This document shows, in pieces, positions 1-64,000 of a stretch of 64,000 bases of DNA (position 1 is its first letter; the number at the start of each line of letters is the position of its first letter). Where the stretch lies: contig CAWEMT010000003.1 in NCBI GenBank assembly GCA_963810255.1, forward strand, positions 784,958 to 848,957, read 5' to 3'. This stretch comes from an uncultured Alphaproteobacteria bacterium (lineage in GTDB: Bacteria > Pseudomonadota > Alphaproteobacteria > Rhizobiales > Xanthobacteraceae). The translations under genes and the position numbers were made by a program. The notes beneath the pieces are model-generated. The model did no database searches. It was not told the DNA's origin and worked only from the letters and a program-made list of their open reading frames with translations.

Positions 1-238
1 CCTTTCTGATCGCCCGCCAGATCAGCAAAAACACGATAGCGCCAATGGTGGCGCTGACCAGTTGGCCGATGAAATTGGCCTCGGGCACGATATGGAGCGC
101 ACCCAGGATGAGGCCGCCGACAATGGCGCCGATCAGGCCGACCGCCAGATTCCCCAATATACCGCCGCGCCCGCCGAGGATTTGATGCGCCAGCCAGCCG
201 GCGATGAGTTCGATGACGATCCAGACGATAATGCTCAT
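1..238 (-). CDS. GlsB/YeaQ/YmgE-family (transglycosylase-associated) small membrane protein, 3' end cut by window edge
   Basis: Not in the ORF track because it is open at the window edge. The reverse-strand ATG at 238 gives MSIIVWIVIELIAGWLAHQILGGRGGILGNLAVGLIGAIVGGLILGALHIVPEANFIGQLVSATIGAIVFLLIWRAIRK. The glycine-rich TM helices are typical of this family. Confidence 0.6.
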   Translation of the reverse strand, partial: MSIIVWIVIELIAGWLAHQILGGRGGILGNLAVGLIGAIVGGLILGALHIVPEANFIGQLVSATIGAIVFLLIWRAIRK

Positions 239-264
239 GAGTGTCCCCTCGTGCGATGCCGCTG

Positions 265-1320
265 TCACGCTGCCTTCGGCGGCATGCGGTGGTTCGGCGT
301 CGAATTGGAAATCTTCAACTCGTCATCGTTCATGTCGGTGCCGACGTCGGCGAACAGCGGCGTCGACAGATAGCGCTCGCCGGTGTCGGGCAGCATGGCG
401 AGAATGGTCGAGCCGGGCGCGGCACCCTTGGCGACTTCGAGCGCGCCGGCGAAGGTGGCGCCGGCGGTGATGCCGACAAAGATGCCTTCCTGCTGCGCCA
501 GCGCCTTCGAGTATTTCATGGCATCGGCGCCGGCGATGGTGACGATGCGGCTGATCACGCCCATGTCGACGGCGTCACCAGCGATCTTCGGAATGAAGTC
601 CGGGCTCCAGCCCTGCATCGGATGCGGCTTGAAGGCCGGATTGGCTTTGGCCGGCGAACCGTCGGCATTGCGCTCCTGCGGGGTGTGTGTGGACAGCATC
701 GGCGCGTCGGCCGGTTCGCAGACGACGATCTTGGTGTCGGGACGCTCTTTGGCGAGCACGCGCGCGACGCCTTTGAGCGTGCCGCCGGTGCCGAAGCCGG
801 TGACCCAATAATCGAGCTTCTCGCCTTTGAAATCGTCGACGATTTCGCGCGCCGTGGTGCGCGAATGAATGTCCGGGTTGGCCTCGTTCTCGAACTGACG
901 CGTCAAGAACCAGCCGTGCGTCTTGGCCAATTCCTGCGCCTTCTCAACCATGCCAAGGCCGCGTCCGGCCGCCGGCGTGAGCACCACCTTGGCGCCAAGA
1001 AAGCGCATCAGCTTGCGCCGCTCGACCGAGAAGGTCTCCGCCATGGTGACGACAAGCGGATAGCCTTTGGCGGCGCAGACCATGGCCAAGCCGATGCCGG
1101 TATTGCCGGAGGTGGCTTCGACCACCGTCTGGCCGGGTTTCAGCTCGCCGGATTTCTCCGCCGCCTCGATGACGCCGAGCGCTAAGCGATCCTTGACCGA
1201 GCCGAGCGGATTGAACGCTTCAATCTTGACGTAAAGATTGATGCCTTTCGGCGCCAGCGTGTTGATCTTGACCACCGGCGTGTTGCCAACGGTTCCGAGG
1301 ATGTTGTCGAACTTGGCCAT
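265..1320 (-). CDS. cysK: cysteine synthase A (O-acetylserine sulfhydrylase), long alphaproteobacterial form
   Basis: 351-aa ORF with the PLP-enzyme motifs NPLGSVKDR and SGNTGIGLA and overall CysK-like sequence. Confidence 0.85.
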   Translation of the reverse strand: MAKFDNILGTVGNTPVVKINTLAPKGINLYVKIEAFNPLGSVKDRLALGVIEAAEKSGELKPGQTVVEATSGNTGIGLAMVCAAKGYPLVVTMAETFSVERRKLMRFLGAKVVLTPAAGRGLGMVEKAQELAKTHGWFLTRQFENEANPDIHSRTTAREIVDDFKGEKLDYWVTGFGTGGTLKGVARVLAKERPDTKIVVCEPADAPMLSTHTPQERNADGSPAKANPAFKPHPMQGWSPDFIPKIAGDAVDMGVISRIVTIAGADAMKYSKALAQQEGIFVGITAGATFAGALEVAKGAAPGSTILAMLPDTGERYLSTPLFADVGTDMNDDELKISNSTPNHRMPPKAA

Positions 1321-1357
1321 CGGCGTTTCTCCCGGTTAATCGCCTTGCGTCGGCGAT

Positions 1358-2776
1358 CTACATATTCAACACGCGCCCGTAGGCATCGAGCACCGCTTCC
1401 TTCATCATCTCCGACAGCGTCGGATGCGGGAAGATGGTGTGCATCAACTCTTCCTCAGTCGTCTCCAGGTTCATGGCGACCACATAGCCCTGGATCAATT
1501 CGGTCACCTCGGCGCCGACCATATGCGCGCCGAGCAACTGGCCTGTCTTCTTGTCGAAGATAACCTTCACCAGGCCATGGTCCTCGCCCAGCGCGATCGC
1601 CTTGCCGTTGCCGATGAAGGGGAAGCGGCCGACGCGGATGTCGAACTTTTTCTCCTTGCAGGCCTGTTCGGTGAGGCCGACGGAAGCGACCTGCGGCGAG
1701 CAATAGGTGCAGCCCGGAATCATCAATCTGTTCATCGGGTGCGGATTAAGCCCCTTGATCGCCTCGACACAGACAACGCCCTCATGCTCGGCCTTGTGCG
1801 CCAGCATCGGCGCCCCGGAGACGTCGCCGATGGCGTAGATGCCGGCCACGCTGGTCTTGTTGAAGGGATCGACCACGATAATGCCGCGCTCGGTTTTGAC
1901 GCCGAGCTTTTCCAGCCCGAGATTTTCGATATTGCCGACGACGCCGACGGCGGAGATGACGCGCTCGACCTCGAGCGTCTGCGACTTGCCGCCCTCTTCG
2001 ATCGTCGCAACGACGCTGTCGGATTTCTTGTCGAGCTTGGTGACTTTGGCGCTGGTGTGGATCTTGATGCCCTGCTTCTCGAAACTCTTGCGCGCGAAGG
2101 TCTGAATCTCCTGGTCCTCCACGGGGAGGATTTGCGGCAGCACCTCGACCACGGTGACGCCGGAGCCGAGCGTGCGGAAGAACGAGGCGAACTCGATGCC
2201 GATGGCGCCGGAGCCGACCACCAAAAGCGACTTCGGAATGCGGTCGGGCACCATGGCCTCGAAATAGGTCCAGATCAGCTTCTTGTCAGGCTCGATACCG
2301 GGCAGCACGCGCGGGCGCGCGCCGGTAGCGATGATGATGTGTTTGGCCTGATAGGCGCCTGCGCCGAGCGCGCCTTTCGGCGCCTCGCTCTTTGACGCTT
2401 TCACCGTCACCTTGCCGGGCGCATCGATCACCGCCTCGCCCCAGATCACGGCAACCTTGTTCTTCTTCATCAGGAAGCCGACGCCGTCATTGAGGCGCTT
2501 CGCCACAGCGCGCGAGCGCTTGACCACCGCCGCTGGATCGAAACCGACATTGTCGGCTTTCAGCCCGTAGTCCTTGGCGTGTTGCATGTAGTGGAAGATC
2601 TCGGCCGAGCGCAGCAGCGCCTTGGTCGGAATGCAGCCCCAATTGAGGCAAATGCCGCCGAGATAATCGCGCTCGATAATCGCCGTCTTGAAGCCGAGCT
2701 GGGCCGCGCGGATGGCGGCGATATAGCCGCCGGGGCCGGAGCCGATGATGAGGACGTCGAAGGAAGTATCCGCCAC
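1358..2776 (-). CDS. lpdA: dihydrolipoyl dehydrogenase (E3)
   Basis: 472 aa. It has the FAD-binding motif GSGPGGY and the redox disulfide GGICLNWGCIPTK, and sits in the PDH cluster. Confidence 0.92.
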   Translation of the reverse strand: MADTSFDVLIIGSGPGGYIAAIRAAQLGFKTAIIERDYLGGICLNWGCIPTKALLRSAEIFHYMQHAKDYGLKADNVGFDPAAVVKRSRAVAKRLNDGVGFLMKKNKVAVIWGEAVIDAPGKVTVKASKSEAPKGALGAGAYQAKHIIIATGARPRVLPGIEPDKKLIWTYFEAMVPDRIPKSLLVVGSGAIGIEFASFFRTLGSGVTVVEVLPQILPVEDQEIQTFARKSFEKQGIKIHTSAKVTKLDKKSDSVVATIEEGGKSQTLEVERVISAVGVVGNIENLGLEKLGVKTERGIIVVDPFNKTSVAGIYAIGDVSGAPMLAHKAEHEGVVCVEAIKGLNPHPMNRLMIPGCTYCSPQVASVGLTEQACKEKKFDIRVGRFPFIGNGKAIALGEDHGLVKVIFDKKTGQLLGAHMVGAEVTELIQGYVVAMNLETTEEELMHTIFPHPTLSEMMKEAVLDAYGRVLNM

Positions 2777-2829
2777 TGAGCGTCTCCGCTGAACCGGGCC
2801 CTACCGTCTCCCATATGGGAATGCTTCAA

Positions 2830-3045
2830 TCAAGTCACACGCCGCGCGCTCCGTTTCTTGCGAATCCACCATTCGAAGGCGATCAGCAGCATGAGGACCA
2901 GAAAGACGCCGGAGACGATCGGCTGCCATATATTGCGCGACAACTGCTCGCCGGAGACAAACGCCGCGTAGATCAATTCCTGGCCGAGCGGATTCAGAAC
3001 GACGATTGCCGCCAATATCATGCTGATCCAGGGCCATCGTTTCAT
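2830..3045 (-). CDS. small two-TM membrane protein, hypothetical
   Basis: 71-aa ORF with two hydrophobic helices and a basic C-terminus (WWIRKKRSARR). It lies co-directionally inside the PDH cluster. Confidence 0.45.
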   Translation of the reverse strand: MKRWPWISMILAAIVVLNPLGQELIYAAFVSGEQLSRNIWQPIVSGVFLVLMLLIAFEWWIRKKRSARRVT

Positions 3046-3071
3046 GTGGGAACCGGCGGGCTTTACCGCGA

Positions 3072-3611
3072 TTACTTGGCCATTCGGACGCAGTCGTTAT
3101 TCATGGCAACGAACATTGGATCGGTGCGGTCGAACCGCTTGTGCAAATCGGCCATTGAAAGCTTTGGCGCTTCGTCGAGGATCTTATCCAGCTCCGCCGA
3201 CAAATGCGTATAGCGCTCGCGCGCGTCCGGATGCAGATTGGCCAGATAGGTGGCGAGCGAGACATACTTAATGAACGCGCTGTCGGCATTATTTCGGGCC
3301 GCCGTCATATCGACTGCTTCACCCTTGCGCGACCGCTCGCCAACTTGGCTGAGAAGCTTCGCCTTGAATTGCACCTCCGCGTGCGCTTCCAGAATCTCCT
3401 TGCAGGTCCGCATCGATTCGGCGCGCGCAAGATTGTGCTGGATGAAATCGACAAATCGACTGTTGAGATAGCCGTTGTAGATCGATGTGACGAGCGAGAG
3501 CGCCGCGATGAACATCGGAAAATAGACGACGATGGCGGTGCGGACCCTGGTCTCGCGTTCGCTCATGGCCGCCGGCTCATCATGTCTGGCGCGTGTTTTC
3601 AAATTTACCAA
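3072..3611 (-). CDS. hypothetical membrane-anchored protein
   Basis: 179-aa ORF. The start could instead be the internal Met at 3566 (MSERETR...). It has one N-terminal TM helix (AIVVYFPMFIAALSLVTSIY) followed by a helical soluble domain. GC is visibly lower (about 55%) than the flanks. I recognise no family. Confidence 0.5.
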   Translation of the reverse strand: MVNLKTRARHDEPAAMSERETRVRTAIVVYFPMFIAALSLVTSIYNGYLNSRFVDFIQHNLARAESMRTCKEILEAHAEVQFKAKLLSQVGERSRKGEAVDMTAARNNADSAFIKYVSLATYLANLHPDARERYTHLSAELDKILDEAPKLSMADLHKRFDRTDPMFVAMNNDCVRMAK

Positions 3612-3638
3612 TGTTTACACGGCCCTTTCGCCAAGCCT

Positions 3639-3953
3639 TCAGGGCGCGCAGTGCTTGTCGCCGACCTCGACACGCGCGACGCGCGAGGGACCGGCGATCG
3701 GTTGTCCAACCGGCCCCTTGGCACCTTCGCGGATCACCTTCGCTGCGATCGAGCACTTCCCGGCGCGCACGATATAGCTTCCGCCGCCGGTGCGCTCGAC
3801 GACGTCGACCACGCCGAGCAGGCCGGGAATCGCGGATTGGCTCGTCACCGCTGCAAAGTCCTGCCAGGTCGTGTATTGCGGCGCCAGCTCGGCGATGGCG
3901 GGTGACACGCCCAGCAGTAAGACCAGCGCCAAAAGGGTACGGGCAGCAGACAT
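3639..3953 (-). CDS. small secreted protein, hypothetical
   Basis: 104 aa with a signal peptide MSAARTLLALVLLLGVSPAIA/EL and two Cys in the mature part. Confidence 0.5.
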   Translation of the reverse strand: MSAARTLLALVLLLGVSPAIAELAPQYTTWQDFAAVTSQSAIPGLLGVVDVVERTGGGSYIVRAGKCSIAAKVIREGAKGPVGQPIAGPSRVARVEVGDKHCAP

Positions 3954-3975
3954 TGACGGCTCCTTTCGGCGCTGA

Positions 3976-5367
3976 TCACACCACCATCATCACCGGGTTC
4001 TCGATCAGCGCCTTGAAGGCGACAATCAACTTGGCGCCGAGCGCGCCGTCGACGGCGCGGTGATCGCAGGACAGCGTCACGCTCATGATGGTGGCGACGG
4101 CCAGTTGGCCGTTGCGCACCACCACGCGCTCCTCTGCGGTGCCGACCGCGAGGATGGTGGACTGCGGCGGATTGATCACGGCGGTGAAATCCTTAATCCC
4201 ATACATGCCGAGGTTCGACACTGAACTGGTGCCGCCCTGATATTCGTGCGGCTTGAGCTTGCGGCCCCGTGCGCGGGCGGCGAGATCGCGCATCTCGTTG
4301 GAGATGGCGGAGAGCGACTTCGCCTCGGCGCTGCGCACGATCGGCGTGATCAGCCCGCCGGGCAGCGCCACCGCCACGCCAATGTCCGAATGCCTGTGCT
4401 TGAGCATGCCGGCGTCGGTCCACGACACGTTGGCGTCCGGCACGCGCTGCAACGCCAGCGCCAGCGCCTTGATGACGAAGTCGTTGACCGAGAGCTTGTA
4501 GGCCGGTTTGCCGTCTTTATCCTTGGGCGCGGCGGCGTTGATCTCCTCGCGCGCGGCGGTGAGCTTGCCGACGTCGCAGTCCATGGTCTCGTAGAAATGC
4601 GGGATCGTTTGCACCGAGGCGGTCAGCCGTTGCGCGATGGTGCGGCGCATGCCGTCATGCGGCACAAAGTCGTAGGAGCCCTCCTCGTAGAGCGAGCGGA
4701 TCTGCTTGTCGGACATTGACGGGATGGCCGGACCTGCCGCTAGGGCTGCTCCGCCCGGGGCGCGCAGGCCCTTGCCGGATTTTGCCGCGTCGATGTCGCG
4801 CGCGATCACGCGCCCGTGCGGACCCGAGCCCTGCACACGATTGAGATCGATGCCGGCGTCTTTCGCCAGTCGGCGCGCGAGCGGAGACGAGAAGACGCGG
4901 TTCCCATGCGAGGCCTGCACCCCACCTGGCGCGGCTTGCGCCGCGCCACCCTCCCCACTGCGTAGGGAGGGATTGGAGACTGCCGCGGGAGCGCTTATCC
5001 CTCCCCCCTTGGGGGAGGTTGGCGGCGAAGCCGCCGGGCGGGGGGCGCTCTCGGCTTTTTTCTCCGGCGCTTTGGTTGGCGCCGGCGCGCTTTGCGCCGC
5101 GCTTGCAGCCGCCTTCACATCTTCGCCCTCGGCGGCAAGTACGGCAATGACCGCATTCACCGCCACATCTTGCGTGCCCTCCGGCACCACAATCTTGGCC
5201 AGCGTGCCGTCCTCGATCGCCTCGTATTCCATCGTGGCCTTGTCGGTCTCAATCTCGGCGATGACGTCGCCGGTCCTGACCGCGTCGCCTTCCTTCTTTA
5301 GCCATTTGGCGAGGTTACCCTTCTCCATCGTGGGCGACAGCGCCGGCATGAGGATGTTGGTGGGCAT
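3976..5367 (-). CDS. pdhC: pyruvate dehydrogenase E2, dihydrolipoamide acetyltransferase
   Basis: 463 aa. It has an N-terminal lipoyl domain (ETDKATME), an E3-binding domain (SPLARRLAKDAGIDL) and the catalytic C-terminus DHRAVDG. Confidence 0.92.
   Translation of the reverse strand: MPTNILMPALSPTMEKGNLAKWLKKEGDAVRTGDVIAEIETDKATMEYEAIEDGTLAKIVVPEGTQDVAVNAVIAVLAAEGEDVKAAASAAQSAPAPTKAPEKKAESAPRPAASPPTSPKGGGISAPAAVSNPSLRSGEGGAAQAAPGGVQASHGNRVFSSPLARRLAKDAGIDLNRVQGSGPHGRVIARDIDAAKSGKGLRAPGGAALAAGPAIPSMSDKQIRSLYEEGSYDFVPHDGMRRTIAQRLTASVQTIPHFYETMDCDVGKLTAAREEINAAAPKDKDGKPAYKLSVNDFVIKALALALQRVPDANVSWTDAGMLKHRHSDIGVAVALPGGLITPIVRSAEAKSLSAISNEMRDLAARARGRKLKPHEYQGGTSSVSNLGMYGIKDFTAVINPPQSTILAVGTAEERVVVRNGQLAVATIMSVTLSCDHRAVDGALGAKLIVAFKALIENPVMMVV
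4949..5018. repeat. pair of C/G-tract hairpins embedded in frame in the pdhC linker
   Basis: ccctccc-N9-gggaggg (4949-4971) and cctccccc-ctt-gggggagg (5000-5018). They encode SPPTSPKGGGISAPAAVSNPSLRSGEGG within the otherwise Ala/Pro/Lys-rich linker. Confidence 0.55.
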
Positions 5368-5376
5368 CGCTGCGCG

Positions 5377-6789
5377 CTACCGGTAGCTGACGGCTTTGGC
5401 CGCCTCGACCACCTCGGCGACAGAAGGCAGCGCAAGCTTTTCCAGATTGGCGGCGTAAGGCATCGGCACGTCCTTGCCGGTGACGCGCGCGACCGGCGCA
5501 TCGAGGTAATCGAAGGCCCGTTCCATTAGCCGCGCCGCGATTTCGGCGCCGACGCCGGATTGCGCCCAGCCCTCTTCCACGGTCACGCAGCGGCCGGTCT
5601 TCTGCACCGAGGCGACGACGGTATCGATGTCCATCGGCTTGAGCGTGCGCAGATCGATCACTTCGGCGTCGATGCCCTCACCTACCAATTCTTCGGCGGC
5701 TTTGAGCGCATAAGACATACCCATCGACCAGGCGACAATGGTCACGTCATTGCCGGCGCGTGCGATCTTGGCCTTGCCGATCGGCAGCACAAAGTCATCG
5801 AGCTTCGGCACCGGCGAGGAATGGCCGTAGAGGATTTCGTTTTCCAGGAAAATCACCGGGTTGGGATCGCGGATCGCCGCCTTCAGCAGGCCCTTGGCGT
5901 CGGCGGCGGTCGAGGGCGCGATCACCCTGAAGCCCGGAATGTGCGAATACCAGGAGGAATAGTCCTGGCTGTGCTGGGCGGCGACGCGCGCCGCTGCCCC
6001 GTTCGGCCCGCGGAACACGATCGAGCAGCCCATCTGTCCGCCCGACATATAGAGCGTCTTCGCCGCCGAATTGACCAGATGATCCATCGCCTGCATGGCG
6101 AAATTGAAGGTCATGAATTCGACAATCGGTTTTAAGCCCGCGAGGGCGGCGCCGACGCCGAGGCCGGCAAATCCATGCTCGGTGATCGGGGTGTCGATGA
6201 CGCGTTTTGCCCCGAACTCCTGCAGAAGTCCTTGCGTGACTTTGTAGGCGCCCTGATATTCGGCGACCTCCTCGCCCATCACGAACACATCCTTGTCGCG
6301 GCGCATCTCCTCGGCCATGGCGTCGCGCAACGCTTCGCGCATGGTCATGCTCACCATCTCGGTGCCTTCGGGGATGTCGGGATCGGCGGCGGCTTTGACG
6401 TCTGGCGCTTGCGGCGCCTTCTGTGGTTTGGCAACAGGCGCAGCCGGGACTTTCGCTTCGGCTTTTTCTGACTTCACCGGCGGTGCTGATTCGGCGGCTT
6501 TCTGCTGCGGCGCAGGCTTGGCATCCTTGATGGCGGAGGCGTCTTCGCCGTCGTTGAGGATCACCGCGATCGGCGTATTCACGGCGACGTCAGCGGTACC
6601 TTCCGGAATGAGAATTTTGCCGAGCGTGCCCTCGTCCGCCGCTTCGACCTCCATGGTCGCCTTGTCGGTCTCGATCTCGGCGATCACATCGCCGGATTTG
6701 ATCGCGTCGCCCTCCTTCTTCAGCCACTTCGCAAGATTGCCCTTCTCCATCGTGGGCGACAGCGCGGGCATCAGCACATTGGTCGGCAT
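5377..6789 (-). CDS. pdhB: pyruvate dehydrogenase E1 beta subunit with N-terminal lipoyl domain
   Basis: The ORF is open from 6822. I prefer the Met at 6789 ([18 protein letters not shown]) because it matches the pdhC N-terminus. A lipoyl domain followed by a transketolase-like E1 beta core is the usual alphaproteobacterial architecture. Confidence 0.9.
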
Positions 6790-6827
6790 GGGTGATACTG
6801 CTTGTTCGATAGACCGCGGCATTGTTT

Positions 6828-6876
6828 GCGCATGATCTTATCCGAAAACCGGTCCCCACTTTTCGGGATCATGCGC
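6828..6876. repeat. REP/MITE-like palindromic element, family B (translates as HDPEKWxPVFG)
   Basis: gcgcatgatc..tccgaaaaccggtccccacttttcgg..gatcatgcgc, with 10-bp terminal inverted arms plus an inner stem. It lies in the pdhA-pdhB spacer. A near-identical copy is at 12611-12659. Confidence 0.8.
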
Positions 6877-6878
6877 GG

Positions 6879-7925
6879 TCAGCGATAGACGTCGGTATAA
6901 AGTTCGGACGCGTCCGGCTCCGGATCGTGGGTAGCGAATTCCGACGCCGCATTGATGAGATCGCGCACTTCGCCGTCGATTTTCTTCAACTCGTCTTCCT
7001 TGGCGAATTGCTTCTCCAAAATGCGCGCACGCGCCATGTCGATCGGATCGTGGTGCGAGCGCACCTCGTCGACCTCCTCGCGCGTTCGATATTTTGCCGG
7101 GTCGGACATCGAGTGCCCGCGATAGCGGTAGGTGAGCATTTCCAAAATGTAGGGCCCCTTGCCGGCGCGGCACCAGGCGATGGCCTTGGCGCCGGCGGCA
7201 TTGACCGCGCGCACATCCATGCCGTCCACCTGCTCGCCGGGGATGTTGAACGAGAGGCCGCGCTTGGACAGGTCGGTCGTCGCCGAAGAACGTGTGATCG
7301 CCGTACCCATGGCGTAGCGATTGTTCTCGATCACATAGACCACCGGCAGCTTCCACAGCTCGGCCATGTTGAAGCTTTCATAGACCTGGCCCTGGTTGGA
7401 GGCGCCGTCGCCGAAATAGGTGATGCAGACGTGATCGTTGCCGCGATAGTGATTGGCAAAGGCGAGCCCCGTCCCGATCGGCACCGGCGCGCCGACGATG
7501 CCGTGCCCGCCGTAAAACCCTTTTTCCACGCTGAACATGTGCATGGAGCCGCCCTTGCCCTTGGAATAGCCGTGGGTGCGGCCGGTCAATTCCGCCATCA
7601 CACCCTTGGGGTCCATGCCGCAGGCGATCATGTGGCCATGGTCGCGATAGCCGGTGATCACCTCGTCACCCTGCTTGAGCGCCATCTGCATGCCGACCAC
7701 GACGGCTTCCTGCCCGATGTAGAGATGGCAGAAGCCGCCGATCAGTCCCATGCCATACATCTGGCCCGCCTTCTCCTCGAAGCGGCGGATGGTCAGCATG
7801 GATCGGTAGGCGGAAAGCTCCTGCTCCTTGCTGAATTCGGCGACCGCCGCCGCCTCCGCAGCCGTCAGGTGCGCTTCGAAACTCGGAGCTTTCTCGGCAA
7901 CCGCCATGGGAATATTTCCGGGCAA
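6879..7925 (-). CDS. pdhA: pyruvate dehydrogenase E1 alpha subunit
   Basis: 348 aa with a ThDP-binding region (YFGDGASNQG) and typical E1 alpha sequence. Confidence 0.92.
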   Translation of the reverse strand: MPGNIPMAVAEKAPSFEAHLTAAEAAAVAEFSKEQELSAYRSMLTIRRFEEKAGQMYGMGLIGGFCHLYIGQEAVVVGMQMALKQGDEVITGYRDHGHMIACGMDPKGVMAELTGRTHGYSKGKGGSMHMFSVEKGFYGGHGIVGAPVPIGTGLAFANHYRGNDHVCITYFGDGASNQGQVYESFNMAELWKLPVVYVIENNRYAMGTAITRSSATTDLSKRGLSFNIPGEQVDGMDVRAVNAAGAKAIAWCRAGKGPYILEMLTYRYRGHSMSDPAKYRTREEVDEVRSHHDPIDMARARILEKQFAKEDELKKIDGEVRDLINAASEFATHDPEPDASELYTDVYR

Positions 7926-8062
7926 ACGTCGGTAGGCCTAAGCGACCCCAATAGCTTAAATCGTCGAGAGGCGAAAGCGCGAGGCTGCCGGCCAGGATTG
8001 CGGCAAAATCGACAGAATATTTAGCGGAAAAGTAGGGTCGCAGGCGGCTAAAAAGTTCGCCG

Positions 8063-8389
8063 CTAGCGAGGATTTAGCAACAATGTAAGGTCGCGGGGGT
8101 CGGCGTAGCCCAGGAGCACACGGGCGCGTTCGTCCAGCATGTCCGGGTCGATCTTGTCGGAGCGGAGCAGCGACACCCGTTTTTCCCACAGTGCGCGTTC
8201 GGTCTTCAGTTCCTTGAGCTCGGCCTGCATGCTCTCCGTCTGCTTGTCGAGGTCGGCTTGCGCGCGCAGACCGTGATTGCCGCTGAAAGCATTGGCCGCG
8301 AAATAGCCGACGAACAGCGCGGCGAAGCTGTACAGCGCGAGCGCGGTCAGGACGGTGCGGCGGCGGCGATGGATGACCATAGCTTCCAA
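8063..8389 (-). CDS. ftsB: septum formation initiator family protein (FtsB/DivIC-like)
   Basis: 108 aa with an N-terminal TM helix followed by a coiled coil. It occupies the conserved position upstream of pdhA in alphaproteobacteria. Confidence 0.75.
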   Translation of the reverse strand: MEAMVIHRRRRTVLTALALYSFAALFVGYFAANAFSGNHGLRAQADLDKQTESMQAELKELKTERALWEKRVSLLRSDKIDPDMLDERARVLLGYADPRDLTLLLNPR

Positions 8390-8446
8390 CCATGCTGGAA
8401 TCGCGTTAAGGCGGTTTTAATGGCGACAACTGGCCTTTCCGTCGTC

Positions 8447-8594
8447 ATGCGCGGGCTTGACCCGCGCATCCCGCTTGGGGACGCAATGCCTACCTAAGCG
8501 AGATGGCATCGGAAGTCGGGCTTGCCCGACTTCCGCAGCGTTGGTCATCCCAAGTCGGGTACACCCGACTTGGGGTGACAAGCCCGGCCATGAC
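8447..8594. repeat. composite cluster of REP-like hairpins
   Basis: Three perfect 9-bp-stem hairpins: atgcgcggg/cccgcgcat (8447-8469), gaagtcggg/cccgacttc (8512-8533) and caagtcggg/cccgacttg (8551-8572). A half-copy of family A (gacaagcccggccatgac) follows. Confidence 0.75.
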
Positions 8595-8610
8595 AAACAC
8601 CATACTCAGC

Positions 8611-9414
8611 CTAGACCCGCTGCCTGATCTCGTTGAGCACGAAGTTCCCAAGACGCTTGCCGCGGTTGCGCAGGACCTTCAACAATCCCTGATCGACGAA
8701 ATAAGTCAGCAGGATGGAATCGCGGCTCTTTACGCGGTCATGCACCGGATCGGCCGAGTGCCAGGTGTTGTCCCCCACCGCGAAGGCATAGCCGGTGTTC
8801 GGCGCGAACCTCATCTGCGTCGCCTTTGGCTTGGAGCCGTCCGGCAAGACGTCGTGGAAGATGGTGCCGATATCGGTGTTGGCGTCGTCCGCGGGCAGAT
8901 AGAGCTGGACGGTGATGCCCTTCCAGCGCGTATCGGTGTGCGGCGTGATTAGATAGCCGGGGATGTCGCGGGTCAGGATCGGAATCGGATACATGCCGAC
9001 TGAAACGAAGTCCTTGCCGAAGCGTTTCGACAATCCGGGCGCCAGTCGACGGAGGAAGGCTTGGCGCACTTTGTCCGAGCACAGCGCGCGGCCGACCACG
9101 TCCCACAGCGCGCGCTTCTGCGCCGGCAGGTTGCGGATGTATTCCGGGAACAGGTCGATCTTCACCCGCGTATGGGTGCCGTCGGTCAGATCGTGGCCTT
9201 TGCTGCGGCCGTGCATCGGCCGGTAGTCCGTCGCCTCCGGCTTCAGCGCCAAAATTTGCGCGTAGACGTCTTCGGGAAACACGCGGTCGAATTCGAGATG
9301 GAAGAACGGCTTCTCGACCGCGCGCGCGGCGTCGACCGACTGCGCGATGAAGTCGGCCAGCCGCTCGACGGCGCGGCGGCGGTCGTAAGTCGAGGGTGAA
9401 GTTGTTTGATCCAT
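8611..9414 (-). CDS. hypothetical protein, possibly 2OG-Fe(II) oxygenase-like
   Basis: The 337-aa track ORF runs into eno. The first Met downstream of the eno stop is at 9414 (MDQTTSPS..., 267 aa). A possible HxD...H iron triad (PHTDTRW ... NTWHSA) is seen. The family assignment is tentative. Confidence 0.5.
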   Translation of the reverse strand: MDQTTSPSTYDRRRAVERLADFIAQSVDAARAVEKPFFHLEFDRVFPEDVYAQILALKPEATDYRPMHGRSKGHDLTDGTHTRVKIDLFPEYIRNLPAQKRALWDVVGRALCSDKVRQAFLRRLAPGLSKRFGKDFVSVGMYPIPILTRDIPGYLITPHTDTRWKGITVQLYLPADDANTDIGTIFHDVLPDGSKPKATQMRFAPNTGYAFAVGDNTWHSADPVHDRVKSRDSILLTYFVDQGLLKVLRNRGKRLGNFVLNEIRQRV

Positions 9415-9488
9415 TCTAATCTCGTATCCGCAATTCCCAGCGAATTTTCGGCATTTCGACGCCCGAATGCAAGCCGCCGCCAAGGCCG

Positions 9489-10826
<1,338 letters not shown>

Positions 10827-10858
10827 TCATGCCCCGTGCTGCCGGGCATTGCAGGCGC

Positions 10859-11311
10859 ATGGCCAAAAAGCCGCTACAGCTCGGGCGCCCGGCGCCCATC
10901 CCCGCCTCGCCCGAGAAGGCGGTGCTCGACCGCGTGGCCAATCCGCACCCGGACACGGACTACGTCGCCCGCTTCACGGCGCCGGAATTCACCACGCTTT
11001 GTCCGATCACCGGCCAGCCGGATTTTGCCCTTCTGGTCATCGACTATGTGCCGGGGCGCTATCTGGTCGAGTCGAAATCGCTCAAGCTTTATCTCGTGAG
11101 CTTCCGCAACCACGGTGCCTTCCATGAGGCCTGCACGGTCGCCATCGGCAAGCGGCTCAATGCACTGCTCAAGCCGAAATTTCTGCGCATCGGCGGTTAC
11201 TGGTTTCCGCGCGGCGGCATGCCGATCGACGTGTTCTGGCAGACGGGCAGACTGCCCAAGGGCGTCTGGTTGCCCGACCCGGGCGTCGCGCCCTATCGCG
11301 GCCGCAGCTAA
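10859..11311 (+). CDS. queF: NADPH-dependent 7-cyano-7-deazaguanine reductase (type I QueF)
   Basis: I prefer the start at ATG 10859 (MAKKPLQLG...). It has the QueF motif [14 protein letters not shown] and E(S/L)K(S/A)hK ([10 protein letters not shown]). Confidence 0.85.
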
Positions 11312-11324
11312 TCAATATCCGCTC

Positions 11325-11425
11325 GTCCCCGCGAAAGCGGGGACCCAGGGGCGACCTCCGGAGCATTAAATTGTGGCTCTGGCTTCCCGCTGGAGCCTGT
11401 CCCCGCGTAGGCGGGGACGGGAATG
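11325..11425. repeat. REP-like element, family C (two gtccccgc-N4-gcggggac hairpins)
   Basis: Hairpins at 11325-11344 (gtccccgcgaaagcggggac) and 11399-11418 (gtccccgcgtaggcggggac), followed by gggaatgaacg. The related copy at 60117-60196 shares an identical first hairpin and the same tail. Confidence 0.75.
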
Positions 11426-11438
11426 AACGAAAATTAGC

Positions 11439-12596
11439 TTAACTGTTCGTCGGCCGCCGCAAAAAGTGCCCGCAAACGAGGCCGACGCCGACCAGCACGG
11501 CCGCGCCAAAGATCAGGACCGGTCCAAGCCCGATGGTCGAAAGCCCGGCGCCGTAGACAACCGGACCCACAGCCTGACCAAGAAAAAAGAAAAACGAATG
11601 CAGCGCCATCGCCGAACCACGCGCGGCCGGCGCCAACTCGCTGGCGTAGATTTGAATGACGGCGTGCAGCAAATAGAAGCCGAAGCCGAGCAGCGCGAAA
11701 TTGGCGAACTCGACCGGCCACGGCGCGCGGGCGGCGATGATCACGAGGCACAATCCCATGATCGCGCCGCCCAAGCGCATCATGCGGGTCTCGCCGAGCC
11801 GCGCGAGTAGCTGCGAAACTGATATGCTATAGAGCGCCCCGCCGATGCCGAAGCCGGCGATGACAATGCCGGCGATCGAGGCGCGGGTCTCGCCCGCCTG
11901 ATGCAGCATGGTGGCGATGTAGGGAAACACCCCGTACATGAACATCGCCTCCAAAAACACCGCGCCGAAGCAGATCTTGGCCAGCGGATTGCGGAAAATC
12001 GCGCGGTAGTTCGGTCCGAGCGTGCGCAGGTCGAAGCCGCGGGGCGTTTCCGTCTGTCCGCGGAAACCGGGAATGGCGGTCACAAGCACGATGGCGCCGA
12101 ATAGACCGGTCGCAAAGAACACGCCGCGCCAGCCGATCAAGTCGCCCACGACGCCGGCGCAGGTCGCGCCCAGAAGGTTGCCGGTCATGATGGCGAACAG
12201 CAGGCGTCCCATCGCCACCTGACGCTCGGCCACCGGAATCTTGTCGCCGACCAGCGCAAAGGAAATCGGCACCACGCCGCCAGCGGCGAGCCCGGCGACC
12301 ACGCGCGCCCCGACCAGAACCTGGAAATCCGGGGCGAGGCCGCACACCACGGCTGCGGCCGCGAGGATCAGCAGACACAGCAGCATCAGTCGCGCTTTGC
12401 TGAACATGTCGGCCAGCGCGCCGAGCAACGGCTGCACCAGCGCGTAGGGCAAGGTGAAGGCGGTCGACAGCAGCGCCGCAGTCGCCGGCTCGACATCGAG
12501 CCCGGCCGCGATCTGCGGGATTACCGGGTCGGTCGAGCGCATGAACAGCGCGCTGGCAAAGACGACGAGCGCCAGAAGATTGAGCGTGCGGGTCAT
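11439..12596 (-). CDS. MFS transporter
   Basis: I prefer the start at 12596 (MTRTLNLLALVVF...). The upstream extension of the track ORF only translates repeat family B. About 12 hydrophobic segments are present, with an MFS-like loop motif GALADMFSKARLM. Confidence 0.8.
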   Translation of the reverse strand: MTRTLNLLALVVFASALFMRSTDPVIPQIAAGLDVEPATAALLSTAFTLPYALVQPLLGALADMFSKARLMLLCLLILAAAAVVCGLAPDFQVLVGARVVAGLAAGGVVPISFALVGDKIPVAERQVAMGRLLFAIMTGNLLGATCAGVVGDLIGWRGVFFATGLFGAIVLVTAIPGFRGQTETPRGFDLRTLGPNYRAIFRNPLAKICFGAVFLEAMFMYGVFPYIATMLHQAGETRASIAGIVIAGFGIGGALYSISVSQLLARLGETRMMRLGGAIMGLCLVIIAARAPWPVEFANFALLGFGFYLLHAVIQIYASELAPAARGSAMALHSFFFFLGQAVGPVVYGAGLSTIGLGPVLIFGAAVLVGVGLVCGHFLRRPTNS

Positions 12597-12610
12597 TAGT
12601 TGCTTCTTTC

Positions 12611-12659
12611 GCGTATGATCTTTTCCGAAAACCGGTTCCCACTTTTCGGGATCATGCGC
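12611..12659. repeat. REP/MITE-like palindromic element, family B, second copy
   Basis: gcgtatgatcttttccgaaaaccggttcccacttttcgggatcatgcgc, nearly identical to 6828-6876. It lies in the kdsA-MFS spacer. Confidence 0.8.
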
Positions 12660-12678
12660 GCGGGCGCGGTCTGCCGGC

Positions 12679-13521
12679 TTAGCGTTTCGCCAGCCGGTCG
12701 AATTCAACCAAGGTGCGCAGAAGCGGCTCCATCTCCTTGAGCGGCATCATGTTCGGGCCGTCGGAGGGCGCCTCGCCGGGATCCTGATGCGTTTCGATGA
12801 AAACGCCAGCGACGCCGACCGCCACCGCCGCCCGCGCCAGGACAGCTACGAATTCACGCTCGCCGCCGGAGGACGTGCCCTGCCCGCCCGGCTGCTGCAC
12901 CGAATGCGTGGCGTCGAAGATGACCGGCGCGCCGGTTTCGCGCTTGAGGATCGGCAGCGCGCGCATGTCGGAAACCAGCGTATTGTAGCCGAAGGAGACG
13001 CCACGTTCGGTCACCAGCACATTGCGGTTTCCCGCTCCCGTCAATTTCTCCACCACGTTCTTCATGTCCCAGGGCGCCAGGAACTGGCCTTTCTTGACGT
13101 TGACGACCTTGCCGGTTTTCGCCGCGGCGACAAGCAGATCGGTCTGCCGGCAAAGGAAGGCTGGGATTTGCAACACGTCGGCGGCTTCGGCGACGGACGC
13201 GCATTGCCCAGCCTCATGCACATCGGTGAGCACCGGCACTTTCAGTCTGTCGCGGATTTCCGCAAAGATCGGCAGCGCTTGCTCAAGCCCGATGCCGCGT
13301 GCGGATTTTGCCGAGGTGCGGTTGGCCTTGTCGAAAGAGGTCTTGTAGACGAGCCCGATGCCGACACGCGCGGCAATTTCCTTCAGGGCGTTCGCCATTT
13401 CCAGCGCGTGCGCCCGGCTTTCCAGCGCACAAGGGCCGGCGATCAGCGCCAGCGGCAGCGCGTTGCCGAAACGAACGGCGCCAACGGTCACAGTCGCGTG
13501 GGGAATGAGGGTCTGGTCCAA
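12679..13521 (-). CDS. kdsA: 3-deoxy-8-phosphooctulonate synthase (KDO-8-P synthase)
   Basis: KdsA-like sequence ([33 protein letters not shown]). I prefer a TTG start at 13521, preceded by gagga, giving 280 aa. The track start at 13584 would overlap the upstream gene. Confidence 0.85.
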
Positions 13522-13567
13522 GGCTCGTCCTCGCGGGCGGCGACCATGAAACGGCAAAAGCCCCCGG

Positions 13568-14431
13568 TCAACGGGCGGGTTCAAACACCAGAACTGCGCC
13601 TAATGCGTCCTCGCGGCCGACAACAGCGGCATTTCCAGCGTAAAGGCCGGCAATGCCGGCCAGTTCCGGCGCGTCTTGCAGCAGGCTTGCATCTGTGGTG
13701 GCGAAACGCAGCGCTGCGAGCCGCGGCCCGCGCGAAACGTCTGGCGGCGTCGCGCCGAAACGCCGTACGAAGGCGGCTGGCGTCACCACCTCGATCGTTC
13801 CGCGCGGCGTCGCGATGGTGAAGCCGCCGTCACTCGTCGCAGCCGTTGCGCCGGTAAAACTCCGCATGAAGGCGCGCTGCCGTTCCGGCTCGTCGGCAAC
13901 GGCGACAACGGCGGCAATGCCGGAAACGCTGTTGGCGTGTTCCTGGAATGCCGGGTTCCAGAAATTCTCCGGGTGGTGCTGCTGGCATACGGCAAAACGG
14001 ATGTCGGGCGCGGCCTTGTCCTCGGCGAAGGCAAGCGAGAAGCCGACCTTGGCCGCCGAACCGTCCGGCCGCTTTGCCTCGCGCTCGAAGCGCATGACAT
14101 CCGAGCCGGCGATGCCGGCAGCGAAAAACGCAGCCTGGTCGGCCGCCGCGTCGCGCAACTCCAATATGAGCAGCGAGAAACCCTGGTCGCGTTTGAGAAA
14201 GTCGCGATTATAGGCGCCGAACAAAACCGAAAATCCGTCGCTGCCGAGTTTGTCCGGCTCGGCCAACGTCAACAGTTCGATGAAGCAGCCGGGGAACTGG
14301 ATGATGTGATTGTGCGTGCCCCACGGGTGGCGATTGCGGGCGCCGACGGTGAAGCCGAGCCCGCGGTAAAGCTCGGCGGCGGCATCAAGATCGCGTACCG
14401 CATGGACGATGTGATCGAGGCCGCGCGCCAT
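13568..14431 (-). CDS. VOC (glyoxalase/dioxygenase-like) family protein
   Basis: 287 aa. The N-terminus [25 protein letters not shown] is typical of the VOC fold. Function unknown. Confidence 0.65.
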
Positions 14432-14599
14432 GGTTGGGCCTATCGCGAAAAGCTGGGCTCCGGCCGTCCATAATGCCGCATTCGCGCGCGCAAAACAAAA
14501 CCGGCCGCGGGTTGCGCGACTTATGAATAGCGCGCCCGCGGCCGATCAACGTCCAATCTGCCGTATCTAATGGGGGGCCGATACGGCAGTCAGGACTTC

Positions 14600-14818
14600 T
14601 TACGACTTCTGCCTCTTGGAGCGCTTGGCCACGTGCGCCGGTGTCGACTGCGGGCAAGGGGCCAAATAGCCGTAAATCTGGTCGCCATCGGTCCAGACTT
14701 GGCATAGGCCGCTATTCTGGATCGGGCCACCCGCATAGTATGTGGGTTCGGCCGACGCAGATGACGCAAAAAATCCGCCGACCGCGAGCGCGGCGACGGC
14801 AGTCAAAACATAGCGCAT
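14600..14818 (-). CDS. small secreted protein, hypothetical
   Basis: 72 aa with a signal peptide MRYVLTAVAALAVGGFFASSASA/EP, two Cys and a basic tail. A 10-bp-stem hairpin at 14558-14589 follows the stop. Confidence 0.4.
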   Translation of the reverse strand: MRYVLTAVAALAVGGFFASSASAEPTYYAGGPIQNSGLCQVWTDGDQIYGYLAPCPQSTPAHVAKRSKRQKS

Positions 14819-15026
14819 TGTGATGTCCTCGGGGTTGAGTTGGCAAAACCTAACCCGATGAATTCACTGCTACCGCTCTTCGAACGCAAATATCTTCTTC
14901 GCTAACAAAGAGCGTGGGCAAATAACTTTCGTGGAAACAAAATCGCCCGCAGAGGCGGCAACGCCGTGATGATGAAAACCTGCATTAAATCGCGCTTCCG
15001 GCGCGTAACCGCGCCGTATCGAAAAT

Positions 15027-16667
<1,641 letters not shown>

Positions 16668-16833
16668 TTAGCCCTCCCGAATCGATTCGACGAGTGCGAA
16701 TATCTCAGAGCCGCCCTGCGCCTGTGTGTAGCTCGTGAAGTCTCTGTCACCACGTTTGCTTGCATCGGGTTTCTCATCGCGCGCATCGGAGCGAACCCAT
16801 GCCGCGTGGTTCCATGTCGTTTCCCATAACGCC

Positions 16834-16857
16834 GAAGGGCCGGTTTCCCGGCCCTTC
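16834..16857 (-). other. perfect 10-bp hairpin just downstream of secG (possible weak terminator)
   Basis: gaagggccgg-tttc-ccggcccttc. No clean U-tract follows on the minus strand, so a terminator function is uncertain. Confidence 0.3.
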
Positions 16858-16867
16858 CCTGAACCGC

Positions 16868-17281
16868 TCACTTTGACTGCGGCACCGCCGGCCCGCTCGG
16901 CGCCGCGGGGGCCGCCGGCGCACCCTGCTGCAACTTGTTGAGCAGCCCGCCGCCTCCGCCGCCGCTTGGCGAAGGAACAGCTGGCGCCGGAACGCTCGGG
17001 GCCCCCGGTGCGGTTTGTGTCGGGGCGCCGGGACTGCCTTCCAGGATCGTGCTTGGCTTGCGGTTCAACCCGGCCAGGATCGACAATACGAGACTAGTGA
17101 CGAAGAATAGGCCGGCGAGGATGGCGGTGGCGCGCGTGAGCACGTTGGCGGTGCCACGGCTGGTCATAAAGCCGCCGCCGCCGCCGATGCCGAGCCCGCC
17201 GCCCTCCGACCGCTGCAGCAGCACCGCGCCGATCAAGGCGAGCACCAGCATCAGATGGATGACGATAATCACTTGCTGCAT
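16868..17281 (-). CDS. secG: preprotein translocase subunit SecG
   Basis: 137 aa with the SecG-like sequence LLQRSEGGGLG, two TM helices and a Pro/Ala-rich tail. Confidence 0.85.
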   Translation of the reverse strand: MQQVIIVIHLMLVLALIGAVLLQRSEGGGLGIGGGGGFMTSRGTANVLTRATAILAGLFFVTSLVLSILAGLNRKPSTILEGSPGAPTQTAPGAPSVPAPAVPSPSGGGGGGLLNKLQQGAPAAPAAPSGPAVPQSK

Positions 17282-17400
17282 TAGGCCAACATCCGCTCAA
17301 ACGCACCGGTCCGGGCTGCCCGCCCAGGCGGCGCCATGCCGGTGATATAGGAATTCGCGGCGGTCTCTACACGATCATGCGGAGCATTTCCACCCTTGGG

Positions 17401-18159
17401 CTAGCGATAGACCGCTGCAATAGCGAGAAAATCAGCCGCTTTCAGGCTGGCGCCGCCGACCAGCGCGCCATTCACCTCGGCCACGGCCAATAGCGTCTGG
17501 GCATTCGCCGGGTTCACCGAGCCGCCATACAATATTCGGATGTGGCCGCCTTCGCTGCCGAACCTTTGCCCGAGCCGCTGGCGGATGAAGCCATGCACAT
17601 CGCCGACGTCAGCCGGCGTCGGCGTGATCCCGGTACCAATCGCCCAGACCGGCTCGTAGGCCACCAACAGACTGGTCGCGGTCGCGGCATCCGGCAGCGA
17701 TCCGTCGAGCTGACGGCCGATCACATCGAGCGTGCGCCGAGCCTCGCGCTCGCTGCGCTGCTCGCCAATGCAGACAATGGCCGTCAAGCCGGCGCGCCAG
17801 GCGGCTAGCGCCTTGGCGCGCACATCGCCATCGGTTTCGTGATGGTCGGCGCGCCGTTCGGAATGACCGACAATCACGGCCCGCGCGCCCGCATCGGCCA
17901 GCATCTCGGCCGCGATATCCCCGGTATGGGCGCCAGAAGGCTTGGCATGGCAATCTTGCCCGCCGATCGCCACCGCCGAACCGCGCGCAGCCGCTGCAAA
18001 ATCGGCGATCAAGGTTGCCGGCGGGCAGATCATCAGATCGGCATTGGCGGCCAAAGCGGCGGCGCCGTTGACGATCTTGGTAAGCTCGCCTTCCGAGATG
18101 GCAAGCCCATTCATCTTCCAATTGCCCGCAACTAAGGGGCGTATGCTTGCCGCTGCCAT
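17401..18159 (-). CDS. tpiA: triosephosphate isomerase
   Basis: I prefer the start at 18159 ([18 protein letters not shown]). Motifs IVGHSERR and [11 protein letters not shown] are present. Confidence 0.92.
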
Positions 18160-18327
18160 CGTGAAGTCCTTGATCCGGGTGCGGTTATCAGACCCGCCTT
18201 GCGGGCGCCAGAGTGCTTGGCCGCAAGGCCGATCCCTCTTGAGTTGCAAGGAGTTGGCCCGAGGCTTAAAAGGACGCGGCCACCCGTCATCGCATCATCT
18301 GCAATTGGCTTACGAAGAAGCGCAAGC

Positions 18328-20240
18328 ATGCTCCGCGGAATCCACAAAGCCTCCTCGACCTGGCTCGGCAAGGCCGTCATGGCCGCCGTTATGGGCGTTT
18401 TGGTCATCAGCTTCGCGATCTGGGGCATCGGCGACATCTTCCGCGGCTTCGGCCTCAGTTCGGCGGTCAAGATCGGCAAGACCGAAATCTCGATCGAGCA
18501 ATTTCGCGAATTCTATAACAACCGGCTGCGGCAGTTCTCGCAGCGGCTTGGCCGCCCGATCACGCCCGACCAGGCGCGCGCCCTCGGCCTCGACCAGCAG
18601 GCGCTGCGCGATCTGATCGCCGAAACCACGCTCGACGAGCAAGCCAAGGCGTTGCGGCTGGGCTTGACCAATGCCGACATCATCCGCCGCATCACCAGCG
18701 ATCCGAGTTTCTTCGGCCCCACCGGTCGATTCGATCGCCAGCGTTTCGAGGAGGTCATCCGGCAGTCCGGTTACACCGAGGCCCGCTTTGTCGATGAGCA
18801 GCGCAATTTACTGTTGCGCCGGCAGATTGCCGAAAGCGTCGGCGGCGATCTGCACGTGCCGGCGGCCGCAATGACGGCAATGGATCAATACCAAAACGAG
18901 AAGCGCGCTATCGAATATCTGCCGTTCGGTCCGGCGCAAGCCGGCGATATTCCCGCCCCCACGCAAGACGTGCTGCAGAAATATTTCGACGAACGCAAAG
19001 TTCTCTTCCGCGCGCCCGAATACCGCAAGATGACCTTGATGCCGCTGGCGCCTGCCGACATTGCCAAGCCGGAAGCGGTTTCCGATGCCGATGCCAAGCA
19101 GTATCTACGACGCACACAAAAACGACTATGGCACACCGGAACAGCGTGAGGTGCGCCAGATCGTGTTTCCAAAAGCGGAAGAAGCCGCGGCGGCGCGCGA
19201 GCGCATCGCCAAAGGCACCTCCTTTCGCGGATCTCGCCAAAGAACGCGGCCTTAAAGACAGCGACACCGATCTCGGCATGGTGAAAAAAGCGGACATCAT
19301 CGACCCGGCCGTCGCCGATGCCGCTTTCGCGCTCAAATCGAACGAGGTCAGCCAGCCGATCAGAGGCCGCTTCGGAACGGTGATCGTAGCGGTGGGCAAG
19401 ATCGATCCCGGCATCCAAAAGAGCTACGAGGACGTGGCCGCCCAGATAAAACGCGAAATCGCCGAAGACCGCGCCAGAGCGAAAATCGGCGACCTGCGCG
19501 ACAAATTCGAGGACGAACGGGCGGCGGGCTCCACGCTCGCCGAAGCCGCCAAAAAACTCGGCATCAAAACCCAGGTCGTCGATGCGGTCGACCGTTCCGG
19601 CCGCGCGCCCAACGGCCAGCCGATCCCCGACCTGCCGCATTCGCCGAATGTGGTGGCGGCCGCCTTTGCCAGCGACGTCGGCGTCGACAATGAACCGCTG
19701 CAACTGCCGTCCGGCGGCTACCTCTGGTACGACGTCACCGGCATCACGCCGGCGCGCGACCGCGCGCTCGACGAGGTGAAAGCCCAAGTCGAAACCAGCT
19801 GGCGCAACGACGAAATCGCCAAGCGGCTGAAAGCCAAAACCGACGAAATCGTGGGCAAACTTAAGGCCGGCGGCACGCTGGCGCAGATTGCCAGCGAGAA
19901 TTCGCTGAAGGTTGAAACGGCCTCCGACCTGCAGCGCCGCAAGCCCGCCGGCTTCGTGCCGCCGAAGGTCGTGGAAGCGGTCTTCCGCACGGCGAAAGGC
20001 GAAGTCGCGAGCGCGGAAGGCAGCAAGGAAACCGAACGCTTCGTGTTCCGCGTGACCGACGTCGTCGATCCCAAGCTCGACCCTGCCTCCGAGCAAGGCA
20101 AAGCGATTACCGCCTCGCTGAAAAATTCCATAGCCGACGATGTCGTCGGGTCCTATATCGCGCAGCTGGAAAGAAACTTCGGCATTACGCTCAACCAGGC
20201 CGCACTTCAGCAAATCATCGGCGGCGGCGCTAACAACTAG
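18328..20240 (+). pseudogene. ppiD: PpiD/SurA-like periplasmic chaperone (peptidylprolyl isomerase D) interrupted by two +1 frameshifts
   Basis: The start at 18328 (MLRGIHKASSTWLGKAVMAAV...) gives an N-terminal TM anchor. The protein continues through three frames: ...DADAKQY / YDAHKNDYGTPEQREVRQIVFPKAEEAAAARERIAKGTSF / ADLAKERGLKDSDTDLG.... One surplus nt lies at about 19104-19105 and one at about 19223-19226. Removing both gives a 636-aa product. Confidence 0.8.
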
Positions 20241-20244
20241 TCCG

Positions 20245-21762
20245 ATGCAGATCGAGCCCTCGCAAACCGCATTCGCCGAATGCTACGGCCGCGGGCAGGC
20301 GCAGGTGGTCTGGACCACGCTGGTCGCCGACCTGGAGACGCCGGTATCGGCCTATCTCAAGCTCGCCGGCGGCAAGCCGATGAGCTTTCTGCTGGAGTCG
20401 GTGGAAGGCGGGGATACGCGCGGTCGCCATTCCATCATCGGCATCGACCCCGATTTGATTTGGCGCGCCAACGGCGTCCGCGCCGAAGTCAACGCCAATG
20501 CGGGAATTAGGCCCAACACCTTCTCCCCCTGCCCCGAGCCGCCGCTGCAGGCGCTGCGCCGGCTGATTTCGGAAAGCCGTATCGCGTTGCCCGACAATTT
20601 GCCGCCGATGGCGGCCGGTATCTTCGGCTATCTCGGCTACGACATGGTGCGGCAGATGGAGGAATTGCAGGCACCCAATCCCGACCCGATCGGCATTCCC
20701 GACGCGGTGCTGGTGCGCCCGACCATCATCGTGGTGTTCGACGCGGTAAAAGATTCCATTACCGTCGTGACGCCGGTGCGCCCAGAAAAAGGTCTCGACG
20801 CCAAGACCGCGCTGGCGCGCGCGATCGACCGCATCGCCGCCGTCGTCGAGAGTCTCGACCGGCCGCTCGACAAGTCGCTGGCCGAACTCGACGCCGGGCC
20901 GATCGACGTGCCGGTGAAGTCAAACACGACACCGGACGACTTCAAGGCGATGGTGCTCAAAGCCAAAGACTACATTGCCGCGGGCGATGCCTTCCAGATC
21001 GTGCTGGCGCAACGCTTCGAGGCGCCGTTCACCCTGCCGCCCTTCTCGCTCTATCGCGCGCTGCGGCGGACAAATCCGTCGCCTTATCTCTACTTCCTCG
21101 ATTTCGGCAGCTTCGCGGTCGCCGGCTCCAGTCCCGAGATCCTGGTCAAGGTCTCAGGCGACGTGGTGACCATCCGCCCGATCGCCGGCACCCGCCCGCG
21201 CGGTCTTTCGCCGCACGAGGACAAGGCGCTGGAAGAGGAACTGCTGGCCGACCAGAAGGAGCGCGCCGAACATTTGATGCTGCTCGACCTCGGCCGCAAC
21301 GATGTCGGCCGCGTCGTCCGCATCGGCACCGTCACCGTCACCGACCAGTTCTTCGTCGAGCGCTACAGCCACGTCATGCATATCGTCTCCAACGTCGAAG
21401 GCAAGCTTAGCCCCAACCGCGATGCGCTCGATGCGCTGGCCGCCGGCTTTCCGGCCGGCACCGTGTCGGGGGCGCCGAAGGTGCGCGCCATGCAGATCAT
21501 CGACGAGCTGGAGAAGGAGAAGCGCGGGCTCTATGCCGGCGCCGTCGGTTATTTCTCCGCCGCCGGCGAGATGGACACCTGCATCGTTTTGCGCACGGCC
21601 CTCATTAAAAACGGCACCATGTATGTGCAGGCCGGCGCCGGCATCGTCGCCGATAGCGATCCGGATTACGAACAGGATGAATGCATCAACAAGGCGAAGG
21701 CCTTGTTCCGCGCCGCCGAAGAAGCACGCCGCTTTGCCAGCGCCGCCAAGCGCGGGCAGTAA
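20245..21762 (+). CDS. trpE: anthranilate synthase component I
   Basis: The start at 20245 (MQIEPSQTAF...) lies 5 nt after the ppiD stop. TrpE motifs LLESVEGG and GYFSAAGEMD are present. Confidence 0.93.
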   Translation: MQIEPSQTAFAECYGRGQAQVVWTTLVADLETPVSAYLKLAGGKPMSFLLESVEGGDTRGRHSIIGIDPDLIWRANGVRAEVNANAGIRPNTFSPCPEPPLQALRRLISESRIALPDNLPPMAAGIFGYLGYDMVRQMEELQAPNPDPIGIPDAVLVRPTIIVVFDAVKDSITVVTPVRPEKGLDAKTALARAIDRIAAVVESLDRPLDKSLAELDAGPIDVPVKSNTTPDDFKAMVLKAKDYIAAGDAFQIVLAQRFEAPFTLPPFSLYRALRRTNPSPYLYFLDFGSFAVAGSSPEILVKVSGDVVTIRPIAGTRPRGLSPHEDKALEEELLADQKERAEHLMLLDLGRNDVGRVVRIGTVTVTDQFFVERYSHVMHIVSNVEGKLSPNRDALDALAAGFPAGTVSGAPKVRAMQIIDELEKEKRGLYAGAVGYFSAAGEMDTCIVLRTALIKNGTMYVQAGAGIVADSDPDYEQDECINKAKALFRAAEEARRFASAAKRGQ

Positions 21763-21828
21763 CGATGCAGGATGGGTCTGCTTGACCCCCCTCCGGCCTC
21801 GCCGTAAGACCCTGAACGGCGAGCAAAC

Positions 21829-22464
21829 ATGATCGTTCTGATCGATAATTACGACAGCTTCACCTTCAACCTGGTCCACTATCTGGGCGGACTGGGCGCG
21901 GATGTCGTCGTGCATCGCAACGACAAGATTTCGAGCGCCGAGGTGATCGCCGGCGCGCCCGACGCCATCGTGCTGTCGCCCGGTCCCTGCACGCCCAATG
22001 AAGCCGGTATCTGCCTCGATCTTATTGCCAAGGCCGCGCGCACAATTCCCATTCTCGGCGTCTGTCTCGGCCATCAGGCCATCGGCCAGGCCTTCGGCGG
22101 CACGGTGGTACGCGCAGCTCCCGTGCACGGCAAGGTGTCGGAAATCCGTCATAACGGCTCAGGCGTATTTCGCGGCATCAATGGACCGTTTCAGGCAACG
22201 CGCTATCACTCGCTGGTGGTCGATCGCAAAACCATGCCGCGCGACCTCACCGTCACCGCCGAAACCGGCGACGGTCTGGTGATGGGATTGGCGCACCAGA
22301 GCCTGCCCGTTCATGGCGTGCAATTTCATCCTGAGAGCATCGCCTCCGAGCACGGCCACTTGCTGCTGAAGAATTTTCTCGAGCTTGCGGATGTCTGGAA
22401 TGCCAAAGCCGGCCGTGGCGTGAAAGCCGCGCGCGCCTCCGCGCCGCTACACGCGGTCGGTTGA
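21829..22464 (+). CDS. trpG: anthranilate synthase component II (glutamine amidotransferase)
   Basis: 211 aa with [22 protein letters not shown] and HPES. Confidence 0.9.
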
Positions 22465-22474
22465 GGGCCAGCCC

Positions 22475-23500
22475 ATGGCCGACGAATTCAAAGCGCTCAT
22501 CGCCAAGGTCGCGACCGGCGCCAGCCTGACGCGTGAGGAAGCCGCCTCCGCCTTCGACCGCATGATGTCGGGCGAAGCCACACCCTCGCAGATGGGCGCG
22601 CTGCTGATGGCGTTGCGCGTGCGTGGGGAAACCGTCGATGAGATCACCGGTGCGGTTACAACCATGCGTGCCAAGATGCTGGGTGTGAAAGCGCCGCCCG
22701 ACGCTGTCGACGTGGTCGGAACCGGTGGCGATGCCTCCGGCTCGTTCAACATCTCGACCTGCGCCGCCTTCATTGTCGCTGGCTGCGGCGTGCCGGTGGC
22801 CAAGCACGGCAACCGCGCTTTGTCCTCACGCTCGGGCGCCGCCGATGTGCTGCAAGCGCTCGGCGTCAAAATCGACCTCAATCCGCAACAGGTGGGCCGC
22901 TGCATCACGCAAGCCGGCATCGGCTTCATGTTTGCGCCGGCGCATCATCCGGCGATGAAAAACGTCGGCCCCACGCGCGTCGAGCTTGGCACCCGCACCA
23001 TCTTCAATCTGCTTGGCCCGCTGTCGAATCCGGCGGGCGTGAAACGGCAGATGATCGGCGTCTTTTCCAAGCATTGGATCGAGCCGATGGCGCAGGTGTT
23101 GAAAAACCTCGGCGCCGAATCGGTCTGGGTGGTGCATGGCTCGGACGGACTCGACGAGATCACCATTTCCGGCCCGACCAGCGTTGCCGCACTGGAAAAC
23201 GGCAGGATCCGCAGCTTCGAGGTCACACCGGAAGACGCCGGGCTCGGACGGGCCAAGCCCGAAGCGCTGCGCGGCGGCGATGCCGACGAAAACGCCGAGG
23301 CGTTGCTGGACGTCCTCAAAGGCAAAACGGGTCCATTCCGCGACGTGGCGATTATCAACGCCGCCGCCGCCCTTATCGTTGCCGGCAAGGCGAAAGACTT
23401 GAAAGTAGGCACAGCGCTGGCGGCCAAGTCGGTCAGCAGCGGCGAAGCGGAAGGCCGGCTCGACCGACTGATTGCGATATCCAATGCGGCGGAAGACTAG
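22475..23500 (+). CDS. trpD: anthranilate phosphoribosyltransferase
   Basis: 341 aa with VGTGGD, KHGNRA and NLLGPLSNP. Confidence 0.93.
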
Positions 23501-23503
23501 GCC

Positions 23504-24316
23504 ATGGATATTCTCGCCAAGATCGAAGCCTATAAACGCGAGGAAATCGCGGCGGCCAAGCTTGAGCGCTCGCAATTCGAGCTCGAAAACCTGGCGAAAG
23601 CAGCGCCGCCGCCGCGCGGCTTTGTCGGCGCGATCGAGCGGCGGCTTGCACATGGCGATTTCGCGCTCATTGCGGAGATCAAGAAAGCGAGCCCGTCGAA
23701 AGGCCTGATCCGAGCCGATTTTGATCCGCCGGCGCTTGCCAAAGCCTACGCGGCTGGCGGCGCCACCTGTCTTTCCGTGCTCACCGACGCGCCGTCGTTT
23801 CAGGGCAAGCCGGAATTCCTTGAGCAGGCGCGCGCCGCGACAAACCTGCCGGTGCTGCGCAAGGATTTCATTTACGAGCCCTATCAGGTGGTGGAGTCAC
23901 GCGCACTCGGCGCCGATTGCATCCTGATCATCATGGCGGCTGTTGACGACAAGGCGGCGGAAGAGATCGAGGACGCCGCCTTTGCTCGCGACATGGACGT
24001 ATTGGTTGAAGTTCACCAGGAAGATGAGCTCGAGCGCGCTTTGAAGCTCAAAACAAGGCTTATCGGCATCAACAATCGCGACTTGCGGACGTTCGAGACG
24101 TCGCTCGCGGTGACCGAGCGGCTGGCGCCGAAAATCCCCGGCGAATGTATTATCGTCGCCGAGAGCGGGGTGAACTCGGCGGCTGATTTGGGGCGGCTGG
24201 CGCGTATCGGAGTTTCCGCCTTCCTGGTCGGCGAAAGTCTGATGCGTCAACGCGATGTCGCCGCGGCAACTCGCGCTTTGTTGACGCGGCAACCGCGCAA
24301 CGCGGCCGTGGAGTGA
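23504..24316 (+). CDS. trpC: indole-3-glycerol phosphate synthase
   Basis: 270 aa with [12 protein letters not shown] and LRKDFI. Confidence 0.93.
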
Positions 24317-24319
24317 GCC

Positions 24320-24883
<564 letters not shown>

Positions 24884-24886
24884 ACT

Positions 24887-26095
24887 TTGTCTCTGATGCC
24901 GGTCGCCAAAGCGCTGCAACGCGTGCTGGCCGACGCCTCCGCCTTGCCGGGCGAGGACGTGCCGCTGAACGGCGCGCTCGGCCGCGTGCTTACGCAGGAT
25001 TTGACGGCGCAGCGCACCCAGCCGCCGGATGCGGTCTCCGCCATGGACGGCTATGCGGTGCGGTCGGCCGATGTTGCGCAGGCCCCGGTCACGCTCAAGC
25101 TGATCGGCGAAGTCGCCGCCGGTCATCCTTTCGACCGCGAGGTGAAGGCCGGTCAGGCCGCGCGCATCTTCACCGGCGGCGTGATGCCGGCCGGCAGTGA
25201 CACCGTGGTGATCCAGGAACTCACCGCGCGTGAAGGCGACGCGGTCACAATCCAGAAGCCGACCGCCAAAAGCCGCAACGTGCGTGCGCAAGGCATCGAC
25301 TTCGGAAAAGGGCATACTTTACTCGCCAAAGGCCGCCGCCTGACCGGCCGCGACCTGATGCTGGCGGCGGCCATGAACCACCCGACCGTCAACGTCCACC
25401 GCCGGCCGAAAGTGGCGGTGCTCGGCACTGGCGATGAGCTGGTGGCGCCGGGCACCACGCCGGCGGCGGGCGAGATCGTCTATTCCAACGGCTTTGCGCT
25501 CATCGCCATGGCCGAAAGCGAAGGCGCGGAAGTCACCGATCTCGGCATCGCCAAGGACCGGGTCGAGGAGATCGCCGCTGCGGTCCGGCGGGCGCGCGAA
25601 TTGGGCGCCGACATCCTGGTGACCAGCGGCGGCGCCTCGGTCGGCGAGCACGATCTGGTGCAGCGGGCGTTGCGCGCCGAGGGGCTCGACCTATCGTTCT
25701 GGCGGGTGGCACTGCGTCCCGGCCGGCCGATGATGCACGGCAGGCTGGGCGGCATGCAGGTGCTCGGCGTGCCCGGTAACCCCGTCTCCTCTTACGTCTG
25801 CGCCTTCCTGTTCCTGGTGCCGCTGATCCGGCGCCTATCCGGCCGCGGCGATACCGAGCTTGTGCCCGAGCCGGCGCGCCTGGGCCGCGACCTGCCGGCG
25901 AATGACGAAAGGGCCGATTATCTGCGCGCGACCCTCGCCCAGAGCCCTGACGGCCCCCTGGCGACCCCGCTGCCGGCCCAGGACAGCTCTCTGATGGCAC
26001 CGCTCGCCAAAGCCGACTGCCTGGTGATTCGCGAGCCGCATGCCCCCGCGGCGGTTGCCGGTTCACGCTGTGTCATCCTTAAGCTAGGCCTTTAG
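24887..26095 (+). CDS. moeA: molybdopterin molybdenumtransferase MoeA
   Basis: 402 aa with MoeA-like sequence ([19 protein letters not shown]). The start is TTG at 24887 or ATG at 24896. Confidence 0.88.
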
Positions 26096-26134
26096 CGGCC
26101 TTTCGTTTTTTTCACTCCAAATTAAATGGTTGCG

Positions 26135-26175
26135 GAACACATATCGAACAGATAGTGTTCGTTCATGATTTGTTT
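26135..26175 (+). promoter_or_regulatory. LexA operator (alphaproteobacterial SOS boxes) upstream of lexA
   Basis: GAAC(26135)-N7-GAAC(26146)-N7-GTTC(26157), then GTTC(26161)-N7-GTTT(26172). This matches the GTTC-N7-GTTC / GAAC-N7-GAAC direct-repeat LexA box known in alphaproteobacteria. It lies 46-86 nt upstream of the lexA ATG. Confidence 0.8.
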
Positions 26176-26220
26176 CTGGCTGGGAAGCCCCTGGGGCTGG
26201 CCGAGACGGGGGAGAAACCG

Positions 26221-26931
26221 ATGCTGACCCGCAAGCAATTAGAGCTCCTGCGCTTCGTCCACGAGCGCCTCACCGAGACCGGGGTCCCGCCCTCCTTCGA
26301 CGAGATGAAGGATGCCCTCGACCTACGCTCCAAGTCCGGCATTCACCGGCTGATTACGGCCTTGGAGGAGCGCGGCTTTATCCGCCGGCTGCCTAATCGG
26401 GCGCGCGCCATCGAAGTCATCAAGCTTCCCGATTCGGTCGGCCACGGCCTCGGTAGCCGTTCGCGCGGCTTCACCCCCAGCGTGATCGAGGGCGATTTGG
26501 GCCGCGTGCGCGCGGTGTCCGGGGACGACGTCGAAATGGACAACACGCGTCCGATCGCGGTGCCGGTGATGGGCCGCATCGCCGCCGGTACGCCGATCGA
26601 GGCGATCCAGACCCGCAGCCATGTCATCAATATGCCGCCCGACCTGCTGTCGGCCGGCGAGCATTTCGCGCTGGAAGTGCGTGGCGATTCGATGATCGAG
26701 GCCGGCATTCTCGACGGCGATATCGCGCTGATCCGAAAATCCGAAGCGGCTGATACCGGCGATATCGTGGTGGCACTGATCGACGACGAGGAAGCCACTC
26801 TCAAACGCTTCCGCCGCCGCGGCGCTTCCATCGCGCTCGAGCCGGCCAATCCGTCCTACGAGGTGCGCATCCTGCCGCCTAACCGCGTGCGCATCCAGGG
26901 CAAGCTGGTCGGGCTGTTCCGGCGTTATTAG
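26221..26931 (+). CDS. lexA: LexA repressor
   Basis: The start at 26221 ([13 protein letters not shown]) is preceded by ggggagaaa. It has a winged-HTH N-terminus and an S24 peptidase C-terminus (VRGDSM..., ...KRF). 236 aa. Confidence 0.93.
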
Positions 26932-26934
26932 AGT

Positions 26935-28361
26935 TCAGTCCCCCACCTCCAGATCTTTCGCCTGCGGCGTCGCGTCGGGCCGCGTCGGTGCGCGTTTGCT
27001 CGGCGAATGCCGCGCCCAGGGGCGGTCATAGCCGGCCGGGCGCGCCGCGGTTTGTTGGAAATGACCGCCTGTCCAGCGCAATGCGATTGCGCCGTAGCTG
27101 CGCCACACATCGCGATCGATCAGCCTCGCCGCGCAGGCGGGAGGTCCCTCGCGCGGGCTGACGACAATCGCGGCGCGCGCGCAATCCTCAGGCGGAGCTT
27201 CCGCCGACAGCGCCATCGATACCAGGCGGCCGTCTTTGAGCCGGCCGACGCAACCGATGGCATCGCACTGCACGTCGCCGCGCAGGCTCGCGTCCTTCGG
27301 CGTGCGGCCGTCGCCATCGGCTAACAGCCATTCCGCGCCGGCGGCGGCCCATTTCTTGATTGGATATCGGCTGGCAAGCGACGGGGTGCCAGCCCCGCGC
27401 GAATGAAAAAGAACACGATGCCCGCCACGACCGCCATGTGATAGCCGGAGATCGCCAGCACGTGCGCGAGGCTTGAAATGTAGAAGGCATCGCTGACCGG
27501 CGCCGAGATCGCATTGCGCTTGCCGGTGATCAGCGCCGAGGCAATCGAGCGGCGATCGCCCGGCAGCACGGCGTGGATGCGATTGTTGATCGCCTCGCGC
27601 ATCCGGTCGACCTGCGCGACAAAGCGCAGCCAGAGACCGGGACTGACGGGCGGCGTTATGGTGCTGATCCGGCCGAGCGCATAGCCGGAGGCGCCGATGC
27701 CCTGGAAATACATGCCGCGCGCGAAGTCGTAGCCGCCCGGCCGCAACGGCGTGAGCGGCGGTGACAGATGCGCCTTGAGCGCGACAAAGCTGCCGACATC
27801 GGGCGCCGTGCCCTTGCGCACGGCAACCCGCACCCGGTCGGGCTTTTCGACGAGGCGCCGTCCTTCGATCTGCCGTACCTGCACGACCATGCGGTCGCTG
27901 CGCTCGCGCTCCTCCCTCACCTCGACGAAGCCGGTGAGCTGAACGCTGGCTACCGGTATTTGCAGCACCGGATGCGCGACGCGCGCGGTCTTCAGCGTTG
28001 CCGTCGCAAAGCCGGCGGCGATGGCCGCAAAGCCGAGCGCCAGCGGAAAGCCGATCGGCCGCCGACGCGCCAGAACGGCCACCGTCATGCTCGCCACGGC
28101 CAGCGCGGTCGCCGCCCACCAGGCCGGCTCCCGGTCGGCAGTGAAATAACCAACAATGCCAAAGCCGAAACCGACGGGAAGCCACGGCAACAACCGGCCG
28201 GGTGCGACTTCAGTCAGCGCTTATTCCGACAACAGCTTGCGCAGTCGGCCTAAGGCGGCATCGACGCCGGCCGGAAGCACCAGCCCAGCGCGTCGGCGCG
28301 CGGCGTCGACCTCCGCCGCCCAGGCCTTGGCCCGCGATTGGCTCTGCTCGGATCCTGCCAT
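26935..28361 (-). pseudogene. comEC: ComEC/Rec2 competence channel remnant (in-frame stop, frameshift and apparent internal deletion)
   Basis: An ATG at 28361 (MAGSEQSQ...LRKLLSE) runs into an in-frame TAA at 28221-28223, then continues ALTEVAPGRLLPWLPVGFGFG... as the ComEC N-terminal and early competence domain (LAISGYHMAVVAG). A frame change occurs at the C-run near 27383-27386. After ...RYPIKKWAAAGAEW the sequence goes straight into a ComEC-type C-terminal tail (LLADGDGRTPKDA...CDAIGCV...DRPW). The total is about 475 codons, against about 750 typical. Confidence 0.6.
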
Positions 28362-28599
28362 GGCGTCCCCACGCCAGCGCCTCTGCGCGTGAGGCTATGC
28401 TACCGCAGCCGCCGGTTGTGGCTAGGAGAACGGTTGTGAACTCGGCCGCATTACCGTGGCGCGGACGGAAATTTACTGGCCAGGAATCGGGTGGGTACGC
28501 CACCCTTGGCGGCCTAGATGGGGCGCGGGCTCCCGTGGTCAGAAGCCCTTGTTCGCGCTGCCAATTGGATAGACCCGTCGAGTGATTAAGCGGCGACAG

Positions 28600-30309
28600 C
28601 TAGCCCGCCGCCTTTTCCTTCGCCAAGGCCTTCGCAAATGTGTCGCGCAAGCCGATGGTGCGGTTGAAAACCAGGCGCTGCGCTGTGGTATCGGGGTCGA
28701 GGCAGAAATAGCCCTGGCGCTCGAACTGCACCGGCTGCTCGATCTTGGCGTTGCGAAGCGCCGGCTCGAGCCGCGCATCGAGAACTTCCAGCGAATTTGG
28801 ATTGAGATCGGCGGCAAAGCTCTCGCCGCCACTTGGATCGGGCTTGGTGAAAAGCGGGCTATAAGCCCGCACCTCAGCTGCGATGGAGTCCGCCGCCGAC
28901 ACCCAATGGATGGTCGCCTTCACCTTGCGCCCGTCAGGCGCGTTGCCGCCTTTGGTCGCCGGATCGTAGGTGCAACGCAGCTCGACCACCTCGCCGGCGG
29001 CGTTCTTTTTGACCTCGCGGCACGTGATAAAGAACGCGTAGCGCAAACGCACTTCCTTGCCCGGCGACAAGCGAAAAAACTTCTTCGGCGGATTTTCCAT
29101 GAAGTCTTCTTGCTCGACATAGAGTTCGCGCGAGAATTTGAGCTTGCGCGAGCCCGCCGCCGGATCGTCCGGGTGATTGACCGCCTCGAGCTCTTCGGTC
29201 TGGCCTTCCGGATAATTTTCGATCACCACTTTGAGCGGCCGCAACACCGCCATGCGGCGCAGCGCGCTCTTGTTGAGCGCCTCGCGCACGGAAAACTCGA
29301 ACATGCCAACGTCCACCAGGCTGTTGGCCTTGGCAACGCCGATGCGCTGGATGAAATCGCGGATCGCTTCCGGCGGCACGCCGCGCCGGCGAAGACCTGC
29401 AAGCGTCGGCATGCGCGGATCGTCCCAGCCTTTCACGTGGCCGTCACGCACCAGCAAGGTCAGCACGCGCTTGGACAACACCGTATAGCTTAAGTTCAGC
29501 CGCGCGAACTCGTGCTGATGCGGGCGCGAGGGCACGTTCAGGTTGGCGATGAACCAGTCGTAAAGCGGCCGGTGATCCTCGAATTCGAGCGTGCAAATCG
29601 AGTGGGTAACGCCTTCGATGGCGTCCGACTGGCCGTGCGCGAAGTCGTAGCTCGGATAGATTTTCCAGGCCGTGCCGGTGCGCGGATGCGCCGCGTGCAA
29701 GATCCGGTAGAGCACCGGATCGCGCAAGTTTATGTTGCCCGAAGCCATGTCGATCTTGGCGCGCAGCACCCGTGCGCCGTTTTCAAATTCGCCGCCGCGC
29801 ATGCGGGCGAACAGATCGAGGTTCTCCTCCACCGGGCGCTCGCGGAACGGGCTGTTCTTGCCGGGCTCGGTTAGGGTGCCGCGGTTGGCCCGGATCTCGT
29901 CCTGGCTCTGATCGTCCACGTAAGCCTTGCCGGCGCGGATCAGGTCCTCCGCCCAGCCATAGAGCCGTTCGAAATAATCGGAGGCGTGATAGAGGTGTTT
30001 GCCCCAATCAAAGCCGAGCCAGCGCACGTCGTGCTCGATGGCGTCGATATATTCTTGCTCTTCCCTGGCCGGATTGGTGTCGTCGAAACGCAAATGGCAG
30101 CGTCCGCCGAACTCCTGCGCCACCCCGAAATTGAGGCAGATCGACTTGGCGTGGCCGATATGGAGATAGCCGTTCGGCTCAGGCGGAAAACGGGTGACGA
30201 CTTCTTTGACTCGGCCCGTTTCGAGATCGCCCGCGACGATATCGCGGATGAAGTCGCGCCCGGCTTCGCCGGTCGCCGGGTTTCCGCTTGCTTTAACGTC
30301 ACTCGCCAT
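28600..30309 (-). CDS. glnS: glutamine--tRNA ligase (GlnRS)
   Basis: 569 aa with class I motifs HIGH (YLHIGHAKS) and a KMSKS-like VLSKR, plus GlnRS-specific sequence ([25 protein letters not shown]). Confidence 0.9.
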
Positions 30310-30446
30310 GCTTCCTCGAATTCAAGTCAAATCGCGTATGATGCGGCCCGCGGCCGGCATCTAAAGCGGCTATGGCATGGCGCGGCGTTCGGCTCAATGT
30401 CAATTGCGCTGACATCTTCCCCAGCAAATGTGGTACAGGCCCGGCG

Positions 30447-31883
30447 ATGACTGAGCCCGTAGTCACACGCTTTGCGCCGTCCCCCACCGGCTTCCTCCAT
30501 ATCGGCGGCGGGCGCACCGCGCTGTTCAATTGGCTGTATGCGCGCCACTTCGGCGGCAAGATGCTGCTGCGAATTGAGGACACCGATCGCGAGCGCTCGA
30601 CCGCCGCCGCCATCGCCGCCATCATCGACGGGCTCACCTGGCTGGGACTCGGTTGGGACGGCGAGATCGTATTCCAGTCGACGCGTGCTCAGCGCCACCG
30701 GCAGATCGCCGAGCAATTGCTCGCTGCCGGCAAAGCCTACCGCTGCTACGCAACGCCTGAGGAACTCGCCGCCATGCGCGAGGCCGCCCGTCGCGAGGGC
30801 CGCGCCAAGCTCTATGACGGGCGCTGGCGCGATCGCGACCCATCCGAGGCGCCGCCCGGCGTCAAACCGGTGATCCGCCTCAAGGTCCCCGTCACCGGCG
30901 AGACCGTTATCGAGGATCAGGTGCAAGGCCGCGTGGTCTGGCAGAACAGCGATCTCGACGACCTCGTGCTGCTGCGCGCCGACGGCTCGCCGACCTATAT
31001 GCTGGCCGTGGTTGTGGACGATCACGACATGGCGGTCACCCACATCATCCGCGGCGACGACCACCTCACCAACGGCGCACGCCAAAAACACATCTACGAG
31101 GCGCTCGGCTGGACTGTGCCCGTGATGGCGCACATCCCGCTGATCCATGGGCCGGACGGCTCCAAGCTGTCCAAACGCCACGGCGCGCTCGGCGTCGACG
31201 CCTACCGCGCCATGGGCTATCTGCCGACGGCGATGCGCAACTATCTCGTCCGCCTCGGTTGGGCGCACGGCGATCAGGAGATCTTCAGCACAGAGGAGAT
31301 GATCGCGGCGTTCGATTTACCCCAGATCGGCCGCTCGCCGGCACGCTTCGATTTTGCCAAGCTCGAAAACCTCAACGGGCATTACATCCGAGCGACTGAC
31401 GACGCCGCGTTGATGGCCACGTTGGAGCAGCTGTTGCCGCATATTGCCGGCGGCCAGGAACTCGCAAGCAAACTGACTCCGACGTTGCGCGCCAAACTGA
31501 CCGCCGCGATGCCGGGCCTGAAGGAGCGCGCCAAGACGCTGATTGAGTTGTTCGACGCCTCACGCTTCCTCTGGGCGAGCCGCCCGCTCGAACTAAACGA
31601 CCAGGCCAAGGCGCTGCTCACAGCGGAAGCCGCCGCCACGATCGGCAGCCTGCTGCCCGAGCTGGAAAATGTTACGGACTGGAGCGCGGCGACGGTCGAA
31701 ACCGTTGTGCGCGGCTTTGCCGAACGCTCGGGCGTGAAGCTTGGCCAGGTGGCGCAACCGCTGCGGGCCGCGCTCACCGGGCGGGCAACCTCACCGCCGA
31801 TTTTCGATGTGCTGGCCGTCCTCGGCCGCGAAGAGAGCTTGGCGCGCTTGCGCGATCAGGCGCGCGAGCGCCCTGCGGCTTAG
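30447..31883 (+). CDS. gltX: glutamate--tRNA ligase (GluRS)
   Basis: The start at 30447 ([21 protein letters not shown]). It has the KLSKR motif. 478 aa. Confidence 0.92.
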
Positions 31884-32097
31884 AACCTCACCCCCTGGGC
31901 GACCGGCGGTAGCTATGCCCATTTAGCGGGCAGAATTGCACTTTGCTCTATCTTGCAGCGCAGTATCTTGCAGTGCACACTTGGATGGAGTAACCGAAAA
32001 GTGGCGGGACACCGGCACGCCAAACCCTGGCGCTTCGCCATCCTCGGCCTAAACTTTCTTCACGCGCACCGCTCGCTGCCAAATCGAGGGCTCGACC

Positions 32098-33409
32098 ATG
32101 GACGCCAAGACGGACACCAAAAGCAAAGCTCGGCACGCTGACCGTCGGCAACAGCAATTGGGATTTCCCGATCTATGAAGGGACCGTTGGCCCCGACGTG
32201 ATGGACATCTCCAAGCTCTACAACGAGAGCGGGATGTTCACCTACGATCCGGGCTTCACCTCGACGGCGAGTTGCGAGTTCAAGATCACCTATATCGACG
32301 GCGATCAGGGCGTCCTGATGTATCGCGGATACCCGATCGAGCAGCTCGCCGAGCACGGTGATTTCCTGGAGACCTGTTACCTGCTGCTCTACGGCGACCT
32401 GCCGACGGCCGCGCAGAAAGCCGACTTCGATTACCGCGTCACGCGCCACACGATGGTGCACGAACAGATGAGCCGGTTCTTCCAAGGGTTCCGGCGCGAC
32501 GCCCATCCGATGGCGATCATGACCGGTTCGATCGGCGCGCTGTCGGCGTTCTACCACGACTCGACCGATATATCCGATCCGGTGCAGCGCATGATCGCGT
32601 CGTTGCGCATGATCGCGAAGGTGCCGACGCTCGCCGCCATGGCCTTCAAATATTCGATCGGCCAGCCATTCGTCTATCCGAAGAACGATCTCGACTACTC
32701 TACCAATTTCCTGCGCATGTGTTACGCGGTGCCGGCCGAGGAATACAAGCCAAACGCGGTGCTGGCGCGCGCCATGGACCGTATCTTCATCCTGCACGCC
32801 GATCACGAGCAGAACGCCTCGACCTCGACGGTGCGGCTGGCCGGTTCCTCAGGCGCCAATCCATTCGCCTGCATCGCCGCCGGCTGCGCCTGCTTGTGGG
32901 GTCCCGCGCACGGCGGCGCCAACGAAGCCGCGCTCAACATGTTGCGCGAGATCGGGACCGTCGAGCGCATTCCGGAATTCATCAAGCGCGCCAAAGACAA
33001 GAGCGATCCCTACCGGCTAATGGGCTTCGGCCACCGCGTCTACAAGAACTACGACCCGCGCGCCAAGATCATGCAGAAGACCTGCCATGAGGTCTTGACC
33101 GAACTCGGCATCAAGGACGATCCGCTGCTCGATGTCGCCATGGAGCTGGAAAAGATCGCGCTGCACGACGACTATTTCGTCGAGAAGAAGCTCTATCCAA
33201 ACATCGATTTCTATTCGGGCATCACGCTCAAAGCCATGGGCTTCCCCACCACCATGTTCACCGTGCTGTTCGCGGTCGCGCGCACGGTCGGCTGGATCGC
33301 GCAGTGGAAGGAAATGATCGAAGACCCGAAGCAGAAGATCGGCCGCCCGCGCCAGCTTTATACCGGCGCCACCAAGCGCGATTACGTGCCGATTTCACGC
33401 AGGAAATAA
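32098..33409 (+). pseudogene. gltA: citrate synthase with a +1 frameshift about 10 codons after the start
   Basis: The ATG at 32098 gives [11 protein letters not shown]. One surplus nt at about 32128-32131 moves the reading into the frame ...[30 protein letters not shown]..., which is the 403-aa track ORF (that ORF starts at an internal GTG). Citrate synthase motifs GFGHRVYK and [10 protein letters not shown] are present. Confidence 0.85.
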
Positions 33410-33412
33410 AAC

Positions 33413-34477
33413 TCAGAGCCAGGGCGACGGCACCATCTTGCCGTCCGGGGCGTTGCCGTTGAGCTTCGGCGCCTTGGCGCCGTCATAGGCCCAGGTCAAA
33501 TAGGCGCCACCCCAGGAAAAGCCGCCGCCGAAAGCCGCGAGCAGCAGGCGGTCGCCGGTCTTGAGCTTCTCCTCGTAGTCCCAGAGGCAGAGCGGGATCG
33601 TCGCCGTGGTGGTGTTGCCGTATTTATGGATCGTGAACATGACCTTCTCGAGCGGCAGTCCCAGTCGCCCGGCGGTCGTTTCGATAATGCGGCGGTTGGC
33701 TTGGTGCGGCACCACCCAGTCGATCATGTCGGCGCGCAGATTATTGCGCGCCATGATGTCACGCGTGACCTCCGACATGCCGGCGGCGGCGTATTTATAG
33801 ACCTGCGCGCCCTCCTGGTAGACGTAGTGCAGGCGCTTGGCCACGGTCTCGGCGGTTGGCGGCATGCGGCTGCCGCCGGCCTTTTGATGCAGATGCTTGG
33901 CGCCGGAGCCATCGGAATGCAGGATGGCGTCGAGAATGCCGTAGTCGGTATTGGGTTCGAGCATCACGGCGGCGGCGCCATCGCCGAACAGCACGCAAGT
34001 GGTGCGGTCAGTGTAGTCGATGATCGACGACATCTTGTCGGCGCCGACGACGACGACTTTTTTGTAGGTACCGGCGACGATGAATTGCCGCGCCACCGTG
34101 AGCGCGTAAATGAAGCCCGAGCAGGCCGCCTGCACATCGAAGCTGCCGATATTGCCGATGCCGGCCATGTCGCAGATCAGGTTGGCGGTGCATGGGTGCA
34201 CGAAATCGGGCGTGGTGGTCGCGCAGATGAGAAGCTCGACGTCCTTGGGATCGGTCTTGGTCTTGGCAAGAAGGCCAAGCACGGCCTGCGCGCCCATATG
34301 TGAGGACCCGAGCCCCGCACCTTTGAGGATGCGGCGCTCCTTGATGCCGGTGCGTTCGGTGATCCAGGCGTCGGTGGTGTCCACCATGCGCGCCAAATCG
34401 GCGTTGGTCAGCACGTCCGGCGGCAGAAAGCCGTGGACTTCGGTAATGGCGGCAAGGACGGGTATGCTCAAAGGCAA
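33413..34477 (-). CDS. beta-ketoacyl-ACP synthase III (FabH-like) paralogue
   Basis: 354 aa. The KAS III catalytic triad context is visible: AACSGF (Cys), VPHQANRRI (His) and YGNTTTATIP (Asn). There is a C-terminal extension of about 25 aa. Confidence 0.8.
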   Translation of the reverse strand: MPLSIPVLAAITEVHGFLPPDVLTNADLARMVDTTDAWITERTGIKERRILKGAGLGSSHMGAQAVLGLLAKTKTDPKDVELLICATTTPDFVHPCTANLICDMAGIGNIGSFDVQAACSGFIYALTVARQFIVAGTYKKVVVVGADKMSSIIDYTDRTTCVLFGDGAAAVMLEPNTDYGILDAILHSDGSGAKHLHQKAGGSRMPPTAETVAKRLHYVYQEGAQVYKYAAAGMSEVTRDIMARNNLRADMIDWVVPHQANRRIIETTAGRLGLPLEKVMFTIHKYGNTTTATIPLCLWDYEEKLKTGDRLLLAAFGGGFSWGGAYLTWAYDGAKAPKLNGNAPDGKMVPSPWL

Positions 34478-34528
34478 GAATCCGGGGTTTCTGCTATCGT
34501 CTACAGCCCTTTGGCCGGGTGCAGCAAG

Positions 34529-35725
34529 TTACGCCCTTGGCATGACAGATGCTACTGTTTCGCGCATCGGCTGGTTAATCCGGCCGGCGCAGTCCAGCAC
34601 CACGGCAGCGGCGCGATCGCTTGGAGCCGCCTTGCCGATGTCCATGATGGCATCGAGCCGGCCGAAGGCCTCGATCTGCCGCCGCCGCTCCGGGCCGTCG
34701 TGAAACAGCGGCACAAGGGCAGCGGCAAGCCGCTGCGGGGTGCAAGCGGCTTGCAGAAATTCAGGTATCAGCATCTCGCCCAGGACGATATTGGCGAGAA
34801 TGACGGTCTTGATCTTGATCAGCGTGCGGCCGACCGCCTCCTCGACCAGTGAGACCTTGTAGGCGGTGACCATGGGAACCCCGGCCAGCGCCAGTTCGAG
34901 CGTAGACGTCCCCGATTTGACAAGCGCCGCCCGCGCGGTGCGGAAAGCCCGATGCTTATCGTTTGCCTTGACCACTACGCGCGCCGGTACGCGCCAGCCC
35001 GCGACGGCCGCCTGCACGGCATCGGCCAGCCGCGGCACCGACGGCACCACCACCTCCAGCGCGCCGACCTGGTTTGCAACGAGCGCGAGGGCCTCGCCGA
35101 AAATCGGCGCCATCCGGCGAATTTCCTTGCCGCGGCTTCCCGGCAACACCAACAGCAGCGGGGGCTCTACGAGCCGGCGTTCGGCCTCCTCGGCGTTCGG
35201 CCGTAAATCGGTCAGATGTTCTATCAAGGGATGGCCGACATAAGTGCATGGCGGGCCGCCCAGATCGCGCATCACAACCGGTTCGAACGGCAGCAGCGCC
35301 ATGACGTGATCGACGTAGAGTTTCATGGCGCGGGCGCGGCCCGGCCGCCAAGCCCATACCGACGGACAGACGTAATCGACAATTTGGATTCCCGGAGCGC
35401 GAGCACGCACGCGCCGCGCCACGCGATGGGTGAATTCAGGGCTGTCGATGATGACCAGGACGTCGGGCTCGGCTGCCACCACCGCATCGGCGGTTTCGCG
35501 AATGCGGCGGAAGATTTTTGGCAGGTTCGAGACGATTGCGCCAAAGCCGATGATGGCGAGGTCGCCGAGCGGGAAAAGGCTCGGTACGCCGGCAGTTGCC
35601 ATCTGCGTCCCGCCGACGCCGGAAAAACGCGCGTCGGGGGCGCGCCGCCCGATCGCGGCGATCAGCGCGGCGCCGAGCCGGTCTCCCGATTCTTCGCCGG
35701 CGACCAGAAAAATATACGGGCTCAT
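34529..35725 (-). CDS. lpxB: lipid-A-disaccharide synthase
   Basis: 398 aa with an LpxB-like N-terminus (IFLVAGEESGD) and a position within the lpx cluster. Confidence 0.88.
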   Translation of the reverse strand: MSPYIFLVAGEESGDRLGAALIAAIGRRAPDARFSGVGGTQMATAGVPSLFPLGDLAIIGFGAIVSNLPKIFRRIRETADAVVAAEPDVLVIIDSPEFTHRVARRVRARAPGIQIVDYVCPSVWAWRPGRARAMKLYVDHVMALLPFEPVVMRDLGGPPCTYVGHPLIEHLTDLRPNAEEAERRLVEPPLLLVLPGSRGKEIRRMAPIFGEALALVANQVGALEVVVPSVPRLADAVQAAVAGWRVPARVVVKANDKHRAFRTARAALVKSGTSTLELALAGVPMVTAYKVSLVEEAVGRTLIKIKTVILANIVLGEMLIPEFLQAACTPQRLAAALVPLFHDGPERRRQIEAFGRLDAIMDIGKAAPSDRAAAVVLDCAGRINQPMRETVASVMPRA

Positions 35726-36594
35726 CGCGCGGGCTCTGCCGGCACGCCGACGGCGAATATTTTTGCGCGGTCGGCCGCCCGCACCAATTGTTCCGGCTGA
35801 GCTATGATGGTCGAGCCCGCGACCACCGCAATTCCGGCAAGCCCGGCGCGCGCGACACCCTCGACGGTCTGCGGACCGATTGATGGCAGATCGAAGCGCC
35901 GGTCCTGCCCAGGCTTTGGCGCCTTCACCAGCACGCCGGCGCCAAGCGGCGCCCGCAGGCGGCCACTGGCGCGCAATTCCGCCACCCGCGCGAGCATCTC
36001 ATCGGTTCCTTCGGCGGCTTCGACCGCCAGCACGTGGCGTCCGGCCACGACCACGGCTTGGCCGACGTCGAATGGGCCGGTCGCGCGCAGATAGTCGAGG
36101 CCTACCGCGATGTCGTCGCGCTCGCGCTCCGGCGGCTGAAAACGACCTAGCGCTCCGTCCGGCACTAGAATTTCGGGTGCAACTTCGTGAGCGCCGACGA
36201 CGCGAAATCCGTATTCTTCGAGCAGACGGCTGACGCCGCTCAGCAAATGGTCGTCGCCGCCGCGAAACGCCGCGATAATCCGCGGCATCGCCATCAGCGT
36301 ACGCCAATCCGGCCAGATTTGCCGCAGCGATGGCCGTACCATAGATCCAATGAAGACTACGTCGCGGCAGCCTACCGCACGCGCCGCCCGGTAAAACTTG
36401 CCGAACTGGCCCAAGCCGACCCACTCATGCAGGCGCCCGGCAAAACCCATCGGGTCGGCAAATCCATGCAACGGAAACAGCAAGACCTTGCGGCCGCGCG
36501 CCGAAACGAAATCCGCCACTGCCAGGGGCAGGCTGCCGCCACCGCACACGAGCGCAAGCGGGCCTTCCTGGCTCACGGTCGGCGCGACGGTCAT
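35722..36594 (-). CDS. lpxI: LpxI-family (DUF1009) UDP-2,3-diacylglucosamine hydrolase
   Basis: 290 aa. It lies between lpxA and lpxB with 4-nt overlaps on both sides, which is the alphaproteobacterial LpxI position. Confidence 0.75.
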   Translation of the reverse strand: MTVAPTVSQEGPLALVCGGGSLPLAVADFVSARGRKVLLFPLHGFADPMGFAGRLHEWVGLGQFGKFYRAARAVGCRDVVFIGSMVRPSLRQIWPDWRTLMAMPRIIAAFRGGDDHLLSGVSRLLEEYGFRVVGAHEVAPEILVPDGALGRFQPPERERDDIAVGLDYLRATGPFDVGQAVVVAGRHVLAVEAAEGTDEMLARVAELRASGRLRAPLGAGVLVKAPKPGQDRRFDLPSIGPQTVEGVARAGLAGIAVVAGSTIIAQPEQLVRAADRAKIFAVGVPAEPAR

Positions 36595-37406
36595 GCGCCC
36601 TCGTCGCCCCCGAAACGTCTGCCGCCCATGGTCAGTGGCCGTTTTCCGGCGCGGATGAAATCTATCATCTTGGCGACCAGCGCATCGCCGCCATAATCGC
36701 CGGCAACGCGCTCAAGCCGGGCGCGGAATTCACCGCCGCCGAAAAACAATGCCTGGTAGGCCTCGCGATAGCGTTGGATTTCGATCTTGGCAAATCCGCG
36801 CCGGCGCATACCGATCACGTTGAGACCGACCAAATGCGCAAGCGGACCGTGCACGGTCCCCCATGGAATGACGTCGGCGCGCGCGCCGCTCAAACCGACG
36901 ATCAGCGCACCTTCACCGATGCGCACGAACTGGCGCACCGCCGCGCCACCACCGAACAACACGTGGTCACCGACGGTGACGTGGCCGGCGAGCAGAACAT
37001 TGTTGGAGAATGTCACGTTGTTGCCGACCCTACAGTCGTGCGCAACATGGGTGCCAACCATCAGGAAACAGTGGTCGCCGACTTCGGAGATGCCGCCGCC
37101 GTCTTCGGTGCCGATATTCATGGTGACGTTTTCGCGGATGTCGCAGTCCGCGCCGACGACCAGTCGCGTCGCCCCGCCGCGGTAATGCACTGATTGCGGC
37201 GGCGAGCCGAGCGAGGCGAAAGGATAGATGACCGTGCGCGCGCCAATCGCGGTGTGGCCGGCGAGATTGACATGAGCCACGAGCCGGCAGCCGTCGCCGA
37301 CCGTGACATGCGGCCCGATAGTGCAATAGGGACCGATCGAAACGTCGCGCCCTATTTTCGCCCCGGCCTCGATGCGCGCCGAGGCATCGATCATGGGCGC
37401 GTTCAT
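36591..37406 (-). CDS. lpxA: acyl-ACP--UDP-N-acetylglucosamine O-acyltransferase
   Basis: The start at 37406 ([13 protein letters not shown]...) forms an ATGA overlap with the fabZ stop. Hexapeptide repeats are present. 271 aa. Confidence 0.9.
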
Positions 37407-37858
37407 GCGTCTGAAATCACGGCGCCGACCTCGGCTTCGGCGACGATCTGGCCGGCCACTTTGGCCACGCCGCGATACCACCACATCATTTTGCGCTGCG
37501 CGATGCGCGTCATGTGGAATTCGACGGTGTCGCCCGGCACCACCGGCTTGCGGAATTTCGCCTTGTCGATGGTGAGGAAGAATACCGGTCGCTGCCGCAT
37601 CCCGTTCGCGGCAAGGCAAAGCACACCCGCGGTCTGCGCCATGCCCTCGATCAACAGGACACCGGGAAACACCGGATTGTCGGGAAAGTGGCCCTGGAAA
37701 TGCGGCTCGTTGAAGGTGACGTTTTTGATACCGATACCCTGCTCGTCGCCACGGATGTCGATGACCCGATCGACCATCAGAAACGGATAGCGGTGCGGCA
37801 GCATTTTGAGAATCGCCGCGATGTCGGCCGCCTCGACTTTGCTCACCACTTTATCCAT
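37403..37858 (-). CDS. fabZ: 3-hydroxyacyl-ACP dehydratase FabZ
   Basis: The start at 37858 ([13 protein letters not shown]...). Motifs [13 protein letters not shown] and [12 protein letters not shown] are present. 151 aa. Confidence 0.92.
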
Positions 37859-37868
37859 GGCTACGGCC

Positions 37869-38919
37869 TTAATCTTCCGCAGGCGATTTCGCGCCGCCTT
37901 TCCGTGCGAGCCTGGCAAGTGCCGCGACCTCACGGAACCACAGCTTCACCGGCTTGGCCGGCGTACCACCCCAGCGCGCGCCAGCCGGCACGTTGGCGTG
38001 CACATTACTCGTGGCGGCAAGCTGCGCCCCCTCCCCGATCGTCACATCGTTGCTCACGCCGACACGGGCTCCCAGCACCACGAAGTCTTCCAACGTCGAT
38101 GTGCCCGAAATACCCGTTTGCGCGACCAGAATGCAATGCCGGCCGATATTGGCATTGTGACCTACCTGCACCTGGTTGTCGATCTTGGTACCCTCGCCGA
38201 TCACGGTGTCGCGGATGGCGCCGCGGTCGATGGTCGTGTTGGCGCCGATTTCCACCTCATCCTGAATGATAACACGTCCGACCTGGGGAACTTTAAGATG
38301 GCGCTGTCCTTCCATCACGAAGCCGAAGCCGTCTTGACCGATGCGGCAGCCGGTATGAACGATGACGCGGTCAGCCGATGAGGGCGTTGCTGATTGTGGT
38401 GCCGGCGCCGATCGAACAGTCACGCCCGATACGCACTTCGGGCCCGATGACGGCATTGGCACCAATCACGGTGCCGGAGCCGATTTCAGCTGTTGCGCCG
38501 ATGACCACACCGGGCTCGACGGCAACCCCGTTTTCTAGCCGGGCTGTCGGATGCACTTGGGCGCCGGCCAAGTCGTCCGCCGGGTAGAGTGACGATGGCC
38601 GCTGGGCATGCGGGTACAATGCGCGGGCCACCGCAACGAAGGCCCGATAAGGATCCTTCACGACCAGCGCCACAACGTGCCGCGGCAACCCCGGCGCCAA
38701 TGCGGCGGATGTCAGGCAGGCCCCGGCATGGGTAACGGCTGCCGCGCCCGCAAAGCGGTTATGTTCAAAAAAGGTAATGTCGTCGGGTCCCGCGCGGTCG
38801 AGCGGCGCTATATTAAAAATCATCCGCGCGGACGCCGGTGGACGATCGGCGCCTGTCAAGCTCGCGATCTCGCCAAGACCGAGACCGCGGGTGTGTCTTA
38901 AAAATACCGGCTCGCTCAT
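37869..38919 (-). pseudogene. lpxD: UDP-3-O-acylglucosamine N-acyltransferase LpxD split by a +1 frameshift
   Basis: The N-terminal ORF (38371-38919) ends ...[11 protein letters not shown]. The C-terminal ORF continues [18 protein letters not shown].... On the coding strand this reads atc ggc [t] gac cgc, with the surplus nt at about 38373. Removing it gives 349 aa. Confidence 0.85.
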
Positions 38920-38977
38920 GCCGCTCGTGTCTGACCCGTGCAGACCAAATCGGTGCCGTTTCAGTCCGCGGCCAAGG

Positions 38978-41458
38978 TCAGAACTTGGTGCCGCCGCTGA
39001 ACCGGAAGAATTGCGTGCGGTCGTAGCTTTCCTTCGTAAGCGGGTAAGCTAAATCGAAGCGTAGCGGACCGAGCGGCGAATCCCAGATAAAGCTGACGCC
39101 CGCCGACGAACGAACCGCGGCGCTGTCGGCGACAGTCAGTGTTTCGCCAGTCACACTCCACGTGGTCGGCCCCTTATAGTCCCACAGCGAACCCGCATCC
39201 ACGAAGGCACCGACTTTGATGCCGACCTCCTTGGGGAGGAAATAAAGCGGGGTCTGCACCTCCAAGGTCGCGCCCCAATACAGGCTGCCGCCGAGCGAGT
39301 CGTTGGTGGTGCCGGCCGTCAAGTCGCGCGGACCGAAGCCGGACGGCTCGAAGCCGCGGACCAGATTTGGTCCCATCTGGAAATGATCCAGCATCCGCAG
39401 GTCCTTGCTGCCCCAACCGGCGACATGACCGCCTTGCACCCTGAACAAGCCGACGACGTCCGAAATCACCTCGTAGTAGGCGCGCGCATCGAATGTCGTA
39501 CGAATGAAATTAACGTCGCCGCCGACGCCGGCGAAATCCTGGGTCAACTTAGCGAAAACGCCGCTGGTCGGCGAAGTGTTGCTATCGAGCGTGTTGTAGG
39601 CCAGCGAATAGCCGACCAGCGAAACCAGCACCGGCCCGCTTGCCAGTTCCATGCGGACAGGAAGCGAGGCTTCGCCATTGGCATAACAGCCGTTCGGCAC
39701 GTTGACGATCGTGTCTAATCCAGCCGCTTCGTTGGTCGGGTTTACACCCGGACCGCCGTTGCTCGGCGTCAGGCTCGAAAATTGGCAGTCATTGAGATAA
39801 TCGTTCAGGTTGATCTTTTGCTGATAGATCGAATAGTGCGGCTGCAGTGCAATTTCCTCGGTCAGCGCAAAGCCGAGCCGCAGGTTCACGCCGATCGATT
39901 GTGTGTCGTAGGACACGTACGACGACGCTAAATTTTGCCGGGCAAAGACGTCGATGCCGCCGGCCATCCGATAGCCGAGCAGGTATGGCTCGACGAACGA
40001 CAGATCAAAGCCGCGGGTACGTTGGCCATAGCTCACCGACGCTTTGGCGAATTGACCGCGGCCCATAAGATTGCGGTCCGCGACGCTGGCCTCGGAGATG
40101 AATCCGTCCGCGGTTGAATATCCGCCGGAGATAGAGAACTCGCCGGTCGGCTTTTCCTCGACGTTCACGTCGATGACGACACGATCCGGCGCCGATCCCG
40201 GCTCGTTGGTGATCTTGACCGACTTGAAGAAATTCAGGTTCTTCAGCCGCCGTTCGGCTCGGTCGATCAGCGCGCGATTATAGGCATCGCCTTCGCCGAT
40301 ATCGAATTCACGCCGGATTACGTAGTCGCGGGTACGGGTATTGCCGCGGATATTGATGCGCTCGATATAGGCGCGCGCGCCCTCCTCAACCACGAAGACG
40401 AGATTGATTTTCTTGGTTTGGAAATTGCGATCGCCGCGCGGCCGCACGGCGGCAAAGGCAAAACCACGCTTGGCCGCCTCGACGGTCATCGCTTCGACGC
40501 TCTTCTCAACCAGATCGGCATTGTAGATGCTGCCGGAGCTGAGCTTGATCGCGCCGCGTAGCGAGCTCGGCGCGATAGCGTGCACGTTCGACACTACGTC
40601 GACGGTACCGACGCGGTATTGGCTGCCTTCATCGATGGTGAAGGTGATGATGAAGCCCTTTTGGGCTGGATCGTATTCGCCGACCGCCGAAACGATACGG
40701 ACGTCGGCATAACCGTATTTCAGATAGAAGCGACGCAACAGATCGCGGTCGGCTTCAACGCGGTCGGGATCGTAAATGTCAGTGGATTGAAGGAAGCTCA
40801 GCCAATTGCTGACGTTGGTCTTGATGACGCGCTTGAGTCGGTTGCTCGAGTACGCGTGCGCGCCGATGAAGCGGATTTCCTTGACGCCGGTCTTTTGGCC
40901 TTCGGTAATCTCGAAAACCAGATTGACCCGGTTGTTCGGCAAATCAATGATCTTCGGCACGACCATCACGTCGAAGCGGCCGCTGCGATGATAGATTTCG
41001 ACGATGCGCTGTACGTCGGCCTGCACGGTCGGCTTCGACAGTGTGCCGCGCGGCTTTGATTGAAGCTCGGCCTTGAGCTGTTCGTCCTTGGCCTTTTTGT
41101 TGCCCTCGAAGGCGACCTCATTGATGACGCGGTTTTCCACGACCCGAACCACAATCCGGCCGCCGACCGGATTGATCGTGACCTCTTCAAATAGTCCGGT
41201 GGCGTAAAGCGCCTGGTAGGCTTCGTTGATCTCGGCCGGACCGATGTGGCCGCCAGGACCCGGCCTGAGATAAGACCGGATGGTATCGGCCTCCACGCGC
41301 CGGTTGCCCTCCACCACGATCGAATTGCAATTCTGCGCAGCGGCGACGCCTGCGGACGCTACCGATACGCATGTCACGCCAGCCGCGCCGACAAGCAGCC
41401 CGCCAAGCACCAAACAGCAAAGGGCCAGCCCGCGGGCCGCCCGCGCAATAAGTCCCAT
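38978..41458 (-). CDS. bamA: outer membrane protein assembly factor BamA
   Basis: 826 aa with a signal sequence, POTRA repeats and a C-terminal beta-barrel ending ...FRFSGGTKF. Confidence 0.92.
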   Translation of the reverse strand: MGLIARAARGLALCCLVLGGLLVGAAGVTCVSVASAGVAAAQNCNSIVVEGNRRVEADTIRSYLRPGPGGHIGPAEINEAYQALYATGLFEEVTINPVGGRIVVRVVENRVINEVAFEGNKKAKDEQLKAELQSKPRGTLSKPTVQADVQRIVEIYHRSGRFDVMVVPKIIDLPNNRVNLVFEITEGQKTGVKEIRFIGAHAYSSNRLKRVIKTNVSNWLSFLQSTDIYDPDRVEADRDLLRRFYLKYGYADVRIVSAVGEYDPAQKGFIITFTIDEGSQYRVGTVDVVSNVHAIAPSSLRGAIKLSSGSIYNADLVEKSVEAMTVEAAKRGFAFAAVRPRGDRNFQTKKINLVFVVEEGARAYIERINIRGNTRTRDYVIRREFDIGEGDAYNRALIDRAERRLKNLNFFKSVKITNEPGSAPDRVVIDVNVEEKPTGEFSISGGYSTADGFISEASVADRNLMGRGQFAKASVSYGQRTRGFDLSFVEPYLLGYRMAGGIDVFARQNLASSYVSYDTQSIGVNLRLGFALTEEIALQPHYSIYQQKINLNDYLNDCQFSSLTPSNGGPGVNPTNEAAGLDTIVNVPNGCYANGEASLPVRMELASGPVLVSLVGYSLAYNTLDSNTSPTSGVFAKLTQDFAGVGGDVNFIRTTFDARAYYEVISDVVGLFRVQGGHVAGWGSKDLRMLDHFQMGPNLVRGFEPSGFGPRDLTAGTTNDSLGGSLYWGATLEVQTPLYFLPKEVGIKVGAFVDAGSLWDYKGPTTWSVTGETLTVADSAAVRSSAGVSFIWDSPLGPLRFDLAYPLTKESYDRTQFFRFSGGTKF

Positions 41459-41617
41459 GCGCTATGAGCCTTTTTCTTCTGTTTCGCCGCCCCCGCGAAG
41501 GATTCGGCAGGTTCTTGGGCTGACTTTAGTGAGCTTTTTACAGCGTTTTGAGGGCACTGCAAATGACCTTCCGTCCATTTTCCCCTTAAGCGTCAAAACG
41601 TTGCTCGAAGGCAACGG

Positions 41618-42769
41618 TCATGAGGTCGCGAGGTGGAGGATGTCATTAAAGGTTGCAAAAATCATCAACATCACAACGATCGCCAGCCCAATTCGGAAAC
41701 CAACCTCCTGCGCGCGCTCGGACAATGGCCGGCCGCGTACCGCTTCGATCGCATAGAACAAAAGGTGACCTCCATCGAGCAGAGGAATCGGGAACAAGTT
41801 CAGAAGCCCGATAGACACCGACAGCACTGCGGTCAGATGGATGAGTGCGACAAAACCCGCCGTCGCCACCTCGCCGGAAACCTGCGCGATGCGGATAGGA
41901 CCGCCGAGCTGATCGGCCGCTTCACGGCCCGTAAAGACGCCGCCGATGTATGACAACGTGCGGTCGACGACAAACCAAGTCTCCTGCGCCCCGGCGATAA
42001 TCGCCGTAATCGGCCCCATTTTCTCCGTCTTGATATCGCTAGGCGCCATCGAGCGGCTGATGCCTAGCACCCCAAGCCGGTGCACGTTGCCAAAGCGATC
42101 CTTGATCTCCTTGAGCTGCGGCGTCGCCTTCAGCGACACAGGCACGCCGCCGCGCTCGACCGAGATCGTCAGCGGCTCGCCGGAACTGATGCTGACGATC
42201 CGCTGCATGTCGGCAAAATTTTCAATCTTTTGACCGTTGATCGACTGCACGACATCGCCCGGCTTGAAGCCTGCAGTTGCCGCCGCGCTTTGCGGTTGCA
42301 CGGTGTCGACCCGCGCGCTCGTCGTCTGCTTGCCGACAATCATGAAAATGCCGGCAAATATGAGGATCGCGAGGATGAAATTGGCGATCGGGCCGGCAGC
42401 CACGACGGCGGAGCGTGCACCCGCCGGCTGGAACATGAAGCTGTCTTTTTTGTCGTCTTCGGACATCGTAGCGGCGGCGGCTTGATCGGGCACGCTCGCG
42501 GCATTGTCGTCACCGAAGAATTTCACATAGCCGCCGAGTGGTACGGCGGCTATTTTCCAGCGCGTGCCGTAGCGGTCGTAGAATCCGACGATTTCGGGCC
42601 CGAAGCCGATCGAGAAGGCCAACACCTTGATGCCGCACCAGCGAGCCACAAGAAAATGGCCAAGCTCGTGGAAAAAAACGACGATGGTCAGTACGAACAG
42701 AAACGGAACGATATAGCCGACTAGGCCTCCGCCGAAGGCGCTTAACCCCGCCATAAAGTCAAAATGCAT
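41618..42769 (-). CDS. rseP: RIP zinc metalloprotease RseP
   Basis: 383 aa with HELGHFLVAR (HExxH), a PDZ region and the LDGG motif. Confidence 0.9.
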   Translation of the reverse strand: MHFDFMAGLSAFGGGLVGYIVPFLFVLTIVVFFHELGHFLVARWCGIKVLAFSIGFGPEIVGFYDRYGTRWKIAAVPLGGYVKFFGDDNAASVPDQAAAATMSEDDKKDSFMFQPAGARSAVVAAGPIANFILAILIFAGIFMIVGKQTTSARVDTVQPQSAAATAGFKPGDVVQSINGQKIENFADMQRIVSISSGEPLTISVERGGVPVSLKATPQLKEIKDRFGNVHRLGVLGISRSMAPSDIKTEKMGPITAIIAGAQETWFVVDRTLSYIGGVFTGREAADQLGGPIRIAQVSGEVATAGFVALIHLTAVLSVSIGLLNLFPIPLLDGGHLLFYAIEAVRGRPLSERAQEVGFRIGLAIVVMLMIFATFNDILHLATS

Positions 42770-42820
42770 TACACCCTCATCCCCGGTTCAGGCGTCCCAC
42801 GTCTTGCCGCAAAAAGCTTT

Positions 42821-44020
42821 CTAGAATGCCTTTACGGCAATTTCGGGCAAGAGGTCCCGAGCTAGACTTCTTGTAACATGGTCAATGTTGAGAGCGGCAT
42901 CGATTTCGGCCGGTTCGGCCATGAGGCCCCGCTTACCGGCTGCCTCCAGCGTCATTTCCACCAGCGCGGCGATTGCCGAAAAGCCTATACGGCCGGCGAT
43001 AAATTCGCCCACCGCAACCTCGTTGGCGGCATTGAGTACCGTCGTCGCGCCGCCGCCCGCCTCCAAGGCGCGCCAAGCCAGCGCCAAGGCGGGAAACCGC
43101 TCCAGATCGGGCGCTTCGAAGGTCAATTCGCGCACTTTGGCGAGATCGAGCCGTGCGGCCGGGCCGTCAATTCGGCGCGGCCAAGCCAGGCAATGCGCAA
43201 TCGGGATGCGCATGTCGGGCGAGCCGAGTTGGGCGACCACCGAGCCGTCGCGGAACTCGACCATGCCATGAATGACCGACTGCGGATGCACCACGACATC
43301 GAGCTCTTGCGGTGGCAACGAAAACAAGTGGTGGGCTTCGACCAGTTCGAGCCCCTTGTTCATCATCGTCGCCGAATCGACGGTGATCTTCGGTCCCATC
43401 GACCAATTTGGGTGGCGCAAGGCTTGCTCGAGCGTCGCTGCCCGGATCGCCTGCGCCGACCAGGTGCGGAACGGCCCGCCGGATGCCGTCAAGATCACCT
43501 TCTTGACGTCTTCGCGGTTGCCGGCGCCGAGGGCCTGGAAGATCGCGTTGTGTTCTGAATCGACCGGCAGCACGGTGGCGCCCGCATTGGCGGCGGCGCG
43601 CATGAACAGCGCGCCGGCGCAAACAAGACACTCTTTGTTGGCGAGCGCGACCGTCGCGCCCCGCTCGATTGCGGCAAGTGTCGGCTTCAAGCCCACCGCG
43701 CCGCTGATCGCCGCCATCGTCCAATCGGCGGGACGCTGTGCGGCCTCGAGCAGCGCCGCTTCGCCCGCGGCGACTTCGATGTCAGTGCCAGCCAGTGCAT
43801 CCTTCAACGCGGCATAGGCGGCAGGTTCGGCAATCACGGCAAGGCGTGCACCAACGGCGCGCGCAACCTCGGCAAGTGCTGCGGCATTGCGCCCTGAGGC
43901 GACCGCTTCGACGCGGTATTTGTCGGGGTTGCGCTTGATCAGGTCGACGGTGCTCAAGCCGACCGAGCCGGTGGCGCCGAGGATCGTGACGCTGCGCGCG
44001 GCCACGCGGGTTGCGGTCAT
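42821..44020 (-). CDS. dxr: 1-deoxy-D-xylulose-5-phosphate reductoisomerase
   Basis: 399 aa with [14 protein letters not shown] and PVDSEH. Confidence 0.93.
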
Positions 44021-44024
44021 GCCG

Positions 44025-44879
44025 TCACCATATCAACAGGCCGCGCGCGGCGCCGTCGAAGCCGCCGCGCGACAATCCAATCACGCAACCGGCGAAGGCC
44101 GCCGCCCAGAAGCCGTCGAGCCGGTCCATCACGCCGCCGTGCCCCGGGATGATGCCGCTAGCATCCTTGGCGCCGAATTTTCGTTTTACCCAGGATTCCA
44201 GCAGATCGCCGAGCTGCGCCGCCACCGAAAGCAGCAAGGCAACGACGGCGATCGCGACCGCATTGAACGATCCCGCAACCGCGGCGACTGTGAAGCCCAC
44301 GATGGTCGCGCCGAGCAATCCGGCAATCGCGCCGCTCCAGGTTTTATTCGGGCTGATGGCCGGCCACAGCTTCGGTCCGCCAAAGCTGCGCCCGGCAAAG
44401 TAGCCGAGGATGTCTGTCGTCCACACCACCGCGAACAACAACACCATCACGATAAACCCATACGCATTGTCTCCCCGTAGCAGCATCGGCGCCAGCAGCA
44501 TAGTCCCGGCGTAGCCGATGCCGGCGGTGATCCATAGCCGCCGACCGTCCGGCGCAAAAATCGTGGCGGCAAGCGCGCCGAGACCGACGACAAAGATCGC
44601 CACCAGTGGGCGTGCGCGCCAAACCACCAGATCGGCAACGGCGATCGCGCTGGCGCAGGACGAAAGCATCAGCCGGTGGCCGGGGCCCGCGACCAATCTG
44701 GTCCATTCCCACAACACGGCGATGCTGGCCGCACCCCAAAAAAGCGCAAAGACCCAGCCTCCGATATACGCCGCCAGCAAGGCCAGCGGCGCCAGGACTA
44801 AGGCCGAGACGATGCGGAGCGAGAGATTGTTCCCGTACGACCTTGCCCTTGCGCTGTCAGCGGGATCGGCCTTGGCCAC
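44025..44879 (-). CDS. cdsA: phosphatidate cytidylyltransferase
   Basis: The C-terminal CdsA signature is [28 protein letters not shown] prefer a GTG start at 44879, just after the uppS stop. The track start at 44996 overlaps uppS. Confidence 0.85.
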
Positions 44880-44883
44880 GGGA

Positions 44884-45642
44884 TCAGGATCCGGTCTTGA
44901 CGACCAAGCCGCCGAACCGCCGCTCGCGCTGCTGGTAGTCGCGGATTGCCGCCTCCAGTACCGCGCGATCGAAGTCGGGCCAATAGGTCGGCACAAACAC
45001 GAGCTCGCTATAGGCCGACTGCCAGAGCAAAAAATTCGACAGCCGCTGCTCGCCGCTGGTGCGGATCACGAGATCGGGCTCCGGAATATCCGGCGCGTCC
45101 AGAGCGCCGGCGAGGCGCGCCATGGTGACATCGGCCGGCTTGATCAGCCCCTGCTCGACCTGTTGGGCCAGGCGGCGCGCCGCACGGGTAATCTCCTGAC
45201 GCGCGCCGTAGTTAAAGGCGACGACGAGCGTGAGGCCGTCGTTGTCCTTGGTAAGCTCCTCCGCTTCGAGTAGGAGCCGGGCAATATCGGCTTCGAGCCC
45301 TTCGCGCTCGCCGATAATGCGCACACGCACATTACTCTTGTGTAATTCGGCCAGATCGTTGCGCACAAAACGGCGCAACAGGCCCATGAGTTCCCCGATT
45401 TCGCTCGCCGGACGCGTCCAGTTTTCCGCGCTGAAGGAAAAGATGGTGATGAACTTGATGCCCATCTCGCCAGCGGCGCGGATCGTGCGTCGCAGGGCTT
45501 CGACGCCGCGGCGGTGACCTTCCCCGCGCGGCAGACCCCGCGCGGCTGCCCAGCGGCCGTTGCCATCCATGATGATGGCGACGTGACGCGGCACCGTGTC
45601 GAACGACGGTTCGGCCTCCTGCGGAGCTTCAATCTCGGGCAT
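44884..45642 (-). CDS. uppS: isoprenyl transferase (undecaprenyl diphosphate synthase)
   Basis: 252 aa with [13 protein letters not shown] and [15 protein letters not shown]. Confidence 0.93.
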
Positions 45643-45651
45643 TAATCGACC

Positions 45652-46215
45652 TCAGACCGTGAGGATCTCCTTTTCTTTGGCCGCGAGCATATGATCGATT
45701 TCCGCGATGCCGGCGTCGGTCGCTTTCTGAATATCCGTGGAAAAGCGATCGTGATCGTCTTTGCTGATCTTGTGGTCCTTCTCGAGTTTTTTGATTGCGT
45801 CCATAGCGTCGCGGCGCACGTGGCGCACCGCCACCCGCGCAGCCTCGGCATATTTGTGCGCGACCTTGACCAGTTCCTTGCGCCGCTCCTCATTGAGCTC
45901 AGGGATGCGCAGGCGAATAACCTGACCTTCGGTCGCCGGCGAAAGGCCGAGATTGGAATTGACGATCGCCTTTTCCACCGCATGGATGAGCGAACGGTCC
46001 CAGACATTGACGGAAATCAGCCGCGACTCCGGTACGCTGACGGTTGCCACCTGGCTGAGCGGCATCTGTGAACCATAGGCGTCGACCATCACTGGGTCGA
46101 GTAAATGCGCCGATGCCCGCCCTGTGCGCAGACCCGACAATTCGGTCTTGAGCACGCCACTGGCGCCCTGCATGCGGCGTTTAACTTCATTGATATCATG
46201 CGTTGCGTTTGTCAT
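45652..46215 (-). CDS. frr: ribosome recycling factor
   Basis: 187 aa with typical Frr sequence. Confidence 0.93.
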
Positions 46216-46284
46216 GGCGATCCCCCGAACACGACACCGTCATTTCTTGATGCGGGCCGGATCTCGTCTTTACGGAATCATGCA

Positions 46285-46999
46285 CTAGCAGACGACCGTC
46301 GCACGCGCTTTGCCGCGTAGAACGGTTTCGATCGCACCTTTTTCGCCGATCGAAAAGACGATGATAGGCATCCGATTTTCCCGGGCAAGCGCGAAGGCAG
46401 TGGAATCCATCACGCGCAGGTTTTTCTCGAGCGCCTCCTGGTGGGCGATACGCTCATAGCGCTTGGCTTTCGGGTCCTTCTTGGGGTCGGCGCTGTAGAA
46501 CTCCGTCCACATTGGTGGCCTTGAGCACGGCATCGCAACTGAGCTCCGCCGCCCGCAGCACCGCCGTGGTGTCGGTGGTAAAGAACGGATTGCCTGTTCC
46601 GGCGCCCAGCAAAACAATTCGGCCTTTGCCGAGGTTCTTGGCCGCCCGTTTGCGATTATAGGTCTCGCAGACCGCCGGCATCGCCAGCGCCGATAGCGTG
46701 CGCGCTTCACAGCCGGCACGCTCGATCGCGGCCTCAAGCACCAGACAATTCATCACGGTCGCCAGCATGCCCATGGTGTCGCCGACCGGGCGCGGCACGC
46801 CGCGCGCCGACACTTCGACGCCACGGAAGATATTGCCGCCGCCGACGACAACACCAAGCTCGACGCCGAGCTTTGCGGTAGCCACCAGGTCGGCGGCTAT
46901 CCGTTCGACCGTCTTCTGATCGATGCCGAAGCCTTGCGAGCCGGTTAAGGCTTCACCGGACAGTTTGACGATCACGCGCCGATAGACCGGTTTGGCCAT
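46285..46999 (-). pseudogene. pyrH: UMP kinase split by a +1 frameshift
   Basis: The N-terminal ORF reads ...LKATNVDGV and the C-terminal ORF continues [17 protein letters not shown].... On the coding strand this reads gga gtt [c] tac agc, with the surplus nt at about 46498-46500. Removing it gives 237 aa. Confidence 0.88.
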
Positions 47000-47044
47000 T
47001 TCATCCCCACGTACCTGCCGACAGAGGCCGCGGTCCGCTTGCGG

Positions 47045-47968
47045 TCAGCTCTGACCTGCGGCGGCCGCAACTTCGGCGGCGAAGTCGGCTTCCTGCTTCT
47101 CGATTCCTTCACCGAGCGCGTAACGTACGAACCCGGCGATCTTGATCGGCGCCCCCACTTTGCCTTCGGCTTCCTTGACGGCCTGGGTGACGGTTTTTGC
47201 CGGATCGTGCACATAAGCCTGTTCAAGCAAGCAGACCTCCTTATAGAAGGTCTTGAGGCCGGACTCGACGATCCTGTCGATCACATTGGCCGGCTTTCCC
47301 TGCGCTTTGAATTTCTCCGCCAGCACGTCCTTCTCCCGCACCACCGTCGCTCGATCGAGGCCGGCGGCATCGAGCGCTTGCGGATTGGAGGCGGCGACAT
47401 GCATGGCAATCATGCGGCCGAGTGACGTCAGTTCGTCGGCATTGCCGGCGGATTCGAGCGTGACCAGCACGCCGATGCGGCCGAGGCCGTCGCTGACCGA
47501 ATTATGCACGTAAGATCCGACCGCGCCCTTTCCGACCGACACCATGTCGGCGCGGCGCAACGTCATGTTCTCGCCAACCTTGGCGATGGTATCGGTGATT
47601 GCGTCGGCGACGGTTATGCTGCCAGCCTTGGCGGCTTTGATTTTTTCCACGTCGGTGCCCGCTGTGAGCGCTACATCGGCAATCATCATCACCAGGCCCT
47701 GGAATAGATCGTTGCGCGCGACGAAATCGGTTTCCGAATTGACTTCGACGACGACACCTTTGGTGCCTTGGACTTTGACGCCGATCAGGCCTTCGGCGGC
47801 GACGCGGCCGGCTTTCTTGGCGGCCTTGGACAGGCCTTTCTTGCGCAACCAATCGATCGCGGCCTGCATGTCGCCGTCGGTTTCGTTGAGCGCACCTTTG
47901 CAGTCCATCATGCCGGCGCCGGTGGACTCGCGCAGTTCCTTGACCATCTGGGCAGTGATATTCGCCAT
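47045..47968 (-). CDS. tsf: elongation factor Ts
   Basis: The start at 47968 ([24 protein letters not shown]). The upstream part of the track ORF only translates repeat family A. 307 aa. Confidence 0.93.
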
Positions 47969-47987
47969 TGAATTTACCCTTGCATTG

Positions 47988-48076
47988 GTCATGGCCGGGC
48001 TTGTCCCGGCCATCCACGTCTTTCAATCCGGCGTTGCGGCCAAGGCGTGGATGCCCGGGACAAGGCCGGGCATGAC
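47988..48076. repeat. REP-like element, family A (inverted pair)
   Basis: gtcatggccgggcttgtcccggccatccacg ... cgtggatgcccgggacaaggccgggcatgac. These are two inverted units, each itself a hairpin, in the rpsB-tsf spacer. A related half-unit lies at 8574-8594. Confidence 0.8.
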
Positions 48077-48084
48077 GAAGAGAC

Positions 48085-49089
48085 CTACTCGGCTTCCGCC
48101 GTCAATTCCTTGGCCTTGCTGATCCAGCTTTCGACGCGACCGGGCAGACCCACTTCCTCGCCGACATTGTGCGCGGCTTTTTCGTTGAGCTCGGCGATCT
48201 GCGAAAAGTGAAAGATGCCAAGATCGTTGAGCTGCTTCTCGATCGCCGGCGAAATGCCGGGCAGCTTCTTGAGATCGTCGGCCACCCCGCGCGGACCGGG
48301 CAACGGCTCGAAGCCGAGGTCGGCAAGCGCCGGCGCGGTCGGCACCGGCTCCACAATCGGCTTTTCAGCGGCGCCCACATCGACGCCCATCTCGCCCTGC
48401 GCGCGCGAAATGCCGTCGATGGCGGCTTTCGCGATCAGATCGCAATAGAGCGTGACGGCGCGACTGGCGTCATCGTTGCCGGGCACGACGTAGGTGATGC
48501 CGGCCGGATCGGAATTGGTGTCGACGATGGCCGCGACCGGAATGTTGAGCCGGCGCGCTTCCTTGATGGCGATGTCTTCTTTGTTGGTGTCGATCACGAA
48601 CAGAAGGTCCGGCACGCCGCCCATGTCCTTGATGCCGCCGAGCGAGCGGTCGAGCTTGTCGCGCTCGCGCTGCATGGTCAGCCGCTCTTTCTTGGTATAG
48701 CCGCCGGACTCGCCGGAATTGAGCATCTCGTCGAGCTTACGCAGGCGCGAAATCGAGGCCGAAATCGTCTTCCAATTCGTCAATGTGCCGCCGAGCCAAC
48801 GCGAATTCACGTAATACTGCGCCGACTGCTTGGCAGCGGCGGCGATGGCGTCCTGCGCCTGCCGTTTGGTGCCGACGAACAGGATGCGGCCGCCTTTGGC
48901 CACGGTGTCGCTCACCGCCTGCAGTGCGCGATGCAGCATCGGTACGCTCTGCGCCAGGTCGATGATGTGAATATTGTTGCGGGTGCCGAAGATGTAACTA
49001 CCCATCTTCGGGTTCCAGCGGTGGGCCTGATGGCCGAAGTGCACGCCAGCTTCCAAAAGCTGACGCATGGTGAAGTCAGGAAGAGCCAT
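48085..49089 (-). CDS. rpsB: 30S ribosomal protein S2 with a C-terminal extension of about 80 aa
   Basis: The start at 49089 ([21 protein letters not shown]). 334 aa. The tail contains [31 protein letters not shown]. Confidence 0.92.
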
Positions 49090-49283
49090 AATCTTCTCCG
49101 GTTGATCCGCCGCGGACGTATGTGAGCCCGGAAAGGGCCACCGGATGGCCTTTTTGACCCATTGTCGGGGCCTAAAGCCTGCCGTCCGCGTGAGTGATGC
49201 CGGGCTTATATAGGCGCGAATTTGCCGATGCAAGGCGGACGCCACGCACCGGTCGTCCCCGCGAAGGCCCCAAAAGCTCGATC

Positions 49284-49385
49284 GGCCTCATGGTGAGGAG
49301 CGCTCCGAAGGAGCGCGTCTCGAACCATAGGGCAGCTCCATCCTTCGAGACGGGCTCGTTCCGCGCCTTCCTCAGGATGAGGCGG
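49284..49385. repeat. REP-like element, family D (inverted pair; translates as ...SKDG....WFETR...LLTMR)
   Basis: cctcatggtgaggagcgctccgaaggagcgcgtctcgaaccat, and the inverted partner ccatccttcgagacgggctcgttccgcgccttcctcaggatgagg. It lies in the dnaE-rpsB spacer. Confidence 0.7.
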
Positions 49386-49409
49386 AGAGGTGTCTCAGGC
49401 AAAAATTCG

Positions 49410-52400
49410 CTAAAGCGCCTCGACCTGCACCACGCCCGGCACCGCTTTGATGGCGCCGGCCACCTGCGGGGAGACCTTGAAGCGGCCGGGCAGCTTGACT
49501 TCCACCTCGGTACCGCGCGGAAGCATCAACACCACGCTTACCTCGCCGTCGCCGTTGGCCGCCGCGGACCGTGCGATCGGCTCCAGCCGCTTGGCCAGCC
49601 CCTCAATCGGCTTGTCGTCGCGCAAGAAGACGCGCAAGCCCTGCTGCAGATTGGCGGCGGCGGCATCGAGCGGTTCGACCGATTGGATGCGGGCGCGCAC
49701 GTCGTCGCCCTGCACCTCTGCCGACAGGAACAGTAGCACCGCGGTGCCCGGCTCGAGCAGGTCGCGATGCTCGGCCAGCCCTTCCGAGAAGATCACCGCC
49801 TCGTAATGTCCGGTGGCATCGGAAAGCCCGATGATGCCCATCTTGCTGCCCGTTCGCGTGCGCCGCTCTTGCCGCGACACGACAGTGCCGGCGACGCGGC
49901 CGGCGGTCGCGCCATTTTTGACCGCGCGCGCGAATTCGGCCCAGGGCTGTACCCGCAGCTTCTTGAGCACGGCGGCATAGTCGTCGAGCGGGTGGCCCGA
50001 CAGGAAGAAGCCGACAGCCTCGTATTCACGCCGCAGCCGCTCGGCCGGCAGCCAGGGTTCGGCATTCGGCAATGCAATGGCTTCGCGCGCGCCGATGCCG
50101 CCGAACAATTCATTCTGCCCGACGGAAGCGGTCTCATGCGCGTGCTGGGCGCGGGCCAACACCTGATCTACGGTCATGAACACGCGGGCCCGGTTGGCCT
50201 CGAAGGCATCGAAGGCGCCGGCCGCACTGAGGCTTTCCAGCACGCGCTTGTTGATGGCGCGCGGATTGATGCGCGCGGCAAAGTCGGCGAGATCGGCGAA
50301 GGGGCGCTCTCCCCGCGCCGCGATGATCGCTTCGACCGCCTGCCTGCCGACGCCTTTGAGCGCGGCCAGCGCGTAGATGATGGTGTCGCCGTCGACCTCG
50401 AAAGCGAGGCTTGAACGATTGATCGACGGTGGATCGACTTTGAGCCCAAGCCGCTCGGCCTCAGCGCGAAACTCGGCCAGTTTGTCGGTATTGCCCATGT
50501 CCAGCGTCATCGACGCGGCCATGAACTCGACCGGATAATTCGCCTTCATATAGGCGGTCTGATAGGCGACCAAAGCATAAGCAGCCGCATGGCTCTTGTT
50601 GAAGCCGTATTCGGCGAAGCGCTCGAGCAGATCGAAGATGGCATCGGCTTGCGAGCGCTCGACGCCGCGCTCGACCGCGCCTTCGACGAAGCGCTTGCGC
50701 TGCGCCTGCATCTCCTTCCTGATCTTTTTGCCCATGGCACGGCGCAACAGGTCGGCATCGCCGAGCGAGAAGCCGGCGAGGATCTGCGCGGCCTGCATCA
50801 CCTGTTCCTGGTAGATGATGACGCCGAAGGTCTCCTTCAGGATCGGCTCCAGCTTGGGATGGATGTAGTCGGGCTTCTCCATCTCGTGCTTGCGCGCGCA
50901 ATAAGTCGGAATATTCGCCATCGGACCGGGGCGGTAGAGCGCGACCAGCGCGATGATGTCCTCGAAGCGGTCGGGCCGCATGTCGAGCAGCGCGCGCCGC
51001 ATGCCGGCACTTTCCAGTTGGAACACTCCGACCGCTTCGGCCCGGGCTAGAAGGTCGTAAGTGGCCTTATCGTCGAGCGGGATGTTGGTGAGGTCGATGT
51101 CGATGCCGCGCCGCTTCACCAACGCGACCGCGGTTTGCAGCACCGTCAGCGTCTTGAGGCCGAGGAAATCGAATTTGACGAGGCCGGCCTGCTCCACCCA
51201 TTTCATGTTGAACTGGGTGACCGGCATGTCGGATTTCGGATCGCGATAGAGCGGCACCAACTCGGTAAGCGCGCGGTCGCCAATGACGATGCCGGCGGCG
51301 TGGGTGGAGGCGTGGCGGGTGAGGCCTTCCAGCTTCCTGGCGATGGCGAAGGCGCGTTTCACGACCGGATCGCTTTCGGCTTCCGCCTGCAGCTTCGGTT
51401 CATCTTCGATGGCGCGCGCCAGCGTCACCGGCGCCGCCGGATTCTGCGGCACCATTTTGCAGAGCTTGTCCACTTGCCCATAGGGCATTTGCAGCACGCG
51501 GCCGACATCGCGCAGCACGCCGCGCGCCTGCAGCGTGCCGAAGGTGATGATCTGCGCCACCTGATCGCGGCCGTAACGCTCCTGCACGTAGCGGATCACT
51601 TCCTCGCGGCGGTCCTGGCAGAAATCGATGTCGAAATCCGGCATCGACACGCGCTCGGGATTGAGGAAGCGCTCGAACAGCAGGCCGAAGCGGATCGGAT
51701 CGAGGTCGGTGATGGTGAGCGCGTAGGAGACGAGCGAACCGGCGCCGGAGCCGCGGCCGGGCCCGACCGGAATGCCGTGGTTCTTCGCCCATTGGATGAA
51801 GTCGGCGACGATCAGAAAATAACCGGGATATTTCATGCCGGCGATGACGCCCAATTCGAAGTCGAGTCGCTCGCGGTATTCGTCGGCGGTATGGCCGGGC
51901 GCCGCCCCGGCGCTCGCCAGGCGGCGCATCAGCCCGGCTTCGGCGCGTTTGCGCAGCTCAGTCGCCTCATCGACCGTGCTGCCGCCCTCGCCCGTTGAAA
52001 AGCGCGGCAGGATCGGATCGTGGGTGCGCGGGCGGAAGGCGCAGCGCTCGGCGATTTCCACGGTCGACGCGAGCGCTTCGGGCAGATCGGCAAACAGCTC
52101 GACCATTTCGGCGCGGGTCTTGAAACGATGCTCGGCGGTGAGATGCCGCCTGTCGGGCTCAGCCAGCAAGCGACCTTCGGCGATGCAGACAAGCGCGTCA
52201 TGCGCCTCATAGTCGGCGGCGGTCGCGAAAAATGGTTCGTTGGTCGCGACCAAGGGCAGCGATTGGCTATAAGCAAGATCGATCAGCACCGGCTCGGTCA
52301 TGCGTTCATTGGCGGTGCCGTGGCGCTGCAATTCGATATAGAGGCGGTCGCCAAACAGACGTGCCAGCGCCGCAAGGCGCGTCACGGCGAGATGGCTTTG

Positions 52401-52886
52401 GCCTGCCGCGATGGCGACGTCGAGCGGTCCGCCGGGGCCGCCGGTCAGCGCGATGATCCCATCGGTCTGCCCCTCGAGCCAATCGATCTTGAGGCGCGGC
52501 GGTTCGTTCGCCGGCGAATTGAGGAACGCGCGCGAATTGAGCCGCATCAGGCTGCGATAGCCTTCGTCGCGCGCGGCCAAGAGCACGATGCGCGAGCGTT
52601 CGGCCGTGGCGTGGCCGTTGCGGGCGCCGTGATCGGTATCGCCGAAATCGATCGCCAGCGCGCAGCCGATAATCGGCTGGATGCCGGCGCCCGAGAGCTT
52701 TTCGGAGAATTCCAGCACACCGAACATGTTGTCGGTGTCGGTGAGCGCGAGCCCTGCTTGCTTGTCGGCCTTGGCGAGCTCGGCGAGGCGCGCGATCGTG
52801 ATCGCGCCCTCCAACAACGAATAGTTCGAGTGCACATGCAAGTGCACGAAGTCGAGATCGGCCACGGCTGATTCCTTGGTCTGCAC
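49410..52886 (-). CDS. dnaE: DNA polymerase III alpha subunit (replicative DnaE1)
   Basis: 1158 aa. The PHP N-terminus FVHLHVHSNYSLLEGA and overall sequence mark DnaE1 rather than DnaE2. The start is GTG at 52886 or GTG at 52865. Confidence 0.93.
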   Translation of the reverse strand: MQTKESAVADLDFVHLHVHSNYSLLEGAITIARLAELAKADKQAGLALTDTDNMFGVLEFSEKLSGAGIQPIIGCALAIDFGDTDHGARNGHATAERSRIVLLAARDEGYRSLMRLNSRAFLNSPANEPPRLKIDWLEGQTDGIIALTGGPGGPLDVAIAAGQSHLAVTRLAALARLFGDRLYIELQRHGTANERMTEPVLIDLAYSQSLPLVATNEPFFATAADYEAHDALVCIAEGRLLAEPDRRHLTAEHRFKTRAEMVELFADLPEALASTVEIAERCAFRPRTHDPILPRFSTGEGGSTVDEATELRKRAEAGLMRRLASAGAAPGHTADEYRERLDFELGVIAGMKYPGYFLIVADFIQWAKNHGIPVGPGRGSGAGSLVSYALTITDLDPIRFGLLFERFLNPERVSMPDFDIDFCQDRREEVIRYVQERYGRDQVAQIITFGTLQARGVLRDVGRVLQMPYGQVDKLCKMVPQNPAAPVTLARAIEDEPKLQAEAESDPVVKRAFAIARKLEGLTRHASTHAAGIVIGDRALTELVPLYRDPKSDMPVTQFNMKWVEQAGLVKFDFLGLKTLTVLQTAVALVKRRGIDIDLTNIPLDDKATYDLLARAEAVGVFQLESAGMRRALLDMRPDRFEDIIALVALYRPGPMANIPTYCARKHEMEKPDYIHPKLEPILKETFGVIIYQEQVMQAAQILAGFSLGDADLLRRAMGKKIRKEMQAQRKRFVEGAVERGVERSQADAIFDLLERFAEYGFNKSHAAAYALVAYQTAYMKANYPVEFMAASMTLDMGNTDKLAEFRAEAERLGLKVDPPSINRSSLAFEVDGDTIIYALAALKGVGRQAVEAIIAARGERPFADLADFAARINPRAINKRVLESLSAAGAFDAFEANRARVFMTVDQVLARAQHAHETASVGQNELFGGIGAREAIALPNAEPWLPAERLRREYEAVGFFLSGHPLDDYAAVLKKLRVQPWAEFARAVKNGATAGRVAGTVVSRQERRTRTGSKMGIIGLSDATGHYEAVIFSEGLAEHRDLLEPGTAVLLFLSAEVQGDDVRARIQSVEPLDAAAANLQQGLRVFLRDDKPIEGLAKRLEPIARSAAANGDGEVSVVLMLPRGTEVEVKLPGRFKVSPQVAGAIKAVPGVVQVEAL

Positions 52887-53039
52887 GCAGACTGCGGACA
52901 GTCAGCGGCCAAGTCCACCGTCTATGGGACGCCGCCGCGGACTATGCCCGCTTTTCGCAAGGCGCCATTCCGCGCAGCGTCCGGCCGGTTGGGGAACGGC
53001 CAAGACGAAGCGCGGATACGCGGGGCAGGCGGGGACGGC

Positions 53040-53138
53040 TTATAGATTTCCCAGCACCTGCGACCAGATGGCGATCATGCCGATGAACAGCGACAGGGAC
53101 GCGAGCGCGGCGGCTTCTTGAACGAGGGCTTTGACCAT
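53040..53138 (-). CDS. 32-aa hydrophobic peptide, putative SOS-regulated small membrane protein
   Basis: Below the ORF-track size cut-off. atg gtc aaa gcc ... cta taa translates to MVKALVQEAAALASLSLFIGMIAIWSQVLGNL. It has strongly GC3-biased codons like the genuine genes here, an SD gggagag 6 nt upstream of the ATG, and a promoter with LexA boxes directly upstream. Confidence 0.55.
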   Translation of the reverse strand: MVKALVQEAAALASLSLFIGMIAIWSQVLGNL

Positions 53139-53139
53139 T

Positions 53140-53193
53140 GTTCTCTCCCGGAACGGAGAGAGAACATAGTTCATGGTATGTTCTAGTGTCAAG
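53140..53193 (-). promoter_or_regulatory. LexA-box cluster and sigma70-type promoter for the 32-aa ORF
   Basis: On the minus strand: -35 CTTGAC (53193-53188), an 18-nt spacer containing GAAC-ATACCAT-GAAC (53183-53169), and -10 CTATGT (53169-53164). Then GTTC-N7-GTTC (53165-53151) and GAAC (53143-40) abutting the ATG. The tetramers are phased 11 bp apart, as at lexA. Confidence 0.65.
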
Positions 53194-53367
53194 CGACGGT
53201 GGTGGGTGAGTTTAAGCTATTGCTTTGCCTTGATCTTTGCCAAATGACGCCCTGTTGCGATGCCACAAGTCTCTAGGACCTGGGCCGGGAGTCGGACTTA
53301 ATGGGCCAAGCGGTGGCCTTGGTCTGTCGTTGCCCCGTCCCGTCACACAGACCGTTGCGAGGCCCCG

Positions 53368-53598
53368 ATGTCCGTCTTTGGCGAGTTGTACGGCTATATC
53401 AGCGAGCGCAAGCGCTACTGGCTGCTTCCGGTGTTGATTCCGGTCTTGGTGGTCCACGGGCTGATCGTCGCGTCCGAGGGCGTCATCCAAGCTCTGCAAA
53501 GTCTTCAATCGGTGGCGTCGGCGCTATCGCCCAAATTCGCCAGCGGCTTTGCCGCGGCCTGGGCACGCCCGCACCTGCGGCATTCTCGTCGCGCTTAA
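53368..53598 (+). CDS. small membrane protein with a DUF5989-like N-terminus and divergent C-terminus
   Basis: 76 aa. MSVFGELYGYISERKRYWLLPVLIPVLVVHGLIV resembles the DUF5989 small-protein family, which is usually about 50 aa. The C-terminal half does not. Assignment made from memory of the family. Confidence 0.35.
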   Translation: MSVFGELYGYISERKRYWLLPVLIPVLVVHGLIVASEGVIQALQSLQSVASALSPKFASGFAAAWARPHLRHSRRA

Positions 53599-53636
53599 GG
53601 TGCCTTAACCGGCAGGCTTCGACAACTTCGGCCTGC

Positions 53637-54368
53637 TCACTCCAGCTCCACCACCCGCCCATCCTTCAACGTCACCCGCCGGTCCATGCGACCGGCGAGT
53701 TCCATGTTGTGGGTGGCGATGATGGTGGCAAGGCGGGAGGCGCGCACCAGTTGGGTCAGAGCCGCGAACACGTGGTCGGCGGTGTGCACGTCGAGGTTCC
53801 CGGTCGGCTCGTCCGCCAACAGAATCCTGGGCGCATTGGCGACCGCGCGGGCGATGGCCACCCGCTGCTGTTCGCCGCCGGACAGCTCCGCCGGCCGGTG
53901 GGTCAGGCGCTCCCCTAAGCCGAGATAGCTGAGCAATTCGATCGCGCGCTTGTTCGCCTCGCGGCGCGACAGGCCGCGGATCATCTGCGGCAGCAGCACG
54001 TTCTCGAGCGCGGTGAATTCCGGCAGCAAATGATGCGACTGATAGATGAAGCCGATCTCGTTGCGGCGAATGCGGGTGCGCTCATGATCGGGCAACGCGG
54101 CGGTCGCGCGGCCGTCGATATAGACCTCGCCGTGATCGGGATGTTCGAGCAGGCCGGCGATGTGCAGCAGCGTCGATTTGCCGGCTCCCGAGGGCGCCAC
54201 CAGCGCCACCGACTGGCCGGGCCAGACCGCCAACTCCACGCTTGTCAGCACGTTGAGCGTCGCGTCGCCCTGCCGGTAATGGCGTTCGACCCCGTGCAGG
54301 AACAGGATGGGGGCCTCCTGCTCTTCCTGCGTAGCCTCGACGCGCGTCTCGACCATGGTCTCACTCAT
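53637..54368 (-). CDS. lolD: lipoprotein-releasing ABC transporter ATP-binding protein LolD
   Basis: Walker A (APSGAGKST), signature ([14 protein letters not shown]) and Walker B ([11 protein letters not shown]) are present. The start at 54368 overlaps the lolC stop by 8 nt. Confidence 0.88.
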
Positions 54369-55629
54369 AACGCAGCGCCTCCACCGGATCGAGGCGGGCC
54401 GCGCGCCAGGACGGATAGAGCGTGGCAAGCAACGAAAGCGCCAGCGCCATGACTACCACGGCGGTGGTCTCCGCACTGTCCATATCGGCGGGCAGGTGCG
54501 AGAGGAAATAAAGCTCGGGCGAGAACAATTCGGTATGGGTGAGCCAGGACAGGAACTGGCGGATGTTCTCGATGTTGAGACAGACCACCACGCCAAGCAA
54601 GAAACCGACGATCGTTCCGATTACGCCGATCGAAGCGCCGGTGATCAGGAAAACGCGCATGATGGCGCCTTGCGTCGCGCCCATGGTGCGCAGGATAGCG
54701 ATATCTTGCCCCTTGTCCTTCACCAGCATGATCAGCCCGGACACGATGTTGAGGGCTGCCACCAGCACGATCAGCGTCAGGATCAGGAACATCACGTTGC
54801 GCTCGACCTGCAGCGCGTTGAAGAAGGTGGCGTTGCGCTGACGCCAGTCGATCATGAAGATCGACCGTTGCGCAGCGTCCTGGATAGCCTTGCGGTAACT
54901 GTCGACGCGGTCGGGATTGTCGGTATAGACCTCGATGGCGGTGACGTCGCCAGCGCGGTTGAAATAGGCCTGCGCTTCCTTCAGCGGCATGAAGACGAAG
55001 GCGGAATCGTACTCCGACATGCCGATCTCGAACACCGCCGCCACCTTGTAGACCTTGATGCGCGGCATGGTGCCCATCGGCGTGACCGCACCGCGCGGCG
55101 CCACCAGCGTGATGTTGTCGCCGGAACGCAGCGACAGCTGGTCGGCGAGCCGGCGCCCGATCGCCACCCCCTGCCCCTGGTCGAAGCCGTTGAGCGTGCC
55201 TTGCTTGATGTTCTTGGCGACCGAGGGAAGCTTCTCGAGATCGGCGAGACGAATGCCGCGGATCAGCACGCCGCCGGAATTAAACGGCGAGGACGCCAAA
55301 GCCTGGCCTTCGACAATCGGCGCGGCGAGGCGAATGCCGGGCACCTTGGCGATGCGGGCGGCGACCTCCTGCCAATCGGTCAGAGGCTTCTCCAACGGCT
55401 GGATCAAGAGATGGCCGTTGAGACCGAGGATCTTGTCGAGCAGCTCCTTGCGAAAGCCGTTCATCACCGCCATCACGATGATCAAGGTGGCGACGCCGAG
55501 CATGATGCCGAGGAAGGAGAACCCGGCGATGACCGAGATGAATCCTTCCTTGCGCCGTGCCCGCAAGTAGCGCAGCGACAGCATCCACTCGAACGGAGAG
55601 AAGGGCCGCGTCCCTGTAGGCTCGCTCAT
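54361..55629 (-). CDS. lolC: lipoprotein-releasing ABC transporter permease LolC/LolE
   Basis: 422 aa. It has MacB-like/FtsX-family topology and is paired with lolD. Confidence 0.85.
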
Positions 55630-55758
55630 CGATGACTGCTTCCCGACTCTCGATTTTCACACGATTCGGGCGGTTTCAAGCCATCGCCCCGTGGTAAGGC
55701 GCTTGTCCGCGCACAGATTTCTGCCTTTGCCCGATTGGGCAAGGCGCGTTGGTTGAAC

Positions 55759-57082
55759 TCACTTGGTCAGCAAATCGAGCGCCGCCGCCGGGCTCATCAT
55801 CTCGCGGCTACCATCGGCGCGCTTCTTGATCTCAACCTTGCCTTCGGCCAGCCCGCGCGGGCCGACTTGCACCTGCCAGGGGATGCCGATCAGGTCGGCC
55901 GTGGCGAACTTGCCCCCGGCCCGCTCGTCGCGATCGTCGTAAAGGACGTCGACGCCTTTGGCGGTCAGGTCGCGGTAAAGCTGCTCGCAGGCCGCATCGG
56001 TATCGGCCGCGCCCTGTTTCAAATTGAGGATGACAACCTTGAACGGCGCCACCGGCTCCGGCCAGATGATTCCGGCGTCGTCGTGTGAGGCCTCGATGAT
56101 GGCGGCGACCAGGCGGCTCGGACCGATGCCGTAGGATCCCATGTGGACCGGGACCTCGCCGCCCTCGCCGGTCGCGACCACGGCCTTCATCGGTTCGGAA
56201 TATTTGGTGCCGAAATAGAAGATGTGCCCGACCTCGATGCCGCGCGCGGACACTTTGTTGTCGGCGGGTATTTTGTCGTAGGCGGCAGCGTCATGCATGT
56301 CGGAGGTGGCGGCGTATTGCGAGGTCCACTTGTCGACGATTTGCTGCAAGCCCGCGATGTCGTCGAAATTCACATCCGCGCCCGGCACGGCGAAATCGAG
56401 ATAGTCCTTGTGGCAGAACACTTCCGAACTCGCCGGTGGAGGCGAGGATAATGAATTCGTGGGAAAGATTGCCGCCGATCGGCCCCAACTCCGCGCGCAT
56501 CGGGATCGACTTCAGCCCCAAACGCGCAAAGGTGCGCAAGTAGGCGACGAACATCTTGTTGTAGCTGTGCTGTGCGCCTGCCTGATCGACGTCGAATGAA
56601 TAGGCGTCCTTCATGAGGAATTCGCGGCCGCGCATCAGCCCGAAACGCGGCCGCACCTCGTCGCGGAATTTCCACTGGATATGATAAAGATTGAGCGGCA
56701 GGTCCTTGTACGTGCGCACATAAGCGCGGAAGATTTCGGTGATCATCTCCTCGTTGGTCGGCCCGTACAGCATGTCGCGCTCGTGGCGGTCCTTGATGCG
56801 CAACATCTCCTTGCCATAGGCTTCGTAGCGTCCGCTCTCGCGCCACAGATCGGCCGACTGGATGGTCGGCATCAAGAGCTCGATGGCGCCGGAGCGATCC
56901 TGCTCCTCGCGCACGATGGCGCAGATCTTCTGCAAGACCCGGAAGCCGAGCGGCAGGAAGGCATAGATGCCGGCCGCCTCCTGCCGCATCATGCCGGCGC
57001 GCAGCATCAGCCGATGCGAGACGATTTCCGCCTCACGCGGCGGCTCGCGCAGGATCGGCAGGAAAAAACGGGAAAGGCGCAT
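55759..57082 (-). pseudogene. proS: proline--tRNA ligase (short alphaproteobacterial type) split by a +1 frameshift
   Basis: The start at 57082 ([30 protein letters not shown]). The N-terminal frame ends ...FIILASTGE and the C-terminal ORF continues [12 protein letters not shown].... On the coding strand this reads ggc gag [t] tcg gaa, with the surplus nt at about 56427-56428. Removing it gives 440 aa. Confidence 0.88.
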
Positions 57083-57493
57083 AGGATTCGCCGGATTCGG
57101 AACCGGCCACGAGTGAAAGCGGATATGGCTGGAAAACACAAGGCATGGACTTCGGCCCCGCGGGTCCGCCGCAGCGGCCGAACAGGGCTCTCATTGGCGA
57201 CATCGTAAGAGCCAGTCGGCGCTAACCGGGCGCCGGTTTTGTTCCACATCTCCGCTAACGCGACACCCGTATGGCGCGATTTTTACATGAATTCCCGCCC
57301 GGGCACCTATGGCGATGAATACCGCTCTGCACAACTGCCTATGTTTGCGCCAACTGCGGCGCGTGCCGCGCGGCAGGGCAGTTTCGCTTGATGTTCCCGC
57401 AACGCAAAAAAGCGCACACGCGCATAATCAATTATGTTCGCCGATGGGACGAAATGTGATGACAGCCCACCGGCAATGGGCTAGTTTGATTAT

Positions 57494-57684
57494 ACCGTGT
57501 TGATGGAGATTCCGGCGGGAAGACCGGGTCCAGCGTGCGGTCCAAGTCTTGGGAGGAAAGTGAGTCCTTGGCGCGGAGTTCGCCGCCGCCTCGATCAAAC
57601 GACAAGAGCAACAGATCGAGGATAAGGACATCGACGTGCGACCGAGCAGGGCAAACGTGCCCTGCTCTTTTTTTTGTGTTTTTT
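57494..57684 (+). ncRNA. candidate small RNA or orphan transcript ending at a strong intrinsic terminator
   Basis: No credible ORF. A possible promoter is aTGACA-N17-TAGTTT (57459-57487). A terminator lies at 57644-57684. The 5' end is a guess and no family is recognised. Confidence 0.3.
57644..57684 (+). terminator. rho-independent terminator
   Basis: gagcagggca-aacg-tgccctgctc (10-bp GC-rich stem) followed by TTTTTTTTGTGTTTTTT on the plus strand. The minus strand has no U-tract after the stem. Confidence 0.8.
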
Positions 57685-57701
57685 CAGGTTGCCGTGCCGC
57701 T

Positions 57702-57974
57702 TTAGCGATGCGGCGGATTGGAAATCTCTTTCAGAAAATCGAGCGGCAGAAGATCGAAGCTGTAGAGGCCGTACAGCAAAGCAAATGCCGCAGTCGCGAT
57801 CACGGTCGTCCACATAAGCTTGCGCCAGACGAGATGCGTTGCCGGCGCGCCCGGATCGGTACCCGGTGTCACCTCGCCGCTTTCTGCCTGGCTGCGCACG
57901 CCCAGCGGCAGCACGGCGAACAGCACCACCCACCAGATGATGAAATAGATGGCGAGGAAGGTGGTGATCGACAT
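57702..57974 (-). CDS. DUF1467-family small membrane protein
   Basis: 90 aa. MSITTFLAIYFIIWWVVLFAVLPLGVRSQ... resembles DUF1467, and it is adjacent to mce as in related genomes. Confidence 0.7.
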   Translation of the reverse strand: MSITTFLAIYFIIWWVVLFAVLPLGVRSQAESGEVTPGTDPGAPATHLVWRKLMWTTVIATAAFALLYGLYSFDLLPLDFLKEISNPPHR

Positions 57975-57980
57975 AACGGA

Positions 57981-58385
57981 CTAGGCCTGTTCCAATTCGA
58001 CCAAAGTGCCGCAGAAATCTTTCGGATGCAGGAACAGAACCGGCTTGCCGTGGGCGCCGATTTTCGGTTCGCCGTCGCCGAGCACACGCGCGCCCTGGGA
58101 CTTCAGCTGCTCGCGCGCGGCGCGGATGTCGGGCACTTCGTAGCAAACGTGATGGATGCCCCCGTCCGGATTTTTGTCGAGGAATGTCGCGATCGGGGAG
58201 TTCTCGCCGAGCGGCTCCAGCAATTCGATCTTGGTATTGGGCAGCGTAATGAACACGGTGGAGACGCCGTGGGCGGGTTGCGGCACTTTTGCCGAAACCG
58301 CGGCGCCGAGGGTGTCACGGTAAACCGCGGACGCTTTGGCGACATCGCGCACGGCGATGGCGACATGATTGAGACGGCCGATCAT
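57981..58385 (-). CDS. mce: methylmalonyl-CoA epimerase
   Basis: The start at 58385 (MIGRLNHVAIAVRDV...). It is a 134-aa VOC-fold protein with the typical epimerase motif GGIHHVCYEV. Confidence 0.85.
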   Translation of the reverse strand: MIGRLNHVAIAVRDVAKASAVYRDTLGAAVSAKVPQPAHGVSTVFITLPNTKIELLEPLGENSPIATFLDKNPDGGIHHVCYEVPDIRAAREQLKSQGARVLGDGEPKIGAHGKPVLFLHPKDFCGTLVELEQA

Positions 58386-58416
58386 TGTTGTCCTCTTATG
58401 CAAACCGGCAAAACCA

Positions 58417-60088
58417 TCATACCGCCAAGACGTGCACATGGCACATCGGCTTCTTGCCCCAGCGTTGGGCAATGGCGGCGCGCACGGCGCGGCGCACCGC
58501 TTCGGCGACCGCATCGGGGTCACTGCGGCGTTTACGCGGCATGGATTCAACGGTCTCCAGCACGGCGTCGTAGACCGCCTCATGCAGCAGACCGCCGGCG
58601 CGGTCGCGCTCGGGGATGCCGATCAGATCCAATTCGGGGTCTGCCGCCAGCACGCCCTTGTCAGTGATGGCGAGCGCGACCGACACGGCGCCGGCAAAAC
58701 TCAAGCGCCGGCGGTCGGCGACGGTGCGGGCGTCGGCCTCGACGATCAGCGCACCGTCCTTATAGAGCCGCCCGGCCGGCACCTCGTCGATGACGCGTGC
58801 ATCGGGCGCCAACTGCAGCAGGTCGCCGTTGCGGATCTGGATCACCTGCTTCACCCCGCATTTGCGCGCGAGCGCGGCATGTTCGCCAAGGTGCAGCGCT
58901 TCGCCGTGCACGGGCACCAAAATCTTAGGCCGCACCCAGCCGATCAGATCCTCCAGTTCGCCACGTCGTGGATGGCCGGAGACATGCACCAAGTGCGTGC
59001 GGTCGGTGATCACCTCGATGCCCTGGTTGATCAGCCCGTTGATCACGCGTCCGACCGGCTTCTCATTGCCCGGTATGGTGCGCGCGGAATAGATCACGCG
59101 GTCGCCGCGGGAAAACGTAACATCCGGGTGCTGGTCTTCGGAGATACGCGCGAGCGCCGCGCGCGGTTCGCCCTGGCTGCCGGTACAGAGCGCGACGACC
59201 TTATTGGGCGGCAGATAGCCGTAGGCATCGACCGGACGGGCGTCGGGCATGTCGTTCCAATAGCCGGTCTCGCGCGCGACCTGGATGATGCGATCCATGG
59301 CACGGCCGACCACGACCAATTCGCGGCCCGCCAGCCGCGCCGCTTCCGCCACCGACCGCAACCGGCCGACATTGGAGGCGAAGGTGGTCACCGCCACCCG
59401 GCCGCGCGCCGTTTTCACCAACTCGGCAATGGTCTTGGCGACGTCCGCTTCCGAAGGCGAGCGCCCCTCGCGCACCGCATTGGTGGAAATCCCCGACCAA
59501 AGCGAGGCACCCCTCTTCGCCCAGCGCGCGCAGTTTCTTTTCGTCGGTTGCATCGCCCAGGATCGGGGTCGGATCGAGCTTCCAGTCGCCGGTGTGCAGC
59601 ACGGTGCCAAGCGGCGTGCGGATGATGAGCGCATTCGCCTCGGGGATCGAATGCGTCATGGTGACGAGCTCGATGTCGAACGGCCCGGCCTGAAAACGGC
59701 CGCCGAGCGGCACCACGGTGACCGGGATTTCCGGCGCGCCCGGCTCGCTCGCGCGCTTGGCTGCCAAGAGCGCAGCTGTGAACGGGGTGGCAAAGATCGG
59801 CACTTTCAGCTGCGGCCACAGCTCCAGTACGGCGCCGAAGTGATCTTCGTGCGCATGGGTGAGCACCAGGCCTGCGAGATTTTTGCGCTCCGCCACCAGA
59901 TAGCGGATGTCGGGCAGGATCAGGTCGACGCCCGGCAGATGGTCTTCCGAGGCGAACGACACGCCGAGATCGACCGCCAGCCAGGTGCGGCGGCCTTCCG
60001 GCCCGAGGCCATAGATCGCCAAATTCATGCCGATCTCGCCGACGCCGCCGAGCGGCGCAAACACCAGTTCCTGTTGCGGTTGCGCCAT
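58417..60088 (-). pseudogene. rnj: ribonuclease J split by a +1 frameshift
   Basis: The start at 60088 (MAQPQQELVFAPLGGVGEIGMN), with the MBL motif THAHEDH. The N-terminal frame ends ...CLALVGD and the C-terminal ORF continues STNAVREGRSPSEADV.... On the coding strand this reads ggg gat [t] tcc acc, with the surplus nt in the A-run at 59487-59489. Removing it gives 556 aa. Confidence 0.88.
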
Positions 60089-60116
60089 CAGACTTGGCCC
60101 TTCTTCTCGACCGTTC

Positions 60117-60196
60117 GTCCCCGCGAAAGCGGGGACCCAGGACGACAAATCGATCGACCGCAACATGCCGCCCTGGATTCCCGTTTGCGCGGGAAT
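60117..60196. repeat. REP-like element, family C, second copy
   Basis: gtccccgcgaaagcggggac (60117-60136, identical to 11325-11344), then attcccg-tttgcg-cgggaat (60177-60196) followed by gaacgg. It lies in the birA-rnj spacer. Confidence 0.75.
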
Positions 60197-60224
60197 GAAC
60201 GGAGTGTGTGATCGCGCCGATTAC

Positions 60225-60980
60225 TCATGACACGCCGAAGCCGAAAACTTCGCCGGCGGTGACGGTTGCCAGCCCGCTCGGTTGCTCGACCAACAAGCAG
60301 CCCGCCGCGTCGAGGCCGTGAAAGCGGCCTCTCAATTCGCGTTCTGGCAGCCGCACGCGGATGGCCTCGCCGAGGCCAGCTGCGCGCTTGAGCCAGTCGG
60401 CGCGGATCGCGGCAAAGCCGTCGCCGCTCTGCCACTGTGTCAGCCGCCGCTGCATCGCCGCCGCGAGTGCGGCGAACAGCGCCTCGAGTTTGACGATCTC
60501 GCCCGCCCGCAACAGATCGGTTGCCGGGTAATCAGTGCCGGGCGGATGACTGGCGCAATTGACGCCGAAACCGATCGCCACCGCGAAGTTCGGCACGTTC
60601 TCGCCTTCAATCAGAATGCCGGCAAGTTTGTCGGGCCCCAGCAGCAGATCGTTCGGCCACTTGACCGTGAGCAACGGCCCGAGCCGCGGCGCGCATTGCG
60701 CCACCGCATCGTGCAGCGCCAGCGCCGCCACGAACGACAATTGCGGCGCCGCAGCCGGCGGCGATGGCTCGGTCAGCAGCAGCGTGGCGTAGAGATTGCC
60801 GGGACGCGAAACCCAGGTACTGCCGCGGCGCCCGCGCCCGGCGCTCTGGCTTTGCGCGGTGATCCACAACGGCCCGCGATCGCCGGCGCGTGCACGCGCC
60901 AGCGCCTCGGCATTCGTGGAGCCGAGCGTCTCGTAGGTTACGTGTCGGACCCCCGCCAGGCCCGTGGCTTCGCGGTTCAT
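60225..60980 (-). CDS. birA: biotin--[acetyl-CoA-carboxylase] ligase
   Basis: 251 aa with the motif GRGRRGSTW. There is no N-terminal HTH, so it is a group I BirA. An ATGA overlap joins it to the nuoN stop. Confidence 0.85.
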
Positions 60981-62476
60981 CTAGAATAGACCGAGGCCCA
61001 TGCCACTGCCACTGCCGCTGCAGCTGTAGCTTTTAACGGAAATAGAGAATGGGCGGCAGCGCTTGCCGCGCCCAGAAGCGGTGCCGGATAGACAAAGAAC
61101 AGGATGTTGATCAGCCCGGCCACCCCAAGCACCAGGCGCAGCAGCACCGGCATGCGCTGGAAGGATGCCGCCGGCTCGTCGAAATACATGAGTTTCACGA
61201 TCGCCAGATAGTAATAGGCGCCGATCACGCTGGTGAGCACGCCGATCACCGCCAGCATATAGAGCCCGGCCTTGATGGCGGCGAGGAAGACGTAGAACTT
61301 GGCGAAGAATCCGGCGAGCGGTGGAATGCCGGCCAGCGAGAACAGCAGCATGGCGAGAAAGAACGCCATGGTCGGATGGGTGCGCGAGAGCCCGGCAAGA
61401 TCGCTGATGGTCTCGACGTACTTTCCGTCGCGCCGCATCGACAGAATGCAGGCGAAGGTGCCGAGCGTCATCGCCACATAGATCGACATATAGACCAGCA
61501 CGCCTTGCACGCCCTCCGGCGTCCCGGCGGCAAGCCCGACCAGCGCGAAACCCATATGCCCGATCGAGGAATAGGCCATCAGCCGCTTGATATTGCGCTG
61601 GCCGATGGCGGCAAAGGCGCCTAGCGCCATGGAAGCGATCGAAACGAACACCACGATCTGCTGCCATTCGTGGGTGATGCCGGGAAACGCCACCACGGTC
61701 GCGCGCACGAAGATGGCAACACCCGCGACCTTGGGCGCGGCGGCAAAGAAGGCAGTCACCGGCGTCGGCGCGCCCTCATAGACGTCAGGCGTCCACATGT
61801 GGAACGGCACCGCCGAAATCTTGAAGCAGAAGCCGACAAACAAAAACACCAGACCGAAGATCAACCCGATGCTGGGGCCCTGCCCCGCCGCCTTGGCGAT
61901 GCCGGTAAAGTTCACCGTGCCGGTGAAGCCGTAGATCAGTGAGGCGCCGTAAAGCAGCATGCCGGACGACAGCGCGCCGAGTACGAAATATTTCAGCCCG
62001 GCCTCGGTCGAACGCAGATTGTCTCGGTCGGACGCCGCGATCACGTACAGCGCCAGCGACATCATCTCGAGGCCGAGATAGAGCGCGATCAGATCGGCGG
62101 CCGAAATCAGCAGCAGCATGCCCAGCGTCGACAGCAGGATCAGCGGGCCATATTCGAATTTCTGCAGATTTTGGGCGGTGAGAAAGTCGCGCGACAAAAT
62201 GAGCGCGCCGCCCGATCCGATCAGCGTCAGCACCTTGAGGAAGCGAGCGTATTCGTCAACCACAAAGCTGCCGCCGAACAGCGCGTAGCGCCCCGCCGGC
62301 AGCGTAAGCAGCAACACCGCCGCCAGTATCAGCACGCCAAGGCAGAGGCCGTTGACGACATCGCCGCTCTTTTCCCCATAGATGACGCCGAGCATCAGCA
62401 TCAACATGGCGCCGAGCGCCAGCACGATCTCCGGCAAGATCGGCAATAGCGCCGAAATATGCGTGACCTCGTTCAT
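60977..62476 (-). CDS. nuoN: NADH-quinone oxidoreductase subunit N
   Basis: 499 aa. It is a polytopic antiporter-like subunit that follows nuoM with a 4-nt overlap. Confidence 0.9.
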
Positions 62477-64000
62477 CGCGTGGCGCTCGTCGGAATTATC
62501 TGCGCCTGTTCCAGTTTGATTGAAATCGAGCCTGTCTTGACGGCCTCCGCCGCTTTGGCGGCCGCGACTCCGCGGTCGTATTTGTCGAGAAGCTGAGCGA
62601 CCGAGGCCGCCGACATATCGAGCACCGGCTTGGGCGCAAAGCCGAAGAGGATGGTGAGAACGACCAGCGGCGCGAAGATCAACAATTCACGCCAGCCGAT
62701 GTCCTTGATGCCTTCAAGCGCCGGCTTCAAATTGCCGAGGATCATTTTGCGGTAGAGCCACAGTGCGTAACACGCCGACAAGATGACGCCGATCGTCGCC
62801 AGGAACGCCACCCCGGTGTTGACCTTGAAGGTGCCGATCAACGACAGGAACTCGCCTACGAAGCCGGAGGTGCCGGGCAGCCCGACATTGGCCAACGTAA
62901 ACACCATGAACACCGCGGCATAAAGCGGCATGCGATTGACCAGCCCGCCATAGAAGGCGATCTCGCGGGTGTGCATGCGGTCGTAAACCACGCCGACGCA
63001 GAGGAACAGCGCGCCGGAGACGATGCCGTGCGAGATCATCTGAAAGATGCCGCCGGCCACGCCTTGAGTGGTCGCCGCAAAAATCCCCATGGTGACGAAA
63101 CCCATGTGCGCGACTGAGGAATAGGCAATCAGCTTCTTCACGTCTTCCTGCATCAGCGCCACCAGCGAGGTGTAGATGATGGCGACAACGGAGAGCGTGA
63201 AAATCAGCGGCGCGAAGTCATGGCTAGCGGCCGGGAACATCGGCAGTGAAAACCGCAAAAAGCCGTAGCCACCCATCTTCAACAAAATGGCGGCAAGGAT
63301 AACCGAGCCCGCGGTCGGCGCTTCGACATGCGCGTCCGGCAACCACGTGTGCACCGGCCACATCGGCATTTTGACCGCAAACGAAGCAAAGAACGCGAGC
63401 CAGGCCCATTTCTGCAAGCCGAGCGGAAAGCCGTGGCGTAGCAGCACCACGATATCGGTGGTGCCGGCCTCCCAGTACATCGCCATGATGGCGAGCAGCA
63501 TCAGGACGGAACCGGCGAGCGTATAGAGGAAAAACTTGAAGCTGGCGTAGACCCGGCGCTTGCCGCCCCATACGCCGATGATCAGGAACATCGGGATCAG
63601 GCCGCCTTCGAAGAACAGATAGAACAGAACCAGATCGAGTGCGGAAAAGGTGCCGATCATCAGCGTTTCCAGGATCAGAAACGCGATCATGTATTCCTTC
63701 ACGCGCTTCTGGATCGCGGTCCAGCTCGCCAGGATACAAAGCGGCATCAAGCCGGTGGTGAGGATCACAAAAGGCAGCGAAATGCCGTCGACGCCCATGT
63801 GATAATCGGCAACGCCCAACCAGGGATATTTCTCGACGAACTGGAATTCCGGCGAACTCGGATCGAACCGGCCCACCATCACCAGCGAAATCGCAAACGT
63901 CACCAGCGTCGTCCACAGCGCGACCCAGCGCGCGGTGCCGCTCGCGATGCGGTCACTGCCGCGCACCGCCATGATGAACAGCGCGCCCACCAGCGGCAGG
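62473..64000 (-). CDS. nuoM: NADH-quinone oxidoreductase subunit M, 5' end beyond the window
   Basis: The reading frame stays open to the window end (...[12 protein letters not shown]...). The track start at 63990 is only an internal GTG. Confidence 0.9.

Follow-up and report, generated by a model that had tools for sequence, protein, structure and literature searches.

On the minus strand of the window, by which we mean the whole stretch of 64,000 nucleotides analysed here, a 32-codon open reading frame lies directly upstream of dnaE, the gene for the alpha subunit of the replicative DNA polymerase III, and is itself preceded by a promoter that carries two LexA boxes (Table 1). Read on the minus strand from 53200 to 53040, the sequence runs cTTGACactaGAACataccatGAACtatGTTCtctctccGTTCcGGGAGAGaacaATG and then enters the open reading frame at its ATG. 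An earlier, sequence-only reading of this DNA had proposed that a small hydrophobic peptide is encoded here, and the translation that it gave is exactly the one that we obtain. Its further statement that nearly all of the codons end in G or C was too strong, the actual count being 25 of the 32 (78%).

Table 1. Coordinates of the features at the sidA-like gene and dnaE, numbered along the window.
Feature	Position	Strand	Remarks
-35 hexamer TTGACA	53187..53192	minus	from the promoter scan; read as CTTGAC at 53193-53188
Distal LexA box GAACATACCATGAAC (GTTCATGGTATGTTC on the plus strand)	53169..53183	minus	exact match to GTTC-N7-GTTC, in the spacer between -35 and -10
-10 hexamer TATGTT	53163..53168	minus	the TAT linker and the proximal box's first half-site
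Proximal LexA box GTTCTCTCTCCGTTC	53151..53165	minus	exact match; lies across the -10 hexamer and the expected start of transcription
Shine-Dalgarno GGGAGAG	53143..53149	minus	read from the sequence; GGAG core 6 nt from the ATG
sidA-like coding sequence	53040..53138	minus	ATG 53138 to TAA 53040, 32 codons plus TAA; encodes MVKALVQEAAALASLSLFIGMIAIWSQVLGNL
Spacer between the sidA-like gene and dnaE	52866..53039	minus	GC-rich, structured
Candidate dnaE promoter TGGACT-N17-CAGTCT	52889..52917	minus	conserved blocks; hexamers and spacing read from the window
dnaE (DNA polymerase III alpha subunit, replicative)	49410..52865	minus	likely start GTG 52865, preceded by AAGGAA

The open reading frame is a protein-coding gene under purifying selection. 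Relatives of the locus were collected with the DnaE N-terminus, FVHLHVHSNYSLLEGA, as the query, which gave 80 loci from one-per-species genomes, mostly of Pseudolabrys and related Hyphomicrobiales, to whose DnaE it is 55-94% identical. A tblastn check upstream of dnaE placed the peptide at the same position in all of the loci with sufficient upstream DNA, down to about 67% DnaE identity. Within the Pseudolabrys group the open reading frame consists of 32 codons and a stop in every one of the 54 loci that carry it. Variation across these loci has a three-base periodicity, the entropies at codon positions one, two and three being 0.63, 0.16 and 1.04, with third positions the most variable, and the pooled pN/pS is 0.275 in the frame of the peptide as compared with 0.87 and 4.07 for the two alternative frames. 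Six residues of the peptide, E8, L12, S14, F18, M21 and W25, are near-invariant.

The product is predicted to be a single-helix hydrophobic membrane peptide. Behind a short N-terminus with the charged residues K3 and E8 come about 22 hydrophobic ones, with a hydrophobic core that extends from A9 to L29, and AlphaFold2 models it as one continuous helix from residue 2 to residue 31 (pLDDT 94.7). Purifying selection in frame and this predicted helix together back the proposal of a hydrophobic-peptide gene. Longer forms of the product were considered and rejected. An alternative start at ATG 53174, which is in frame, lies inside the operator and would give a 44-amino acid product, is conserved in neither frame nor spacing, and forms of 42-50 amino acids (beginning MNYVLS or MFSLRS) amount to translated LexA operator, the frame of which is not conserved.

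Promoter and LexA operator

Upstream of the gene a consensus scan finds TTGACA-N18-TATGTT (53192..53163), which matches at 10 of 12 positions and agrees with the promoter that had been proposed from the letters; it is the sole promoter-like site in 52700-53500, where 0.1 would be expected. The two boxes of the earlier reading, GAAC-N7-GAAC and GTTC-N7-GTTC, are both present, as is its GGGAGAG Shine-Dalgarno sequence. The proximal box is inverted relative to the distal one and the two are separated by the three nucleotides TAT.

The order TTGAC, GAAC-N7-GAAC, TAT, GTTC-N7-GTTC, GGAG, ATG is conserved across the 54 loci. The double box is found in 52 of them and one further locus has the distal box only, giving a conservation of 53/54 for the distal and 52/54 for the proximal box, while the linker is TAT in 50 of the 52 double operators and CTATGTTC, at the -10 region, varies little if at all. 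In most of the 54 loci the -35 element is TTGAC and stands 8-10 nt before the distal box, with TTGCG and TTTGAC as variants, and the aligned relatives have a GGAG or GGAGG core 5' of the start codon.

Counted over the whole window, GTTC-N7-GTTC occurs 5 times against 1.9 expected, a number that 6 of 100 shuffles reach and that is not significant alone; at the promoter described here two boxes fall within 33 bp. A LexA weight matrix was built from the 32 boxes listed for ChIP-bound promoters of Caulobacter, and the approximately 128,000 positions of the window were ranked with it. The distal box scores 19.0 bits and takes rank 2 (the Caulobacter training boxes have a median of 19.3), the proximal box scores 13.3 bits and takes rank 8, just under the training minimum of 14.2, and the boxes of the lexA operator in the window take ranks 1 and 4. 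The site at rank 3, a GTTC-N7-GTTC at 42695, was rejected as an operator: it falls in the coding sequence of an rseP-like gene, where it specifies VPFLF, and matches by chance.

The sequence-only reading had seen the same layout at the lexA operator (26135-26175), and with regard to the inverted order of the boxes this is correct. On the coding strand both operators have GAAC-N7-GAAC followed by an inverted GTTC-N7-GTT(C/T), which at lexA is GTTC-N7-GTTT, and both are top-ranked by the weight matrix. The likeness does not extend to the spacing: 11 nt separate the two boxes at lexA, as against 3 nt in front of the sidA-like gene. Nor are five GTTC/GAAC tetramers phased at 11 bp, as had been suggested, since their actual spacing is 11-7-11-11 and the fifth of them (GAAC, 53143-53140) is not conserved. 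The predicted control of the sidA-like promoter by LexA is well supported by the sequence, because one box sits in the spacer between the -35 and -10 hexamers and the other over the -10 hexamer and the start site, as a repressor needs.

The spacer and dnaE

The start of dnaE given in Table 1 aligns with the start of the gene in relatives, ATGGCCG..CTCGA.TTCGTG, and a related dnaE (locus L093) contains PHP, DNA_pol3_alpha, finger and HHH_6 domains. A gap of 150 nt between the two genes had been proposed, which is close to the distance to the first in-frame GTG (52886; 153 nt) and too short for the GTG that aligns with the relatives, before which the spacer measures 174 nt. Its predicted folding energy is -82.7 kcal/mol. 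In relatives the spacer is between 113 and about 590 nt long and in some of them includes palindromic REP-like inserts. A consensus scan of 52700-53500 found no intrinsic terminator, or terminator-like site, before dnaE, in line with what had been read from the letters.

Close to dnaE, at least 70% of 41 aligned loci share the blocks GGTGGAC, TCCnCACTCTGG and AnGGAATCACCC, and the version of these blocks in the window is TGGACT-N17-CAGTCT, followed by AAGGAA and then by the GTG start codon. We infer that these blocks are dnaE's own promoter and ribosome-binding site. As an essential gene, dnaE needs expression that is independent of LexA. Some read-through from the sidA-like gene into dnaE possibly also occurs, and given the length and marked structure of the spacer, into which REP-like elements are inserted in some relatives, it may be weaker than in Caulobacter.

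Relationship to the sidA-dnaE unit of Caulobacter

In the Caulobacter literature the replicative dnaE is CC1926 and sidA is CCNA_02004, and a trans-acting phenotype and a genetic interaction with the clamp loader have been described for sidA. Both ccna_02004 (SidA) and ccna_02003 (DNA polymerase III alpha, dnaE) are part of the Caulobacter SOS regulon, where sidA and dnaE make up a single SOS transcription unit of 3,557 bp, as listed in a 2025 study (PMC12700426). Of the two LexA boxes in the sidA promoter, GTTCACAAGATGTTC is 49 bp and TTTCTTGTTTTGTTC 15 bp away from the coding sequence, and the LexA ChIP peak of this promoter is among the highest; induction of dnaE reaches a log2 fold change of 1.18 with mitomycin C and of 1.45 in a lexA sidA double deletion (PMC12700426). 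The sequence-only reading had cited SidA as an example from elsewhere, and Caulobacter sidA is itself directly upstream of dnaE.

Metagenome contigs were searched for both of the Caulobacter boxes. A pattern with the proximal Caulobacter box inverted, as it is in the window, had no match in the metagenome contigs, and the same-orientation pattern returned 12 Caulobacter-type loci (L081-L092). On their coding strand these read GAACATCTTGTGAAC-N19-GAACAAAACAAGAAA-N15-ATG, and the open reading frame that follows the boxes is a 29-amino acid SidA, scoring 72.5 bits on the NCBIfam model NF033228 (cut-off 35). In this set dnaE begins 23-36 nt after sidA and the divergent gene is a nucleoside hydrolase, as expected for CCNA_02005. 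The order of LexA box or boxes, small hydrophobic peptide and dnaE is shared by the window, its 54 relatives, these 12 loci and more distant Hyphomicrobiales.

The window peptide gives no hit to NF033228, and of 118 diverse members of its family only 4 match the model, the best at 13.7 bits (E 0.026) and under the cut-off, but this is a narrow equivalog model, so that failing it excludes equivalog membership and not homology. When the family was aligned with SidA by hhalign, the result was an E-value of 8.4e-5 and a probability of 60% over 25 gapless columns at about 24% identity, which is no more than suggestive for short sequences of low complexity. The alignment pairs E8, L12, S14, F18 and M21 of the window peptide with E7, L11, S13, F17 and M20 of SidA. 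Its score of 19.9 compares with 8.1 +/- 2.0, and a maximum of 15.7, for 300 column shuffles of the SidA alignment (z about 5.8), and with 4.7 for a reversed-alignment control. As a general point, short hydrophobic helices can converge.

In both settings a peptide of about 30 amino acids with a single transmembrane helix, here a predicted one, is encoded directly 5' of the replicative dnaE and in the same orientation, behind a sigma-70 promoter with two GTTC-N7-GTTC LexA boxes, and the two peptides can be aligned without gaps with E, L, S, F and M in register. The differences are that the peptide here has 32 amino acids, as opposed to 29 in SidA, and shares the low identity given above; that the boxes are inverted and 3 nt apart, whereas in Caulobacter they have the same orientation and are 19 nt apart; that the spacer to dnaE is far longer (174 nt, and 113-590 nt in relatives) than the 23-36 nt of the Caulobacter-type loci; and that the divergent neighbours are a DUF5989 open reading frame and lolD-like genes in place of a nucleoside hydrolase. 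Common ancestry with SidA would be uncertain on sequence alone, but is the most economical reading, being favoured by profile similarity, shared locus and shared regulation taken together. Our main reading, with a probability of roughly 0.7, is that the peptide gene is a diverged SidA ortholog in a conserved sidA-dnaE unit and probably encodes a LexA-repressed division inhibitor.

The family to which the peptide belongs is large. A profile search, with an alignment whose first row was a 50-amino acid TTG-extended form of the open reading frame, returned 4,319 database proteins at E <= 1, none of which has a Pfam domain or a name other than "hypothetical", and an exhaustive HMMER search returned 501 clusters (50% identity) at E <= 0.001. 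Pfam and NCBIfam scans of the window peptide gave no match. Many of the gene calls in the database carry spurious N-terminal extensions. In loci from Bauldia, Lichenihabitans, Breoghania and Beijerinckiaceae-like bacteria, a single LexA box, often GAACAAAACAAGAAC and then near-identical to the proximal box of Caulobacter, and a hydrophobic open reading frame of 28-38 amino acids precede dnaE, and a further branch, which we take to be Bradyrhizobium-like, keeps the double inverted box in the same layout. HMM searches upstream of dnaE in 10 more distant Hyphomicrobiales loci found no family member, and this patchy distribution counts against the SidA reading.

In the papers covered by a literature search, there was no SOS division inhibitor for Hyphomicrobiales, an order which we take to include Bradyrhizobium-type soil bacteria, and no report of SidA relatives in it. 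What appears to be new is a large unannotated Hyphomicrobiales family that is putatively a diverged SidA ortholog with a distinct, inverted double operator.

Proposed function and alternative readings

We propose that in undamaged cells LexA dimers on both GTTC-N7-GTTC boxes would close the near-consensus sigma-70 promoter, and that on DNA damage the RecA-stimulated cleavage of LexA would open it. A short-leader mRNA would then give the 32-residue peptide with its one transmembrane helix, which would enter the inner membrane and, by homology with SidA, bind the late divisome (FtsW, FtsI and FtsN) and block constriction, so that division would be delayed until repair is complete. Without a terminator in the 174-nt spacer, some transcripts would probably continue into dnaE, and the resulting modest rise in Pol III alpha during SOS would be added to what dnaE's own promoter-like element provides. 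We infer the control by LexA, the insertion into the membrane, the target in the divisome and the read-through, and the initial suggestion of an SOS membrane peptide, inhibitor or toxin, with possible read-through into dnaE gains support from the comparative evidence.

One alternative is that the peptide acts in the manner of TisB or DinQ, as an SOS-induced type I toxin-like membrane peptide which depolarises the inner membrane and leads to dormancy, and which does not act on the divisome. E. coli TisB and DinQ are LexA-regulated single-helix inner-membrane peptides of about 27-29 amino acids, and the size class, the single hydrophobic helix and the LexA-box promoter, through which the peptide here is predicted to be regulated, are all in keeping with such a role. 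However, tisB and dinQ have long processed 5' UTRs, as compared with a predicted leader of only about 20 nt at this locus, and no antisense sRNA partner is evident by indirect tests, an Rfam scan of 52500-53700 having given only a chance snoRNA-like match and 52700-53500 having no promoter-like site on the opposite strand. There is also no sequence relationship with the E. coli peptides, whose genes lack the link to dnaE, and sequence, gene order and operator tie the peptide to SidA, which is not a depolarising toxin. A toxin is in our view very unlikely, and the sidA-dnaE gene order of Caulobacter together with the SidA alignment favours a division inhibitor over it.

The constant association with dnaE could instead mean that translation of the open reading frame acts in cis, as an upstream open reading frame or leader that tunes dnaE, for example by opening the structured spacer or by modulating Rho. 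Such a role would fit a dnaE linkage that is invariant across two orders and a very structured spacer with no terminator. It is highly improbable, as a pure leader would not need the strong amino acid conservation seen in the pN/pS and in the near-invariant residues, E8 to W25; moreover the distance to dnaE ranges from 23 to about 590 nt, the sequence of the spacer is unconserved except for the dnaE-proximal blocks, and the Caulobacter homolog has a trans-acting phenotype. That there is no gene at all, and that the open reading frame only reflects a conserved non-coding region, leader or promoter, of dnaE, might be thought from its very short length and from its lack of a Pfam or NCBIfam match, but the frame-specific pN/pS effectively refutes this. 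The periodicity of the variation, the constant length of 32 codons, the conserved Shine-Dalgarno sequence and the thousands of predictions of the gene by gene callers in independent assemblies are likewise at odds with a non-coding origin.

It could also be that the gene descends from the sidA locus but that its product has a changed target, some other envelope or replication-linked partner in the polar-growing Hyphomicrobiales and not FtsW or FtsI. Hyphomicrobiales grow and divide differently from Caulobacter. The low identity to SidA, of which W19 and C22 are not kept, the family's own near-invariant W25 and the genetic interaction of Caulobacter sidA with the clamp loader would all be compatible with a new partner. 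We nevertheless consider this unlikely on grounds of parsimony, as the locus, the regulation, the size and the register E-x3-L-x-S-x3-F-x2-M are the same, and FtsW, FtsI and FtsN are universal.

If the peptide is a SidA ortholog that inhibits division, the locus offers a concrete candidate for an SOS division inhibitor of Hyphomicrobiales. The advance is incremental, in that a known sidA-dnaE SOS mechanism is extended to another order. SidA is currently modelled only by the narrow, Caulobacter-type equivalog NF033228, and one or two LexA boxes, a hydrophobic open reading frame of 28-38 amino acids and then dnaE form a recognisable signature, with more than 4,000 unnamed relatives. This would be of use in annotation and in the study of SOS-division coupling in soil alphaproteobacteria, and of why sidA stayed attached to dnaE. 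More tentatively, and with slightly less than even chances, the LexA-controlled sidA-dnaE unit may be ancestral to Caulobacterales and Hyphomicrobiales, with SidA-like peptides as a large, unannotated alphaproteobacterial family of thousands of "hypothetical" proteins of 28-38 amino acids, and their unbroken linkage to dnaE would reflect a functional coupling. Were this true, the coupling would consist in a rise of Pol III alpha that is driven by SOS and coordinated with the block of division, and it could explain the genetic interaction between sidA and the clamp loader in Caulobacter. The sidA-dnaE arrangement seems to have been kept ever since the split of the two orders, which makes it testable whether SOS read-through into the replicative polymerase is selected.

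Other SOS-induced small membrane division inhibitors are YneA of B. subtilis, SosA of S. aureus, DivS of C. glutamicum and ChiZ of M. tuberculosis. The proposed logic is the same, in that a small LexA-repressed membrane protein delays division through late steps of the divisome and does not act on FtsZ, but these proteins are unrelated in sequence, larger, usually equipped with extracellular domains and placed in other genomic contexts, and they are controlled through a LexA box of their own, CGAAC-N4-GTTCG.

A further feature of the leader is a 9-bp inverted repeat over the Shine-Dalgarno sequence, which had been pointed out before and does exist in the window. Across the loci with the double box, the CT-rich spacer of the box and the AG-rich Shine-Dalgarno sequence can form at least 7 pairs in 36 of 52, the mean being 7.7 as compared with 6.0 when shuffled. 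A hairpin that sequesters the Shine-Dalgarno sequence was considered and rejected. The register of the pairing drifts, the closest relative (L062) is largely without it, most of the 5' arm is upstream of the predicted transcription start, and the spacers of Caulobacter LexA boxes are pyrimidine-rich in general (PMC12700426), from all of which the repeat is likely to be a by-product.

Start codon of the sidA-like gene and of dnaE

The LexA operator in front of the sidA-like gene itself contains ATG codons (cATGAAC and tATGTTC), from which gene callers predict forms of 42-50 amino acids (MNYVLS..., MFSLRS...), represented among the database proteins by P0010-P0120. In the window one such codon, the ATG at 53174 on the minus strand, lies inside the operator and is in frame with the gene. 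These over-long predicted starts are comparable to the start-codon correction made in Caulobacter, where sidA is among the genes with corrected starts, the earlier CDS having been 123 bp (PMC4117421).

The mechanical dnaE ORF begins at a GTG at 52886 (minus strand), and with this start a conserved TGGACT-N17-CAGTCT element would overlap the ORF. A second GTG, at 52865 on the same strand, aligns with the ATG of the relatives and has an AAGGAA Shine-Dalgarno sequence. Approximately 85-100 nt 5' of dnaE, a TTG(C/A)(G/A)AAA-N4-5-GGCATAG block recurs in many loci of the Pseudolabrys group; it is not spaced as a sigma-70 promoter would be. In some relatives (L054, L038, L025 and L002), REP-like palindromic inserts (gtcatgcccggcc...ggccgggcatgac) fill the stretch that separates the small ORF from dnaE. 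They explain much of the variation in spacer length and might terminate transcription in part or stabilise the RNA.

LexA boxes and neighbouring genes in the window

Features of the window, with box ranks from the LexA weight matrix derived from Caulobacter
Feature	Position	Strand	Remarks
lexA operator	26135-26175	+	upstream of lexA, ATG at about 26221
lexA operator box GAACACATATCGAAC	26135-26149	+	rank 4 in window
lexA operator box GTTCATGATTTGTTT	26161-26175	+	rank 1 in window
TTG(C/A)(G/A)AAA-N4-5-GGCATAG block	52943-52960	-	window reads ttgcgaaaagcgggcatag
Divergent neighbour, 76-aa ORF	53368-53598	+	residues 1-39 match DUF5989, 38.5 bits
lolD/lolE-like ABC transporter genes	53637-54428 and 54361-55629	-	beyond DUF5989-type ORF
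rpsB, tsf			downstream of dnaE

An additional GTTC at 26157 overlaps the lexA operator region. Elsewhere in the window, the perfect GTTC-N7-GTTC at 42695-42709 (minus strand) ranks third by the weight matrix and falls within the N-terminal coding part of an rseP-like site-2 protease ORF (...YIVPFLFVLTIVVFFHELGHFLVARW); it is not a LexA operator but a chance match inside that gene. Close to the window end there is another exact match, GTTCGATCCGAGTTC at 63854-63868 (minus strand), with a low score on the same matrix.

Distribution of the SidA-like family and its promoters

In the Caulobacter-type sidA loci recovered from metagenome contigs (L081-L092), a third, degenerate repeat, GAAC-N7-GGAA (aGAACaaaaccGGAAt), lies between the two published LexA boxes, giving three upstream repeats, all in the same orientation. 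Among more distant Hyphomicrobiales (Methylocapsa, Rhodoblastus, Hyphomicrobiaceae and others), no SidA-like ORF was detectable upstream of dnaE in ten loci (L061, L064, L066, L067, L071, L073, L074, L077, L079 and L080), which carry at most a stray box there. Either the family has a patchy distribution, or it has diverged too far to be recognised.
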